A DNA stretch of 64,000 nt from Microthyrium microscopicum (taxonomy: Eukaryota). The notes beneath the pieces were generated by a model. The model saw only the letters and a list, made by a program, of their open reading frames with translations, made no database searches and was not told the DNA's origin. Positions 1 to 64,000 of this stretch are shown here, piece by piece; the first letter of the stretch is position 1; every line of letters starts with the position of its first letter. Location of the stretch: assembly GCA_010405405.1 (NCBI GenBank), contig MU004230.1, positions 840,627 through 904,626 of the forward strand, in the 5' to 3' direction. The position numbers and the translations under genes are program-made.

Positions 1-1336
1 AAGATAAGGCGAGCTGGCTCAGGGATTACTCTCATGTATACCTGGTTTCTCGGCCAGAGCGCCAATATCTCTCGTATTCCTGCGGCCTGGGGATGCACAA
101 GCGTGGTCCGCATAGGTTGTTGAGGGTCTGCGCGATATAGAAGCCATACAATAGTGTTCGTTCTACTTAGTACCTATCATAAAGAGCATAGATCGACCAG
201 CCTCACCAAACTTACAACGGTTGACAAAGTTGACCGGTACATAACAGCCAGGGTTAGGATCATCACAAGGCATGAAGTTGGATCATGAAATACTGAAGAT
301 GTAAACGAGATGATAGGCATAGGTGGGTATCTTTTAGGTTCTCGTGCTAGAGTCAAAAGACGCGAGCGACTCGATGGTGCCTGCCATATCACCTTTGAGC
401 GAAAGATGGGTAAGTTTGCAGCGTTTTCAATCGTCTCTTACACTGAACGTACTTAGTAGCAAGGGATGAACTCAACGAGATACAGATGCTGCACTCGATA
501 AGAGCACGAATCTCATTCGATGAGTATGCAGGCTTCATATATCGCCCTAGAAATGCAACTTAAGATTCCCTCACCATACTCGTCGTGTTCCAATGCTTCA
601 ATGCGGGGAGCGAATAAATGCCAGCCGTTCGGTGTGCTCCCTGTAGGAGAACGTGGTCTTTTCTCCTGATTCACAGGAGCAGCTCACTATTTGAGTGAAC
701 GATACTCAAGACAAATAATAACCTCCAGTTCTATGAGAGAAAATAGGCGTACATATCAAAGCTCCTCAACCAAGAACGATTCGTGCTCACAGAAGTGCGT
801 GGCCGGCAGGTTTGATCATACGACACGATCATCATGAGAAGGTTGTTTTCATCTAGGATCAATGGGCCCTGATATGCACATAAAGACTCGGACTTTCGGC
901 TTGATTCCCTTGTTGAGCATGATGAGAAAGTCTACTCTACTTGATAGGTCGCTTCACTTGAGAAGGTAGAGTAGGCAGGGAGACTGTACTGGAGTCGCCA
1001 TGCTCGCGGATCCTGCTTTTGGATTACCAAGCCATGCGACAGGCACTAAGTCACCAGTCCATTCATCAAGCTGATTCCGTGATATTCCATTTCCAGGGGG
1101 GCAGGGCGAAGTGTTGGTGGTAGTTAGTGTTTGGAGGTTGTTCAGTGGTTGTCAATATGAGCTAGCTTCATGAGGCTAGCCCAGTCTGGTGCCACATCGG
1201 AGCGGATTATCATCCCCCCGCCCACTCTGCTTCCACTTTGCAACCACCAGAAATTATCACCAGCTCGAAACTTTCCCTCAAGTCAACAATTCCATATCCC
1301 TCCCACCCGCCGGCCTTCGATAAACCGTTCGAAAAA

Positions 1337-2555
1337 ATGGTAAGCCTTCTCCGATGATGGCTTAGTCGACGACATCCTTCATCTTCATGCTCGGTCAATT
1401 GGTGTCTACCACCAATCTACACTACAATGCCTCAATGCGTCTGATCCATGAAAGTGGTGTGCGCGAGGTAGCTTTGAGCAATGGCTTGAGTTGTAGTCTG
1501 TCACCATGCAGACTGCACTCTTTATAGAGTTGAAGTGGAGATGAGCGTTCGACGATGCTCCTGTTCCCCCTTCTCTCAATGATAGCCGTTTTGGAATTGG
1601 TTAGTAACTTGGTGTTATTATAGGCACCAAAGGGACGAAAGCCCGCTGCGGCGCCCTTCTCATCGGGCAAGTCTTCTTCTAAGAAGGCACCCAAGGTCTG
1701 TTATGATACTCCTGTCCTATCGCATCCTTCGTTGACAATATGCAGAATCCTCTCATCGAGAAGCGTCCTCGTAACTTCGGTATCGGCCAGGACATTCAAC
1801 CAAAGCGCAACCTCTCCCGTATGGTGAGATGGCCCGCTTATGTCCGTCTTCAACGCCAGCGCAAGATTCTGCACATGTCAGTACTTTCTCGTTCCTCTTT
1901 TGTGCGCCCCTAACACGAATATGCAGGCGTCTCAAGGTTCCACCAGCACTCTCACAATTCCAACACGTCCTCGATCGCAACCAGGCTACTCAAACATTCA
2001 AGCTCTTGAACAAGTACCGCCCAGAGACCAAGGCCGAGAAGAAGGAGCGTCTCACCAAAGAGGCTACCGCTATCGCTGAGGGCAAGAAGCGTGAGGATGT
2101 TTCCAAGAAGCCATACACAGTCAAGTACGGCTTGAACCACGTCGTTGCACTCATCGAGGTATGAAACTTGTCAACGATTCTATGCTGTCTCTAATCTTTT
2201 GTGTCAGGCCAAGAAAGCAAACCTTGTTCTCATCGCCAACGATGTCGACCCTATCGAGCTTGTCGTCTTCATTCCAGCTCTCTGCCGCAAGATGGGTGTG
2301 CCATACGCCGTTGTCAAGGGCAAGGCTCGTCTCGGCACGGTTGTACACAAGAAGACTGCTGCCATTGTCGCTCTCACTGAGGTCAAGGCCGAGGACAAGT
2401 CGGAGCTTTCCAAGCTCGTCAGCGCAGTGAAGGAGGGCTATATCGAGAAGCACGAGAATGCTCGACGACAATGGGGTGGTGGAATCATGGGTGCCAAGGC
2501 TAATGCTCGTACCGAAAAGAAGCGAAAGGCGCTTGAGTCTGCTATCAAGATCTGA
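1337..2555 (+). CDS. RPL8: 60S ribosomal protein eL8 (L7a/L8), 5 exons: 1337-1339 (ATG only), 1624-1695, 1746-1876, 1927-2158, 2208-2555
   Basis: Spliced translation [13 protein letters not shown]...[42 protein letters not shown]...[38 protein letters not shown]...RQWGGGIMG is the eL8 signature; all introns GT..AG. Confidence 0.97.
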
Positions 2556-2891
2556 TAGCATCATCATCAAAACCGGCGCTCGGCGAATGCTTTGACATCG
2601 CTCGTCTCAGATACCATTATACCAATGAACGAGTCAAAATTAACAATGTGAACTGTCCATGGTGTCATGAATTTCAACTTTACTTGATTCATTTGAAATC
2701 AACTAGCATAAAATTGCCACTAGTCCAACGTTTAAAATTCGAGGTGCCTGCCCCTCCACCCCTGCCAGCGAAGCTCAGTAGGAGCAAACCTATTCCAACT
2801 CCCCCACCACGAGCTCATTCTGTCCAGGTTCAAATTGTAAACAATCAAGCTTCTTACCAGAGTTCAACAACTCTAGGTTCACTAATTGATC

Positions 2892-4343
2892 ATGTCAAAA
2901 CCTCCGTTGACCATACTTACGGATGACGACGTTCGAACGTTATTGCATTCATTGACAAGAGAGGATATCATCAAATTGCACCAATCTCTGGCCAACTCGC
3001 TCCACTATTACTCATCTGGCGACACTGACGAGAACAACAATAATTGTTCGGCGAGCTTTCAACCTGGAAGGGTGACAATGAACCGAAAAGACAAATCTAG
3101 CACTCTGTTCATGCCTGGCTCAAGTAGTGATGGTATGGGCTTCAAGGTTGTAACACTGGCTGAATCAAAGAGAGATTCCCCTGGCCTACCGGTAGACGAA
3201 GAATCAACCAGGTCTTCCATCTCGTCCATGTCAATATCCCACTCAAATTCGACATCTTCACAGACTGCGTCTGACATTCCGTCATATCCGGCTTCAGCCC
3301 CAGACTCAACTCTGAGTGGATCCACAGCAGTATCAAACGTTACCACATCACCAGCTGGGTCTCTCACACTCTTGGATAGACAAGGTTCACCACGCGCCTT
3401 CATAAACGCCTCTGAAATCACTGCTTTCCGGACTGCTCTGGCCTCCACGCTGCTCTTCGCCAAGCGCCAAAATGTGCACGACGTGGTCATTTTTGGCGCT
3501 GGCAAACAGGCATATTGGCATGCTCGCCTGGCCTTGCTCCTACGTGGACCGGATATCCATCATCTCAATATCATCAACCGTTCTTTTGAATCCGGCGTTG
3601 AACTGTTTAAGAAGCTCTTCAAAACCGAATATCCGGTACCTGTATCACATCCCAAGACGGAAATGGTTACGCCCGCTCACACAGAGTATGCACGTCATTT
3701 GAAGAGTCTCCTACGAAGTGCGAGTGTAATTTTTTGTACTACGCCCAGCACAACTCCCCTGTTTCCTCACGATATTTTGACCAGCACTGAGGGTCGCCGC
3801 AAAGGACGGTACATCGCAGCTATCGGCTCGTTCAAACCGCATATGGTGGAGTTACACCCGGACATTATCAAACAGGCAGTGGCGCCACATCATGGTCATC
3901 ACTTCCATAAACACGCCAAGCAAGGTGGAGCAGTTGTTGTAGACAGCGTTGAGGCGTGTCTGCGCGAGGCAGGTGAATTAGTTCAGGCTGGCTTGGGTGG
4001 AAGGGAGGTTGTCGAATTGGGCGAATTGATCATGCTGAAGCGTGATGCTTTGCAGCGTAAGGCGGAGAGACAAAGTGGCAGTGAAAGTAGCTCGCTTAGT
4101 GAGGGAGTTCAATTCGGCCGTGGGGACAAGAAGAAGGGTGATGCTGACGACGATGGAGGATTGGTTGATTGGTTGCAGAGAGGCAATGTTATCTACAAGA
4201 GCGTGGGTATGGCCTTGATGGTAAGTCTAATCTCTCTCGGGTTTGATATTCGCTAAATTGGTGCATAGGACTGTGTTGTTGGGAATGACTTGGTCAGATT
4301 GGCTGATGCGAAGGGCATTGGTATCAAGATTGACAACTTTTGA
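2892..4343 (+). CDS. Ornithine cyclodeaminase/mu-crystallin family NAD(P)-binding protein; intron 4221-4268
   Basis: Motifs TLFMP, ITAFRTALAS, VIFGAGKQAYWH, FCTTPS, AIGSFKPHMVE, VVDSVEACLREAGE, IYKSVGMALM|DCVVG. Confidence 0.88.
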
Positions 4344-4664
4344 AAACTGATATATGGGAATCATCACGGAGTGAGTAAGAGACAACAGCCTTGATATTTA
4401 ATTTCTAAACGCTGCACTGAATATCGGATGGTCAAAAATATTGAAGCATAGAGGTTTCATTAATGCTCGCTAAATCGAGCAAATATTATTAAAGGTACGC
4501 TTTTCTGCTCAACAGCAAATATGCTGTGTTATCTAGCAACAATCTATTCTAGCAATACCAGCCATTGAATGAATAGCTGGAACTTTCATGTCCACGACAA
4601 CCACAACCAGCAAGACAGACGCTGCGCAGCGCTTGTTTCGCCACTGACGGCAATACAAGACCGC

Positions 4665-5525
4665 TTAGTTTGGGAGAGTTGAGGTGCTGTAGACCTTGTA
4701 AGAGACTGTGTCAATCAAACCAGCGGTGGTAAGACTGTTGGAGACTGCGAATGTAACCTTCTTCACGCCGTTGAAGCCCGAGCCGAGGGTGGCCGGTACC
4801 ATCTGTTGTTTAACGCCGTCTTGGGTGAAAGAAAATGTCTGGGTTGCGCTAGGCTTGCCATTAGGCTGGGACTTGTCAGTATAAGTTCATCCTATTAATC
4901 ATCAAGATGCTTGAACGCTTGGTCATTTGCTGAGATACCATTCAACAGCGTTTCGCCATATTGGTATCGAGGCAAATAATGACATTGATCGGGAGGGCAC
5001 AGCAGCGATGATAATGAATACGGGTTTACTCACGTCAGTGTATGCGCTAGCTGTGATAGTGCAAGACAAAGGTAGGCCGAGGAGGCTTGTTTGGGTGGCT
5101 GAGGAGCAAGCATAATAGAATGAGTAGAGGTCAAAGTGGTCGATAGTGCTGTCAGGATAGACGGTGGTCATGGCTGCAGTGCCTTCGAGAACAGTCGCAG
5201 TGTCAAGAGCAGAGAATGCGGCCATATTGTTCTGGGTGTTTGGAATAACTCCTGTGACGATCAATTGCTCACCCTGTGTTTGAACAAGGGACATTCCATT
5301 CCAAAAGATATCTAGGTAGAGATCTATGGGACCAACGGCAAGAGCAGGAACTCCGGCATCGTTGTCGAACTGCTCGCAGGATTAGCAAGCTACAATATCA
5401 CTGGGTGGAACACAACGTACCCTTGCAGTCTGTGGAATCTCATTGAAAGAGGAAGCTGGGGAAGATGAAGGAGCAGCGGCCGCGGCAGCTAGAAGACTGG
5501 CGATGGCGAGGATGGATTTATACAT
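4665..5525 (-). CDS. Secreted protein of unknown function; introns ~5370-5420 and ~4866-5033
   Basis: Signal peptide MYKSILAIASLLAAAAAAP; spliced frame continues FDNDAGVPALAVGPIDLYLDIFWNGMSLV...FDLYSFYYAC...CTITASAYTD|PNGKPSATQTFSF...LIDTVSYKVYSTSTLPN*. Confidence 0.75.
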
Positions 5526-8162
5526 GATGACAGTGGGCATGATATTGGATTGACTGGAGAACGAAAGCAGTAAGAGCTCGTATAAGGAAGTGTTTGATTT
5601 GGGATTGTGTCTGGTTGAACTTCCATGGGCCAGACTCAGAATTTATAGACATCGTGAATATCTCAAACTTGTCTGAAGTTTCCCCGATCATCGAAGATCA
5701 TTACCTCTCTTGCAACGAGTGTTCACCGTGCTTCTAGCACGGGCGAAATGAAGATATCCATCTATGAACTATGACGACAAGCACATGCAATCCGCGAGAC
5801 GGCTGAAGACTTGAGCAAGGTGAAACCATATACCAAATGTCATGGTGACACCGCATCGACTCTGTTCCGTAAGCCGTCGCTAGATGCGTTGTCTTTGAAG
5901 TTGGCGTCCATCGTGAAGAAGAAATCGCAATGGTTGGCTTTGTGGTTGACGCGTGGGTACTTCCAACGCCACTAGATGCCATCGTGCGTTGGTATTTGCA
6001 GATCATTTGAAAAGAGGGCTCTGATGGGACCTTTGTAAGAATCAGGGGGTTGAGTGGCCGACAAAAACACCATTTTTTCTTTATTTTTCTTGATTGATGC
6101 TAGCCACGCTGCCCCAAATAGACCGAGATAGTTGATGCCTATTGTGAAGGTACCTTCATGTGTCTCTGGCTTTTTCTTTTTCTTTGTGACAGAGAAAGAA
6201 AATGGTAATATTCCAATCCGATCAGAATGGGCCGAATGGTGCCGACGTTGGAGAGACTAGAGTAGCTTGGCCAGCAGTTCCAACTCCGACAGTACAACAA
6301 AGGTTTTGAACGCCATGGCCGCAGATGGGATTCAGAGAATTGCACCTTGTGAAGTTGGCGCTATTGAGTGCGATTGTACAGTAAGAGGTAGCATTTACCG
6401 GAAGAACAGACATTCCAGCGTAAAAGGTACAGCAGTGGCTGGTGGCTCAGGTTTGTATCTGTCCCTTTTAGCACTCCCTACCCTGGCCATGCCTAATGTG
6501 GTGTCGCCATGGCGCGAGCTGAGGGAGAACTCTGCCAGACAGCGATGGACTCGGAAATTCGATATTTCTCGCTTGGAAATATGAAGTGTAGATCTCTGTC
6601 TTGGCTTCCTGATCTGCGTTACCGGCACCAAGATGGCGGCTATATCTGGAGCTTCTCAGGATGCACATTGCAAAACCAACCTGGTCAAGGCAAATGATTT
6701 GCCAACAATATTCGTGGAGCCTAAACTCTTGCAGAAAACACCTACCGCTTCATGCACCTAAAAACTGCTCGACCAAGGTGGACCTGAAATATATTCCATC
6801 AAGTCCATCCTCCTAATACATCGGAGAAACGGCATGCAAGTTTTACTATCGTGACTTCCAACCTCAAGGCTCAAAGGCCCACCAGTTACATCATTGAACC
6901 GTAGTGCTCAACCTTAGTGCTCAACCTTACATGCACGATCCATTTTGTCTCATCGATTCCATTGATCATGAGCATTGATCTTACTACTGCTAATCACTGG
7001 AAATAGTTGGTGCGCTCCCGTTACCGACGACTGGTCCAATCGGCGTTGTAAAAGAACATGGACTAGATAGGTACTTATAAACCTATGAGATAATGAAATA
7101 ACGTCAGTGCAGCCAACTATATACCTAGGTAGATAGTGCATAGTCATAGTTTGCGGAAAATTGGGACATCGCGACAGAAGTACACAGGTAGTTGAATGAA
7201 ACTCTCTGCAGTGTAGTCGAAGATCTCCATAATCGCCAGGGGACCTGATGTACTTGGAAGGAGATGTAGAAAATCATTGAGCCCCTAGCTGCTCAGTGCT
7301 GATCATGGCAAGGCCTATGGGACGCTGCGGAATAGCTTCCGAGCGGTAAGGCCAATTGCGATTTGCGATGCTCACTGGGTATCTACCTAGGTAGGTTACA
7401 GGTACCTAGGACATTGAGAACCATCCAGCTGGAAGGTTCACAAACGACGTCGCTATGACACTTGTGCTACGGTGAAGATATCCAAGAATCAAGACCTGCC
7501 TGTTTCTCTATACTCCATACGCTACCTGCGGTTGTTGAGTTCTACCTTACGTTCAAAAACACATCATGTTAGATAAGCAATGTACTTGTTAAACGAGTAC
7601 TCGATCGGTGTGCGAGGCCAAAGTATTTGCCTGGGTTGGTTGTCAAGCCAAGCCAGTATTTCAGGTTACTGGCTGAACATGGACAAAGAAAATATGCAGT
7701 CTCTTCAATAGTCCCGCTTTCGCTATTCAGGCCGCTCTCAGTATCAATTGTAATCTATACTGTCAAGTCCTTCCCACTATACCTGTCAATACTGCTACGT
7801 TATATAAGCTACTGCAGGTAGTACCACCTATACCGCGGATGTCCAGCAGCCAGCCCATGATCAAAAGGAGTCCTATAACTAAGAAAACCTGGCAGAAAAC
7901 GGAAATGCCAGTGCATGACCAACTATTCTCGCTGCCAGACCTCGAGGGTCAGGACATGGCCATCAAAGCTTATCGGTATCAGAACATCAGCAGGACATGA
8001 TCGCTCGCGCAAAAGATATCAACTACGACTTCCTGTCACTCACTTTGCTCATAATCAAGTAGTTTGGTTCTGAAAGAACTGCGGGCGCGTGTTAGCTATC
8101 CATAATTGGAAGGCGCGATCGAGTGCATAATGCCCATGAACATGAATACGGCTTTGAGGTAT

Positions 8163-9140
8163 CTACAATGGAGAAGGAGGCTTGTATGCATCCAGACTCT
8201 TGGAAGCGACTTCAGTCCAACCGTCCTTAGCAGCACCACCATTGAACCAAGCTGCTTCAGACTCGTTTCCTCGAAGCACGTAGTTCACCCAATGAGCTCC
8301 AGCCACGCCATAAACTCCACCATTGAGATCATTGAAAGTGCCGCCGTGACCAGCAGGGGGCCAGTTGCCTTTCCATGCTGGAGTGCCAGCTGCAATCGCA
8401 GCATAATCGCGGTTTCCCTGCGTTGATGTTAGATCAGATCCAATTACGTACATCTCCACTTACACCAGAGTAAGCCATGTCTTTTGGCCCGCCCAAGAAA
8501 TAGAAATGTGGCTTGTTGGTCTTCGTTCCCTTTGCACCCATACCGCCACTGTTAAAGATACCCATTACAGTAACTCGTGGATCAGAAGTGATTCCTTGTG
8601 CCTCTCCTCCTCCACAGCTTTGACCAGCTGCTGCAATTCTAGAAGTATCCAAATGCGCCCATTTTCCCTTTCCAGCGTTCTTCTCTGCCCAATCGATCGC
8701 GGTGGTCAAGAATTTGGAAGAACTTCTGCCATATGCACCGTAGCTTTGGTAGGTCGAACCCTTTGAAGGATCTTCTGGGCCACCGTTGGCGATTACTACC
8801 ACACCTTGGGAGGCAATTTGGAGGAGGAAAGGGGCCATAATGGTTCCAACCTTCAGACATCCTCCGTTACCCCAGACCATGAGTGGCATCTTGGATCCAG
8901 CTGGAATGTTTTTGGGTTGGTACAAAGTATGCTCAGGAAGCTCAGGGTCGGCAAAATAGTGCTGTATAGCATTAGCATTTATGCAAGATATCTACAGGTA
9001 GGTTTTCTAACAGGAGGAGAGAACTTTCCAGTCCCTGGTGACGCGAGTGTTTCTGGTGTGTTCACTTTTCCACCCGGCTGCTGGGCACTTGCGCCGGCTG
9101 CCATGAGGACAACTGCCTCTAGTAGAAAGGAGCTCTTCAT
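8163..9140 (-). CDS. Secreted alpha/beta hydrolase (chlorophyllase/dienelactone-hydrolase-like); introns 8962-9011 and 8418-8463
   Basis: Signal peptide MKSSFLLEAVVLMAAGASA; VWGNGGC oxyanion region, nucleophile elbow AAGQSCGG, YFLGGPKDMAY (Asp), AGHGGTF (His). Confidence 0.85.
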
Positions 9141-10113
9141 TTTCAATATCGTGAGCCAAAAAGGGACGCTCTCCCAGTTCAAATATGGTCCTTTGTATTC
9201 GACACTTGAATCCAGGAAGCGAATGTTGAATGCGAAGATCAAGCTGAGCTCAAATTAAATCTTCTTGAAATACTCCAAGATTAACATTTCAATTGATTAA
9301 GTGCCTAGCATCATAATTCAACTCCTGTCAAGAACTCTGTCAACTAACCAATTATGTCCAGTCAGATTCGGAACTGCCGATTACGTGGTGGGACACTGAC
9401 CACCAATACTCTAACGACATATAACACGTTCTTAAGGAGTTGGTAGATAACTTAGAGAGGGAGGGCATTTAGGGTATTGAATCTTATTCTGATGAACTCG
9501 TAATGGTTATCATACGATTGAAAGTTTGTTGAAGAACTTCGAGTCGAAACGTATCTTTATTTGTATCTAGTTTCTGCTCGTCTGCCAACCAGTCGGTAGC
9601 TAGCTTTTAAGGTACTAAACTAAAAGTTAATAAGATATTCCCATTACACCACGTAATTTATTGCTCTGTGATCTGATTAATTGACTCATAACCATCTTTG
9701 GCCGAGGACAAGGTTGTCATGTGCATTCACTCAATTGTTGTGAGACTTATAGTTAAAAGAAGGGATGGGCACCGTCTGATTTTGATAAAAGAATACCATC
9801 GAACTTGTCTATCAACCTGGCCCAAGTTAGAAATCGAGTTAATGAAGATATATTTGTTATACAGCTAGGGATTGTTGTAGTGCCTATTTTCCTGCATTCT
9901 TTACGAGCTTTCTTCGAAAACTTTGACCTTTCTTGGATACAAGACCTGCTTTTTGCAGCTCGTCACTGAAACATTATTTCAGTATGCGAGCAGATAACAT
10001 CTCGTTTTGAAGATATGGCTTTTGTCGTCATTTCTATAACCATGTTAGAGCCTATTTATGAGACGCTAGAGTAGCCTTCAAGCTTTACTGCGAATTTTGG
10101 GGCACGCGTGGTG

Positions 10114-10128
10114 TATATATATAAAAAG
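10114..10128 (+). promoter_or_regulatory. TATA element upstream of the putative Pol III ncRNA
   Basis: TATATATATAAAAAG ending ~35 nt before an A-box consensus match. Confidence 0.55.
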
Positions 10129-10149
10129 TTCGGAAATACTATTAACTAA

Positions 10150-10390
10150 TTTGAGCAGCACTTGGCCCAGCGGTTTACGCTGGGCTTCCCCCTCCCCTGT
10201 ATTATATTTCATACCAATCCCCCGGGTTCATAGATGGGGCACCGATCTCGTGGATCATGGGAAAAAGACGGGCGAGTCTTTTATTCAGTCTTCATTCAAG
10301 TCACCAATTTCTCCAACCTTCTCTCCCCCTCCTTCGGGATGGGGAGGATGTAGTGGAGAGGTTGGTGAGTTGAATGAAGGTTGATTTTTT
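10150..10390 (+). ncRNA. Putative RNA polymerase III-transcribed structured ncRNA / milRNA precursor (5' end approximate)
   Basis: A-box TGGCCCAGCGG (10163-10173); 8-bp hairpin 10165-10185; 48-bp imperfect stem 10285-10332/10337-10384 closed by a C(UUCG)G tetraloop; T6 directly after the stem. Confidence 0.6.
10385..10390 (+). terminator. Oligo-T (T6) Pol III-type terminator
   Basis: TTTTTT immediately after the 48-bp stem; a second T5 run at 10396-10400. Confidence 0.5.
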
Positions 10391-11224
10391 GGTAATTTTT
10401 GTTGTTGTTTACAAAGTTCTTTTGATAGTTGCGCGGGTCAAATCTGGCTGGGGCCATTTTTATTTTGCATCATAATATCTAGTTTTGATAGTGTTGACAT
10501 TCATATATACATCTACACGTTCAATATCTTTTTTTCAAACCTCGATATAACTTGTTTGAGGCATCGTGTGTCTTTCAATTTGATCAGAAACGATTTCTTC
10601 ATATTGATGCTTTGCCTGGTTTTGACCAATAACCATGTTGTATGACGTAGGCCCCAAAATTTGCCTAGATCTGAGAATAACAACTTTTAATTTTAGACTG
10701 CTGCATGAGACTACATAAACGCTGCCTGTTACTAAGAAAAGAATTCTCGAAGGTTACAATCGGAACTTCGGAAGGCGATGTTTACTGTGAATATCTTTTG
10801 CAGCACAATCTATTGCTTAATGATAAAATGCCATTTATGTTCGAGAATAACGCCTACAATCTCATTTCGAAGGGTTGCAGTCATAATCTACCTCATAAAA
10901 CTACTAATCTACGATTACTCAATCCTGTTCAGCCTCGTGGTCAGCCTTATTGAAACCAAATGCAGTTGGAAGCAACCATGTGCTAGTCAAGAAGCGGGAA
11001 GGCGCCTGCTTCCATGCACGTTTTGATAGGGTGACGCTACTTCACGTCAACCAGGCTGATCCGCCACCACCACTCTTTTACAACATCTACCACCACTTTC
11101 TAAATACTTCTTCACCTATACTATATCTGCTTTCCTATGCGATACTTCAGACCCAGATATTCAGACCATCGGAGAGCAATCTGCAATCTCCTGAGACGTC
11201 AAATGTGTTATACCAATACGCCTC

Positions 11225-13373
11225 ATGCGGTCCTACTACTTCCACCTCGCGTTTGAGCTCTCTCCCTCCCGTACTAGTAAGAAGTTTGGAGAGGCGGATA
11301 GTGAAGCTTTTTGTCCGTCATCAGGAACCAACATCTTCGAAGATCCGTTTCCAGCACACTCTACCATCGCTTGGGGCGAAACCTTTGATAATAACTACAA
11401 GCGGCCAATCCATCAACGACACAGCAGCGACCCCATCGCATTCCAGAAAGCACGTCTACCACGCGGCGAAGGACCTGGCTCATCATATAAGGCATCCTTG
11501 GCTCTAAAATCAATAGCAAAACACAAAAACTCCTCGGTTGGGAAAGATTGGCGTTTTGACAAAGTGTCAATTGTGAGCATCGACATGGAGCAATCAGGGA
11601 ATGGAAGACCTCGCTATGGGAGAGGAAAATCCATGAGCCATGATCAACCCCCGGAGGTTCTGCCTAGTGGTGTTGCGACCAAGGCATCGTTCATTCCACC
11701 TAATCCAAAGAACACGGATGTGGGCTGGGGAGTTGTTCATCTCTATCGCGATTCGGAGGAAACTCCTGGTCTATACGATGGTATTGTGGAATCGAAACTC
11801 GCCGAGAGTAGTCAGACAGCACAGCAATTTGACCCGGATGGCTGCTCTACACTGTGTATTCTGGCCATTCCGTCTTATATGAGCCCTTCTGACCTGTTGG
11901 GATTTGTTGGAGAGCATACTCGCGAAGATGTCAGTCACTTTCGCTTGATTCGTACTGGACGAGCGAACAAATACATGGTGCTCATGAAGTTCCGTGATGC
12001 TCGCAAGGCAAAAGAATGGCAGAAAGAATGGAACGGAAAGTCTTTCAACAGCATGGAGGTAAGTGAAGAGAACCTCACTCTTTGAGAAAACCTAAAATTT
12101 TGCATAGCCAGAATACTGCCATGTTGTGTTTGTACAGTCCATTACGTTCCAAACCACAGATCAACCAGAGAAGCCATCGAGCTATCCCAACATGACAAAT
12201 GACCCATTTAGTCCGTCATCTCAACCTAGCGCTGCCGCATCTAGTGCCACCGCCGACTCACCTATCGCTACCTCTCTTACCAACAAGCCGTTCGCGCCTC
12301 CCACTCCAGCACTGGTAGAGCTGCCAACCTGTCCAGTATGCCTCGAGCGAATGGATGAAACGACAGGTCTTCTCACGATTCTTTGCCAGCATGTTTTCCA
12401 CTGCGCATGTCTAGAAAAGTGGCGCGGCACTGGCTGCCCTGTTTGCCGATATACCCAGAGCAATAGTATTCCTGGGATAGGGCGAGTATCGAGCAGTGCC
12501 GACGATACACCATCATCTTGCAGCACATGCGGTGCGGACCAAAACTTGTGGATCTGCCTCATCTGTGGTAATGTTGGATGTGGTCGATATGACAGCGCTC
12601 ATGCTTTTGCGCATTGGGAAGAGACTAAACATAGCTACGCAATGGACATCGCAACACAACATGTTTGGGATTATGCTGGAGATGGTTATGTTCACCGACT
12701 TATCCAAAACCAGGCGGATGGCAAACTGTTGGATCTACCCGCCGCCAGCAAGGGAACCAAAAATGGTGAGGCTGTAATGGCAGCATATGGAGCCGATATG
12801 GTTCCTAGAGAAAAAATGGAGGCCATGGGAAATGAGTACACCTATTTGCTCACAAGTCAACTCGATAGTCAGCGACTCTACTTTGAAGAGCAGCTGGAAC
12901 GAGCGGTTGACAAGGCCAGCAAGGCAGCATCATCAGCAGAAAAGGCGAATTCCACGGTGGAATCATTGGTGCAGAAGTTGGAGATGCTGCAGACAAGTCA
13001 CGAAGAAACTCTCACACAGCTCAAAAGCCTCGACAAAGAAGTGGAGCGAACCAAAAAGCGAGCAGAGAAATCAGATACACTGGCGCGCAAGCTTGGCAAT
13101 GACTGGAAGGAAGAAAAGACGGTCAACGACTCTCTCATGGAGCGTATCAGATTCCTCGACACCAAAATGGCTGATGTGGAGCAGAAACGTCAACAGCTTG
13201 AGGCTGAGAAGCTTGATCTGGAGGAGCAAAATCGCGATCTTTCATTCTTCATCAGCAGCGCAGATAAGCTCAAGGATGCGGGCGAGGATGTGCAGGAGGG
13301 AACTATGGAAGTGGGAGCTGCTCCGCCTGAGCCATCTTCGACTGGCAAGAGACGAAAAGGACGCAAGAAGTAG
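11225..13373 (+). CDS. ETP1: BRAP2/IMP-family RING-H2 + ZnF-UBP E3 ubiquitin ligase; intron 12059-12107
   Basis: BRAP2 domain (LCILAIPSYMSPSDLLGF...FNSME|PEYCHVVFV), RING ELPTCPVCLERMD...CQHVFHCACL...CPVCRY, ZnF-UBP WICLICGNVGCGRY...HVWDYAGDGYVHRL, C-terminal coiled coil. Confidence 0.93.
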
Positions 13374-14459
13374 ACCAGTCAATGCAGTAGTTGGGTGCTA
13401 GTTGTTATTGTTTAGCGAAGGCGTTTGGATGGATAGTAGTCAGTCTTGAATTCTTTGACAGATTGAGATGCAGACAGGACCAATGAGGCTGTAGAACTGA
13501 TCATATATAGAATCCTATCAATGAGCATGCTTTGAATTATGGTGCTTAGAGCTATGGGTCGGCTGGTATCTTAGTAGATTCAATCAATCAATTGACTAGA
13601 TGCGAACCTAACCCGCTTGAGTAGTACATGGATGGCAGTGCTTCAAGGGGTCATCCCATTATGCATGGTAGATGGTAGTAAGGTGGCAGTGTTGGTGATG
13701 GAGCGCAATTCTTGGCCGAGTGTAGGAGGAATGTTGCTCCGCCTCGTGGGAAGTTTGGTGTTGAAGTTGCGGGGATGGCGCTCCTTCCCTTTAGTGAGTC
13801 GTGGGTTCCCTGCAAAAGATCAACAAGGTAACCGGATTAGGACACCGCGACTGCGCATTTTTAGTGACTCCTTCCGTAATCCCACCAGCCCAAATTCTAA
13901 CCACTTACCGCGCAAATTCGAGGTTCCATCATCCTAATTACGGTTCTAAAGCGCATTCATAACTCGCTGCTTGTACTCGAATCGTTCTTTTCATCTTCCC
14001 TTACCCTCTACAACTTTTGTCTAAATCTCCAATTCGAACGGTGCGCTATCCCGAGTTTCTCAGTTCCTCTATCGCTGATACTCAATAAGGCTACAAGGCT
14101 ATCAATTGATCTTTCCTCAGCCACAAGCCATTCGCCAAACTCAACACCCAAAAACCATCACCTCTTGTCGCTATTCTGTGGCTTGAACGCCTTTTTCGAT
14201 TAACTCGCCTGTTACACCTCTACTTTGAAATTGTAAGTTGAGGCTGTGTATAACATATTACTTTCTACAATTGTAGAGTATATAACCTCGTTCGTCTCCC
14301 ACCTTTGGACAAATCTCCTACTTCCACCACCAACACTAACACTATCATCCAGCACTCCAAGCAATTCAATCTCGAATTCTTGTATTTGGCGCCTAAAAGT
14401 AAAAATCCCGAATCCTGGATTATCAACTTCTCGCCAACCACAACCTCAACCAAATCGCA

Positions 14460-15932
14460 ATGGAGATGCCTACTTTCCATGTCACTCGTTCTGACCCTTT
14501 GGATCCTACTTCCAAATTGAACTTTTTCCCTCCAATGGGATCCGATGAGTTGCATGAAGCTCTCAAGATTGCATATCCTTACTTGCCCACCCTGACTGCT
14601 CGCATACGAGAAGCTTCCATCGAATTCTTCTTGGCCGAACAAGCACAGGAGCAGATGACCCAATTTAGCTCGCCAACTATCTCGGATCACACAACTCCAG
14701 AATACCACACGACTCCAGAGTACACTTCCTTCGATATGTCCACCACTCCTTACACATCAGGAATGTCTTTCCCTAGTACTCCGGCCACTCCAGCTCTTTC
14801 CCTTCAAACATCACCTGAATTTATCTCCTTTTCAATGGGTTCCCTACCTTCCGACATGCCATCTCTCTTTCCTCAAGTCTCAAACGAGTCGCACACACCA
14901 TCCTCATCTGCATCTCCTAGATCGGAATCCCGCTCTACCATGTCTCGCCCTGTTATGCCATCTCAGGATGACCTCTCTTCAGTTTGGGCTCTTTCAAGCA
15001 AGCCTGATGCCAAAGTTCATAAAAGACGGTGCATGACTGCTGCTGAGAAGGCCGCATACAAGAAGAAGCGAGTCGAGGGTGCATGCGCAGACTGCAAACG
15101 TCGCCGGAGAAAGTGCAAGCATTCTTCCTCATCTGATGATCTAAACGCTACTTCGTCACTGAACGCACCTCCAATAATACAAAATGATTGGGTGCAAGAT
15201 CTTGATTTCAACACCTACGTCTTCGACGAGCCTTTCAATTACTACGATCATTCGACAGCTTCCGCTTCCGTATCAGCGATATCTTCACGAGAACGGATCT
15301 CCAGATCAACAGACCTCAATGAGCGGGATCCATTCGTTGTACCGGAAGATGGAGCGCGACCATTCGTATTTTCGTCTTCGAGTAGGCAGGACGCAGCGGT
15401 GTTACCACAAGATAGAGCTCAACCATTCGTATTCTCTCCCTCGGGAGCGCAGGGTACCGCGGAATCACCGCGACAGGAAGCGTCCAGTCAATCGCTACTA
15501 GCTTCAGCGCTGATCACTCGAGATCGGCCTATACACTCAGTCGTCTCTGAACGGGGATCTGCCGCCCACGCCACACCTGTCCGACATAGGCGAGAGAAAC
15601 CTACGCCTGCGCAAACCGAGCCTGCCGCTAAAGGCAGCATGACTTCTCGCCTCTGTGCGGTATTCCCGACTGGAGTCGCAAACGCGACTTCAAATCACAT
15701 CACGACCGGCAGTGGTCAGTCGTTGTCTGGTCCCGCCCAACCTGTGTTCGCCGGCATTGCCGACATATGCTGGTTCGCAGCGGTTGTAATGCTCGCAGCC
15801 CTAGTCTCGCATCAAGTGCGCAAAAGCATTGATGCTTTATCAAGTACAATTGGGAAGAGGATATCCTCTGTTGTGCATAGACAATTGCGCCCATCGAGAC
15901 TCATGAGAGTAGGTCAGCTACAGTTGACATGA
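14460..15932 (+). CDS. Putative transcription factor with a partial Zn(II)2Cys6-like motif and a C-terminal hydrophobic helix
   Basis: 490-aa ORF; YKKKRVEGACADCKRRRRKCKH; Ser/Pro-rich flanks; ICWFAAVVMLAALVS near the C-terminus. Confidence 0.7.
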   Translation: MEMPTFHVTRSDPLDPTSKLNFFPPMGSDELHEALKIAYPYLPTLTARIREASIEFFLAEQAQEQMTQFSSPTISDHTTPEYHTTPEYTSFDMSTTPYTSGMSFPSTPATPALSLQTSPEFISFSMGSLPSDMPSLFPQVSNESHTPSSSASPRSESRSTMSRPVMPSQDDLSSVWALSSKPDAKVHKRRCMTAAEKAAYKKKRVEGACADCKRRRRKCKHSSSSDDLNATSSLNAPPIIQNDWVQDLDFNTYVFDEPFNYYDHSTASASVSAISSRERISRSTDLNERDPFVVPEDGARPFVFSSSSRQDAAVLPQDRAQPFVFSPSGAQGTAESPRQEASSQSLLASALITRDRPIHSVVSERGSAAHATPVRHRREKPTPAQTEPAAKGSMTSRLCAVFPTGVANATSNHITTGSGQSLSGPAQPVFAGIADICWFAAVVMLAALVSHQVRKSIDALSSTIGKRISSVVHRQLRPSRLMRVGQLQLT

Positions 15933-16225
15933 AAAGGACCCAAGATTTCTGCGCTTCGGCGCTAGAATTGTTTCAGATTATCAATGAATTGAGGGCGTGT
16001 GCCTCTTCAGAATCGTTTATTTACATACGTGTCTGTGTCTCTGTGAATACTCGCTGTCTCCGTAATATGCTCATTGGCTTCCAGGTCATTACATGGAGCC
16101 CATCTGACCTATCGTATTGCAAGCGAAACGTCGAAGAGTAAGTCAAAAGTCCTCGTCTCTCCTAATCATATGAAGCTCGTATAAACCGTTACCCATTGTC
16201 ATCACATTCGTCTATACTGCCCCCA

Positions 16226-16861
16226 TCAACCTTCCTCCTGCCGCACATACATCCGATACTCGAACTCAACCTCTCCCTCCTTAACACTCCCCTCCGGCAC
16301 CTCTTCACCCACCCACGTCCTCGTCTCCTCCAACCCCGCCCTCCGCCATCCACTACTCTCCGCATCCAAATCAACAGGGAAAAACGCATCACACTCCCAC
16401 TCTCCGTGCACCCTCGTCAACAGCACCCGCTCCGCCTTCCCCAACGCCTCCGCGTACACGCCCACACCACCGATCACAAACGCCCGCCCAGTCTCCTTGT
16501 CCGCTTGTAGAGCCTTCAGCGCAGACTCAAGATTCGCACACCAAGTTGCGCCATCGTGTGTGCCAGCTTCAGCGGTGGTTGAGAGGACGATGTTCGTGCG
16601 GTCTTTCAGGGGGCGGAAACGGGGTGGTATCGAAGACCACGTTTTGCGACCCATTATCACCGCGTTGCGCGTTGGTGACGTGCTGGTGGAAGATGTGCTG
16701 GATGTTGGTGGTGTGGGTGGGAGGCGCGTGGTGACGCGTGCGAAGTAGGCCATTTCGGCTTTGATGCGCCAGGGCAGGGCGCCGCGGAGACCGATGCCCA
16801 AATTTGGTGCTGTGGCGACTATGAGGGTTAATGGGAGGCGCGGCATTTTGGGATCGGTCAT
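16226..16861 (-). CDS. DFR1: Dihydrofolate reductase
   Basis: LIVATAPNLGIGLRGALPWRIKAEMAYFARVT, NAVIMGRKTWSSIPPRFRPLKDRTNIVLS, FVIGGVGVY, ECDAFFP. Confidence 0.96.
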   Translation of the reverse strand: MTDPKMPRLPLTLIVATAPNLGIGLRGALPWRIKAEMAYFARVTTRLPPTPPTSSTSSTSTSPTRNAVIMGRKTWSSIPPRFRPLKDRTNIVLSTTAEAGTHDGATWCANLESALKALQADKETGRAFVIGGVGVYAEALGKAERVLLTRVHGEWECDAFFPVDLDAESSGWRRAGLEETRTWVGEEVPEGSVKEGEVEFEYRMYVRQEEG

Positions 16862-17266
16862 ATTCTGATATTTGGGGAGTTGTCGTGTTGGCGATGGGTA
16901 TGGAGGTTTGGGGTGGTGAGGAGCAGGGGCGGCTGTTTTTGGGTGGGAAAGCGCGAACTTCAGGCTAACGTGTAGTGGTGCAGTCTTCGAGTAATCATGA
17001 ATACTCGAAGTACATTATTCTCGAAAGAGGTTGTCAATTGAATTGAACATAAAGTTATATCTCATCGGGCCGATTAGTTCAAGTACGGCTACCCGGAACC
17101 AGGAATGCGATCGCGGAATCGGCCCCGAAAAGCCGACTGCATTCGTAGAGCTCTAACACTGCCTAGATAGCAACTCCTCTCCACGAACTATCCCATTTTC
17201 CAGAGATACCGCCAATCCCCTGTCAAGCTATTCTATTGAGCTCAAAGAGCTCAGTCTGCTTGAGCC

Positions 17267-20041
17267 ATGGCGCCACACAAGGATACTCTCTTCCGCTCGG
17301 CGGATATGTCCTTGACCCAGCTCTACATCGCCAACGAGATAGGCCGCGAAGTCGTTGGCGCTCTCGGAGAGCTTGGGAGCATGGACTTTCGAGATGTATG
17401 CTGTTTGAAGCTTTCGTAGTATTCTATGTATAGATGCTGACAATGACCGATAGCTGAATGAGTCGACTTCTGCTTTCCAACGGACCTATACCCACGAGAT
17501 CCGAAGACTCGATAATGTTGAGCGTCAACTGCGTACGATATGTGGCGTGATAAAGCTTTGCTGAAGCTAACTCTCTGTAGGATATTTTCAAGCCCAAATG
17601 GACAAAGGCAACATTCCTGTTCGATCTATCTACGAGTTCCATAATCCCCAAACATCGCCTTCCGCCACCGAGATTGACGAATTGGCTGATCGCTGCGGCA
17701 ACCTCGAACACCGAATTGCTTCGTTAAATGAGAGCTACGAGACATTAAAGAAGCGAGAGGTTGAACTGACTGAATGGCGCTGGGTTCTTCGCGAGGCCGG
17801 CGGGTTCTTTGACCGCGCTAGAGGTCAAACCGAAGATATCCGACAATCGATAGATATGGGCGACGATGCACCCTTGCTTCACGACATCGAACATAACGAT
17901 CAAGGCCAGGATGTGCAGGCCGAGCGATCTCTTTTGACTATGAACATCGGGTTCGTAGCTGGCGTCATTCCTAGGGAGAGGATCGCTGCCTTCGAACGCA
18001 TTCTTTGGCGGACTCTTCGTGGCAATTTGTACATGAACCAGTCAGAGATTGAGGAGCCCATTATCGACCCCGAGACCAACGAGGGCATTAATAAGAACGT
18101 CTTTGTCATCTTTGCCCATGGCAAGGAGATCATTGCCAAGATTAGAAAGATTTCCGAGTCATTGGGAGCCAATCTGTACAGCGTGGACGAAAATACCGAA
18201 CTTCGACGCGATCAGATTCATGATGTAAACACTCGACTTGGCGACCTCAGCAATGTTTTACGCAATACTGAGAACACCCTATCGGCCGAACTAACTGCAA
18301 TTGCACGGTCATCGACAATCTGGATGGTCATCATCAAGAAAGAAAAGGCTATATACTCGACGCTGAATAAATTTTCATACGATCAAGCACGGAAGACTTT
18401 GATTGCAGAGGCTTGGTGTCCAACCAACGACCTTGGTCTTGTAAAGTCAACTCTCCAGGATGTCAATGATCGCGCAGGTCTTTCCGTCCCCACCATCGTC
18501 AATCAGGTCAAAACCACCAAGACACCTCCAACCTACAATAAGACTAATAAGTTCACATTGGCCTTCCAAACCATCATCGATGCATACGGCACCGCCAAGT
18601 ATCAGGAAGTCAACCCAGGTCTCCCGACCATCGTCACCTTCCCTTTCCTCTTCGCAGTCATGTTCGGTGACTTTGGTCATGGAACCCTTATGACTTTGGC
18701 AGCTTGTGCCATGATCTATTGGGAAAAGGGCCTGTCCAAAGGGAAATTAGATGAACTCTTTTCCATGGCATTCTACGGACGTTACATCATGTTGATGATG
18801 GGCATTTTCTCGATGTATACCGGACTCATCTACTGTGACGCTTTCTCGAAAGATATTCCTCTCTTCAAATCCATGTGGGAGTATCCAAGTGATGTCAAAG
18901 AAGGCGAAACCGTCTCAGCACACCGTGGAGATGCTGGATATACTTATCCCTTCGGTGTAGATTGGAGATGGCACGACACTGAGAATGACCTCTTGTTCTC
19001 CAACAGTTACAAAATGAAGCTGAGTATCTTACTCGGTTGGGCACACGTAAATTACATCACAGCTGTAGAAAGACTCGTGCTAACTATAATAGATGACATT
19101 CTCTCTCTGCCTTTCTTATGTCAACGCAAGGCATTTCAAAAAGCCAATTGATATATGGGGTAACTTCCTTCCAGGAATGATTTTCTTCCAGTCTATCTTT
19201 GGCTACCTTGTCTTCACCGTTGTCTATAAATGGTCGACTGACTGGTATGCCCTTGGCAAAGACCCACCAAGTCTTTTGAACATGCTCATTTACATGTTCC
19301 TCTCACCCGGAACCATTGAGACTCCGCTTTATTCAGGCCAAGCAGCAGTGCAGACAATTCTAGTCCTCCTCGCTGTGTGCTGTGTACCTATTCTCCTCTT
19401 CCTCAAGCCATTCTACCTTCGTTATGAGTACAATAAAACGCGCGCCCTTGGATATCGTGGCATAGGAGAACGACACCAGGTCAGCGCTTTGGACGATGAC
19501 GATGACGAAGGTCAAACCTTGAACGGACATCGTGAAAGCTTAGGGGATGACGACGAAGGCACTGCTATGATAACAGAGGATATTGGTCACGGCGAAGGGC
19601 ATGAAGAATTCGAGTTCTCAGAAGAAATGATCCATCAAATCATCCACACTATTGGTAAGTCTTTTTGCGTTCGGCTATTGAATATTTATACTGACTGCAT
19701 TAGAATTCTGTCTCAACTGCGTTTCGCACACTGCTTCATATCTTCGTCTATGGGCCCTGTCTCTAGCACATCAACAGCTCTCCATCGTGCTCTGGAACAT
19801 GACGCTCGGTAACGCTTTTGCTATGAGCGGCGCTATTGGTGTTATTGCTGTAGTTATCATGTTTGGTATGTGGTTCACGTTGACAGTCTTCGTGTTGTGT
19901 ATCATGGAAGGCACGAGTGCTATGTTGCACAGTTTGAGATTGCACTGGGTCGAAGCAATGAGCAAGCATTTCTTAGGAGATGGCATACCTTTTACGCCTT
20001 TCTCTTTCAAAGTTTTGCTAGAAGAGGAGCCGGTTGAATAA
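17267..20041 (+). CDS. VPH1: V-type proton ATPase V0 subunit a; introns ~17396-17453, 17533-17580, 19047-19093, ~19655-19703
   Basis: [119 protein letters not shown]. Confidence 0.97.
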
Positions 20042-22572
20042 CCAGGCTAAATTAGTATAGATGCACATAGTAATTGTATTGGATTTATCATTGGTCGACT
20101 GCTTTTGCACGTCCTTTCGGCACTATTCAACCGTAAGCATCACCAGCTGATCTCTCCCATAAGAGTCGATGGCAACCACCACACCTTATCGCGATAGTAC
20201 ACTTATTCTCCCATCGTACTCGATAAAATGTCCACAATTTTACGCACTCGATGGGAAAGAAAGCACTCGAAAATTAGCGGCGTCGATGGCAGCCAAGGAA
20301 GTTGATGGGAGCACGCCAGCTATTGTGCCCAGTCGTTGTTGGCCTAAATCCTGCAATTTTTATTGCAAATCATCATCTCAGCAATATGTTATACGCTTCG
20401 TGGTACACTCGAGAATCGCAACCAACGGGTAAACACAATATCTGGCCTCATGCCATCTACATCGATATCTCCCATCGACTACGATAATTACCATCCGCTG
20501 CGATATCACCTCTTCTAAGATATATACTACCTACCTCCTTTACGACACCACTACACTCCGGCATTGGCCGTTCAGTACGCTCTCAGTCTAGTCGGCAATG
20601 ATCACCAGGTCAAAGTTGAATGGTCCAAAGTCGCCAAGCGAAGATGATCTTTCCATCTGTCGAGTGATCTCGTCTGAGTGCGAATCCCCTTTCGAGCGAA
20701 AGATAACGCCATGCCTCTATTCGTGTTCATCCGCATGCTCTTCTGCGCAATGAGCAAACATCTTAGCATCTCAAATCCTATGTCCAAGAAGGAGAATTGG
20801 TGAGAATTCCCTACCTGATTTATTTTTTGCACGTACCAGTATATTTGAGCAAAGCTATCGCGACTCCTAGTGGGTTCATGACTACTAGGTAAGTAAGTAC
20901 TTATTCCTAGGAGGTTTCTATTTCTCAAATCCGGTTGGTAATGACAGAGCACTTGATGGCTCCCATATCATGAATACCTAGATCCTTGGCTTTCTGCTCG
21001 TCTTAGCTTTTGAATCTCACTGTGTCTTCTCAACTAACATTGTACAGGCGGCTTGGGCCCTTGGGGGAGCTTATCTCGGATTTCTTGCCAAAGAGGTAGC
21101 ACTCGCGTTAGCCAACCCAAGAGCAAGCAAAAGTTCTCAGAAGTATACCAGGAACTGGACCATGCGTAATTCTCTACACGAGCCGCTCAAGCTACTGAGG
21201 AGATGTGTTCAGCATACATAGAGCAAATTGGCAGCCACTAACCCTCATCCGCACTTCTGGTTGGAACAAACGAATACGCATGGGTTCAATGTCCAATTTT
21301 GTTATATACTCGAGCTCTTCCGGTCTCTAGGTGGTACACCTTACGTAACATTGCCTCCAAGACCAAATCATGGCCTTGACTTGTTGCTTTTCCGATCTCT
21401 TCCCATAAGAAGTCCAGTTATATCGGATGCAGTTCTTGAAAAGTTCTATAACAAACTAAATGAGGCTTGCTGAAAATACCTTCAGAGTTGGGAAGGAGAG
21501 CCCAGTTTCTGCCCTTTTAACATTTTCATACATCATGATACGACAGAAGCGTTTAGACTCCTTGTAGGCACAGTAGGCCGTTTCCAGACCTCTCATTCCA
21601 GCAAAAGAGGCTACTTGATCATGACAGGTGCTTTCCTCTGAGGATTTCGGATAATATGCTTACTCAGAAATCAATCTGCCGGGATTTGTTGGGCTTGGGT
21701 AATGGGTTTGTCGGTCTTCTTATACGTCAACTATTGTGACATATCTGAGCTGTTACTCAGGAACGTATGATGAGATGTATCGACGACAAGCCCCATGGTC
21801 TTAACGTACGAATCACACTAATGCGTCAGACTGGGCTTCAGACTGGTACTTGCCTGGACTGGATGGTTCTTTGGGCGAATATGGGCGAATATGGGCGTTA
21901 TGTACTGAAATTTACGTTGACTCGAAGCTGGCTGCCGTATGAGACTCCTGATTATCCAAGTTTCTACGAGACTTTGCGGGAGTACTCAGCTAAGCGAAAC
22001 TTGGGTTCAAGTCTTGATTCAACGTAACGAGTCACATGAATCGAGTTTGATGCTGTGAAAGAGTGTTGGTCAAGGTAGCAGCAAATGATAATACAGTATT
22101 GTAGCTGCGATCTCTGCTCGTCGTCATATAGAACTCTCACAGTCATTATTGTATCTCTGACTATCGACGTCGACAAGATAAGCATTGCCCTACAAGTTTG
22201 AGGTATAAGTAGCACCTATCCACAGGTAACTGCGCAAGCTGTAAAGATAAACTAGTCTTGCCCTTTTGGTAGAGGAGTTCAATCTATCTGACCGCACTAT
22301 CGCGTCTATTCCCGATTGTCAGATCCAGTTCAACAAATCAGACGCACCAATACCTATCAAATAGTGACGATATGGTAGTCCCACTTTATATCCGTGGTAA
22401 TATAGGCCCAAGATCGAAACCATTTCCCGATTCAGACACTGCACATCTACGTTTAAGTCATGGCGGCACTTACAAGCCCCGATGCATATTTTAGTAAAGA
22501 GGAGATAAAGGATATGGACCTTCAAACTTCACTGCGCTGTTTGGATAGGATAGAGTTTGATCCAATTTCAAG

Positions 22573-23835
22573 ATGCACTCTTTTCTCACAATTTTAGGAA
22601 CAGCCGGTAAGATGTCTCAATTGAAATCCTACTGAAGAACGACACAACGATATTTTCAGCGCGTATTGGCTTAATAACATAATCGTATACTAACAGTTCT
22701 AGGTCTGGCTGCCGCGCATGGCCTCGTTGATAGCTATGTCGTTGACGGTACAAAGTGATACTGCCCAAGCCTTGGACTATTGAGTTTATTAGCTAAGACG
22801 ATTAGATATCCGTCATTCGACGCTCGGGTAGATATGGATTTCCAGCCTACAGTCAAACGCATCTCATGGGGATCCAAAACAGCAGGCGGTCCCATCAACG
22901 ATGTGAATTCTGCAGACATCACCTGTCGCGCAGGACCATTCGTAGCACCAGCGCTCACAGCTGTTGCTCGCGCTGGCTCCAAGATTGACATCAAATGGAC
23001 CGACTGGTTTGGCAACCACAAAGGTCCACTATTCACATATATGGGACTACTTCCAAACGACGACACCAAACTTCAAGACGTGGGTTTCTTCAAAATTGAC
23101 GAAGCCACTTATGATCCAGCCACTGAAGTCTGGGGAACGGACAGGTTAATTAAGAACAACAATACCTGGACTGTTACGATTCCTAGCGATATCAAGCCCG
23201 GCAATTATATTGTTCGCCATGAGTCCATTGCTCTCCACAACTCTTGGATGGAGAACAAGACTCGCAAGACCAGCGGCGCTCAGCACTACCCCAACTGTTT
23301 CAAAGTCCAAGTCACTGGCGCTGGAACTGCTATGCCCCCAACCGTAAAATTCCCTGGCGCATATCACTGGAACGACGCCGGTATCCTCATCAACATCTAC
23401 TATGGACCAAAGCAATACGTAAGTCTTCCATTCTCTCCCATACTCACATCGCTAACGAGTTAGATTTCCCCTGGTCCACCAGTCTACGTCGGCGCTCGCG
23501 ATCCACCCGCCGGCCCAGCCGCCAACGTCATTGAGACCGGCGCATTGACAGGCGAGCTGGCACAAAAGTACGCCGCGCTTCGAGTGGCCAAGAACAAAGG
23601 CCTTATGACAGCAGTACACGAGACAGCCGCCATGGCCGGAGGCGGAGGATGTCACTGGGAGGCCGGTGCAGATCCTTCGACGATGAAGTGTAAAGCGACA
23701 AATCCCGAAGATCCAGCTAGATGGGCAGGCTTTGCGCAGCCAGTGGGCAGTCCATTGTGGGTGGAGAAGCCAGGAACTGCTCAGCGAGGGCCGGCACCAC
23801 CAAAGACCTTTGAGACGTGGAAGCCGGAGACATAA
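22573..23835 (+). CDS. AA9 lytic polysaccharide monooxygenase with C-terminal extension; introns ~22607-22696, ~22755-22805, 23419-23463
   Basis: Spliced signal peptide MHSFLTILGTAVLGLAAA followed by His1 (HGLVDSYVVDGTKYP); NHKGP, FFKIDE, VTIPSDIKPGNYIVRHESIALH, GAQHYPNC, FPGAY, SPGPPVY. Confidence 0.93.
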
Positions 23836-24120
23836 AGCTTGGTATCATTATTCAATGGTATTTTGCTATTTTGTGTCGAGTGAGACATATGTCGTATTAG
23901 TAGTTCATATACACAAAGAATCAAAAAATCGCAGCATGAATGACAAGCTCGATTAACCGAATAGATCGTCGTCAGAAGTACCAATGAATATATTGGATTT
24001 ATGACTAGACCTTGTGAAAAGCACGCTATGCCCAACAATCATCTTATCCACCGAAAGAAGCCGTTCCAGCGCCAACACCCGCTATTGAAACTCCCATACC
24101 AGATCAAACGAGCATGTCAA

Positions 24121-25620
24121 CTATGTCTTCTCGTCATCTTTCTTTTCTCGGTTCCTACGTCGTCGTTTTCTGGCGTTGGCTAGCAATGCTTCTGGTGTCA
24201 GCAGGTAATCTGGCAAGCCAAACTCTACTTCAGGCATGTCTGGCAGAGGATGTCCCAAAGCAAGCACCGTCCGCCGTCCCGCGCGGCCCTTGCTAAGTGC
24301 TGCTGCGCGTAGGTGTGGCTTTGCATAAAAACTTGTGAAGGGTTTTGGCGGTTCAGGGGGTTTAGGTGGTACTTGAGCTTTTGGCCGACTTGGTCGAGGA
24401 CGAGACTTGCTTGCGATTTTTGCTTCTTGCTGTAGTTGACGAGCGGCCCAGGCATCAATATCGCTCGAGTTTATGTCGTGCGAGTCACCGTCGCTATCGT
24501 TGTATGTCCCAGGCTCGACAGAAGATTCCTCTTCATAGTCTTCTTCGCGAGCAGCTTTTTCAAGCTGTAAGCGTTTTTCTGCTTCTTTCCAAACTTGGAA
24601 TTTCTTGAGAAGACCACGCACTTCCCGGATAAAGTAGTCGCGCTTGGGCTCGTAGTCTTTACGGGCGCCGTCGGTGATGCCAGTTATTCCCATGACACGA
24701 AGCCAGTCTGGGCCTTGGAGCGAATCGAGAAGGATTTCGAGTTGTCCTTTTTCATGTTGGGCTCGTTCTTTTTCTATGTTGCGGAGTTGCTTTTCTCGTC
24801 GCTCGGCTCTGCGATGGGTGGGAAAGAATATTTCATCGTTGAGAGGATCGGTGGTGAGAGTTGATATTGGTACAGGTGCTAATGAAAACAAGTCGACTTT
24901 GTCGAATGAGCCGGTAGTAGTTGGTTTTGAAATAGTAGAAACACGAGGTAATGCGGCTTTGCCTTGCGATGGTGGGAGAGCAGCATCTGTGATTAGAATA
25001 GCTTCGTCGAGGCTAAGGTATTCTAGAACATCTAAGTCTTCTATGCATAAAAGCTTGGGGACCAACATACCTTTAGGTTGAGGAGTTCCGGCAATAACAT
25101 CCTCAAAGTTAGCGAAATATATTGCAAGGTCACTCTTCAGTCTTGAGCCTCCAGCTTTAGATCGTAAAGATCTTGTCTCCTCTCCAGTCTTTTGTCGTGG
25201 TGATTCATCTCCTACAATCCTCACCTTGGACTTGTGGAGGTTCTCCGCACCAAGAAATGCATCAACTCTCCGCTTAACAGTCCCATTCGAGCCAGTTCCA
25301 TTTTTCAATTGTATAACTTCAACCGTCGCAGCAGGGTTTATTGTACCATTGATTCCATCGGGTTCTACACTCTTTTGTGATGCTGGTCGTCCATCTCTCG
25401 TACGTTTCCGCGTCTCCAGCGGCAGCTTCTGCTTGCCTGCCAGCGTCTCAGGCAACTCAGAAGGCTGAGCGGCCTTGTTTGCTCTTGTAGACGGCCGTAG
25501 AGCTATAGGTACCGTGGAGCTAGCAATTCCTAGCGGGTTTTGTCTACTTGTGGCGAGTTCAGGCGAAGTTGTCATCCGAGACGTCGTGTGACCGCTTGAG
25601 CGTGATGGCAGATCGAGCAT
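24121..25620 (-). CDS. SAS4: SAS histone acetyltransferase complex subunit Sas4-like protein; probable 48-nt intron 25023-25070; start uncertain
   Basis: DPLNDEIFFPTHRRAERREKQLRNIEKERAQHEKGQLEILLDSLQGPDWLRVMG is the Sas4 core; C-terminal KPFTSFYAKPHLR...ALGHPLP motif. Confidence 0.82.
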   Translation of the reverse strand: MLDLPSRSSGHTTSRMTTSPELATSRQNPLGIASSTVPIALRPSTRANKAAQPSELPETLAGKQKLPLETRKRTRDGRPASQKSVEPDGINGTINPAATVEVIQLKNGTGSNGTVKRRVDAFLGAENLHKSKVRIVGDESPRQKTGEETRSLRSKAGGSRLKSDLAIYFANFEDVIAGTPQPKGMLVPKLLCIEDLDVLEYLSLDEAILITDAALPPSQGKAALPRVSTISKPTTTGSFDKVDLFSLAPVPISTLTTDPLNDEIFFPTHRRAERREKQLRNIEKERAQHEKGQLEILLDSLQGPDWLRVMGITGITDGARKDYEPKRDYFIREVRGLLKKFQVWKEAEKRLQLEKAAREEDYEEESSVEPGTYNDSDGDSHDINSSDIDAWAARQLQQEAKIASKSRPRPSRPKAQVPPKPPEPPKPFTSFYAKPHLRAAALSKGRAGRRTVLALGHPLPDMPEVEFGLPDYLLTPEALLANARKRRRRNREKKDDEKT

Positions 25621-25990
25621 CGCTGGGACGCGGGCAGGGCATCGCTTTCGGGGCGGATTGTGATGGAATTAAGACATGGAATATATGGTGGGGAGTAATT
25701 GAGTCGATTCGACAGGTTATCTTGGAGAATTGACGCGTTTGGGAGATGGAATAGAGGTCGCTGGTGGATGGGTTTTCTCTCTTGGTTAAAGTTAGGGGCC
25801 TGCGTCAAGACTCAAGTGCCCAGGTGGGAGGGGCTTCTTCACGACTCTTGCCGCAAGACTGCATCAAATTACTACTCTCAACATCTCTACACCTCTCTTC
25901 TCTTTTTGTTTTCTATATAAACGTAGCCTTACGCGAGTCTGCCAATTCTCTAGTTTTCTCACTTTCTCACTGCTCTTTGGGCCATTATGA

Positions 25991-26758
25991 ATGGCTGAGT
26001 CCGTCAGATCTGATATCCATGAGACTGATCTCTCAAACGAGACGGTCTCTTCGCCACCGTATTGGCAGACTGAACACCATGACTCGTCTGGTGATGGAAA
26101 GACACAATCAGCTAGACACTCGGTGAGGTCGCGATTCATATCTTTAGTTGATAACACAGGCGATGAATCTGAGCAAAGCAAAGCCTGCTGGGCAAGATCG
26201 GCTAAGATACCCAACTACACGGTTGTCGGAGGTGGTTTGGGGTCTTTAGGATCTTATGTGGATTTCAATTGTGTTTTAGAAACTTCAAATGTATGTTACT
26301 CGGTCCTGTTGAATATAGTTTAGACCATATACTCATTCTGAATCAGGGAAGCACAATGTCACTTCATAAGAGGTATGAAACGAGAAATGATACTCAGGTA
26401 GTCCCTTGAAGCAATTGCGCGATTGACTTGGTGATCAGATATTCCGAATTTGATACTCTAAGGAGTCACCTTTCTCATACCTTTCCTAATTCCAAACAAT
26501 CTTTACCAAAACTGCCACCGAAGAGCGCTCTTCGTAGGATATCAGCCAGTCAAACCGTTGTAAAAGTTTACTAACCTGAAGTCAGAAAAATTCCAGCCAA
26601 AGTTCTTAGAGAAAAGAAGGGAAGGACTCGAGTATTTCCTCAAGTTCGTGCTTCCTACCACTGACTCCTTTCTATGCTGACCTTACATACCAAGCTGTGT
26701 AATCTGTAATCCGGAGTTTTCTGCCTCAGTCATCATGAAAGAGTTTATGTTTTCATAG
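25991..26758 (+). CDS. YPT35: PX-domain protein (Ypt35-like); introns 26291-26346, 26373-26438, 26534-26585, 26644-26694
   Basis: ISLVDNT...CWARSAKIPNYTVV...YVDFNCVLETSN|GSTMSLHKR|YSEFDTLRSHLSHTFP...LPKLPPKS...FLEKRREGLEYFL|..CNPEFS. Confidence 0.85.
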
Positions 26759-27023
26759 CGAACACACGACTCACGTTGTACATCAAAAATACGAGACAAG
26801 AAGTTGACGACCATGCAATAATAATTGTTCTACTCCCGAACCATTTTTAGTTCAACGCCCAAGGCTCAAAGCTATGTTAAAGAAGACAAATTACCGATGT
26901 AGCAGTCCATAAAAATGCGCAATGTCTCTGCTTTCAGTAGTCCCGATTTCTGCGTCAATCACCGAATTAATATTTCCCAGAGAACGCATAAACTCGAATA
27001 TCATCTTCCCCACACTCAGCACC

Positions 27024-27749
27024 TCACAAGATCATGGCAAAGCCAGCCATGACACCAACAACAATCATTCCAAGTCCAAGACTTTGGCCGACTTGAACCA
27101 TGTTTCCGGCACTGCTTCCGCTGCTTCCTGACGAGGAGCTGCTGCTTCCACCAAAGGTCCCTGCACCGCTGCTGCTGGCCGCGCTACCAGAAGAGGTAGC
27201 TGTGGAAGAGGAAGACGAGGTTGAGTTAACCTTGGTGGGATCGGCGGCACCGCAAACGAATTGGGTTCTAGAAATTGGTCAATTATACGTTCTTTGGTAG
27301 AATCATGGCGAGACAAACCGGCAGTTGGACGAGCAGGCGTTGTCTTGTCCGCACTTGGTAACACACTGGTTCCCGTATTCCTGGCAGACGTGATATGGAA
27401 TTGTCAACGAATACTCGGTCTCGTTAGGTGTAACGCCGTTCGAGCACACACAATGCCAGCCCAAGGTTGTCTAGAGGGTGATTGTTAGCGATCTTATATC
27501 GATTGACAAAACGTCACGACTATTCCGAGTGTAACCGTGGAGTAGTGAGGTGGAACATACTGGGTCGCAGTCATTGGCGAGTGTGGTGGCTGATGTAGAG
27601 GTTTGTAGACAGATGAGTGGGCAGGCAGCCTTTTGATCGGAGCACCAGCTGTCTCGAGTACTCAATGGCACGGAAGCTGGGTCGAGGCTCTGAGAGCTTA
27701 CAATGCTAGCGAGGCCGGCGAGGATGGTGGTGATGGCGAAGGATCGCAT
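27024..27749 (-). CDS. Cys-rich secreted, probably GPI-anchored cell-surface protein; intron 27471-27560
   Basis: Signal peptide MRSFAITTILAGLASIVSS; SWCSDQKAACPLIC...NDCDP|TTLGWHCVCSNG; Ser/Ala/Thr-rich linker; hydrophobic tail LGLGMIVVGVMAGFAMIL*. Confidence 0.85.
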
Positions 27750-29467
27750 TGTAAAGGTGAGGCTAAGGTAGACAAGAAATTACGAGTGGTAGTAATAAAG
27801 GATTCTGTGGTTCAAAAAGGGTCAGCACAAGCGTTTCTTTAGTTGTGATGATATCTCTGGCTATCTCAGGGTTCGTGATCGAGACAGGGTAGTTTGCTGA
27901 CTTGGTCTTTGATGAAGCCGTGGATTGAACCTGTAGAGTTGCAAACCCTGGCGACATGGATGGTGTGGAATGTATGTATCATGGAAGCTTTCGGGTAACT
28001 TACAGGGTTGGGAAAGAACCACAGCAACGATGTATGAATTCAAATAGCGAGGGAAGTTGCGAGCAACGAGAGAGCACAAGTGATAAAAGCAGAAGTGTGT
28101 TAGAAGAAGAAGAAGAAGAAGTTTAGGACCAGGAGCCAAATTTGACAAGAGAAGAAGCGAAGACGACAAAGCTGGGCAAAAAGAAAACGGGCTTAAGCCT
28201 TAGGGACTCAGGGAGCAGAAGAGAATTGAGCACAGAACTAAAACAGCACCACAGCACCACAGCACCACAACTAAAAGATGGCGGGAGGTGGAAATGCTTC
28301 TGGCGTTGGCTGGCGGAGGAGGCGTATCTGTGCGTAAGACTGTCAAGGGCCTCCTGGCGAATTATTCACGGCATGAGAACTCTGGATGCCATCTCCAGGT
28401 TCTACCGCTGCAATTGCTGCAGGATTTATTGAAATTTAGGCCTTTTTACGACGAAGTGGAGGTTTGGACGGGTAAGAAAGCATGTGGTGATGGTTGCATT
28501 CTTGATGGGTGTGGTACACTTGAGACACCAAGCAAAGTTACAGTCAGTCCATTGTGGTCCGTGGAGCATCTGAGTTCTAATATTCGCGTGGACTATGTGT
28601 TACAGCATTGTGTAAGCATATTTAATGAACTTGTCCGAGAATTATAGGATGTATTCTGCTGCCTTCAACTCCAGAACTTCATTTCCAGCCTCAAAACACG
28701 CAGCAGAGATAGTAATTATCAGAAAATCATACCTACATCAACCTCGCGTCCTGCATCTACAGGAAAATAGTTCGACTGCAGTTGCTAGGATCACCCGCAT
28801 CTTGCATAAAAATCCAGCCAATCCTTGTCTTTTCAGCCGCTACGGCGCCCCAGATCCACCACGACCTGCATCAATAGCAGATCTCGGCCTTACCTATTCT
28901 AGCCAAAACTTCACCTTTTTGTCTCTTTTCCCTCCAATAAATATCGTCGTCTACACACGCTTTGAGCGGACATTGATCTATTATTACTTAAGCCTCGAAC
29001 TCTAAGTACTTCCCCAGCATCAAGTTCGAATCAGACCCTGACAAATATGTCCCACAAGCTTCACACGAGATGACCCAACGACTCATTTTATACTTTGGGA
29101 TTCATGAGTAATCAATCTTCCGAGTCGGCAAGTACCAGTCTTAATTGACTAACCCCGCAGTTCAGGGTCCTGAGTAGGTATATATCGTAGGTTCGCCTGT
29201 ACATCGCGACTTGGCCATCTCAAAGGATCTGATGTGAATCGAATGTCGCATAATCCAAGGTCGGAACCAGTAGTTAGAGAAGCCGATGAACTGATCATTG
29301 CCCTTGGCTTACCGTATGATTCTTTGCAATTTCCAAGTTCATTCGACCTCTGAACCTTTTGTGAATTTGTCACTTCGCCACCATTTTTCCAAGTCACCAG
29401 CACACCGCATCTTTTACACAAAGGTCAAGAAACAGCACGAAAGACCTCGCCCGGCTGTCTTTCTCGC

Positions 29468-31560
29468 TCAAGCGAGATCCTCCACAACCTGATCTATCCA
29501 CGTATTGTCATTTTTATATCCAACCCGGATGCGAAATGGGTTTATTTCTGAAACTTCTCTTATCATCACCTTATTTCCAGTGACTGCATTTGTTATCATA
29601 ATCGCCTCCTTTATGCCCTTTTTAGCCTTGCCAAACTCTGACGCAATCTCCCACGTTTGATAAAATGCACAGATATACTTCAATTTGTGCGAGTCCTCCC
29701 ATTTGAACTTCTCAGCTGTCTTGCCATTATCATGGGACAAGAATCCGTTGATAATGCCCTCCAAAAGATTGAAGCCAGGGTTTTCTGGCCGTGGATAGCT
29801 TGAGTAGCTTTCACAAGGATAACACTTGATTGCTGTCAGATTACGGCCACGGGTAAGTGCTTTCCCGATTTCCTTCTATCGAGATGATCAGTATTCTTGA
29901 TTAATTTCACAGATGGAGTTTCTTACAATGTCTACTTCCTCTGGTGCAAACTCAAACTCTTGCAACTCGGGCAGGCTATCAATGATAGTAGCCACGTTCA
30001 TTGCTGTAAGGTACCTAATCTGGTGTTCGCTAATAATGCTAGGGTAACATATCTTAAGGCTCTTCAGGTTCGTATGCTTGATGATAGCATGTACCAGCAT
30101 GTTTGATATATCAGGATTTGTGGCAATATGGCGCGGATTTTGACCGTAACCCACGAGCTCCAAGGCTGTCAAGGTCTTGAATGAGGAGATGAAAGAGCAT
30201 TTAGCTTCCAGATTGGCTTGGATCTGGTCTTCTGTTTCGTTCCAGCGGTCATCGGACATATCCAAGGACATATTTCGTAAGCTGATTCCCCAAGGTCTAC
30301 TTTGTGACGATAGTGCCAGGATCGCGAGATGTTGATAGAAAATATGTTTGCGATGGTCCAGTCGTTCAAGTATGAGCTCATCTAGTCCCATAAAGTCAAT
30401 TGCCCTTGACAACGACTTGATGAAAGCCGCATCGAATGGCACGCCGTGCAAAGTGAATCGTTTTAATGCGCTCAGACTATGCTTTCGCTTCGCAAGAGTT
30501 GGGTGTGCGGCAAGCCTTTTCTCCAAATCAGTCAAAAAGTTATCCCTGTATGGGCCTGACTTGATAACCAGACTCCGGAGCGTCGACGCTGAGTTCACAA
30601 TCATGGATTCGATGGCACTGTTATCGCTGGATGAGTAGTAGCTAGACTCGCCTTCCACAGCAAGATGCTTCAGATTCTTGAGGCTGCTCAAGGGTGGCAT
30701 ATAATCAGCTGGAATTCTGTGAAGTACTCGCAGAGCTTGCAAGTTTTGAAGCGATGCAATGCTCTTTCCCATGGGTCTGCAACATTTCTGATGAGTACGG
30801 GCTGGTAGGCTGTGGCTTGATGACTTACACTGTAAGAAAATGCGTCTCTACAATCTCCAAGTTGTTCATAGTCTTTAACGCCTCTTCAACATACCTATGA
30901 CAGATGTACTGATGCTTTCTACCTGGATCCGCCACTCCAATAGATAGCTGTTGAACATATGATGCAGCAACCGGCTCGGCCTTTGGATCCAACTTGCTTG
31001 AATAGCGTGCCTGTTGACCTTTGTAGGCACCTTCTTTCTTTAGTTGCTTCTTCTGTGCTATGCTGAGATATGGTTCCAGCCCTCGAATAAATTTTGCGAT
31101 ATGGGCATGATTATAGGCATGAACAGCAATGCGTCTGTGAAGCAAAGGTATCATGATTGAATAGTATCTCTTGCAAGTTCGAGCCAGTCTGCCTATGGTT
31201 GATGAGTCTCGAATCTGAGGCAGCAATATCAGCGGACTGGAATTATGAATTTATCCCTGTGCCTACATTATCCAGAATCATGTTGAATAATTCTGCTGGC
31301 AGAGAATAGAGAACGTCTTCAGAAGGGCCATAAGAGACGTCAAAAGCTGCCTCATCAAACTTACTGAGTGTCGCTTTCGTGGCTTTGGTGGCTTTTTTGT
31401 TAGGTCGTCCAGTGCTTGCGCTTCCTTCAGCATGAGTTGCGGGTGCTTTACGCTTTTTGCGGCGTTGATCAGCTTTGGCTGCTGGAGGTTGAACAACCTC
31501 AGGCTCAGGCGGCTTCTGTGTCTCCAGATCTTGGATTCTAGCGCTTCTTCTTGGAGACAT
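29468..31560 (-). CDS. F-box-like / leucine-rich-repeat protein, 4 exons (introns ~31215-31266, ~30777-30828, ~29876-29926)
   Basis: Basic N-terminus MSPRRSARIQ; F-box-like LYSLPAELFNMILDN|IRDSSTIGRLARTCKRYY; LRR-like LQNLQALRV, LKNLKHLAV, LKRFTL, LPELQEFEF. Confidence 0.75.
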
Positions 31561-33770
31561 CTTTGCGTAACCCGAAACACTTTCTCTGCCTAAATGCTCA
31601 GCGATGGAATCCGACTTCGACGTTATTGAAAGTTGCGATGGAGTCACTGAGAATGGTGAGGATCGCCGTGTCTCTAATGGCAAAAGCCACCAAATTCATC
31701 CACTAATAAATATCCACCAAATCCTCCCCCAGATTCATCCCTGAACGAGGCTGAGCTTAGGCAACAACGCGTGTCTGGTCACTGGTGTATCATTGATCGC
31801 GCTATCGCGTGCTCACGTGGTGAGATCCTCTTCCTGCCGCGGTTTTTTTATATGTTCCCTGGTTGTCGAGATTCAAGGCACCCATCGAGGAAACAGTTGA
31901 AAATCCATCGATTGGCGAGTTTGGTCCATGCTCAGTTGGTGTGATCGAATACGATCATAATTTCAGAACAGATACCAACCAGCTACTCAAAAAACAAGTG
32001 ACATCTCCCAGCAATATGTACTCGAGATGCACAGGTCTATCAAGGACAACAGAAAATCATCATGAGCTGAATCGTCCTGGAGAATACTGGCATATTTTGG
32101 TCTGTGCTTCGGCCCGAGATTTAATCCACTCGTGCCACGCGCTAGCCACGATCCATATGCCTTGAACCGCACGCGACTTCAACATCGAGATACATCCCAA
32201 GCTTCCAACTCCTCAACTGCAAGCGCTGAGTGTAATCTTCACATCAACCTAGTCACCTCGATTCCTCTCCATGGCCTACAGGGCTTTACAGATGATGCAC
32301 AAAGTGCTGCCTATCTGGCCTGAATATTGCTCAGTTCCAGTCACGTTCGTTTCATCGCAGCATTTCCAGACTCTAGGCGATGGGTCGAAAATATAACTAG
32401 TACGCTCCAATCAAGTATACTATCCACCATTCGATACGCTTGATGAGCGGGTGCGATATCTCTATCCAAGGCTGAAAAGTCTCGACATTCCATCACATGC
32501 GCTACAAATTTCAAGCATCTTTTCCTCACGAAGTGAGGTGGGAGACATAGTATTCTTAAGTCCATGTCTCTCTGGGTCAAATCATCATCCTTTTACAGTT
32601 ATTTTGCGGGCATCATGACTATTTTCGATGCGTACTGGCCCTTTCATTATTTATGCTCGAGGCTCAGAAACGTTGATTTCGGACAGCTTGGTACCCACAG
32701 AGGAGAGAGTGAAGGGTCATATATCTTCCAGGATGAGTTTATTATTGCTGAAGCAGGAAGGCATTTTATTGGCCACATGCCAGTATCCTAGGAGAATAGC
32801 ACATGGCTCCAGTTGTGTTTGTGATGCTTCACATCCAGGCTCAATTCTGTAACATGCAGCGTCAAGAATCTGTTTCTACCCAAGGCCCGGCCGTACACTC
32901 CCAATTTCTCAGCCAGTCTCGCTTTCGGCTTAGGTTGATTGAAGATCTGGGAACAAAATCCCGGGTTGCACTTTGGCAGTGTCGGCCTATCTAGTTACGC
33001 GAACATGAACATTCAGCAACAACAACTTTGGTAACGGTTGGACAAAATAAATGGCACCATCCATCACAGCACGTTTCAAACAGGAATGATGTCTCATAGA
33101 ATTCGATAAATTCTCAAGCAGCTTCAATTACAACAAGTGTTTGGTAATAAACCACGGTAGATGATAGCTATCGTCATCTATGGAGCACGCTCCTGATCTT
33201 GATCCCTCATTCATTACGTCAAGGGAAAAACAACAACGACATACCTGTGCATCCGGAAGGATTCTAAGCGTCGAATAAACTTCGAGAAGTATACTGTGCC
33301 CTGGACCCGATATCAGTGGCCAGCGTTCTGGAAACGCAAACATAACATTTTGCTCGAGTTTGCCAAGGCTCTGAATATTAGCGAAGTATACATGATCCAG
33401 CAGTCTTGGCTTGTTATACGAAATCTTGATCAGGTTCCGCTGTTTCATAAGGTGGATCTCCCGTTTCTTTCCAGCTTTGGTCCAGTCAGGGGGAAAGAGC
33501 CTTGAGCCTCAATGTTGGTGCAGAAGAAACGCATAGAAGCTGTAGTTTCACCCAACAGCACGAGGATTTCAACCAATCTATGTCTTGAAAAGGCACAAAA
33601 CCCCCTGGCTTGGTAGTCAAGGTTGCAAACTGGATTGCTTATTTGCAGTTAAGTTTTCTTATCGCGATTTCTTTCTTGGGTGCTGTATATATTATAGATT
33701 TCTTTTAACTTCTTTCTTTCAACCTTGAGATCTCTCCTGGTGAGAATCTATATCGTTCCTTTTGGCAAGT

Positions 33771-35735
33771 ATGGAGAAGGAGATCGTATATCATGTTTCG
33801 CCGGAGAAGCTGGAGAGGCTGAGAAAAACTGAATCGGTGTCGAGTGACGGATCGGGGGCAGAATTGGTCATCGGGTCTACCAATCTTTACGATGAAAATG
33901 GAGATATGAGATTGATTCCTGCACCAACTCCAGATCCAAGTGGTTCGCAAGCTCAAATCAGGGTTGATAGTCATCGCTCACTCATTCGTAGATCCCTTGA
34001 ATCTTCCTCAATGGAGGAAAAACACTGCAATTGGCGCAGTAGCTTTCTGTAAGTCGACGATGCAAAAGAGCAACAGTCAAAAATGCTAACTTCTTGTCCA
34101 AAGTTGGCGCTCTTGCTCTTTCAGCTGAAGCAATCATTGGAGCTCTTGTTCCAGTCTTTGCTTTAGAATATGCTGGCATTGACCCGAAGATTCTATCTCA
34201 GGTCGATCTCAGTTTACTAAACCCACCAGGAGTTGTTAACCTGGATCCATTGGCGCCTCTTGCCGCTTTAGGAGGCCCTCCGCTATGGAAGATCTCTCTC
34301 TTGTCTTCGTTACCACTTCTCACCAACGGTATCGCCAGCTATTTCTTGGTTCCACTCTCCATTTCCATTGGCCGTCGACCAGTTCTTCTTGCATGCGGAA
34401 TGCTTGCCTGGATTGGCGGGCTTTGGGCCGGCTTCAGCCACAGTCTTACCACTCACATCGTCGCACGTTGTATCCAAGCCATTGGTGCTGGAGCGGTCGA
34501 GGCTCTAATTCCTCTTTTGGTTCAAGATCTAGTTTTCATTCATCAACGCAATCGAGCTTTTGCGTCAATCTGGTCAGCCCAAGGACTTATCATCGTCAGT
34601 CTTGGAATTGCATCCCCACTGATCGTTTCTACCATTGGCTGGCGTTTTCTCTACTTTCTAACTTCTGGCGTGGCAATTGTCGCATGGATTGGATTGCTTC
34701 TCTTCGTGCCAGAAACTCGATGGATTCGATCTCAACAAGAGCTCGGTAAGTTGAGCAGGGCTCCTAACGATAGAAAGCTGCTAATAACTGTCTAGCTGGC
34801 AAGACAGTCCACTACGTTTATCCTGGTGAACGCCGACCTCGTCTTGACGAAGCCACTTATGGCCCAAGAACCAAGAAGACTAACTTTGGCTTGATTACTT
34901 TCGGTATTGAAAACAAAGAAGCAGTCCGCTCCATGATCGACACTGCCCGAACCATGTTCTTCCCAATCATTTTGTGGGCAATGGCTGTAAACGGCATTTT
35001 TATTGCTCTCCAACTAGCTGCTGCTCAGACTGGAACTTCGGTTTTAATCGCCAAAGGGTGAGCTTGCAGATACCCCCAGATATTTCAATCACTAACATAG
35101 AACAGATGGACGTTCAAGACCCTTGGTCTAGCTGTTCTTCCTATTGTCATTGCTACCCCATTCGTCTACCTCATCTCTGGCTTTGCTGCAGACAAGATCA
35201 GCAACGTGATTGCCAAGCGCAACGGAGGTCGACGTGAGCCCGAAAACCACTTGCCAGCTATGGTCATCCCATTGGCCTTTGGTGTTATCGGAACGCTCCT
35301 TTTCGGGTACGCCGGCTCATATGCAAAGACAACTCACTGGATAGTTCTCATCTTGGGCATCTTCTTCATTTCTCTTGGATTTTTGTCGGCAAACACCATG
35401 ATCTCTGTGTATGCTATTGAAAGCTACCCACAATGGGCCGGGTAAGCAAAAGAAAGCCTCATGACCTGAGAAGTCTGCTGACATTTCATAGCCCAGTTTT
35501 GGTCAACATCTCTAGCTGGAGATGCATTATTGGTTTTGCTATGAATTTCCGTGCCACTGCTTGGGCACAACAGTTCGGATTCCTTGGAAGCTTCGGCATC
35601 TATGCAGGCGTTCTTGGTGGGCTTATGCTGTTCATGCCATTCTTGTATGTCTATGGCAAGCGACTAAGAATGCGATCTGCTGGAACTGTTAAGTCAAGAA
35701 AGGCACCAAGGAAGCCAGAGTTCAACGACTACTAG
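33771..35735 (+). CDS. Major facilitator superfamily transporter (DHA1/HOL1-like), multi-exon
   Basis: LIPAPTPDPS|DPLNLPQWRK, LVPLSISIGRRPVLL, ARCIQAIGAGAVEALIP...FIHQRNRA, FVPETRWIR, RNGGRREPENHL, YAIESYPQWAG, YVYGKRLR. Confidence 0.9.
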
Positions 35736-35922
35736 GCAAAGCCAACACAGGATCTGCTTGCATCAAGGCCGCAAATATCAAACACAGAAAATCAACTTAT
35801 GATCCTGGAGAGTCCTATATTTCTTCTTAACTGTCTCCTCTTGTACTATATAAAACATGACGGTTTGTCAGGCTCTTTTCGCGATGGCTATTCGCGTAGA
35901 TCTGTATATGATGCATAGGGAC

Positions 35923-36603
35923 TTAGAAATTACAATCAGTCCCCAACACTCTTATCATGCTTTCATGGTACGTGTCTAATCCTGGCACATCCCACCCGAT
36001 ATGCTTTGCTTCATCGTCCCATTTTCGCAATCGACACATGTCGTCACACCACGGGCTACGCGCAAAACTATCCTTCTCGTTTCCCTGCATTGGTCCACCT
36101 TGAAATTTCAAACTTTCTTTGCTTGCATCGGACAGTTTATCATGATATGCCGGTTCCACAGCGCAAAGATAACGTTTGGCGGCTACATGAGCTTCGACCA
36201 GCCGTGCGACCTTGCTCGAGAATCCGAGCGCGGAAAGGTACTTTGCCCCTAGGGTCTCGTGTGAGATTCGGCCCACGCTGTGGCCAGTTTGTGTCGAGGG
36301 CTCTGAAGTTGTGACCGGGTCTACGGTCCGGCCGACCAACATGTCGGTCACTTCGCCCTCTTCCTTGCCCAAAACGAGATGTAGATCTTCCGCGGGAATG
36401 AATTGACCAATATCATGAAGTAGTGCAGCGACGATGGTTTCATCGTCAGATTTCGGCGTTGATGTTCTCGCAAAATGTGCACATTGTAGCGAGTGCTCGA
36501 GTTGCGAAACCGGCTCTCCAATATATGGTGTGTTTGCAGCTGAAGCCAAAATAGATAGCAAATGAGATGTAATTTCTTCAGGGGATAGCGTTAGTGAAGC
36601 CAT
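35923..36603 (-). CDS. phnZ: HD-domain diiron oxygenase, PhnZ/TmpB-like phosphonate C-P cleaving enzyme (intronless)
   Basis: YIGEPVSQLEHSLQCA, AALLHDIGQF, HETLGAKYL, EAHVAAKRYL, LSDASKESLKFQGGPM, LRKWDDEAK: the PhnZ-type ligand set; ATG at 36603 preferred to the TTG ORF start. Confidence 0.9.
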   Translation of the reverse strand: MASLTLSPEEITSHLLSILASAANTPYIGEPVSQLEHSLQCAHFARTSTPKSDDETIVAALLHDIGQFIPAEDLHLVLGKEEGEVTDMLVGRTVDPVTTSEPSTQTGHSVGRISHETLGAKYLSALGFSSKVARLVEAHVAAKRYLCAVEPAYHDKLSDASKESLKFQGGPMQGNEKDSFARSPWCDDMCRLRKWDDEAKHIGWDVPGLDTYHESMIRVLGTDCNF

Positions 36604-36908
36604 TTGGGGCTGGCAGTGACGAATGTAGTGAAAGTTCGGTAAACTGGAGACGAATATCTGATTTCTGATGTAGAAGGCCAAAGCACATACGAAAGGCGAT
36701 TACGCATTACCCCGCCCATTCGAATGCTAAAAGGTACCTACTAGCTAGAAGGTTTGTACATGACTGAAGACAGAGAGAACGATTAAGTAAAAAGTTGACC
36801 CGCTTGTTCAGCTCATGCGAAGACAATATGTTCAATTCACCATGCTAGCTAGGTAGGGTTCGCTTTCATAGTTTGTATCCAGAAATCAAAGTAATTCGAT
36901 ACTGCTAC

Positions 36909-37878
36909 TTAGAAGACAAGCTGCTTTCCGGCATCGACACTCAGCATTGGACTTCCAAAACCGTATCTCAAGGCACCTTCTTCGTAAGCTTCACCAGCTG
37001 TCCTTTGATGCGTTGCTGGCCACAAGGTTTTTCGATCTTCATAATACTGCTTGTGGAGATCTCGCTCACTAGCACAATTGTATGTAGCATAAATTGCTTT
37101 CCTATCTTCATTGCTGGTGTTAGATCCCGATCGATGGGCAAGATATGATCCAAAAATGAGCAGTTCACCTTTCAAAACAGTAGGTCAGCAAGGAATGTAG
37201 AACCCAAATCTTCTCGACTTACCAGCGTTCAATTCAGCTGGGATCCATCGTTGGGCAGTCACCCAATTGTGCTCGATACAGTTGTCTTGCTTATTAATGG
37301 GAACTTGCATTGCATGGCTTCCGCTTACCACCTCGAGCCCACCATTTGTCATATTAGACGCATCAACTGCTAAGAGAATGGTAAGGTGCTTGATATCCTT
37401 GACATGTGTATATGCAGTCGAATCAATATGCGGAGCAAAACCACCTTCAAAGTGGTCAGTAACTTCAGCAATCCCTGAGATGATTTGAGGCTACTAACCA
37501 CTGCCGGCGAGCTTGTAGTTGATCTTTTCTTTGAAAAGAAGCATGGGCTCTCCAGCGAGCTGACCAAGAATACTTATAAGTTTTTCACTTCGTAAAATTC
37601 CATTGAACCCCGAATGTGCGTCTACAAAGTTCTCGGTTCGGCAGAGGACTCGCTCCCCAGAAGCGTTTATCTCCTATATCATTTTAGCAAAACGCAGCTT
37701 TTGAAGTTGACGATTCTCTTACTTCATATGGCATAAACTCGGAATGTGGCGTGGGAGTCCAATCGTGCACTTCCTGTGTCCATCGTTGTACATCTTGGAC
37801 TTCATCTTGAGAAAGCAAGTCTCTTATAATCAAAAAGCCATTCTGATCAAAGAATTTGAGCTGTTCCTGAGACACCAT
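36909..37878 (-). CDS. phnY: PhyH-family Fe(II)/2-oxoglutarate dioxygenase, PhnY*-like (2-aminoethylphosphonate hydroxylase-like); introns 37674-37722, 37445-37498, 37169-37222
   Basis: Spliced: FFDQNGFLII...MPYE|EINASGERVLCRTENF...LLFKEKINYKLAGS|GGFAPHIDSTAY...AVDASNMTNGGLEVVSGSH...|GELLIFGSYLAHRSGSNTSNEDRKAIYATYN; HxD...H triad and 2OG-binding Arg; adjacent to phnZ. Confidence 0.87.
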
Positions 37879-38126
37879 TTTGATATTGTGTTCAAATCTC
37901 TCAGCCTCGTTCGACTAGCGCAATCTTTTATGGCTGCATGTCCTCCCGGCGCCATCGCCGAACGATTGTATGTCGCAAATATATTCCTTTTGCCTAAGGT
38001 TTTCACGGCAGCCTTGCCGAAAGATATTAAATATGTAATTGGCTGTTACAAGCTTCGACCGCATAAGCTCAAGTACGGTACGGTAGCAGTAGCAGTAGCA
38101 AGATAAATCAACGTTCGTGGTTGGCA

Positions 38127-38250
38127 CACGTGCTATCTTCCACCATTCAGCAGCCATCTTCAGATGGGAGATCGGCAGAAGATCTGCAGTTGAGGTGGGT
38201 TCGACTTGCTTTCCAGCCACGCCAAGATATCAAAGAAAAGCATGCACGTT
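38127..38250. promoter_or_regulatory. Candidate PHO (Pho4/NUC-1/PalcA) boxes in the divergent phnY/permease promoter
   Basis: CACGTG at 38127-38132 and CACGTT at 38245-38250 within the 672-bp intergenic region. Confidence 0.45.
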
Positions 38251-38550
38251 CAATTTGCTGGTTTGCGATTGGAATTTCATTTGGAGGCTGGCAAGGCCTG
38301 GACTCAGTGGACTGTATAGAATACTCCGGCAAGAAGACCGAAATGCTTCAGAATCCTACCGGTGACCTGAGCGATCTTTGTTTAGTCTCTATTGGAATGG
38401 AGGAAACCGAATTGAATCTGTCAAATAAGACAATTCTATGGCTGCGGATAGAAAGCAGATAACAGACAATAAGGTATATAAGGGAGCAGTTCGTCTACAT
38501 GAATTGTATCCAACTGGACATCAAGAAAGACAACCACCTCCACCTCCACC

Positions 38551-40421
38551 ATGACAGACTACGACCTCTCCGATAAGAAAGAAGGCCTTGAGCCTAACAT
38601 TCATTCTAGCAGCGATAGTAACAATGGCCAACAACAAGTCGTCACGTTGGTGGAAGAAGGTACAGTTTCAAAGATCACAAAGACTTCTTCTATCATTATG
38701 GTTCTGATATCGGGGCTTGCTCTTTTCTCTGATGGCTACAATGCTCAAATTATTGGTTACATGAATCCCTTATTTGCCAAATTGTATCCAGAAGCATTCA
38801 CCAAAACCATAAAGACGCGCCTATCAAACTCCTATCTCATCGGAGAAATCTTTGGCATGCTTTTCTTTGGATATGCCATCGACATGCTCGGTCGAAGGAC
38901 AGGAATTTTCTTTGCGACACTTTTCCTAGTCTTGGGAATCATTCTCGCTACCGCGGCACATGGAACGACACAAACTGGCTTGTTCTGGATGATGATTGTT
39001 GGGCGTGGTGTTGCTGGCTTTGGCGCTGGAGGTGACTGCCATCCAGTGCTTTTTATTGATCTGCTGATGCTAACGTCCTGGATAGGCGAATACCCAACTT
39101 GCGCGACGGGTTCAGCGGAAGCGGGCGATGAGACTGAATACGTTCGACGCCGCCGAGGCATGCTTGTAGCCGTCGCCACAGATTTTGCGATTGACTTTGG
39201 CTTCGTCATTGCGGGAGTAGTCGCTCTTATTGTTTTGGCAGCATACCATCAAAATATTAGCGACGGAGTTTGGCGAGTTAGCTTCGGGCTGGGATTTATC
39301 TTGCCAGTCGCATTGTTGTTTTTTCGATTGAGGCTTGTCAACAGCACCCAGTACCGGAAACACGCCATCAAGCACAACATTCCATACTGGCTGGCGATTA
39401 AGAAGTACTGGGTGCCTTTGCTCGGAGTCTCGCTTTCTTGGTTCATGTACGATTTTGTGGTAAGTCAATCATTCTTAATCTTTGCAAGCCATGGAAAGCA
39501 GAGCTGCTTGGGTTTGATCAGTACAAGATCACGAACAGAGCCAACGCGCTCAAAAGACAACACGGTTTTTGCAATATCAAATCGTATTCCCCATCGCATT
39601 CCATGGCAACCATAGCACTCAATTCGGAACGCATCTTATGGTAGCCATCGAATGCGATGGGAGATGCGAGCTTCTTGGTTCATCGGATATCATTAATAAT
39701 TCTGGTTCGAAATGTGGTTTACACGGGGAAAGCCGTTTTGTTGGTTAAGATCCTCGAGCTAACAGACATCTAGACTTATCCGTTTGGCATATTTTCGAGC
39801 ACCATCATCGGGACACTAAATCCGAACGACAGCTTGGTCCAAAACATTGGCTACGGCACTGTCGTCAACTGCTTTTATCTTCCTGGTTGCATCGTCGGAG
39901 GATTCTTAATGGACAAAATCGGACGCAAACAGACCATGTCGCTGGGTTTCCTACTTTGGGCAATCCTCGCTTTCATCATCGGCGGAGCAATCGGGCCAAT
40001 CCAGTCTGTATTCCCTCTCTTCGTCGTTCTGTATGGCATATTCAACTCTCTCGGCGAGATGGGACCTGGTGTAGCTACATTCGTATGCGGTGCTGAATCC
40101 TTCCCAACACCTCTCCGAGGCCACTTTCTAGGTTTCGCTGCAGCTGTTGGCAAAGCTGGAGCTGCCATTGGCACCCAGGTTTTTACTCCAATCCAGGACT
40201 CGTTCGATGACCCGCAAAAGGGCGTACAAGGCGTGTTCCTGATTGGGGCTGCATTTGCTCTGACGGGATGCATAATTTCCTGGTTTATGATTCCGGATAA
40301 AGAACGAGACCTGGAGGATGAGGATGTCAAATTCAGACTGTATCTGGAGCAGCATGGATATACGGGAACATTTGGCGAAAGTCTTGAGGAGGAAATCAAG
40401 ACTACAAACTTCAAGATCTAA
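38551..40421 (+). CDS. GIT1: GIT1-like MFS glycerophosphodiester/organophosphate permease; introns 39032-39085 and 39460-39773
   Basis: SGLALFSDGYNAQIIG, GMLFFGYAIDMLGRR, GRGVAGFGAG|GEYPTCATGSAE, WFMYDFV|TYPFGIFSSTII, GEMGPG...AESFPTPLRGHFLGFAAAVGKAGAAIGTQ. Confidence 0.88.
39582..39669 (+). repeat. 34-bp inverted repeat (hairpin) within intron 2 of the permease
   Basis: Arms 39582-39615 and 39636-39669: 28 Watson-Crick pairs, 3 G-U, 3 mismatches, 20-nt loop. Confidence 0.9.
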
Positions 40422-40581
40422 GATATTGCTATTGGGAGTATATTGCTTAATTTCAAAGTTTTTTGTAGTCGTAATACATGAAATCGTAAGAGCTTGTTAC
40501 AGCCGTCCGAGCGTCGACAATGATAGTCGATCGATCGAGACATTGGTCCTGTTGCCTATGACAAAGTTAGTTCTCGTCATT

Positions 40582-42166
40582 TCAATCGTTTATGGAAGCA
40601 TTGTATATCTTACGATGGTGGAAGACAGGCGTAGATGCTCCACTTCGTAGCATGCCACTGTTACGGTGGTTGAACACGGGTGTGGTAGTTCCACTCCGCG
40701 CCATGCTATTGATTGTACTTGACGACCTGTGGTGCTCCAAGTGAGACATGACCCGACTGCCAGGACGGCTACCGCCAGTACGCTCTCCTCGATAATCACT
40801 GTGCCTGTGTTCGATCGGCGGTGGTAGACTAGCAACGCGGAATTGGCGAACATCTGCAGCTCGAGTAGTGGCAGGCAAAGATGCTCGCGCTTCGGAAAAC
40901 ACTTTAGTCCAGTCTCTTGCAAGTCGACTCGCTGCATCTTCTGTCATTGGCCTGAACTTGTCCATGAAAGTCTTGATCGCCGCCTGTTCTGTTGCCTGAA
41001 TATCAACCTTTCTCTTTTGCTTCTTTTTCCATAAAGAGTCTCTGAGCTCTGGCTCTAGCATTACATTCTCTGCAATGACAACTGCGATCTTTTTGAGCAG
41101 TAGCAAAGCCTGAATCATGGTTTGATCTTTGGGATGGTTTGAAACAGCCGACATTTTGAATCGTTCCTCCGCTTGAGTTAAGATCCATGGTTTCGGTCGA
41201 GCTAGGTCACTAGAGTTGGTTGAATGGGCGTACGATATCGCATCCATCAGCTTATTATCCCAGAAGCTCTTGAGGTATTCCCGTGTCTCTTCAACTTCTG
41301 TTTGCCGCCAATGATCCCATTGGGCTGTCATAAATGCTAGTCCAGCATATATCAAAGTGATCAAGGCATCGGTGAGAAGTTGAGTGGTGCCGAAGATGAG
41401 TGTACTCGGAGCAGTTTGCTGCCAAAGTCTTCGAAATGAAAATGCAAAATAAATCGCGAGTAGTGGAAATGAGATGATGAATGCAATGAGCTGAGTGAGG
41501 TCGGCTGTACTTATGCCCAACTTGGTCCAACGCCGGGGAAATGTGAGCCGATAGATCATCTCTGGGGTCTGGCATACAATGGCGACAACACAGAGAACCC
41601 AGTACACTTTAAGAAATCCCATGATTGTCGAGGGTGAAAACAGATTGAGTTGAGAGCTGTGTGGATTATGCGAATAAGCAAGCGATTTCGTGACATTGGA
41701 GCCTTGACCAGCATGCGCTACAGTTGCGACGAGTATTCCAACTGCAAGCCCAGTGTATTTGACGGCTTGGAATCGAACGTCTTTGTTTAATCTGTGAACT
41801 GATGCAAAGGATGTCATCTGTTGTAGTAAGAGGAATAGGAAGCCTACGTCCCAGAGGTATGTGAACATCAACAACATATAACGTTGATGCGCTGCTATGC
41901 TTGGTATTGTAGAATCCGAAACGCAGGCGAAAATGGCTCCGGTCATTCGAACTGTGCCTTGGTTAACTTGACGATTAGATTCAATTGGTATGTGTATGCT
42001 TACTGGCCGCCATTGCCTGGAGGGGCCATACCGACACATTTTCACTGCCTTTTCGTACATAGCTGGTGGAAAGCAGGAGTACTTCAACTGCAGCATATAC
42101 GACAAACGTTGTCAATGAGATCGGCCATGGTGCTGGAAGGAAGACTGCCTGTGAGAGATTCGACAT
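40582..42166 (-). CDS. Uncharacterised multi-pass membrane protein with a long soluble C-terminal tail; intron 41952-42003
   Basis: Exon 1 MSNLSQAVFLPAPWPISLTTFVVYAAVEVLLL...QAMAA splices (GTAAGC..CACAG) into the 507-aa ORF; roughly 6-7 hydrophobic segments, then a charged and Ser/Arg-rich tail. Confidence 0.7.
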
Positions 42167-42859
42167 CTGAATACCAATTGGGCCAGTCCAGTGCAAAAGC
42201 CCTCGAACTGGACGAAATCACAACATGGAGGTTTGTGTGAGAAGGTTTGACATTTCAGGAAGAAATATTGAAAAGTCGTTCCTTCAACACGTGAAGTGGA
42301 GATGTTTGATTCAAATCGCTTACAGCAGACAGCCTCCCCCCGGTACTGTAGCCAGCCACTGCAATCATTGATCAAAAGCACGATTTGACGCCAAAAAGCT
42401 CCGACGAGGCTGCATGGAGAATTTAGAGCCAATGAAATGCATCATCCACTGTGGCACTAAATGGGCGTAAAATAAGCGTCGGCCAAAGCGAGATGAATTT
42501 CATTCATTTGCAGGCTGCCAGGCATTATTTGGTAGCGTAAAAATCTGATCACTTGAAGCAGTGGCGTTGCTGGACAGACCACGTCCACCATGACAAACTG
42601 TCGTGCGTCTCACCCTACTCCATAGAACTTCCTCGTCGGTCCTTATGGTGCAATCTTTCCAGGCAAAGTCCGTGGGGTGGGATGTTTTCGTGAAGGGGCG
42701 AATGCACCGCGATACTCGACAACAAACCTGGTCGCGAGCACCGCAGTAGGTGTTCAATAATTAGCATGAACTGTACGACTGCGGACAGCAGCGTGAACTT
42801 GTTCGAGGTGTATGTTGGATGTGACCCTGGTCTCATATTCTACGCCACTACCTGCCTCC

Positions 42860-43629
42860 CTGCTTGCCTGCCTGAGTAGATCTGATCATTGCTTGTTTCT
42901 GACCACATGCATCCAAGCAATCGAACTCGTGTTGCTCAGAGCCTCAGGAATCGTGATGTGCACGCGAGGTCCACGCGATTCGTCTTTGCATTTTGCAAAG
43001 ACTTGAAACCAAAGACACGGCAATGCCAAGCTCGAACAGGCAGAGGACTAATAAGAAAGAGGAAAAGTGCGCGCGGAGTTTAAAGTTCGTTTGGCGCACA
43101 TCAGCGCCCTGTCTGATGATTGCCAAGTTATGGATGCAAATGGCTGACCGTTAGACCCTTGAAAAGTCCCGATTAACCAGTTCAGACTTTTTGACAGGTC
43201 TTGGTATCATACCAGGAGCCCAGTCTGGAACAGTGGAAACCAGAAAGATACGCGTTTGTTTTGATATTGCAATTTGCAAATAATAGAAAACAGAAATGGA
43301 ATTGAAGTTGTCGAAGTCTTGATTCCTTGAAGATGATGTTGAAGACATGGCTTGATTTGTGCAAGGTTAAGATCAAGTTAAAGTGGGTACCCGCAGATTT
43401 GCAGCAAGGGGTCCGGCGGTCCGCAAATCTTTCAGGGGAAAAGTTGGAAACAGTTGAGGTTGAGGTCCACAGGAACACACGAGTCCAGCTTGTGAAGCTT
43501 GAAGAAAAAGGGCTATCTTTAGATTCCCTTATTACTATGGAGAACCTGGTAGGTAATACCGGTATCAAAGACCTGCCTAATCCCATCTACAGTGTAACGC
43601 ACGAAGTGGCTTCAACAACCTCTGATTAA
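42860..43629 (+). pseudogene. Possible decayed F-box gene
   Basis: LPACLPE*I*SLLVSDHMHPSNRTRVAQSLRN resembles an F-box motif broken by TAG and TGA; a protein-like fragment follows at 43327-43629. Confidence 0.3.
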
Positions 43630-43977
43630 GTTTATATCATTTATATCCATTTTACCTCATCAGCATTGTAATTTGTCTGGAGTTGGAGTCTATCCAAGCT
43701 CATCTACAATCGTCAATGAATCTCTGAGACTCTCATTCGCCTGATCTCTAAATGAAGCTATTCTGGCCTGGTAAACAAAAGGAAAAACCCAATTAAAGCG
43801 AACCCGCGATAATTCAAACTCCTCTGCTATGCGTCAAACACCTCAAAAAAATGCCTTGAGACCAAGCAATCAACAATGAAACAAACGCTATAACAATATT
43901 TTTCAGTCCGCATCAGGGTTTTGGGCGATTCCTAACCATCTTGTGCCTAAATATTTGCACTGACGAGCGCCAAAAGC

Positions 43978-45873
43978 CTAATCTTCTTCATCAAGCGGCA
44001 GGGGAGCGATAACCTCAAGGCCTTGTTGTTGTGCATCCGTCAGCAGCTTGTCGGCCTTATTTCGCGAGTCGCTTTCGTCTCGCTTTCCATCAGATTTCTG
44101 GCGCTCTTCTAGCTCATCTTGACTCGCGCTGGAAGTAGTGTTTGGCTCTTCGGTCTGACTGGTCGGTTCTTCGGCTCCAAGTCCGTGGGTTTCATCGGCT
44201 TCGGCTGTCTCTCCCAACAAACCTCTAGCCTTTGGTTCGCTGGCCTCATCTTCAGATTCCTTCGCCAAAGATGTTCTGCTTGCTGCTGAGCCAGTTGACG
44301 CCCTCCCAGAGCTTGGATGCTTGTCGTCCAGGTCCTTGTCCAATGGTCTGACCGCGCTTGGAGCTCCGTGAGCTCTCCATGTGGCAACACGTTTTGCTTC
44401 ATCCTTTCGTGAGGATGGCTCCTGCTCTTGCGAAGCATCATCGGCCGTCTTGGGTGGAACGTCCAGATTTTCTGGTCCACTCTGATCTAAGCCAATCCAT
44501 TCATGACCCCAAGCATCATTATCAACACCGTAAACAGTCTGACCATTTCGATTGAGGTCGCGAATGTCGCTCCAAAATTCGAGCTTTTTGCACTGCTCAT
44601 CCACAACGTTCGCGGCCTTGAGCAATGCCTCAATGTACCGTTTCTCGTCATCTTCTTCGAGCTCTCCCCGATTCTCATGCTCTTCCCTATGAGCTTCCGC
44701 AGAATGGATCTTGTCGGTGAGAATCGCAAGCAGACGGCGACACGAATGCTCGTAGAAAAAATAAGACATGATGTTTGGCATCTAGATGAGTTAGCAGAAG
44801 AATTTAAAGATCTGCAAACTCTAGTCCCTTACCTCATCAGCCATGTAGTATAGATCCGGTCCGCCACGTTCAAGAAAGCCTTTGATTAATGAGATACGTT
44901 CGCTGTCCACTGGGGCCTCTTTCAAAGCTCGAATCAAAGTCCCGATATCTTCGATGTCTTGCTCTTGCCAGGACGCATCTTCGTCTTCACCCCATTTGCG
45001 AGTACTTGTTCTGGTTTGTCCTTCACTAATAGGACTAACCAGGCCAGAAGTAATCGTCCTGCTCTTGATATTATGAATTGTAAAGTAATCTTGAGTCATC
45101 ATATGTGCGTCGCCAAAGGCCTTGCTGAGCGTTTGATCGACTTTCCTTGTTCTTTTTCTTATCCATCTTCGTCTGCGCACGAAAGAATGAAACCACGGGT
45201 GGGTACCGTGCCAGCTAAAGCCTTTGAAATTGAAGCTGTACTCCCATCCTTCCTCATCGATATCGCGACTCATATCAACATACCATGTCTTCCAAGCCCA
45301 CTGCCAGCTCGGGTCTGGTACCTGGGCGTTTGTAATGTCAACTCGGCTCCTCTTGTGCTCTCCATCGACCCAAGAAGCCGGGTCTAGTTGTCCCAAGGCT
45401 TTATTGGAAAAAAGAGGCATTCCGCAAAGAAAGACACCTCGCTGGTTCTCATACATGACATCGATAGCAGAGTCGGGCCCATTGGTGCGCTTCTTGGCCT
45501 TTTTACCACGGAGTTTGTCCTTGACACGCGTCTTACTGCGGTCCAGAGCACTCTTGCCCCAGCTAGACTGTCCTTGCTCCTCGTCGGTAAGCTGAGGGCC
45601 TTGTCCACTGGGACCTGGCTTATTCTCGGCCCTCCCTTCACCGTATCGTGACTCTTTTCGCTTTCGATGGTCTAGCAGGGACGAAGCGTGTGTCAAGGTT
45701 TTCGAGAGGGAGTGATGGATGGACGGGCTAGCTTGGCCGGCATCGCTATGGTCTTCGATCTCAGAAACCTGTTCCGTGGACGGGGCGGTGTGGTCTACGA
45801 GGGAAATGCGAGCTCGTGGTTGATCTGTGCTGTGTCTAGCATGGCGAAGACTTGATGAATTTTCTTCAGCCAT
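43978..45873 (-). CDS. Dysferlin (DysF)-domain protein, Spo73/Mug65-like; intron 44782-44832
   Basis: IDVMYENQRGVFLCGMPLFSNKALGQLDPASW...PDPSWQWAWKTWYVDMSRDIDEEGWEYSF...FVRRRRWIRKR; exon 2 KKLEFWSD. Confidence 0.88.
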
Positions 45874-46470
45874 AGCTCATCGCGGTGTTTAGCACCAAAG
45901 AGCCTTGTGTATGGCGATGTCCATTTGCAAAAGGTAGCTAGCAACTGGTTAATTCACGAGATTTGAAGTGGTGAATGGAGCTGCAGGAACTTGAAGTTCT
46001 AACAGGTACTTGTTGAGAAAGCTCGACCTAGCTGGGCATGCCTGAAGAGATTCAGAGCAGTAGCTGCAGCTTCGAAATGGTGGATGTTTTAGCTGCAGGC
46101 GCGAACTGTTAGTCGCTGTCAGTGTAGTCTGGTAAAAGGTAGTAGCGGTGGACTGTGGTGTTGGAGACTTGGAGTGGAAAGTGGATCAGCCATCAAGCTC
46201 ACAAGCTCACATTTGAAGCTCAGACGTGAACAACGCAGATCCAGCCCCAGAAAGAGCGACGTCACTTTCTTGGCACTGTTCCCAGCCTGCCAGCCTGCCA
46301 GCCTTGCCTTGCCTTGTGACATGCTTCAACATTGAATGTTGACTTCATTGGTAGCCTGTCCCCGCTCTGGTCCTTAAACCTTTCTCCAACAAAGTACTCT
46401 CTACAACTCAAACCTCTCTCACCACAAAACTCCCTTTCCTTCAATCAACTACGGTACTCCATCTATTACA

Positions 46471-46995
46471 ATGTCTCGTCGTCCATTGGCACTCGCCGGT
46501 CTTGTTGCCGCAGGTGCAGGAGGCTACTACCTGTACTCTGCCGGAGGCGACCCCAAGGTTGCCGAGAAGCAGTTTGAAGGTAAGAAACCGTCGACAGCCG
46601 TCATTGACCTGAGCTAACTGTTCTGATGATAGCCGATGCTGCTGCCGCATCAAACAAGGTCAAGAGCAAGATTCCTGGCTCGGGCAAGGAAGCACAGAAA
46701 GACTTTGAGCTCAACGCGCAAAAAGCAGGACAGGCCTTTGACAACGCGGTAGGTTTCGACCTCTAAATACACAAAATGGCGGTCTAACTTTACATTATAG
46801 CTTGCCAACGCAAAGGATCAGACACATAAAGTTGATGCAAAACTAGAGAACTACCGCGCCTCCGCTGAGCAGAAGATCGACAACGCTCGCAGAGAGACTG
46901 GCAAAACTCTCAACAATGCCGTCGATAAGTTTGACTCGACAGTCGAAAAGAAGGCGTCAGAGAGCAAGAGCTGGCTAGGAGGTTGGTTCAAATAG
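46471..46995 (+). CDS. Small single-anchor, LEA-like helical protein (probably mitochondrial membrane); introns 46580-46632, 46749-46800
   Basis: Spliced MSRRPLALAGLVAAGAGGYYLYSAGGDPKVAEKQFEADAAAASNKVK...NAVDKFDSTVEKKASESKSWLGGWFK*. Confidence 0.85.
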
Positions 46996-47781
46996 ATTTG
47001 ACAGTTCTTACAACAATATGATGAGTTGATGAGAGCGTTGCACGTGCATGCTGGCGAAAGGTGTTGGCTTTCCCAACTTCTGCCTTCAGTGCCTTGGATT
47101 ATGTCAAGATGTTTTCCTGGCTTTGGATCCAGGTACCAATGTTCGATACTCAATGTTCAATTAACCGCTACTTTGTTTGTATTGTTTGTTGATACATGTG
47201 CCTAGGCCACTGTTTACTCCATTTTCTTGGCGTGGATTCATTGAGTCCATCTCCCCTCTCTAATAATCAATGGCATGACTGCCAATAAATCCGATATCAC
47301 GCTCCTAATAAGTATATACGAGAAGCTAGCTTTCTACGCCGTGGGTATATTATGTTAATGACAGAGTCACGAGTCGTTCAGCTGTATCCGCAACACGCTT
47401 ATGGGGGTGAGCCAAATCAGACATGTCAACACTCAAGTTCAAATGAACCATTTTCTGCCGGACAGTTAGTCAACATCTCGGACGTCCTACACCAAAGGAC
47501 TGGTAGCTGATCAACCGACGTGGCCAACATGTCACGATATCGCGAAGCTGAATTCACTTGACACGCTTCGACTCTGGCTAGTCTCGCTAGCAATGACAGA
47601 TTTTTAGGTCAGGTTGACATGCCAGACACTCCATCAACTGCCCACTGAGACCCCAGTGACCCCAGGATCAGAGTGAGTGAGTGTCAGGTCCTGACTGAGC
47701 CACATCACCTTGGTCTCTAGAAGATATAAATCAGCCTTCAGCAGCTCCAATTCCAGCAAATCAGATCCTACCATACCAACC

Positions 47782-48882
47782 ATGAACTTTCCTGCTGTTT
47801 CCACACCACGAACCAGCCAAGCCAAAATCAACACGCTGCTTACAACCCTCCAGCAGCAGATTGCCGCACCAACTGCCTGCTCCATCTGTGGGAGCAACCT
47901 CACCACTGAAACCGCATGTATTTTGCACTGTAAACACTGCTACTGCGTAGAATGCATCACACACTGGGCTGAAGTCGCTGACCATGAACGTAACGGCATT
48001 ACTTGCCCCTACTGCCGCGCCTACTTCAAATCACTATACGGCATCAACACGAATCCCGCCAGACTCTGGCGCCGAACAGTCTACACCGGCGGCGCGGACG
48101 GTGAGACAGACGATGGCCTCAGCCAAGCTGAACGCTATCCACCAGCCGTCCGTCCTCCATCGCCCTCGATACAGATTCCCCCATGGGAACGCGACACGCC
48201 ACTTGACCAATTTGCCGTTCCACCCTCGCCAACTCGTCCATATGCCTATGCAGGTGCAGATCAGTCTATGCCAGAGCTTCATAGGCGATGGTATGAAGAG
48301 CAACTTGCAGCGCGAGCAGAAGGTCGTGCGCCCAGACCAGTTGGACACGCGACCGCTGGAGCGTCAAATGATGCTTTCTCGCCTGCTGGACCATCACGAC
48401 CTCAACCTGTAATTGCTCAATACACCTATCATACGCCTCTGCTAAACCCTGAGCACGCTGGCTTACCACCAACGGCAAATGCTGTCGCTCCCAGTGGTTG
48501 GACGCGTAACTATGGGAGTAACGGAGAACCTCTGCCCGCGGCAAATACTATGGCGACGCCTCCTACAGCTCCGCATATGGCCCAAGGTTTCGCTCCAGGA
48601 ATGGGACATCCATCACCCGCGAATGCTATCAGAGCTCCAGCATATCCGCCACCAATGCAGCAACATATGGGAGCTCCAGCATATATGCGACCGGGACAGC
48701 CACCTGTAGGACTTCCGCCATATCCACAACCAGGACAGCAGTACTACTACACGGGGCAGCCAGTATTTCCACAGCCAGGACAATTTGCTCCGCAACAGCC
48801 TGCACAGCCTGGCTATCAATATGGCGGAAGTTTTACCTACAGAGCCCGTCATAGTGATCCACCTGGACAGCGACGTTTCTGA
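47782..48882 (+). CDS. RING-finger (C3HC4) protein with a Pro/Gln/Tyr-rich low-complexity C-terminus
   Basis: CSIC...LHCKHCYCVECITHW...CPYCR; long P/Q/G/Y-rich tail; ATG at 47782. Confidence 0.8.
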   Translation: MNFPAVSTPRTSQAKINTLLTTLQQQIAAPTACSICGSNLTTETACILHCKHCYCVECITHWAEVADHERNGITCPYCRAYFKSLYGINTNPARLWRRTVYTGGADGETDDGLSQAERYPPAVRPPSPSIQIPPWERDTPLDQFAVPPSPTRPYAYAGADQSMPELHRRWYEEQLAARAEGRAPRPVGHATAGASNDAFSPAGPSRPQPVIAQYTYHTPLLNPEHAGLPPTANAVAPSGWTRNYGSNGEPLPAANTMATPPTAPHMAQGFAPGMGHPSPANAIRAPAYPPPMQQHMGAPAYMRPGQPPVGLPPYPQPGQQYYYTGQPVFPQPGQFAPQQPAQPGYQYGGSFTYRARHSDPPGQRRF

Positions 48883-49354
48883 TTGCTTGCGTTTCGCCCC
48901 TTTTTGGGACAGGCTTGAATCGCATGTTTGAATTTAGCTGGCGATGAGACTGATGGTAAATGGATTAGGTAACTATTCCTAATTATGCGATCATGCTGAT
49001 AATACCAGAGAATGATGCAGGCTGATCCCCAGTAACTCAACTTACCTAGTCATAGCTCTAGTTCTTGCTTTGTAATGAAGTCGGTAGTAACCGAGATATA
49101 ATTGGATTGCAGGTAAGTGGCAACTAGATTTCCCTAGTAGCATCTAAAGATGTGATGATTCAAGTTGGGATGCAAGTCAATCGCAAGATCTCATTGTTTC
49201 GATGACAGTGAAAACCATAAGACCTTCCAGTGTGATATACTGGCAGCAGTGTAGTACCTTGAAATTGAATTCATGCGACACCATGATTAGTCAAAACTGG
49301 CACGCTGCCATATCATATAATCTTTATACTAATTCACTATTGGGGTATCTGAAA

Positions 49355-50994
49355 CTATTTTTCGTCATTTTTCTTCCCTTTTGCCTGTTTTGCCTTCTCC
49401 TGCGCAATTGCCTTTCCTTTTTTGCGCTTCTCGCCTACATATTTCCACCCACGGCTCCAGCCTGCCGTGGCAAAGCCTTTTATGGACTGACTCCAGCTGG
49501 GCCACTTGACAGTGTGCTGAATCGAGGAGATAACCGCATCTTTGACACCCTCTTCCTCTCCGGCGATCCGTCGGTCAAAGTCGCCACCTTCTCTCTTCTT
49601 GAAGCCTTTCTCATCCTCATCGCGACTCTCTTCCATCATGCGTGCAAAGTCAGCGCCGGGAATCTGCCACTTCTTGCGATACTCCATGTAAAGCTTTGCA
49701 CGGAACGCAGCAGGCAGTCGACGTACCATGTTGCCGCGCTTGATCGGATCCATGTCCTGCTCCATACCACAATCACATCGTGGATCATGCAGCCAATCGC
49801 GACTCTTGCAGCGCACATCTTTGTACTCGACATTCGGCAGCTCCCCAACCAGCGGCGAGTAGAGCTGGCGGAAGTTTGGTAGCTGATTGGTGACGATATT
49901 GCGTATCTTGTTCGGGTCTTCGCCGCGGAACTCCATGCGTGGGTCGCCCATGTAGCTGATGCTAGCAATTTTAGTGTACAATTCAAGCTCAGTGAAGCGT
50001 GGGCCGAGCATGAGGAGTGCAGTGCGTAGGGCGGATATGAGGTTGAGTTGGTTGGCAAGGCGGACTGTTGGGTCGTCGCGCAGGATCTTAACGGGTTTGT
50101 GTAATCGCCCGGCGAGGTAGAGTGTGTCCCAGGTGCTGAGATCTCGGCGCAGGGTGTCGAGATTGACGACGCCGTACTTTATCATGGTACCATTGATGGT
50201 TATGTAAGGATTGAAGTAGACGCCTGCGCCCCAGTTGTCCTGGACTCTACTGACGACTCCGGATCCCATGTGTCGTAGGAAGGAGTAGTGTTCCGGGTAT
50301 TGTTGAATATTCAGAGAGTGCCAGTGCTGTGTATGGCTCACTCCGAATATAAAATCAATAACCTTTCCGCCTCCGGTCTGCCATTTCGTGATAGCTTCCG
50401 GTGCATGCGGATGTGGTGTTAAGCTTGAAGGTGTTGGTCCCGACGATCCAGATTGGGAAAAGACTCCAGAGCCATATGCGAACGCATACCTAATTGGGGC
50501 ACGAAACTGCCATAACATTTGTCTCAGCGATTCCTTGAACTCTTCGTTGATTTTCATATGCTGATTATATCCAAACTCTTTATGCGGTAGTTGCGTAAAT
50601 TTCGTGATGCTCCAGTCCGGGTCGTCTTCCCATCCCGATGGAAGCGACTGGTTGAATGACTCTGAACTTTTGAAGCTCGTCGAGCTTTGTATAGATGCAC
50701 TGGAGCTGCTACTCGCAGTGGAAGCCTTGGAAGCAGCTTTTTGAGACTCGAGTTCTGCTTCATCGTGCGTAATTCGTTTCTCCTTAAAGTCCTCCGGCGA
50801 GGATCCGCTTGCGAAAGTTCGACGGAATAGAGGTTGGGAGCCACGGTACCAGGCAATATGCGATAGAAGGATAGTATGGCTAGAAGTTACAGAGTAAAAC
50901 ACCCTCGGATTCTATCAATTGGTGTTAGTTTGTATAAGCTTGCAACAATGGTAGGAGCTCCATTTACCACGAAGCGGACCGCGGCCATGGCCAT
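49355..50994 (-). CDS. TAM41: Mitochondrial phosphatidate cytidylyltransferase; probable short 5' intron ~50912-50967
   Basis: APIRYAFAYGSGVFSQ, IDFIFGV...WHSLN, GAGVYFNPY, IKYGVV, WDTLYLAGRLHKPV, ISYMGDPRM...EDPNKIRNIV, SQSIKG. Confidence 0.95.
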
Positions 50995-51513
50995 CACCAA
51001 TACGCTTCAAGCGCAGACCCAATGCTTGAGGACTAGAAGTGATCAGAAACGTTGGATTTGAAAAGAATCATATTGGCACAGCTGGCACTGAATTCCAAAG
51101 CTTTTTTCATCTAATGTTAATCACACAACACATAAACAAGCACTGATCAAGGGAGAGCCACGTGATATGATTAGATCTTGATGTCGGCCAAATATCGGAA
51201 CCAAATCCACGCAAATTCTAGTTGACAGGCGGCAAAATAAGCACATTTCACAATAGCGCGCTTATTCCGACGCCAGAAGCTCAACGCCAAGGTTTATGGT
51301 CCAAGCTCCTGGTAGCAACGACCTCTACTTCAATTTGTAAACACTGGTCGCGCTCATAACTCTTGCTTCTAACAACCATCATCACTCTATTGCTCTACAC
51401 TTTTTGGTTCATCACCACTTCCAAATTAGGAAGCAGATACGCGCTCTAACTCCTCCTCATTCTAGCCATTACCCAGATCTACAACTATAGTAAGGAATAG
51501 AAACCCTGGGGCA

Positions 51514-53685
51514 ATGCCTCCCGAGAATGCCCACATGTCGTCTGGGCGCCTGGCCACCTTCATGGTGGGCCAGGGCCCAAAACGTCGAGCCTCGTCAGCG
51601 AAAAAGCGCGGCGGCGCTGCCCTCCTACGCTGGCCGCACGCCAAACCAAGCCCAGAAGAGCTTGCCAAATCAGGGTTCTATTACGTTCCCAGCGCCTCAA
51701 GTCCCGACAACTGCCAATGCTTTGCCTGCGGAGTCATGCTCGATGGTTGGGAACCGGAGGACATACCGGCATTAGAGCATCATGCCCATAGGACCGAATG
51801 CGCTTGGGCGCTCCAGTGCTATATCAAACATAAATTCGACATTGACGAACCCATTGACGAAGACCCAATGTCCGAAGAATATGTCAAAGGACGCGAAGCT
51901 ACCTTCGAAGGATGGCCTCACGAAGGCAAAAGAGGTTGGAAGTGCAAGGTCGCGAAGGTTTGTCGCGTTTTTTGTTCTCCAGGCGGGCGCTAATACATCT
52001 TAGATGGTTGAGGCCGGTTGGTTCTTCGACCCAAGTCCATCAATGGAGGATGGCGTTACCTGCGCATACTGCCAAACAGAAATTGGTGGATGGGAGCGCA
52101 AAGATGATCCTATGTAAGTCTCCTGGCATCTCTTCTCAACAAGTACTCAATCCTTTTCAGTGAGGAACATAAAAAGCGATCAGATTGCGCGTTCTTTGAA
52201 CTCGTTGATCGTTACGCTTCAACCCGTCCCCCAAAAGCTAAGCGAGCCCGAACTTCTAAGGCCTCAAGAGCTTCCTCTCAATCAAACACATCGATGATGT
52301 CCATGCCCGCGCTTGATGCGACTATTCTCACCGAGCCTGATGATGACACGGTGCTCACCACAGCTTCAAAGTCCTCAAAAGGTCGTAAAAAGGCCGTGGG
52401 CGCCAAAGCCACCAAGGGACGGTCCAAAAAATCAGTGATCTTGGACGAAGAACGCTTTGTGGATGCAACTGAGCCTCTCATTGCTGATGTGAAACCTGTT
52501 CGACAAACACGACGCCAAGCAAGCAGACAAGCTTCTGCACAGATCGACACGTCCAACTCAGACATCCAGCCGAAAGCCACACGCGGTAAGGCCGCAAAAG
52601 CTGCGGCGAGAGTCATCTCCATTGCTGAGGATCCCTCATCTCCACCTGCAAGAGGCACCAAACGCATGAGCGACGGCTCTGAAAAAGACGACTCTGCTGC
52701 TTCTAATGATACTGTCATAAGATCGCAGCCTAAAACCCAAAAACAAGGCACTAAACGCACATCCAATGGCAAAGCTAAAACTTCCGAGCTCTATTCTTCC
52801 ATCATTATACTTGATGAGGCTCCGGCAATATTCGAAGATACCACCAGTCCTATGCCTGCAAAGCGGGCTAAAAGGGCAGTTTCCCGCCAGCCATCGCGTC
52901 AGCCATCGAGACAGCCTCTCCAAGAGATCGCACCAGAAGCCCCTCCAGCCAGTATAGATGAGTTTAAGATGTTCTCTAACAGCGATTTCGACCAGGCTAT
53001 ATCCGGCACACCAGAGCAAGCTACACCTGTGCCATCTCAGGATGGCGAGGAGTCCGATCCACCCACACCAACGCCAGTCCACAAATCAATCTCTATGCCA
53101 AAGCGAAAGAGTGGGCGGACTACTGCTGCAACACCTCGTGCCACGATCGGAACTCCAGCGAAGGCGCAATCTGCACAACGCATGGCTACGCCGTCAATTT
53201 CTCCACAGGCATCAGACGCCGAAAATCAACCTCCCTCCAGCCGCCCGAATATCCGCGGCCTCCAACTCAACCCCATCTCGCCTATGCGCCTGCCATTGCA
53301 AAGCACACCAAAAACATCTCCATCCAAAAACATCGTCTCTCGCCTTCGCACCGAGTTCCCTTGGTCACCTGCCGATCTAGATCTGGTATTCGCTGAGCTT
53401 TCTCCCTCCAAGCGCGCTGAGCCAGATAAGGAGAACATCGTCCCAGTTCATCCCAGCGCAGATATGAACAATCTCGACAAGAAAGGTCTCCATGACACAG
53501 TCGCAGCCGTTCGTCAGCACATGACCACCGAAGAACGCAATATGACCGTGGAGCAATGGATTCGCCATATCGCGCGCAAGAACGAGGCTTCGCTTAAAGC
53601 GCAATGTGAGGCACGTGTGACCATGTTTGAGCGACAGGCTGCGCGCGCTATGCGAGCACTGGAGGGGATTGAAGTCCAACGCTAA
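51514..53685 (+). CDS. BIR1: Bir1/survivin-like chromosomal passenger protein (2 BIR domains); introns 51958-52003, 52114-52160
   Basis: RLATF...WPH...LAKSGFYY...CFACGVMLDGWEPEDIPALEH...C; second BIR REATF..WPH...MVEAGW..CAYC...GWERKDDP; C-terminal MTVEQWIR...FERQAARAMRALEGI. Confidence 0.93.
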
Positions 53686-53957
53686 GCGCTGAACACTGTC
53701 ATGCCACGATGATCATAACGGTCGACACTTTCACTGAGGAAGCAGAACGGGTTGGGTTATCATTATAAGCGTTTTAGCGTGTGTTTTCTGTTCTTGTTGC
53801 TGTTTCTTGTTCTGTTGTTTCTCGTTTTGCTCTAGTTTCTGTTTTATTGTTCTGCTCTTTTAATGTTTGCTTGGGCCTGGGTTCATGTTGCATCGGATTG
53901 GTCTTTTGGGTTGACGATCTGCTTTGGGCCTTGTCTACCGCCATGATGATCATCGTC

Positions 53958-54107
53958 AAGTCGCGCAGCTCCTACTCCGGTAGTGAGATCCTTCTTGGCG
54001 ATACATCGAGTCGTGCAGCTCCTGCTTCGGTAGTGAGATCCTGCTTGGTGATACCACAAGTTCTGCAGCTCCTACACTCGTAGTTGAGATCGTTTTTGGT
54101 GGTGTCC
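53958..54107. repeat. Three degenerate tandem copies of a 50-bp unit
   Basis: RAGTYNYGCAGCTCCTRC..GTAGT(T)GAGATC..YTTGG starting at 53958, 54008 and 54058. Confidence 0.85.
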
Positions 54108-54829
54108 TTCAATGGTCATGAAGCCAAGGCACCGAGTACTTTGGTAGGGGTCACACTCTGTTATTATAGGCTTTCTGTGTCCTGGGTCCTGCCGGTATTG
54201 ACTGGCTTTTAATGAAATATGTTTCGTAATCCTCATGTTCCAATGGAGTTTGTTCACGATTCATATCAACTAGCAGGCTTGAACAGGTCTTGAGGAACGA
54301 GCATGAACTCGTCAATGTAAGTTTCACTCCTGCGGTTTTCGCATCCAATACTGGCGACAAATAGTTAAACTATGCGTAAGAAGAGAGTGCACTGTCGACG
54401 TTGCTAGGCTCTGCCTACCATACAGGTAGTAGTGCTTATGGGTAGGTTTCCAAGAGATAGTGGCTACCATTGTAGCCCATGAACAGCGTGTAGTAAAATC
54501 ATCCATTGGGTAGCATTCACGTCGCCTCCCAATGCATTCAATCCGCCCTTTTGCAGCTTGTTCATCTCGAATCGCTAGTTCCAGTCGACTACGACAGCTT
54601 CCGACAAACACGAGAATGGGCGATAGACTCTATGGTATAGTATATTGATGGAGTATAGACAGTGGCCTTCACCGCCAATCCTGTAGTGCTTACAGTTCCC
54701 TGAGCATTCTTCGCTTCTCTCTGAAGGGCGATATGTCAGCACCCTTCCTCGCCAAAGACAACCAGGTCTTCCTCTTCTCTTCCTCGTACACTTCCATCTC
54801 CTTTTTCTCTAACCTCACTTTGTTCTCAT

Positions 54830-54872
54830 CCATTACCATCCATTACCATTTCATTACCATTCATTACCATTC
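54830..54872. repeat. Four copies of a ~10-bp unit CATTACCAT(C/T)
   Basis: ccattaccatccattaccatttcattaccattcattaccatt. Confidence 0.85.
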
Positions 54873-55624
54873 TTCTTGATACATTCTTGAATTTTTCATC
54901 ATCATCATTATCTGTAAGTCATCCTATCTCCGCACCTTCTGGCTCATCAATTTTCTTCATTCGACCTTTGGCCATCTTTCCCATACCGCAAAGTCAAGCC
55001 TCAACTCGGCATGGATGAACAGACATATTGTCATTGACTCTCCCCATCAAGACATACATGCCTTGCTCATCCTCTTCTTGGTTCCAGAATCGACCGGTGT
55101 TCAGCCGTCGCGACTTCAACTTGATCGTTCCTTAATTTTGAATCTAGTCAAAATCCCTCAGAAGTTTTTGCTCTCAAACTAGCACAAGCCACAGATATAC
55201 ATTAAGCCCATCACCTTTCCATCACGACTGCTTAATCTGTCAACTTCGCGCCTCAGCCTTCTCCACTACACAAACTTCCCCAACGACATTCTTACGCGAC
55301 GGTCTAAATATACTGATAGCGGATGACGACGCTACAGAGCTTTAACGTACAACCAACCCACCATGTCCAACAATAAGACCAAGAGACTGAGACGAGGTCG
55401 CAGACCAAAGAAACGCAAAATTTCTCACCAAACCTGTCCCAACACTTATACTTCCCCGCCCGATGCATGCTTATGCAGCCCTCTGGGCATGCTGAGAGAT
55501 GGTAACTACGATCCAAAGAATGCTGCTGCTGGCTGTGTGCTGAAAGATGCAGTCTTGGACTCTTGGCAGTCGAAGAGCATGTTGCATCCAGTAGGCTCAT
55601 GACGGGGTTGCAAATCAGGCAGTC

Positions 55625-56540
55625 CTTGGGGTCTTGGGGCTATCACATCAACCCACCGCTGATTTACCTCCTTCTCTTTTTCACATCACTTCTCCAGGAG
55701 AAGTCCAAAATCAGCATGGGAGACTTGCCGCTTTCTGCGGCTGATTTGGAGCTACTCCAAGAGGCCATTCATTACGATGACTTGCGCCTGTGGCCTGCAT
55801 CTTGAGGGAGAAACTTGGATTCGCCAGGCTCTATGATGAGGTTGCCAAATCACACTTCTTGGAATCCAAGGGGTACAACATTAATCCACCGCTCATTTAC
55901 CTCTATCTTCTCTTCATACCATCTTCTCTTCATAACACTCCCTAAGCTGGTCTGGAGGGTCCGAATTTAAAATGGACCTTCACGCACTGTCTGCTGCGGA
56001 GGTGGAATTGCTTAATTTGGCAATCTCCTGCAAAGACGTGGCCCCGCCTGTTGAGGGCAAAACGCGGAGTGAAGATCTCCTCGCCTGCTACCACGCTGCT
56101 GTTACCAACAGCAGTGCTCCATTCCAGGCCAGCCCTTCAGTCGTCGACTGCCTCTGTGCGATGGCACGGCAGAGGGAGGAAGGCCAGACGGTATCAGAGG
56201 TGTTCCTGGCCTCATAAGATGATGCAGTTACCAACAGCAGTAACCCACTCCAGGTCAGCCCCAATGTCGTTGTCTGAATTCGTGAGATGGCCACCATAGA
56301 GGGAGGAAAGCCAGACGACCTCAGATGTGTTCAGTCACCTTTGGGGAAGTCATAACCGACCGTCTGGTCTGCAGCTGGAAGAAGAAGGGTCATGTCGAGA
56401 CGAGCTGCTGGAAACTCCAACATACAATGCAGCATGGAACAGGGCGAAACCTGGCTGTGCCGACTGCTACGACGAGGCCATTGCCGAGAACATAATGGGC
56501 GTATTTCAAACTGCGTGGAACATTACAGAAGTTGGCCTCG
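55625..56540 (+). pseudogene. Decayed, internally duplicated protein gene
   Basis: Duplicated leader plus start (MGDLPLSAADLELLQEAI at 55716; MDLHALSAAEVELLNLAI at 55972); 126-bp in-frame duplication (56101/56227) with stops and a frameshift in copy 2. Confidence 0.45.
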
Positions 56541-57020
56541 ATGCACGAGAATTCATCATTAATCTCCAGAACCCCTTTGCAAGCTGGACAGAATACACAA
56601 GTCTCGCATGTCTTCGCCTTTCTCATCAACCATCTTCCTTGTCAACCATCTTCCTCATCAATCATCCTCAGGACCCATGGCAAACTGGGCAGAATACACA
56701 AGTCCTGAGTCTCTTCGTCTTCCTTATCAACCATCCGGTCAAATTCAGGCCTTGATGCACGAGACTTCGTCATTAATCCTCAGAACCCCTGGCAAGCCAG
56801 AATACGCAAGTCTGTGGTGTTTTTGTCTTTCTTATCAACCATCTGGTTAAATCCGCTACTCAACAAATGGTCGCCGCGTCAACGCAAACGCATTACAACG
56901 CAGTCGACTACTACGGTGTCTTCGTCCTTCTCATACATCACTTAATCAAATCCACTATCAAACAGATGGTCGCACCGTCAACGCAAACGCATTACAACGC
57001 AGTCAACTACTACAGTGTCA
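56540..57020. repeat. Degenerate tandem array of about five ~100-bp units
   Basis: Recurring CAGAATACRCAAGTC...TCTT..TCATCAACCATC (three times) and ATGGTCGC..CGTCAACGCAAACGCATTACAACGCAGTCRACTACTACRGTGTC (twice, ~56867 and ~56966). Confidence 0.8.
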
Positions 57021-60000
57021 TCATTTCCTGGATAGTATCTAGACCATCACCGTTTTGGCCTGAATTTCTCGGGAGGATCACATATACTCACCTGTTGAAC
57101 CCCATTGCGCATTCCCCTTAGTTTAGTTTACGCCATAACAACGCCATCAAAACGTCTGACAAATACTTTACAACCTCAGGTGTTTGCTTTACTTTCCTTC
57201 CTAACGTTCAGTCATAGAATAGGTCAAAGCGCGCTATGGGCTATTAATCGTGGGAACGCAAAGGCTGCCTCATTTGTTATTAGCCTATGCATAAGATCAC
57301 TAAACTCAACTCTAAGCTCAGGATTGATATGAAACTCTCAGAGCGAGCTTGCGAGCGTGAGAGTCACGAGCGATAGGGAGTCACGAATAAAGAGAGAGGT
57401 ATTGAAGCTATTTGATGACATGAAGGTGTAAACAATCTGTTCGACTTAGCGTTAAGGGGGCCAGGGCCGTTATCTTGAGCCACTTGAGCGCAACACTTGG
57501 TCTGGTCTATATTACCCTACCATGGCTATGCGGATGTGACATGGCCTTGGACGGCTCAGCCATTCGGCGGATTAGAGCGGGTATGGTTACAGGGGCTTGG
57601 AGATGTGGAGTGTAAACTTCATAGCCAAGACGTTTATGAATACTTCGTATTGGGTTGGGAAATTGTTCCTGGGATGAAGGGAGAGTATTTCGAGTAAACG
57701 CTTAGCTCAGAGTACAGAGACGAGAAGCATTAGACGTGAAATTAGTTCCAGCAATGGTAGCCAAAACTAGAGCCAACTCGCTACATTACTCTACTGATGA
57801 GCTATCGCTAGAAGTCAACATAAGAAAAACTTCTTGAGACGCTACATTGTGTTTACATAGTTAGACTTGGTCCCACGATTCACTTTCGCTTAGAATTTGT
57901 TTCGATCACCACGTGGAAAAACTTGAAACTTTCCAGAAAATTTGTGCGTCGATCGTACATGTTGCAGAATACGATCTTGGTGATCATGCAAGATGTTGAG
58001 CAAAAATCCGATTGCGGCTGTACACAACTGACTCGTTGTTTTTCGAATGTGCTTCCAGGTTCATAGAATATGCTTCCAAGTCCTTAGGATGAAAACATGT
58101 TGAAAGTTCTTTCAACTGACCTCAAGGGTAACTTTCCAGCAAAAGAGATGCAGATTGAGTCTAGCGATATACAAGCGTCCATGTTCAACTCCTGTGCGGT
58201 GAGAATTTTGGATGTATCCAAAGTCTCACTCCTGGTTGTCCTAAAACGATTGTACCACAATTTCTTGGAGAAGGCTTACAAGGCTGGGACTGATTCATGC
58301 AGTTGGCGGTAAAAACGTGACCGCGTTCTAGACCAAAGATTCAAAAAGTGGTGCCGAAATACTGCTGCAGAATTTTTAAGGCTGGTTGCTTGCACAGCTC
58401 TAGATCGCTGGAGAAATATATTATCGATAAATATTCAAACGTTGGAGAGAAAGGGAGAGATTAAAATATAGCTTCCCATGATCATTATTCTGAGAGGTCC
58501 TACCATGCGAGTTTTCTCCTCGATATCCTAAATTACAATCATTCAAACATAATATCCAGGAACCAGGAGTGGCCAGTAAGGCGCAGGAAGTGCTTAGACC
58601 AACCGTTTGCACTCGTTTGCGAGTAGTACTCTAAGATTGAACCGAAGATCAATTGCTCGTCAAAATCTAGCGAAAGAATAAGAATGTTTAACCGTGCTTA
58701 GCGAAAGCAATAATGAGCGGCTGGTCTTCGTGTTTACCGTATTTGCAACTTCTTCATTACGACGCGGCATATGAGTAGCGAGATGAGATATCACTCTTTT
58801 GGCAGGTAGATATGAGATGAAAGATTTACACCCTTAAGGCTGCTTTCAGCGCTGATGAAGATTGAAAAGTCAAAGAAAAAAGTTATCACTCTCGCGTGAG
58901 CCGTTGGTCGGCTCCTCTTGGATGGCTCAGCCTTGCGATGCAGCTAATAGGGCCGATAACCAATGAGAAGGCGTCAACCAGAGTCTCATCTCCCGAAAGT
59001 GGCGGCCAGGACGCGGTTGTGACCGCAAAAGTAACGGTCCCAGACTCCAGAGAGCGGGCAATGATGAAAGGTCGTTTGGCTGGTGGATTTGCTTTTGTTC
59101 GTCTAATCTCATGAAGTAGATCTTTTGGGTGAGGTTTCAGTGCGGGGAGATTTGATGACAGCGAGATGTAAGTAAGCAGACCACTCAGTGATGAGAAATT
59201 ATGTCGCGTTCTGGACGCGTTCCTCATTGGGAAAACCAAATTGATGAAGTTAGTGCATAATACTAGAGCATAAGCCGTGTTCGGCAATTGAAAGTCAAGC
59301 AACAGAGGCTTAAGCATTGAGCAAGGCGTTGAAAGTGCGACAAAGCCATGGCAGAGACTCGAGAGAGGATTTGGAAAGCATGAAAAGGGGTGATACAGAC
59401 TCAATCACAAAGCTGGAAGCTGCAAGCACAAAAGCACAGCAGGGGAAATACAACAGCTTGTGCTCACTGGGCAAGTGGATTTGATGTCAATTGTCAGATG
59501 AGCCACCTGTTTCTTTTGTTTCTTTTGTTTCTTTTGAGGCTTTGACGCTTTGACGCTTTAAGGGGGATACGGTACAGTACAAGTACAGTGTAAAATCTGG
59601 TGATTGTGATTGTGTTTCATATCAACAGCCAAACAGCCATATCCAAAGTTCAAACAGCCATGGCCCATCAGAACATTTGCACCGGGACTCGGGAGTCTGA
59701 GCGGAGTTCATTCTGGCACCCTGGGGCCTGGGGGACCCTGACTCCCTGTACTGAGCGCGCCAATCTCTCAGAATGTAGTGGGCTGCTCTGAGCCTCTGTG
59801 ACAGCGTAAGATGCCTTTGGATTTTGGTGGGAGTTGTAGAGCAAAGAACTGTTGGCTCTCAGACCAATGCGCGGAAGGAGCCACTAGGATGCAGCATGCT
59901 AGGCAGGGATCCAGGGCTTTTCAGGGATACAGCACCCTGTTGAGCGCCACTAACTGCAGCCCGGGTGCACGTTTCACGGGGATTCTTTCCTTTCTAGCCA

Positions 60001-60510
60001 ATGGCGACTGGGCTGTACCTTCCTCCCTCCAAAATTGATAGCAGCCGCAAAGCAGCCGTGCGTGACTGCCAATCTTGCAATCGACTCCCACAGACTCACA
60101 GAGTGCACAGTTGCACCTTCCTTCAAGCTCAAGGCGTTCGGCGTTGGCAGACTTGTGGACTGGCCAGTGGCAGTTGCGACTTTGGCTTGATCTCACAGTC
60201 TCACGGTCTCACTTGGGAAGTTGAGACTCTACTACTCCATACTCCACCTTGACTCTCGCTTCTTCTCTCTCGCTTCTTCATCTAACGACCCATACTCTAC
60301 TTCTTCACCCTTCATTCTCGGCGCTGGTTGCTCTTTGCTATCTATCCGCTTTGCTTGCATCGCCGGTATTCCTCTTCTCACTTGCCCATCTCTCTGAGCT
60401 GTGCCGCCCACATTCCTTATATTCTTTAATGCTTCTCGCCTGCTCCAAGGTTTGATAGCTCCTGAGTCCATTTACCTTGTCTCATCCATTCTCTTTGTTC
60501 TGCTTTCAAG

Positions 60511-62654
60511 ATGCTTTCCGAGCTAGAGAACATGAAGAAGAAGTTCGCCTTCAATTTGGCTCCATTGGTTTGTCTTATCTGACTCTTAAGAGTAAAACCA
60601 TTTATCTGACCTTCAAACAGCGAATACCATCCAGATCGGAAAATGATGCAATTCGCCGTGCCTTGGAAGGCGATTACTCCCCTGTCACTACGCCAGATTC
60701 TCCATTCATCGATCGTCAATTTATCAATCGCTCGGTTGAAGCAGACCTACACGCTGCCTGCAAGCTACTGGTCGAACAAACTGGCAACGCCCATCACAAC
60801 AGCCAGGAAGATGCGCTTGTCAATTTGTCCAGTCTTATTACTGCTGCGAAGCACAAGACGTCGTCCAAGAAGATTGTAGAAAAGACGGCTTCTAAACCAG
60901 ATTCAGACATGACTCTCATTCAGCGAGCTCGTTCAGTGTCCTTGAAGCGTACAAAATCAAAAGCAGAGCTGTTTGAAGATAGCCCGGAGCCTCTACCAAA
61001 ACAACACAAGGACTCTTCCGATGACACAGTCTCAGAAAAGCAAACCACGTTTCCTGTTCGCAGAGACAGTCTATCAAGCAAAAAGCATGCTCAACTCAGC
61101 CGTCAAAACACTTTCAAAATTAATGCTGTGGACACAGCTTTATTTCCACCTGTACCTGATCGGCCGCAAACTGCCCCTGGTGTAACCAACGAGGAGAGTA
61201 GCAATAGCTCCCCCATCACTGCGTCAACGGATCGTCCTACATACTCTGCTTCGACAGCCATGACTTCGCAACCGGTCACTCCCTACATGCGACCTACAAC
61301 TAGGGCAAACGATAACCCAGATGATGAAATTCACGATTGCAAAAAGAATTTTGACGAGCCTCAACGTGTTGGTGCTGAATTGGCAAGACCAAATCCCCAA
61401 GAGATGCAGCTTGAAGCTCAAGACGAATTGGTTTTCGTTCCTCCTGAGCCAAGCAGCATTGAAAAAGGATTTGGTACTGGTTTGAGTGGTTTCAAGAACT
61501 TTGTTCGTAATCGATCGAGGAGTAGATCTCGAAGCCGGGAGCCATCTGGTCTAAAACGAACCGCATCGACTCTGCAAAACTGGCCGTCAAATTTTAGTCT
61601 CCGGCGAAAACAGAGCATCGCCAGCTTCAAGGAATCTCCATTAGGCGAGACGGAGGTCGCGCATGGGAAGCAATATTCTCAGTCTGAGGTGAACCTGGAC
61701 CGCTCGCTGCCTCCGCTCCCAGGCTTGGACACATATAAAGAGGTTGAAGAGCCTAAGGTCGGAGAAGCGAAAGATACAAAGCCTCAAACTATGGTGCACA
61801 TAGTTAACATTGCCCGTCCAAAGACTGGCAACGTCGATACATCATCTCCAAAGTCGAGTTTTTCAATCGGAACTCCGGCGGCTAGTTATAGAGCCAGATC
61901 TTCCTCGCTCAAAGCCGCTCGTCAGGCTTCGATTACTGTCGCCGCTGAGGAACCACTTCCAACCCGAAAGATATCTGTTGCCGAGTCACGAGGTAGTAGC
62001 CAAGACTCGTGCTTCTCTCCATCGGGCACAGAGACCCCGGAACGCAATGGAGATGCTTTGAAGTCTGCAGCTGGGGGTCGAAACCAAAGCATCGACAGTC
62101 TGCAGCAGTTTACTATGCCACTCAAACCGCAAGCAGTCATTCCTCCACGCAAAGACTCTCTTGCTGCTCCAAAATCTAATGGCGCCTCTCGTCATTCGTC
62201 TAGACCTCCTTCTCGTGGTGCAACTAAATCACCCAATCCAGCACGTTACACCATAATCCCACCTCATCAGCGCACTCCCTCTCAACCCATTCTCACGAGC
62301 CGCTCTGCAGCTTCCAGTGTAATCAATCTGCCGGCTCGTCCGGCTACCAGAGATGCTTCTAGCACCCCACAACGTAGCCACCTTCCGAGCCTCAGTACCA
62401 TGTCCCAAGGAAGTGCCCATCCTCCACTACCAATCAACTTCAGTCGCAAGATTGAAGACGCGACTTCACGACCAACAACTTCAGCAGGCATCAAGACGCC
62501 CCAGCCACATATCTCTTCTCTTGCACAACAAAGACCATCAGACGTCACAGCTTTACCAACTTTACCATCAAAGAAGCATAGCATACGTCGTGTTTTAAGC
62601 TCACTGAGCATGCGACGGCCCAAAACATCTCATAGCATTTCTGCTCGCGGTTAG
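60511..62654 (+). CDS. Hypothetical Ser/Pro/Arg-rich disordered protein; probable intron 60568-60620
   Basis: Exon 1 MLSELENMKKKFAFNLAPL splices (GTTTGT..CTGAC..CAG) into the 725-aa ORF; short ordered motifs VEADLHAACKLL and NLDRSLPPLPGLD. Confidence 0.7.
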
Positions 62655-63317
62655 AGCCCATGGCGTCTACGCACCACATGAGCGCGGCTTTTGATCATGC
62701 ATATTAACAATCCATGCCGTTACAACTTCCTAATTTAATACTGTATATATATCTCTTAGCCTCCAGCATGCTGGAATCATTACTGTAGACTCAGTCGGGG
62801 CGCTGCCGAGCAGCTAGAAAAGTTTCCAAGGCCTTGTTAAAGGACATCTTAGAGGAGGGCAGGTTGCCTTCTGGCATAGAGAATTTTCAAAATGGAAAGT
62901 GTCCAATATCTGATGAACAGATGTCGATCCACACATACGTTGAATCCTATGTACAATCAAATCCATACCACCTCATGACTCTGATTTTGTGATTATTTGA
63001 TTATTTCACATTGGCTGGGAGCAAGTAAACAGGCCTTGATAAAGAGCATCATTGATATTCGTGATAAGTAAAGTTTGGAACAGACTCAATCTTCTATAAC
63101 CATCTCGGCGCCTGCTCTTCCCTTTTTTGTATGACTGAGGCCGAAGCGCACTCTGCAGGCCTAATTGTCGTCCTCAGGCGGGATGATCTCAAGACCTTGC
63201 CAAGCACTGTAAGCTCGGGAGTCCCTGCTCGTATAGATATATCTCCCCATAGTCTATGAGATCCAGTGACGCATATCACGCCAGTATCAGCATATCCCCA
63301 CTCTTTCCCAGCCTGCA

Positions 63318-63698
63318 TCATTGATTCCGAAAACTCTTCTTCTGATAAAACAGATCCGTCCGCGAACTTCCCAAGTTGATAATTTTGGGACATCCATCTC
63401 TATCCTTCTCCAGCCGCGTACACTCAAAGCAGTAGAACGCATCACTTATTCCTTCTCCGCCGCACACTACGCACTTGTTTTGGTAGTTTCCAAAGGAACA
63501 TTCGTCGCAGATGCGCACGAGGGTTGTGGGGCGCACGTATGAGTCGCAGACGGGGCATTTGCCGTCGCATTTGTCGCAGAGGCGGCCGATTGCAATGCCG
63601 GATTGCTTGCGGCACATTACTAGATCGCTACGAAGGGCGTTAGTATCAGACGCTGCGCGGGGAAAGAGGGAGGGAACTTACGGGTGGTGGCGGGACAT
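63318..63698 (-). CDS. RDS3: SF3b splicing factor PHF5A/Rds3/Ini1; intron ~63628-63681
   Basis: [39 protein letters not shown]...[26 protein letters not shown]. Confidence 0.97.
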
Positions 63699-64000
63699 AT
63701 TTATGATGGAGAGGATCGCAGACTAGTGGTGAGAGTGGAGATGTGTTTGCTTGATCTTGGGCGAGAACGAAGTATTCGGGTAGTTCACTATGGGGGGTCT
63801 GGTGAAGTGAGGTAAATTTTGCAGTGATATTGTTGTTGTGAAGTTGGTGGTTGAAGATGGAACTTTTTGGTGTTGAAGTCTTGGGGTCTTGAAGATAGAA
63901 ATTATAGCGCTAGTTCAACGTGCACGTGCCAAGGCTCCAGGTCGCCCCAAATCTTCAATTTGATAATCTCGATTCTCGATGATCATCTATTTCCAATTCA

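What the first reader, a model, noticed from the sequence alone, without database searches (positions are those of the whole stretch)
10114..10401. Unexplained Pol III-type structured ncRNA (milRNA-precursor-like) in a 2-kb intergenic region
Seen, in order: TATATATATAAAAAG (10114-10128); exact A-box match TGGCCCAGCGG (10163-10173) overlapping a perfect 8-bp hairpin; small hairpin AAAAGAC/GTCTTTT; a gap-free 48-bp stem (10285-10332/10337-10384) with six G-U pairs and a C(UUCG)G tetraloop; then T6. G-U pairs and a UUCG loop suggest selection on RNA structure on this strand rather than a DNA inverted repeat. I find no cloverleaf and no U1/U2/U4/U5/U6, SRP or RNase P/MRP signature. Known: the major Neurospora milRNA loci are Pol III transcripts with TATA-like elements and oligo-T ends. 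Inference: a ~240-nt Pol III RNA, possibly a pri-milRNA or a new ncRNA class. No convincing B-box was seen; an Sm-like AATTTTTG follows at 10394-10401.
Basis: partly seen in the sequence, partly recalled or inferred. Interest (0 to 1): 0.8.

Follow-up and report, generated by a model that had tools for sequence, protein, structure and literature searches.

The report
Single-copy long hairpin, weakly transcribed, fungal intergenic
A real and unusually stable 100-base hairpin sits behind a TATA box between two genes of a leaf-litter fungus and shows a trace of transcription, so it may be a young hairpin-RNA (microRNA-like) locus, but no relative, small-RNA data or polymerase evidence could be found to prove it.

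Summary
The hairpin (10285-10384) is far beyond chance. It folds at -63.1 kcal/mol, z = -9.0. It is the best of 12,780 110-nt windows on both strands of the 64-kb window. It is also the best natural gap-free hairpin in 1.09 Mb of fungal DNA.

The other elements are not significant:
- the A-box match is expected about 1.5 times per window, and no B box lies nearby;
- the 5' domain folds at z = -1.7;
- the region after the Sm-like motif folds at z = 0.08.

There is no Rfam or tRNA match. A run showing spliced mRNA holds one low-depth contig, 10155-10308, starting 27 nt after the TATA element. It is the only cover in the 1,956-nt intergenic gap. DNA contigs cross the locus unbroken, which argues against a young MITE/SINE. 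No homologue turned up in 80 loci encoding relatives of the downstream protein.

Best reading: a lineage-restricted, weakly transcribed hairpin-RNA locus. The polymerase and any Dicer processing are unproven.

The parts
10114..10128 (+). TATA-like element TATATATATAAAAAG, the putative promoter of the unit
   Evidence: Sequence read directly. The RNA contig begins 27 nt after its end. Function is inferred.
10155..10308 (.). The only RNA-run contig in the intergenic gap (154 nt, depth 5.5, 0 differences). The strand is not known from a contig.
   Evidence: table 8, record 6. The same run shows a GT..AG splice joint (12056 to 12106) that is absent from the DNA runs, so it holds real RNA.
10163..10173 (+). 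A-box-like TGGCCCAGCGG, at chance level
   Evidence: 1 match against 1.51 expected. There is no B-box-like site within about 1.4 kb (nearest at 11788, minus strand).
10164..10186 (+). 5' hairpin with 8 Watson-Crick pairs, 1 G-U pair and loop GUUUA
   Evidence: The 5' domain as a whole (10150-10284) is not significant: z = -1.70, with 11 of 200 shuffles folding as well.
10221..10261 (+). Predicted imperfect hairpin 2
   Evidence: This is a prediction only.
10263..10282 (+). 7-bp hairpin AAAAGAC/GTCTTTT with a 6-nt loop
10285..10384 (+). Long imperfect hairpin: 30-bp lower stem (4 G-U pairs, one G-G mismatch), 4x5 internal loop, 11-bp upper stem, cUUCGg loop at 10332-10337
10385..10390 (+). T6 directly after the stem. 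It is the first run of five or more T downstream of the TATA, and a candidate Pol III terminator.
   Evidence: Its role is inferred.
10394..10401 (+). Sm-like AATTTTTG, not supported as an Sm site
   Evidence: It lies after the T6. The downstream stretch 10385-10480 shows no structure beyond shuffles (z = 0.08). No snRNA family matched.

Best explanation
This is a single-copy, lineage-restricted hairpin-RNA locus in Microthyrium microscopicum (Dothideomycetes). It lies in the divergent intergenic region between a secreted hydrolase-like gene and a BRAP2/Etp1-like RING-UBP gene.

Proposed working:
- An inverted duplication created a roughly 100-nt palindrome, which has since decayed to 41 of 48 paired positions (inferred).
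- The palindrome lies in a short plus-strand transcription unit that starts about 10150-10155, some 25-40 nt after the TATA element at 10114-10128. The RNA trace is shown. The strand and the exact 5' end are inferred.
- The unit probably ends at the T6 at 10385-10390 (inferred).
- The RNA folds into a 30-bp near-perfect lower stem, an internal loop and an upper stem capped by cUUCGg (predicted).
- A stem of that length is a natural Dicer substrate. The most likely fate is processing into small RNAs of about 21-24 nt, as for fungal milRNA or hairpin-siRNA precursors (inferred, untested).

The polymerase is open. The TATA, the absence of an internal run of five or more T, and the T6 at the stem foot fit a TATA-dependent Pol III unit like Neurospora milR-1. 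A low-level Pol II transcript fits the data equally well. I put Pol III at roughly 0.2. Whether any small RNA has a target is unknown.
For: - Hairpin stability: -63.1 kcal/mol, z = -8.99, 0 of 200 shuffles as good.
- It ranks 1 of 12,780 windows across the whole 64 kb on both strands.
- It is the best natural gap-free hairpin in 1.09 Mb.
- The plus strand folds 11 kcal/mol better than the minus strand. The loop is cUUCGg on the plus strand only.
- Run X5 contains spliced mRNA, shown by the joint 12056 to 12106 that is absent from the DNA runs. It holds a contig at 10155-10308 with depth 5.5 and 0 differences. That contig is the only cover between 9059 and 11096.
- By my own count, a 154-nt patch dropped at random in the 1,956-nt gap would fall wholly inside 10129-10390 in 109 of 1,803 placements, about 6%.
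- The contig runs 100 nt past the minus-strand T5 (A5 at 10262-10266). This fits a plus-strand unit better than a minus-strand one.
- The first run of five or more T after the TATA is the T6 at the stem foot.
- It is not coding. The 104-codon open frame 10070-10384 has no ATG and no Pfam hit.
- It matches no known structural RNA.
- It is not a multi-copy element. DNA contigs of 7,375 nt and 45,089 nt cross it unbroken, and there is no second copy in the window.
- Precedent: Neurospora milR-1 is Pol III-transcribed from TATA-like elements without A or B boxes (PMC3547838, passages).
Against: - No small-RNA data exist for this organism among the runs served.
- The RNA contig is shallow (5.5 against 165.4 for the BRAP2-like mRNA). 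It may stem from only a few fragments, ends 24 nt into the 5' arm, and does not cover the loop or the 3' arm. As a contig it shows neither strand nor true ends.
- No homologue was found by blastn or nhmmer (best E = 0.15), or by a covariance model, which returned self hits only over 1,090,421 bases.
- The two closest loci (76% and 75% protein identity) have other upstream genes and no comparable intergenic hairpin. There is therefore no covariation and no sign of purifying selection.
- The G-U excess on the plus strand (6 against 2) is not significant.
- The minus strand also folds at z = -7.84.
- The A box is at chance level and there is no B box.
- The 5' domain is not significantly structured.
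- Whether the fungus has Dicer or Argonaute could not be checked, because no genome is held.
Confidence: 0.42

Rival explanations
1. The hairpin is a neutral DNA palindrome. An inverted duplication, for example by template switching during replication or as a relic of a dead foldback or MITE element, is decaying in a promoter-rich intergenic region. It has no RNA function, and the RNA trace is incidental promoter-proximal or pervasive transcription.
For: - Both strands fold far beyond shuffles, as expected of any inverted repeat.
- The 13 non-Watson-Crick positions split 8 transition-type to 5 transversion-type. The plus/minus G-U split is 6 to 2, which is compatible with neutral decay (my reckoning).
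- There is no conservation in 80 related loci.
- RNA depth is only 5.5, and the contig does not span the hairpin.
- Template switching is described as a source of new hairpins in PMC10710096 and 10.1101/2021.04.15.439925. I saw only the search listing and the starts of the abstracts.
Against: - The only RNA cover in the 1,956-nt gap falls inside the TATA-to-T6 unit and starts 27 nt after the TATA.
- The loop is the extra-stable cUUCGg on the strand that also has the TATA upstream and the T6 downstream.
- Five of the 7 mismatches cluster in one 7-position block, leaving a 30-bp lower stem with one mismatch. That is less scattered than uniform decay predicts.
- The available relatives are too distant (76% protein identity or less) for lack of conservation to count for much.
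Confidence: 0.33
2. It is a structured small ncRNA of another, undescribed class: an RNA of about 240 nt that acts as an RNP scaffold rather than a Dicer substrate. This includes the reader's Sm-site variant.
For: - The TATA, four predicted hairpins and the T6 make a compact unit.
- The cUUCGg cap is typical of stable structural RNAs (recalled).
- No known family matches.
Against: - Only the long hairpin is significant. The 5' domain gives z = -1.70, and the region around and after the Sm-like motif gives z = 0.08.
- The Sm-like motif lies after the T6.
- Essential scaffold RNAs are usually conserved, yet nothing was found. The search space, however, was only the neighbourhoods of genes for relatives of the downstream protein.
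- A near-perfect 30-bp stem is unusual for scaffold RNAs (recalled).
Confidence: 0.1
3. It is a MITE, SINE or other mobile-element copy.
For: - The arms resemble long terminal inverted repeats.
- An A-box-like motif lies upstream.
Against: - DNA contigs of two runs cross the locus unbroken, so no near-identical second copy is indicated.
- There is no other copy in the 64-kb window or in the 80 loci.
- No flanking target-site duplication is seen: TTTTAT on the left against TTTTTT on the right, read.
- There is no B box.
Confidence: 0.07
4. It is a DNA-level cis element, such as a cruciform or a protein-binding palindrome, that acts on the divergent promoters of the two flanking genes.
For: - It is placed between divergently oriented genes.
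- A motif cluster lies just downstream: TTTTGATAG three times.
Against: - The arms are imperfect. Thirteen of 48 positions are not Watson-Crick in DNA, which disfavours cruciform extrusion (inference).
- It lies about 700 nt from the BRAP2-like mRNA start and about 1 kb from the other ATG.
- No conservation was found.
Confidence: 0.05

Closest known systems
Neurospora crassa milR-1 type pri-milRNA (Pol III, TATA-dependent; PMC3547838)
   Same: - Intergenic and non-repetitive.
- A hairpin precursor with a TATA-like element upstream and a poly-T downstream.
- No functional A or B box pair.
   Different: - No small RNA, Argonaute association, Dicer or QIP dependence, or Pol III occupancy is shown here.
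- There is no sequence similarity.
- The fungus belongs to a different class (Dothideomycetes, not Sordariomycetes).
- The stem, about 48 positions per arm, is longer than the short, animal-like hairpins reported for well-supported fungal loci (PMC9757828, section 11).
Plant-type MIRNA or hairpin-siRNA (hpRNA) precursors born from inverted duplications
   Same: - A long, nearly perfect stem with few bulges.
- Single-copy and apparently young, with no conservation.
- Weak generic covariance-model hits to plant and animal miRNA hairpin models: MIR3932 at 31.5 bits against a gathering score of 150.
   Different: - All those hits fall far below the gathering scores, so this is not a member of any Rfam miRNA family.
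- No donor or target gene with complementarity was found in the window. The best matches were 12 nt exact or 14 nt with 1 mismatch.
TATA-dependent Pol III genes (U6/SNR6-like promoters)
   Same: - A TATA about 30 nt before the apparent RNA start.
- A 5' hairpin and an oligo-T terminator.
   Different: - There is no U6 sequence. ACAGAGA is absent and there is no Rfam match.
- The polymerase was not tested.
MITE or foldback transposon relic
   Same: A palindromic architecture of about 100 bp.
   Different: It is single-copy by contig continuity and has no target-site duplication.

Membership tests
Fungal mi/milRNA locus (criteria of PMC9757828, sections 11 and 22) | A stem-loop precursor in an intergenic or non-CDS, non-TE region | tested here: met
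   The hairpin gives z = -8.99. It lies between the ATG at 9140 (minus strand) and the mRNA start at 11097. It is single-copy.
Fungal mi/milRNA locus (criteria of PMC9757828, sections 11 and 22) | No homology to structural RNAs (Rfam) | tested here: met
   There were 0 gathering-level matches in the window. In E-value mode only generic miRNA-hairpin hits appeared, far below cut-off. No tRNA was found.
Fungal mi/milRNA locus (criteria of PMC9757828, sections 11 and 22) | Small-RNA sequencing support: a dominant 19-25-nt species from the stem, replicated | not testable with these tools
   No small-RNA run was listed. The only RNA-like holder is kept as contigs.
Fungal mi/milRNA locus (criteria of PMC9757828, sections 11 and 22) | Conservation in two or more genomes | tested here: inconclusive
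   No hit in 80 metagenome loci encoding relatives of the downstream protein. Those relatives are at most 76% identical in protein, only gene neighbourhoods were searched, and no fungal genome collection is held.
Pol III type-2 (tRNA-like/SINE) gene | An internal A box together with a B box (GGTTCGANNCC-like, consensus recalled) about 30-60 nt downstream | tested here: not met
   The A-box-like match is at chance level: 1 found, 1.51 expected. The nearest B-box-like site with 1 mismatch or fewer is at 11788 on the minus strand. ARAGORN finds no tRNA.
TATA-dependent Pol III unit | A TATA about 25-30 nt upstream of the start, an oligo-T terminator, and no internal run of five or more T | tested here: met
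   The TATA is at 10114-10128, the RNA contig starts at 10155, and the first run of five or more T is the T6 at 10385-10390. These features also fit a Pol II promoter and arise easily by chance.
TATA-dependent Pol III unit | Pol III occupancy or inhibitor sensitivity, and an uncapped, non-polyadenylated RNA | not testable with these tools
   This needs ChIP, an inhibitor assay and RACE.
Sm-class snRNA | An Sm site between two hairpins inside the mature RNA, plus family-specific conserved sequence | tested here: not met
   AATTTTTG at 10394-10401 lies after the T6. The 3' flank shows no structure (z = 0.08). No snRNA model matched.
MITE/SINE | Many dispersed copies with target-site duplications | tested here: not met
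   DNA contigs are unbroken across the locus. There is no other copy in the window or the loci. No target-site duplication was read. Old, diverged copies elsewhere in the genome could not be excluded, because no genome is held.

The most novel reading that the evidence does not exclude
The locus is a genuine TATA-dependent Pol III gene that makes an RNA of about 240 nt. Its 30-bp lower stem is diced into a milRNA or hairpin-siRNA. This would be the first Pol III-driven hairpin small-RNA gene outside Neurospora, in a basal Dothideomycete lineage, caught soon after its birth by inverted duplication.
Probability: 0.15. Interest if true: 0.6.

Novelty: new member of a known kind. Interest (0 to 1): 0.35.

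Why it matters
If the hairpin is transcribed and diced, it would be a clean, single-copy example of a newly born hairpin small-RNA gene in a fungal class where few mi/milRNA loci are well supported. If Pol III makes it, the unusual Pol III-milRNA link known from Neurospora would extend to another class. As it stands it is a well-defined candidate. One northern blot and one small-RNA library would settle it. Without them it remains an exceptional but possibly neutral palindrome.

Tried and rejected
- Rfam: at gathering thresholds over the whole window, 0 matches. In E-value mode on 9800-10800 there were 14 weak hits, all generic miRNA-like hairpins or noise far below cut-off. ARAGORN found 0 genes.
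- Whole-genome search: no genome is held for this window.
- Sequencing runs: 5 were listed, and no holder is on record as RNA. X5 is labelled a guess, and its RNA nature rests on the splice joint seen. The uncovered parts of the gap (9059-10154 and 10309-11096 in X5) are not used as evidence.
- Homologue search in the 80 best of 325 confirmed metagenome loci encoding relatives of the downstream protein:
  - blastn and nhmmer, with the candidate and with the whole intergenic region, gave only chance-level purine-rich matches, E = 0.15 or worse;
  - single-sequence covariance model R1 gave self hits only;
  - sliding folds of the upstream parts of the 6 loci I picked (L033, L064, L047, L035, L001, L002, six of 80) gave a best of -47.7; the L064 hairpin I inspected, 421-530 at -46.2, lies inside an open reading frame.
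- Upstream-exon idea: could 10155-10308 be a spliced leader of the BRAP2-like mRNA? No joint was reported, and there is no GT after 10308 and no AG before 11097. Rejected.
- Coding idea: the 104-codon frame has no ATG and no Pfam hit. Rejected.
- Telomerase, U6, RNase P/MRP, SRP and C/D-box motifs (recalled) in 9260-11100: CCCTAA, ACAGAGA, GAAAGTCC and TGTAAT are absent. There is one TGATGA and one TTAGGG, both far from the unit.
- Target search: nothing within the window shows extended complementarity to the hairpin arms.
- Literature: 22 papers name the organism, and none of the 8 listed deals with its RNAs. I found no description of this locus. This rests on searches only.

Full report
**What is there.**
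- the TATA-like run at 10114-10128;
- TGGCCCAGCGG at 10163-10173, overlapping a hairpin of 8 Watson-Crick pairs plus a terminal G-U;
- the 7-bp AAAAGAC/GTCTTTT hairpin;
- the long inverted repeat 10285-10332/10337-10384 with a C(UUCG)G loop;
- T6 at 10385-10390;
- AATTTTTG at 10394-10401.

One correction is needed. The long stem is 48 gap-free positions, not 48 pairs. It holds 35 Watson-Crick pairs, 6 G-U pairs and 7 mismatches, and 5 of the mismatches lie in the block 10316-10322. The minimum-energy fold has four parts: a 30-bp lower stem with four G-U pairs and one G-G mismatch, a 4x5 internal loop, an 11-bp upper stem, and the tetraloop.

**Is it more than chance?** The long hairpin clearly is.
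- It folds at -63.1 kcal/mol against -31.8 +/- 3.5 for dinucleotide shuffles (z = -8.99, 0 of 200 as good).
- It ranks first of 12,780 sliding 110-nt windows on both strands of the whole window (mean -23.5, sd 7.06, runner-up -56.7).
- I counted gap-free hairpins over 1,090,421 bases (the window plus 80 fungal metagenome loci). It scores 41/48. Only a perfect 48/48 palindrome at the very end of a metagenome contig (L025) scores higher, and that is probably an assembly artefact. The next natural hits score 38/48.

The other elements are not beyond chance.
- The A-box pattern fits only a relaxed consensus, and about 1.5 matches per window are expected.
- No B-box-like site is near.
- The 5' domain 10150-10284 folds at z = -1.70.
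- The stretch after the T6, which holds the Sm-like motif, folds at z = 0.08.

**Which strand?**
- The minus strand also folds far beyond shuffles (-52.0, z = -7.84), so most of the signal is the DNA inverted repeat.
- The plus strand is 11 kcal/mol better. It has the cUUCGg loop (CGAA on the other strand), the TATA upstream and the T6 directly at the stem foot.
- The G-U argument is weak. There are six G-U pairs on plus against two C-A positions that would be G-U on minus. I reckon about p = 0.29 two-sided under a neutral 1:1 expectation.
- The minus strand has its own T5 some 20 nt after the hairpin (A5 at 10262-10266). The RNA trace described below runs 100 nt beyond it, which favours the plus-strand unit.

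**Context and organism.**
- The downstream gene is a BRAP2/Etp1-like RING-UBP protein (Pfam BRAP2, zf-RING_2 and zf-UBP).
- Its second exon is 100% identical to a protein named from Microthyrium microscopicum. The next relatives are at most 74% identical in that search.
- The upstream gene lies on the minus strand. It starts at ATG 9140 with a signal-peptide-like N-terminus.
- The candidate therefore sits in a 1,956-nt divergent intergenic region.
- The 104-codon open frame across it (10070-10384) has no ATG and no Pfam match.

**Expression.**
- Five runs hold the stretch. Four are DNA-like runs of one sample that may be the source of the assembly.
- The fifth, X5, is labelled RNA only as a guess. 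When laid, it shows a 49-nt GT..AG splice joint (12056 to 12106) that the DNA runs lack, so it does contain mRNA.
- Its BRAP2-like mRNA contig starts at 11097 with depth 165.4.
- Between 9059 and 11096 its only contig is 10155-10308, at depth 5.5 with no differences.
- That contig begins 27 nt after the TATA element and lies wholly inside the TATA-to-T6 unit. A random placement would do so about 6% of the time (109 of 1,803 positions, my count).
- The evidence is thin. It may rest on a handful of fragments. A contig shows neither strand nor true ends. It stops 24 nt into the 5' arm, so the hairpin itself is not shown to be transcribed.
- No splice signals link it to the downstream mRNA.

**Copy number.** DNA contigs of 7,375 nt (X3) and 45,089 nt (X1) cross the locus without a break. 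This argues against other near-identical copies. No second copy is in the window and no target-site duplication flanks the arms. Old, diverged copies elsewhere cannot be excluded, because no genome is held.

**Relatives.** No fungal genome collection is available. I fetched the 80 best of 325 confirmed metagenome loci that encode relatives of the downstream protein, with up to 10 kb of flank.
- blastn and nhmmer, run with both the candidate and the whole intergenic region, found nothing better than E = 0.15.
- A single-sequence covariance model of the hairpin returned only the two self hits.
- The closest loci, L033 (76%) and L064 (75%), have different, same-strand open frames upstream and no comparable intergenic hairpin. 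The L064 hairpin I inspected (421-530, -46.2) lies inside an open reading frame.

So there is no covariation evidence either way. At this divergence the absence says little beyond "not deeply conserved at this position".

**Known families.**
- Rfam gave nothing at gathering thresholds. At relaxed thresholds it gave only generic miRNA-precursor shapes far below cut-off, for example MIR3932 at 31.5 bits against 150.
- No tRNA was found.
- Recalled signature motifs of telomerase RNA, U6, RNase P/MRP and SRP are absent from the unit.
Passages of PMC3547838 state that milR-1 to milR-4 rely on Pol III, and that milR-1 lacks A and B boxes and needs TATA-like elements.
- By the tier scheme of PMC9757828 (sections 11 and 22), this locus could be at most tier 3. 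It is intergenic, not a TE and not an Rfam RNA, but it has no small-RNA support and no conservation.

**Verdict.** My best reading, at about 0.42, is a lineage-restricted hairpin-RNA locus born from an inverted duplication. It is weakly transcribed from the TATA on the plus strand and probably ends at the T6. Its 30-bp lower stem makes it a plausible Dicer substrate.

The Pol III assignment is possible, at about 0.2, but it rests on features that a Pol II promoter or chance can also supply.

The main rival, at about 0.33, is a neutral decaying palindrome with incidental transcription. Template switching is a described source of such hairpins (PMC10710096; search listing and abstract start only).

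The minor rivals are an unknown scaffold RNA, a transposon relic and a DNA-level promoter element.

The finding is real and clearly delimited. It is not yet more than a candidate, hence moderate-to-low interest.

Noticed in passing
window 10420-10428, 10483-10491, 11021-11029 (+): TTTTGATAG occurs three times, all on the plus strand. All three lie between the hairpin and the BRAP2-like mRNA start at 11097. Only 0.80 matches are expected, and 4 of 100 shuffles reach 3. It contains a GATA core, so it may be a GATA-factor promoter motif (recalled).
   Followed up: partly
window 11097-13500 (+): For the BRAP2/Etp1-like RING-UBP gene, the RNA contig starts at 11097. It confirms a 49-nt GT..AG intron at 12057-12105.
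   Followed up: yes
window 8434-9140 (-): A secreted-looking hydrolase-like gene lies here. Its ATG is at 9140 and it has a signal-peptide-like start and a GQSCGG motif. The 185-aa exon has no Pfam match. A low-depth RNA contig covers 8860-9058.
   Followed up: partly
window 51531-51650 (both strands): This is the second most stable 110-nt fold in the window (-56.7 on minus, -52.4 on plus). It lies inside the open frame 51466-51993.
   Followed up: no
window 39582-39669: An inverted repeat with 33-nt arms, 85% complementary and 22 nt apart, sits at the end of the open frame 38503-39615.
   Followed up: no
window 56078-57013 and 48627-48743: There are several tandem or direct repeat families: 62-99-nt units spaced 99-126 nt apart, and a 39-nt unit repeated three times. 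They are probably repeats within coding sequence.
   Followed up: no
L025 6270-6369: A perfect 48/48 palindrome sits at the very end of a metagenome contig. It is most likely an assembly artefact.
   Followed up: no
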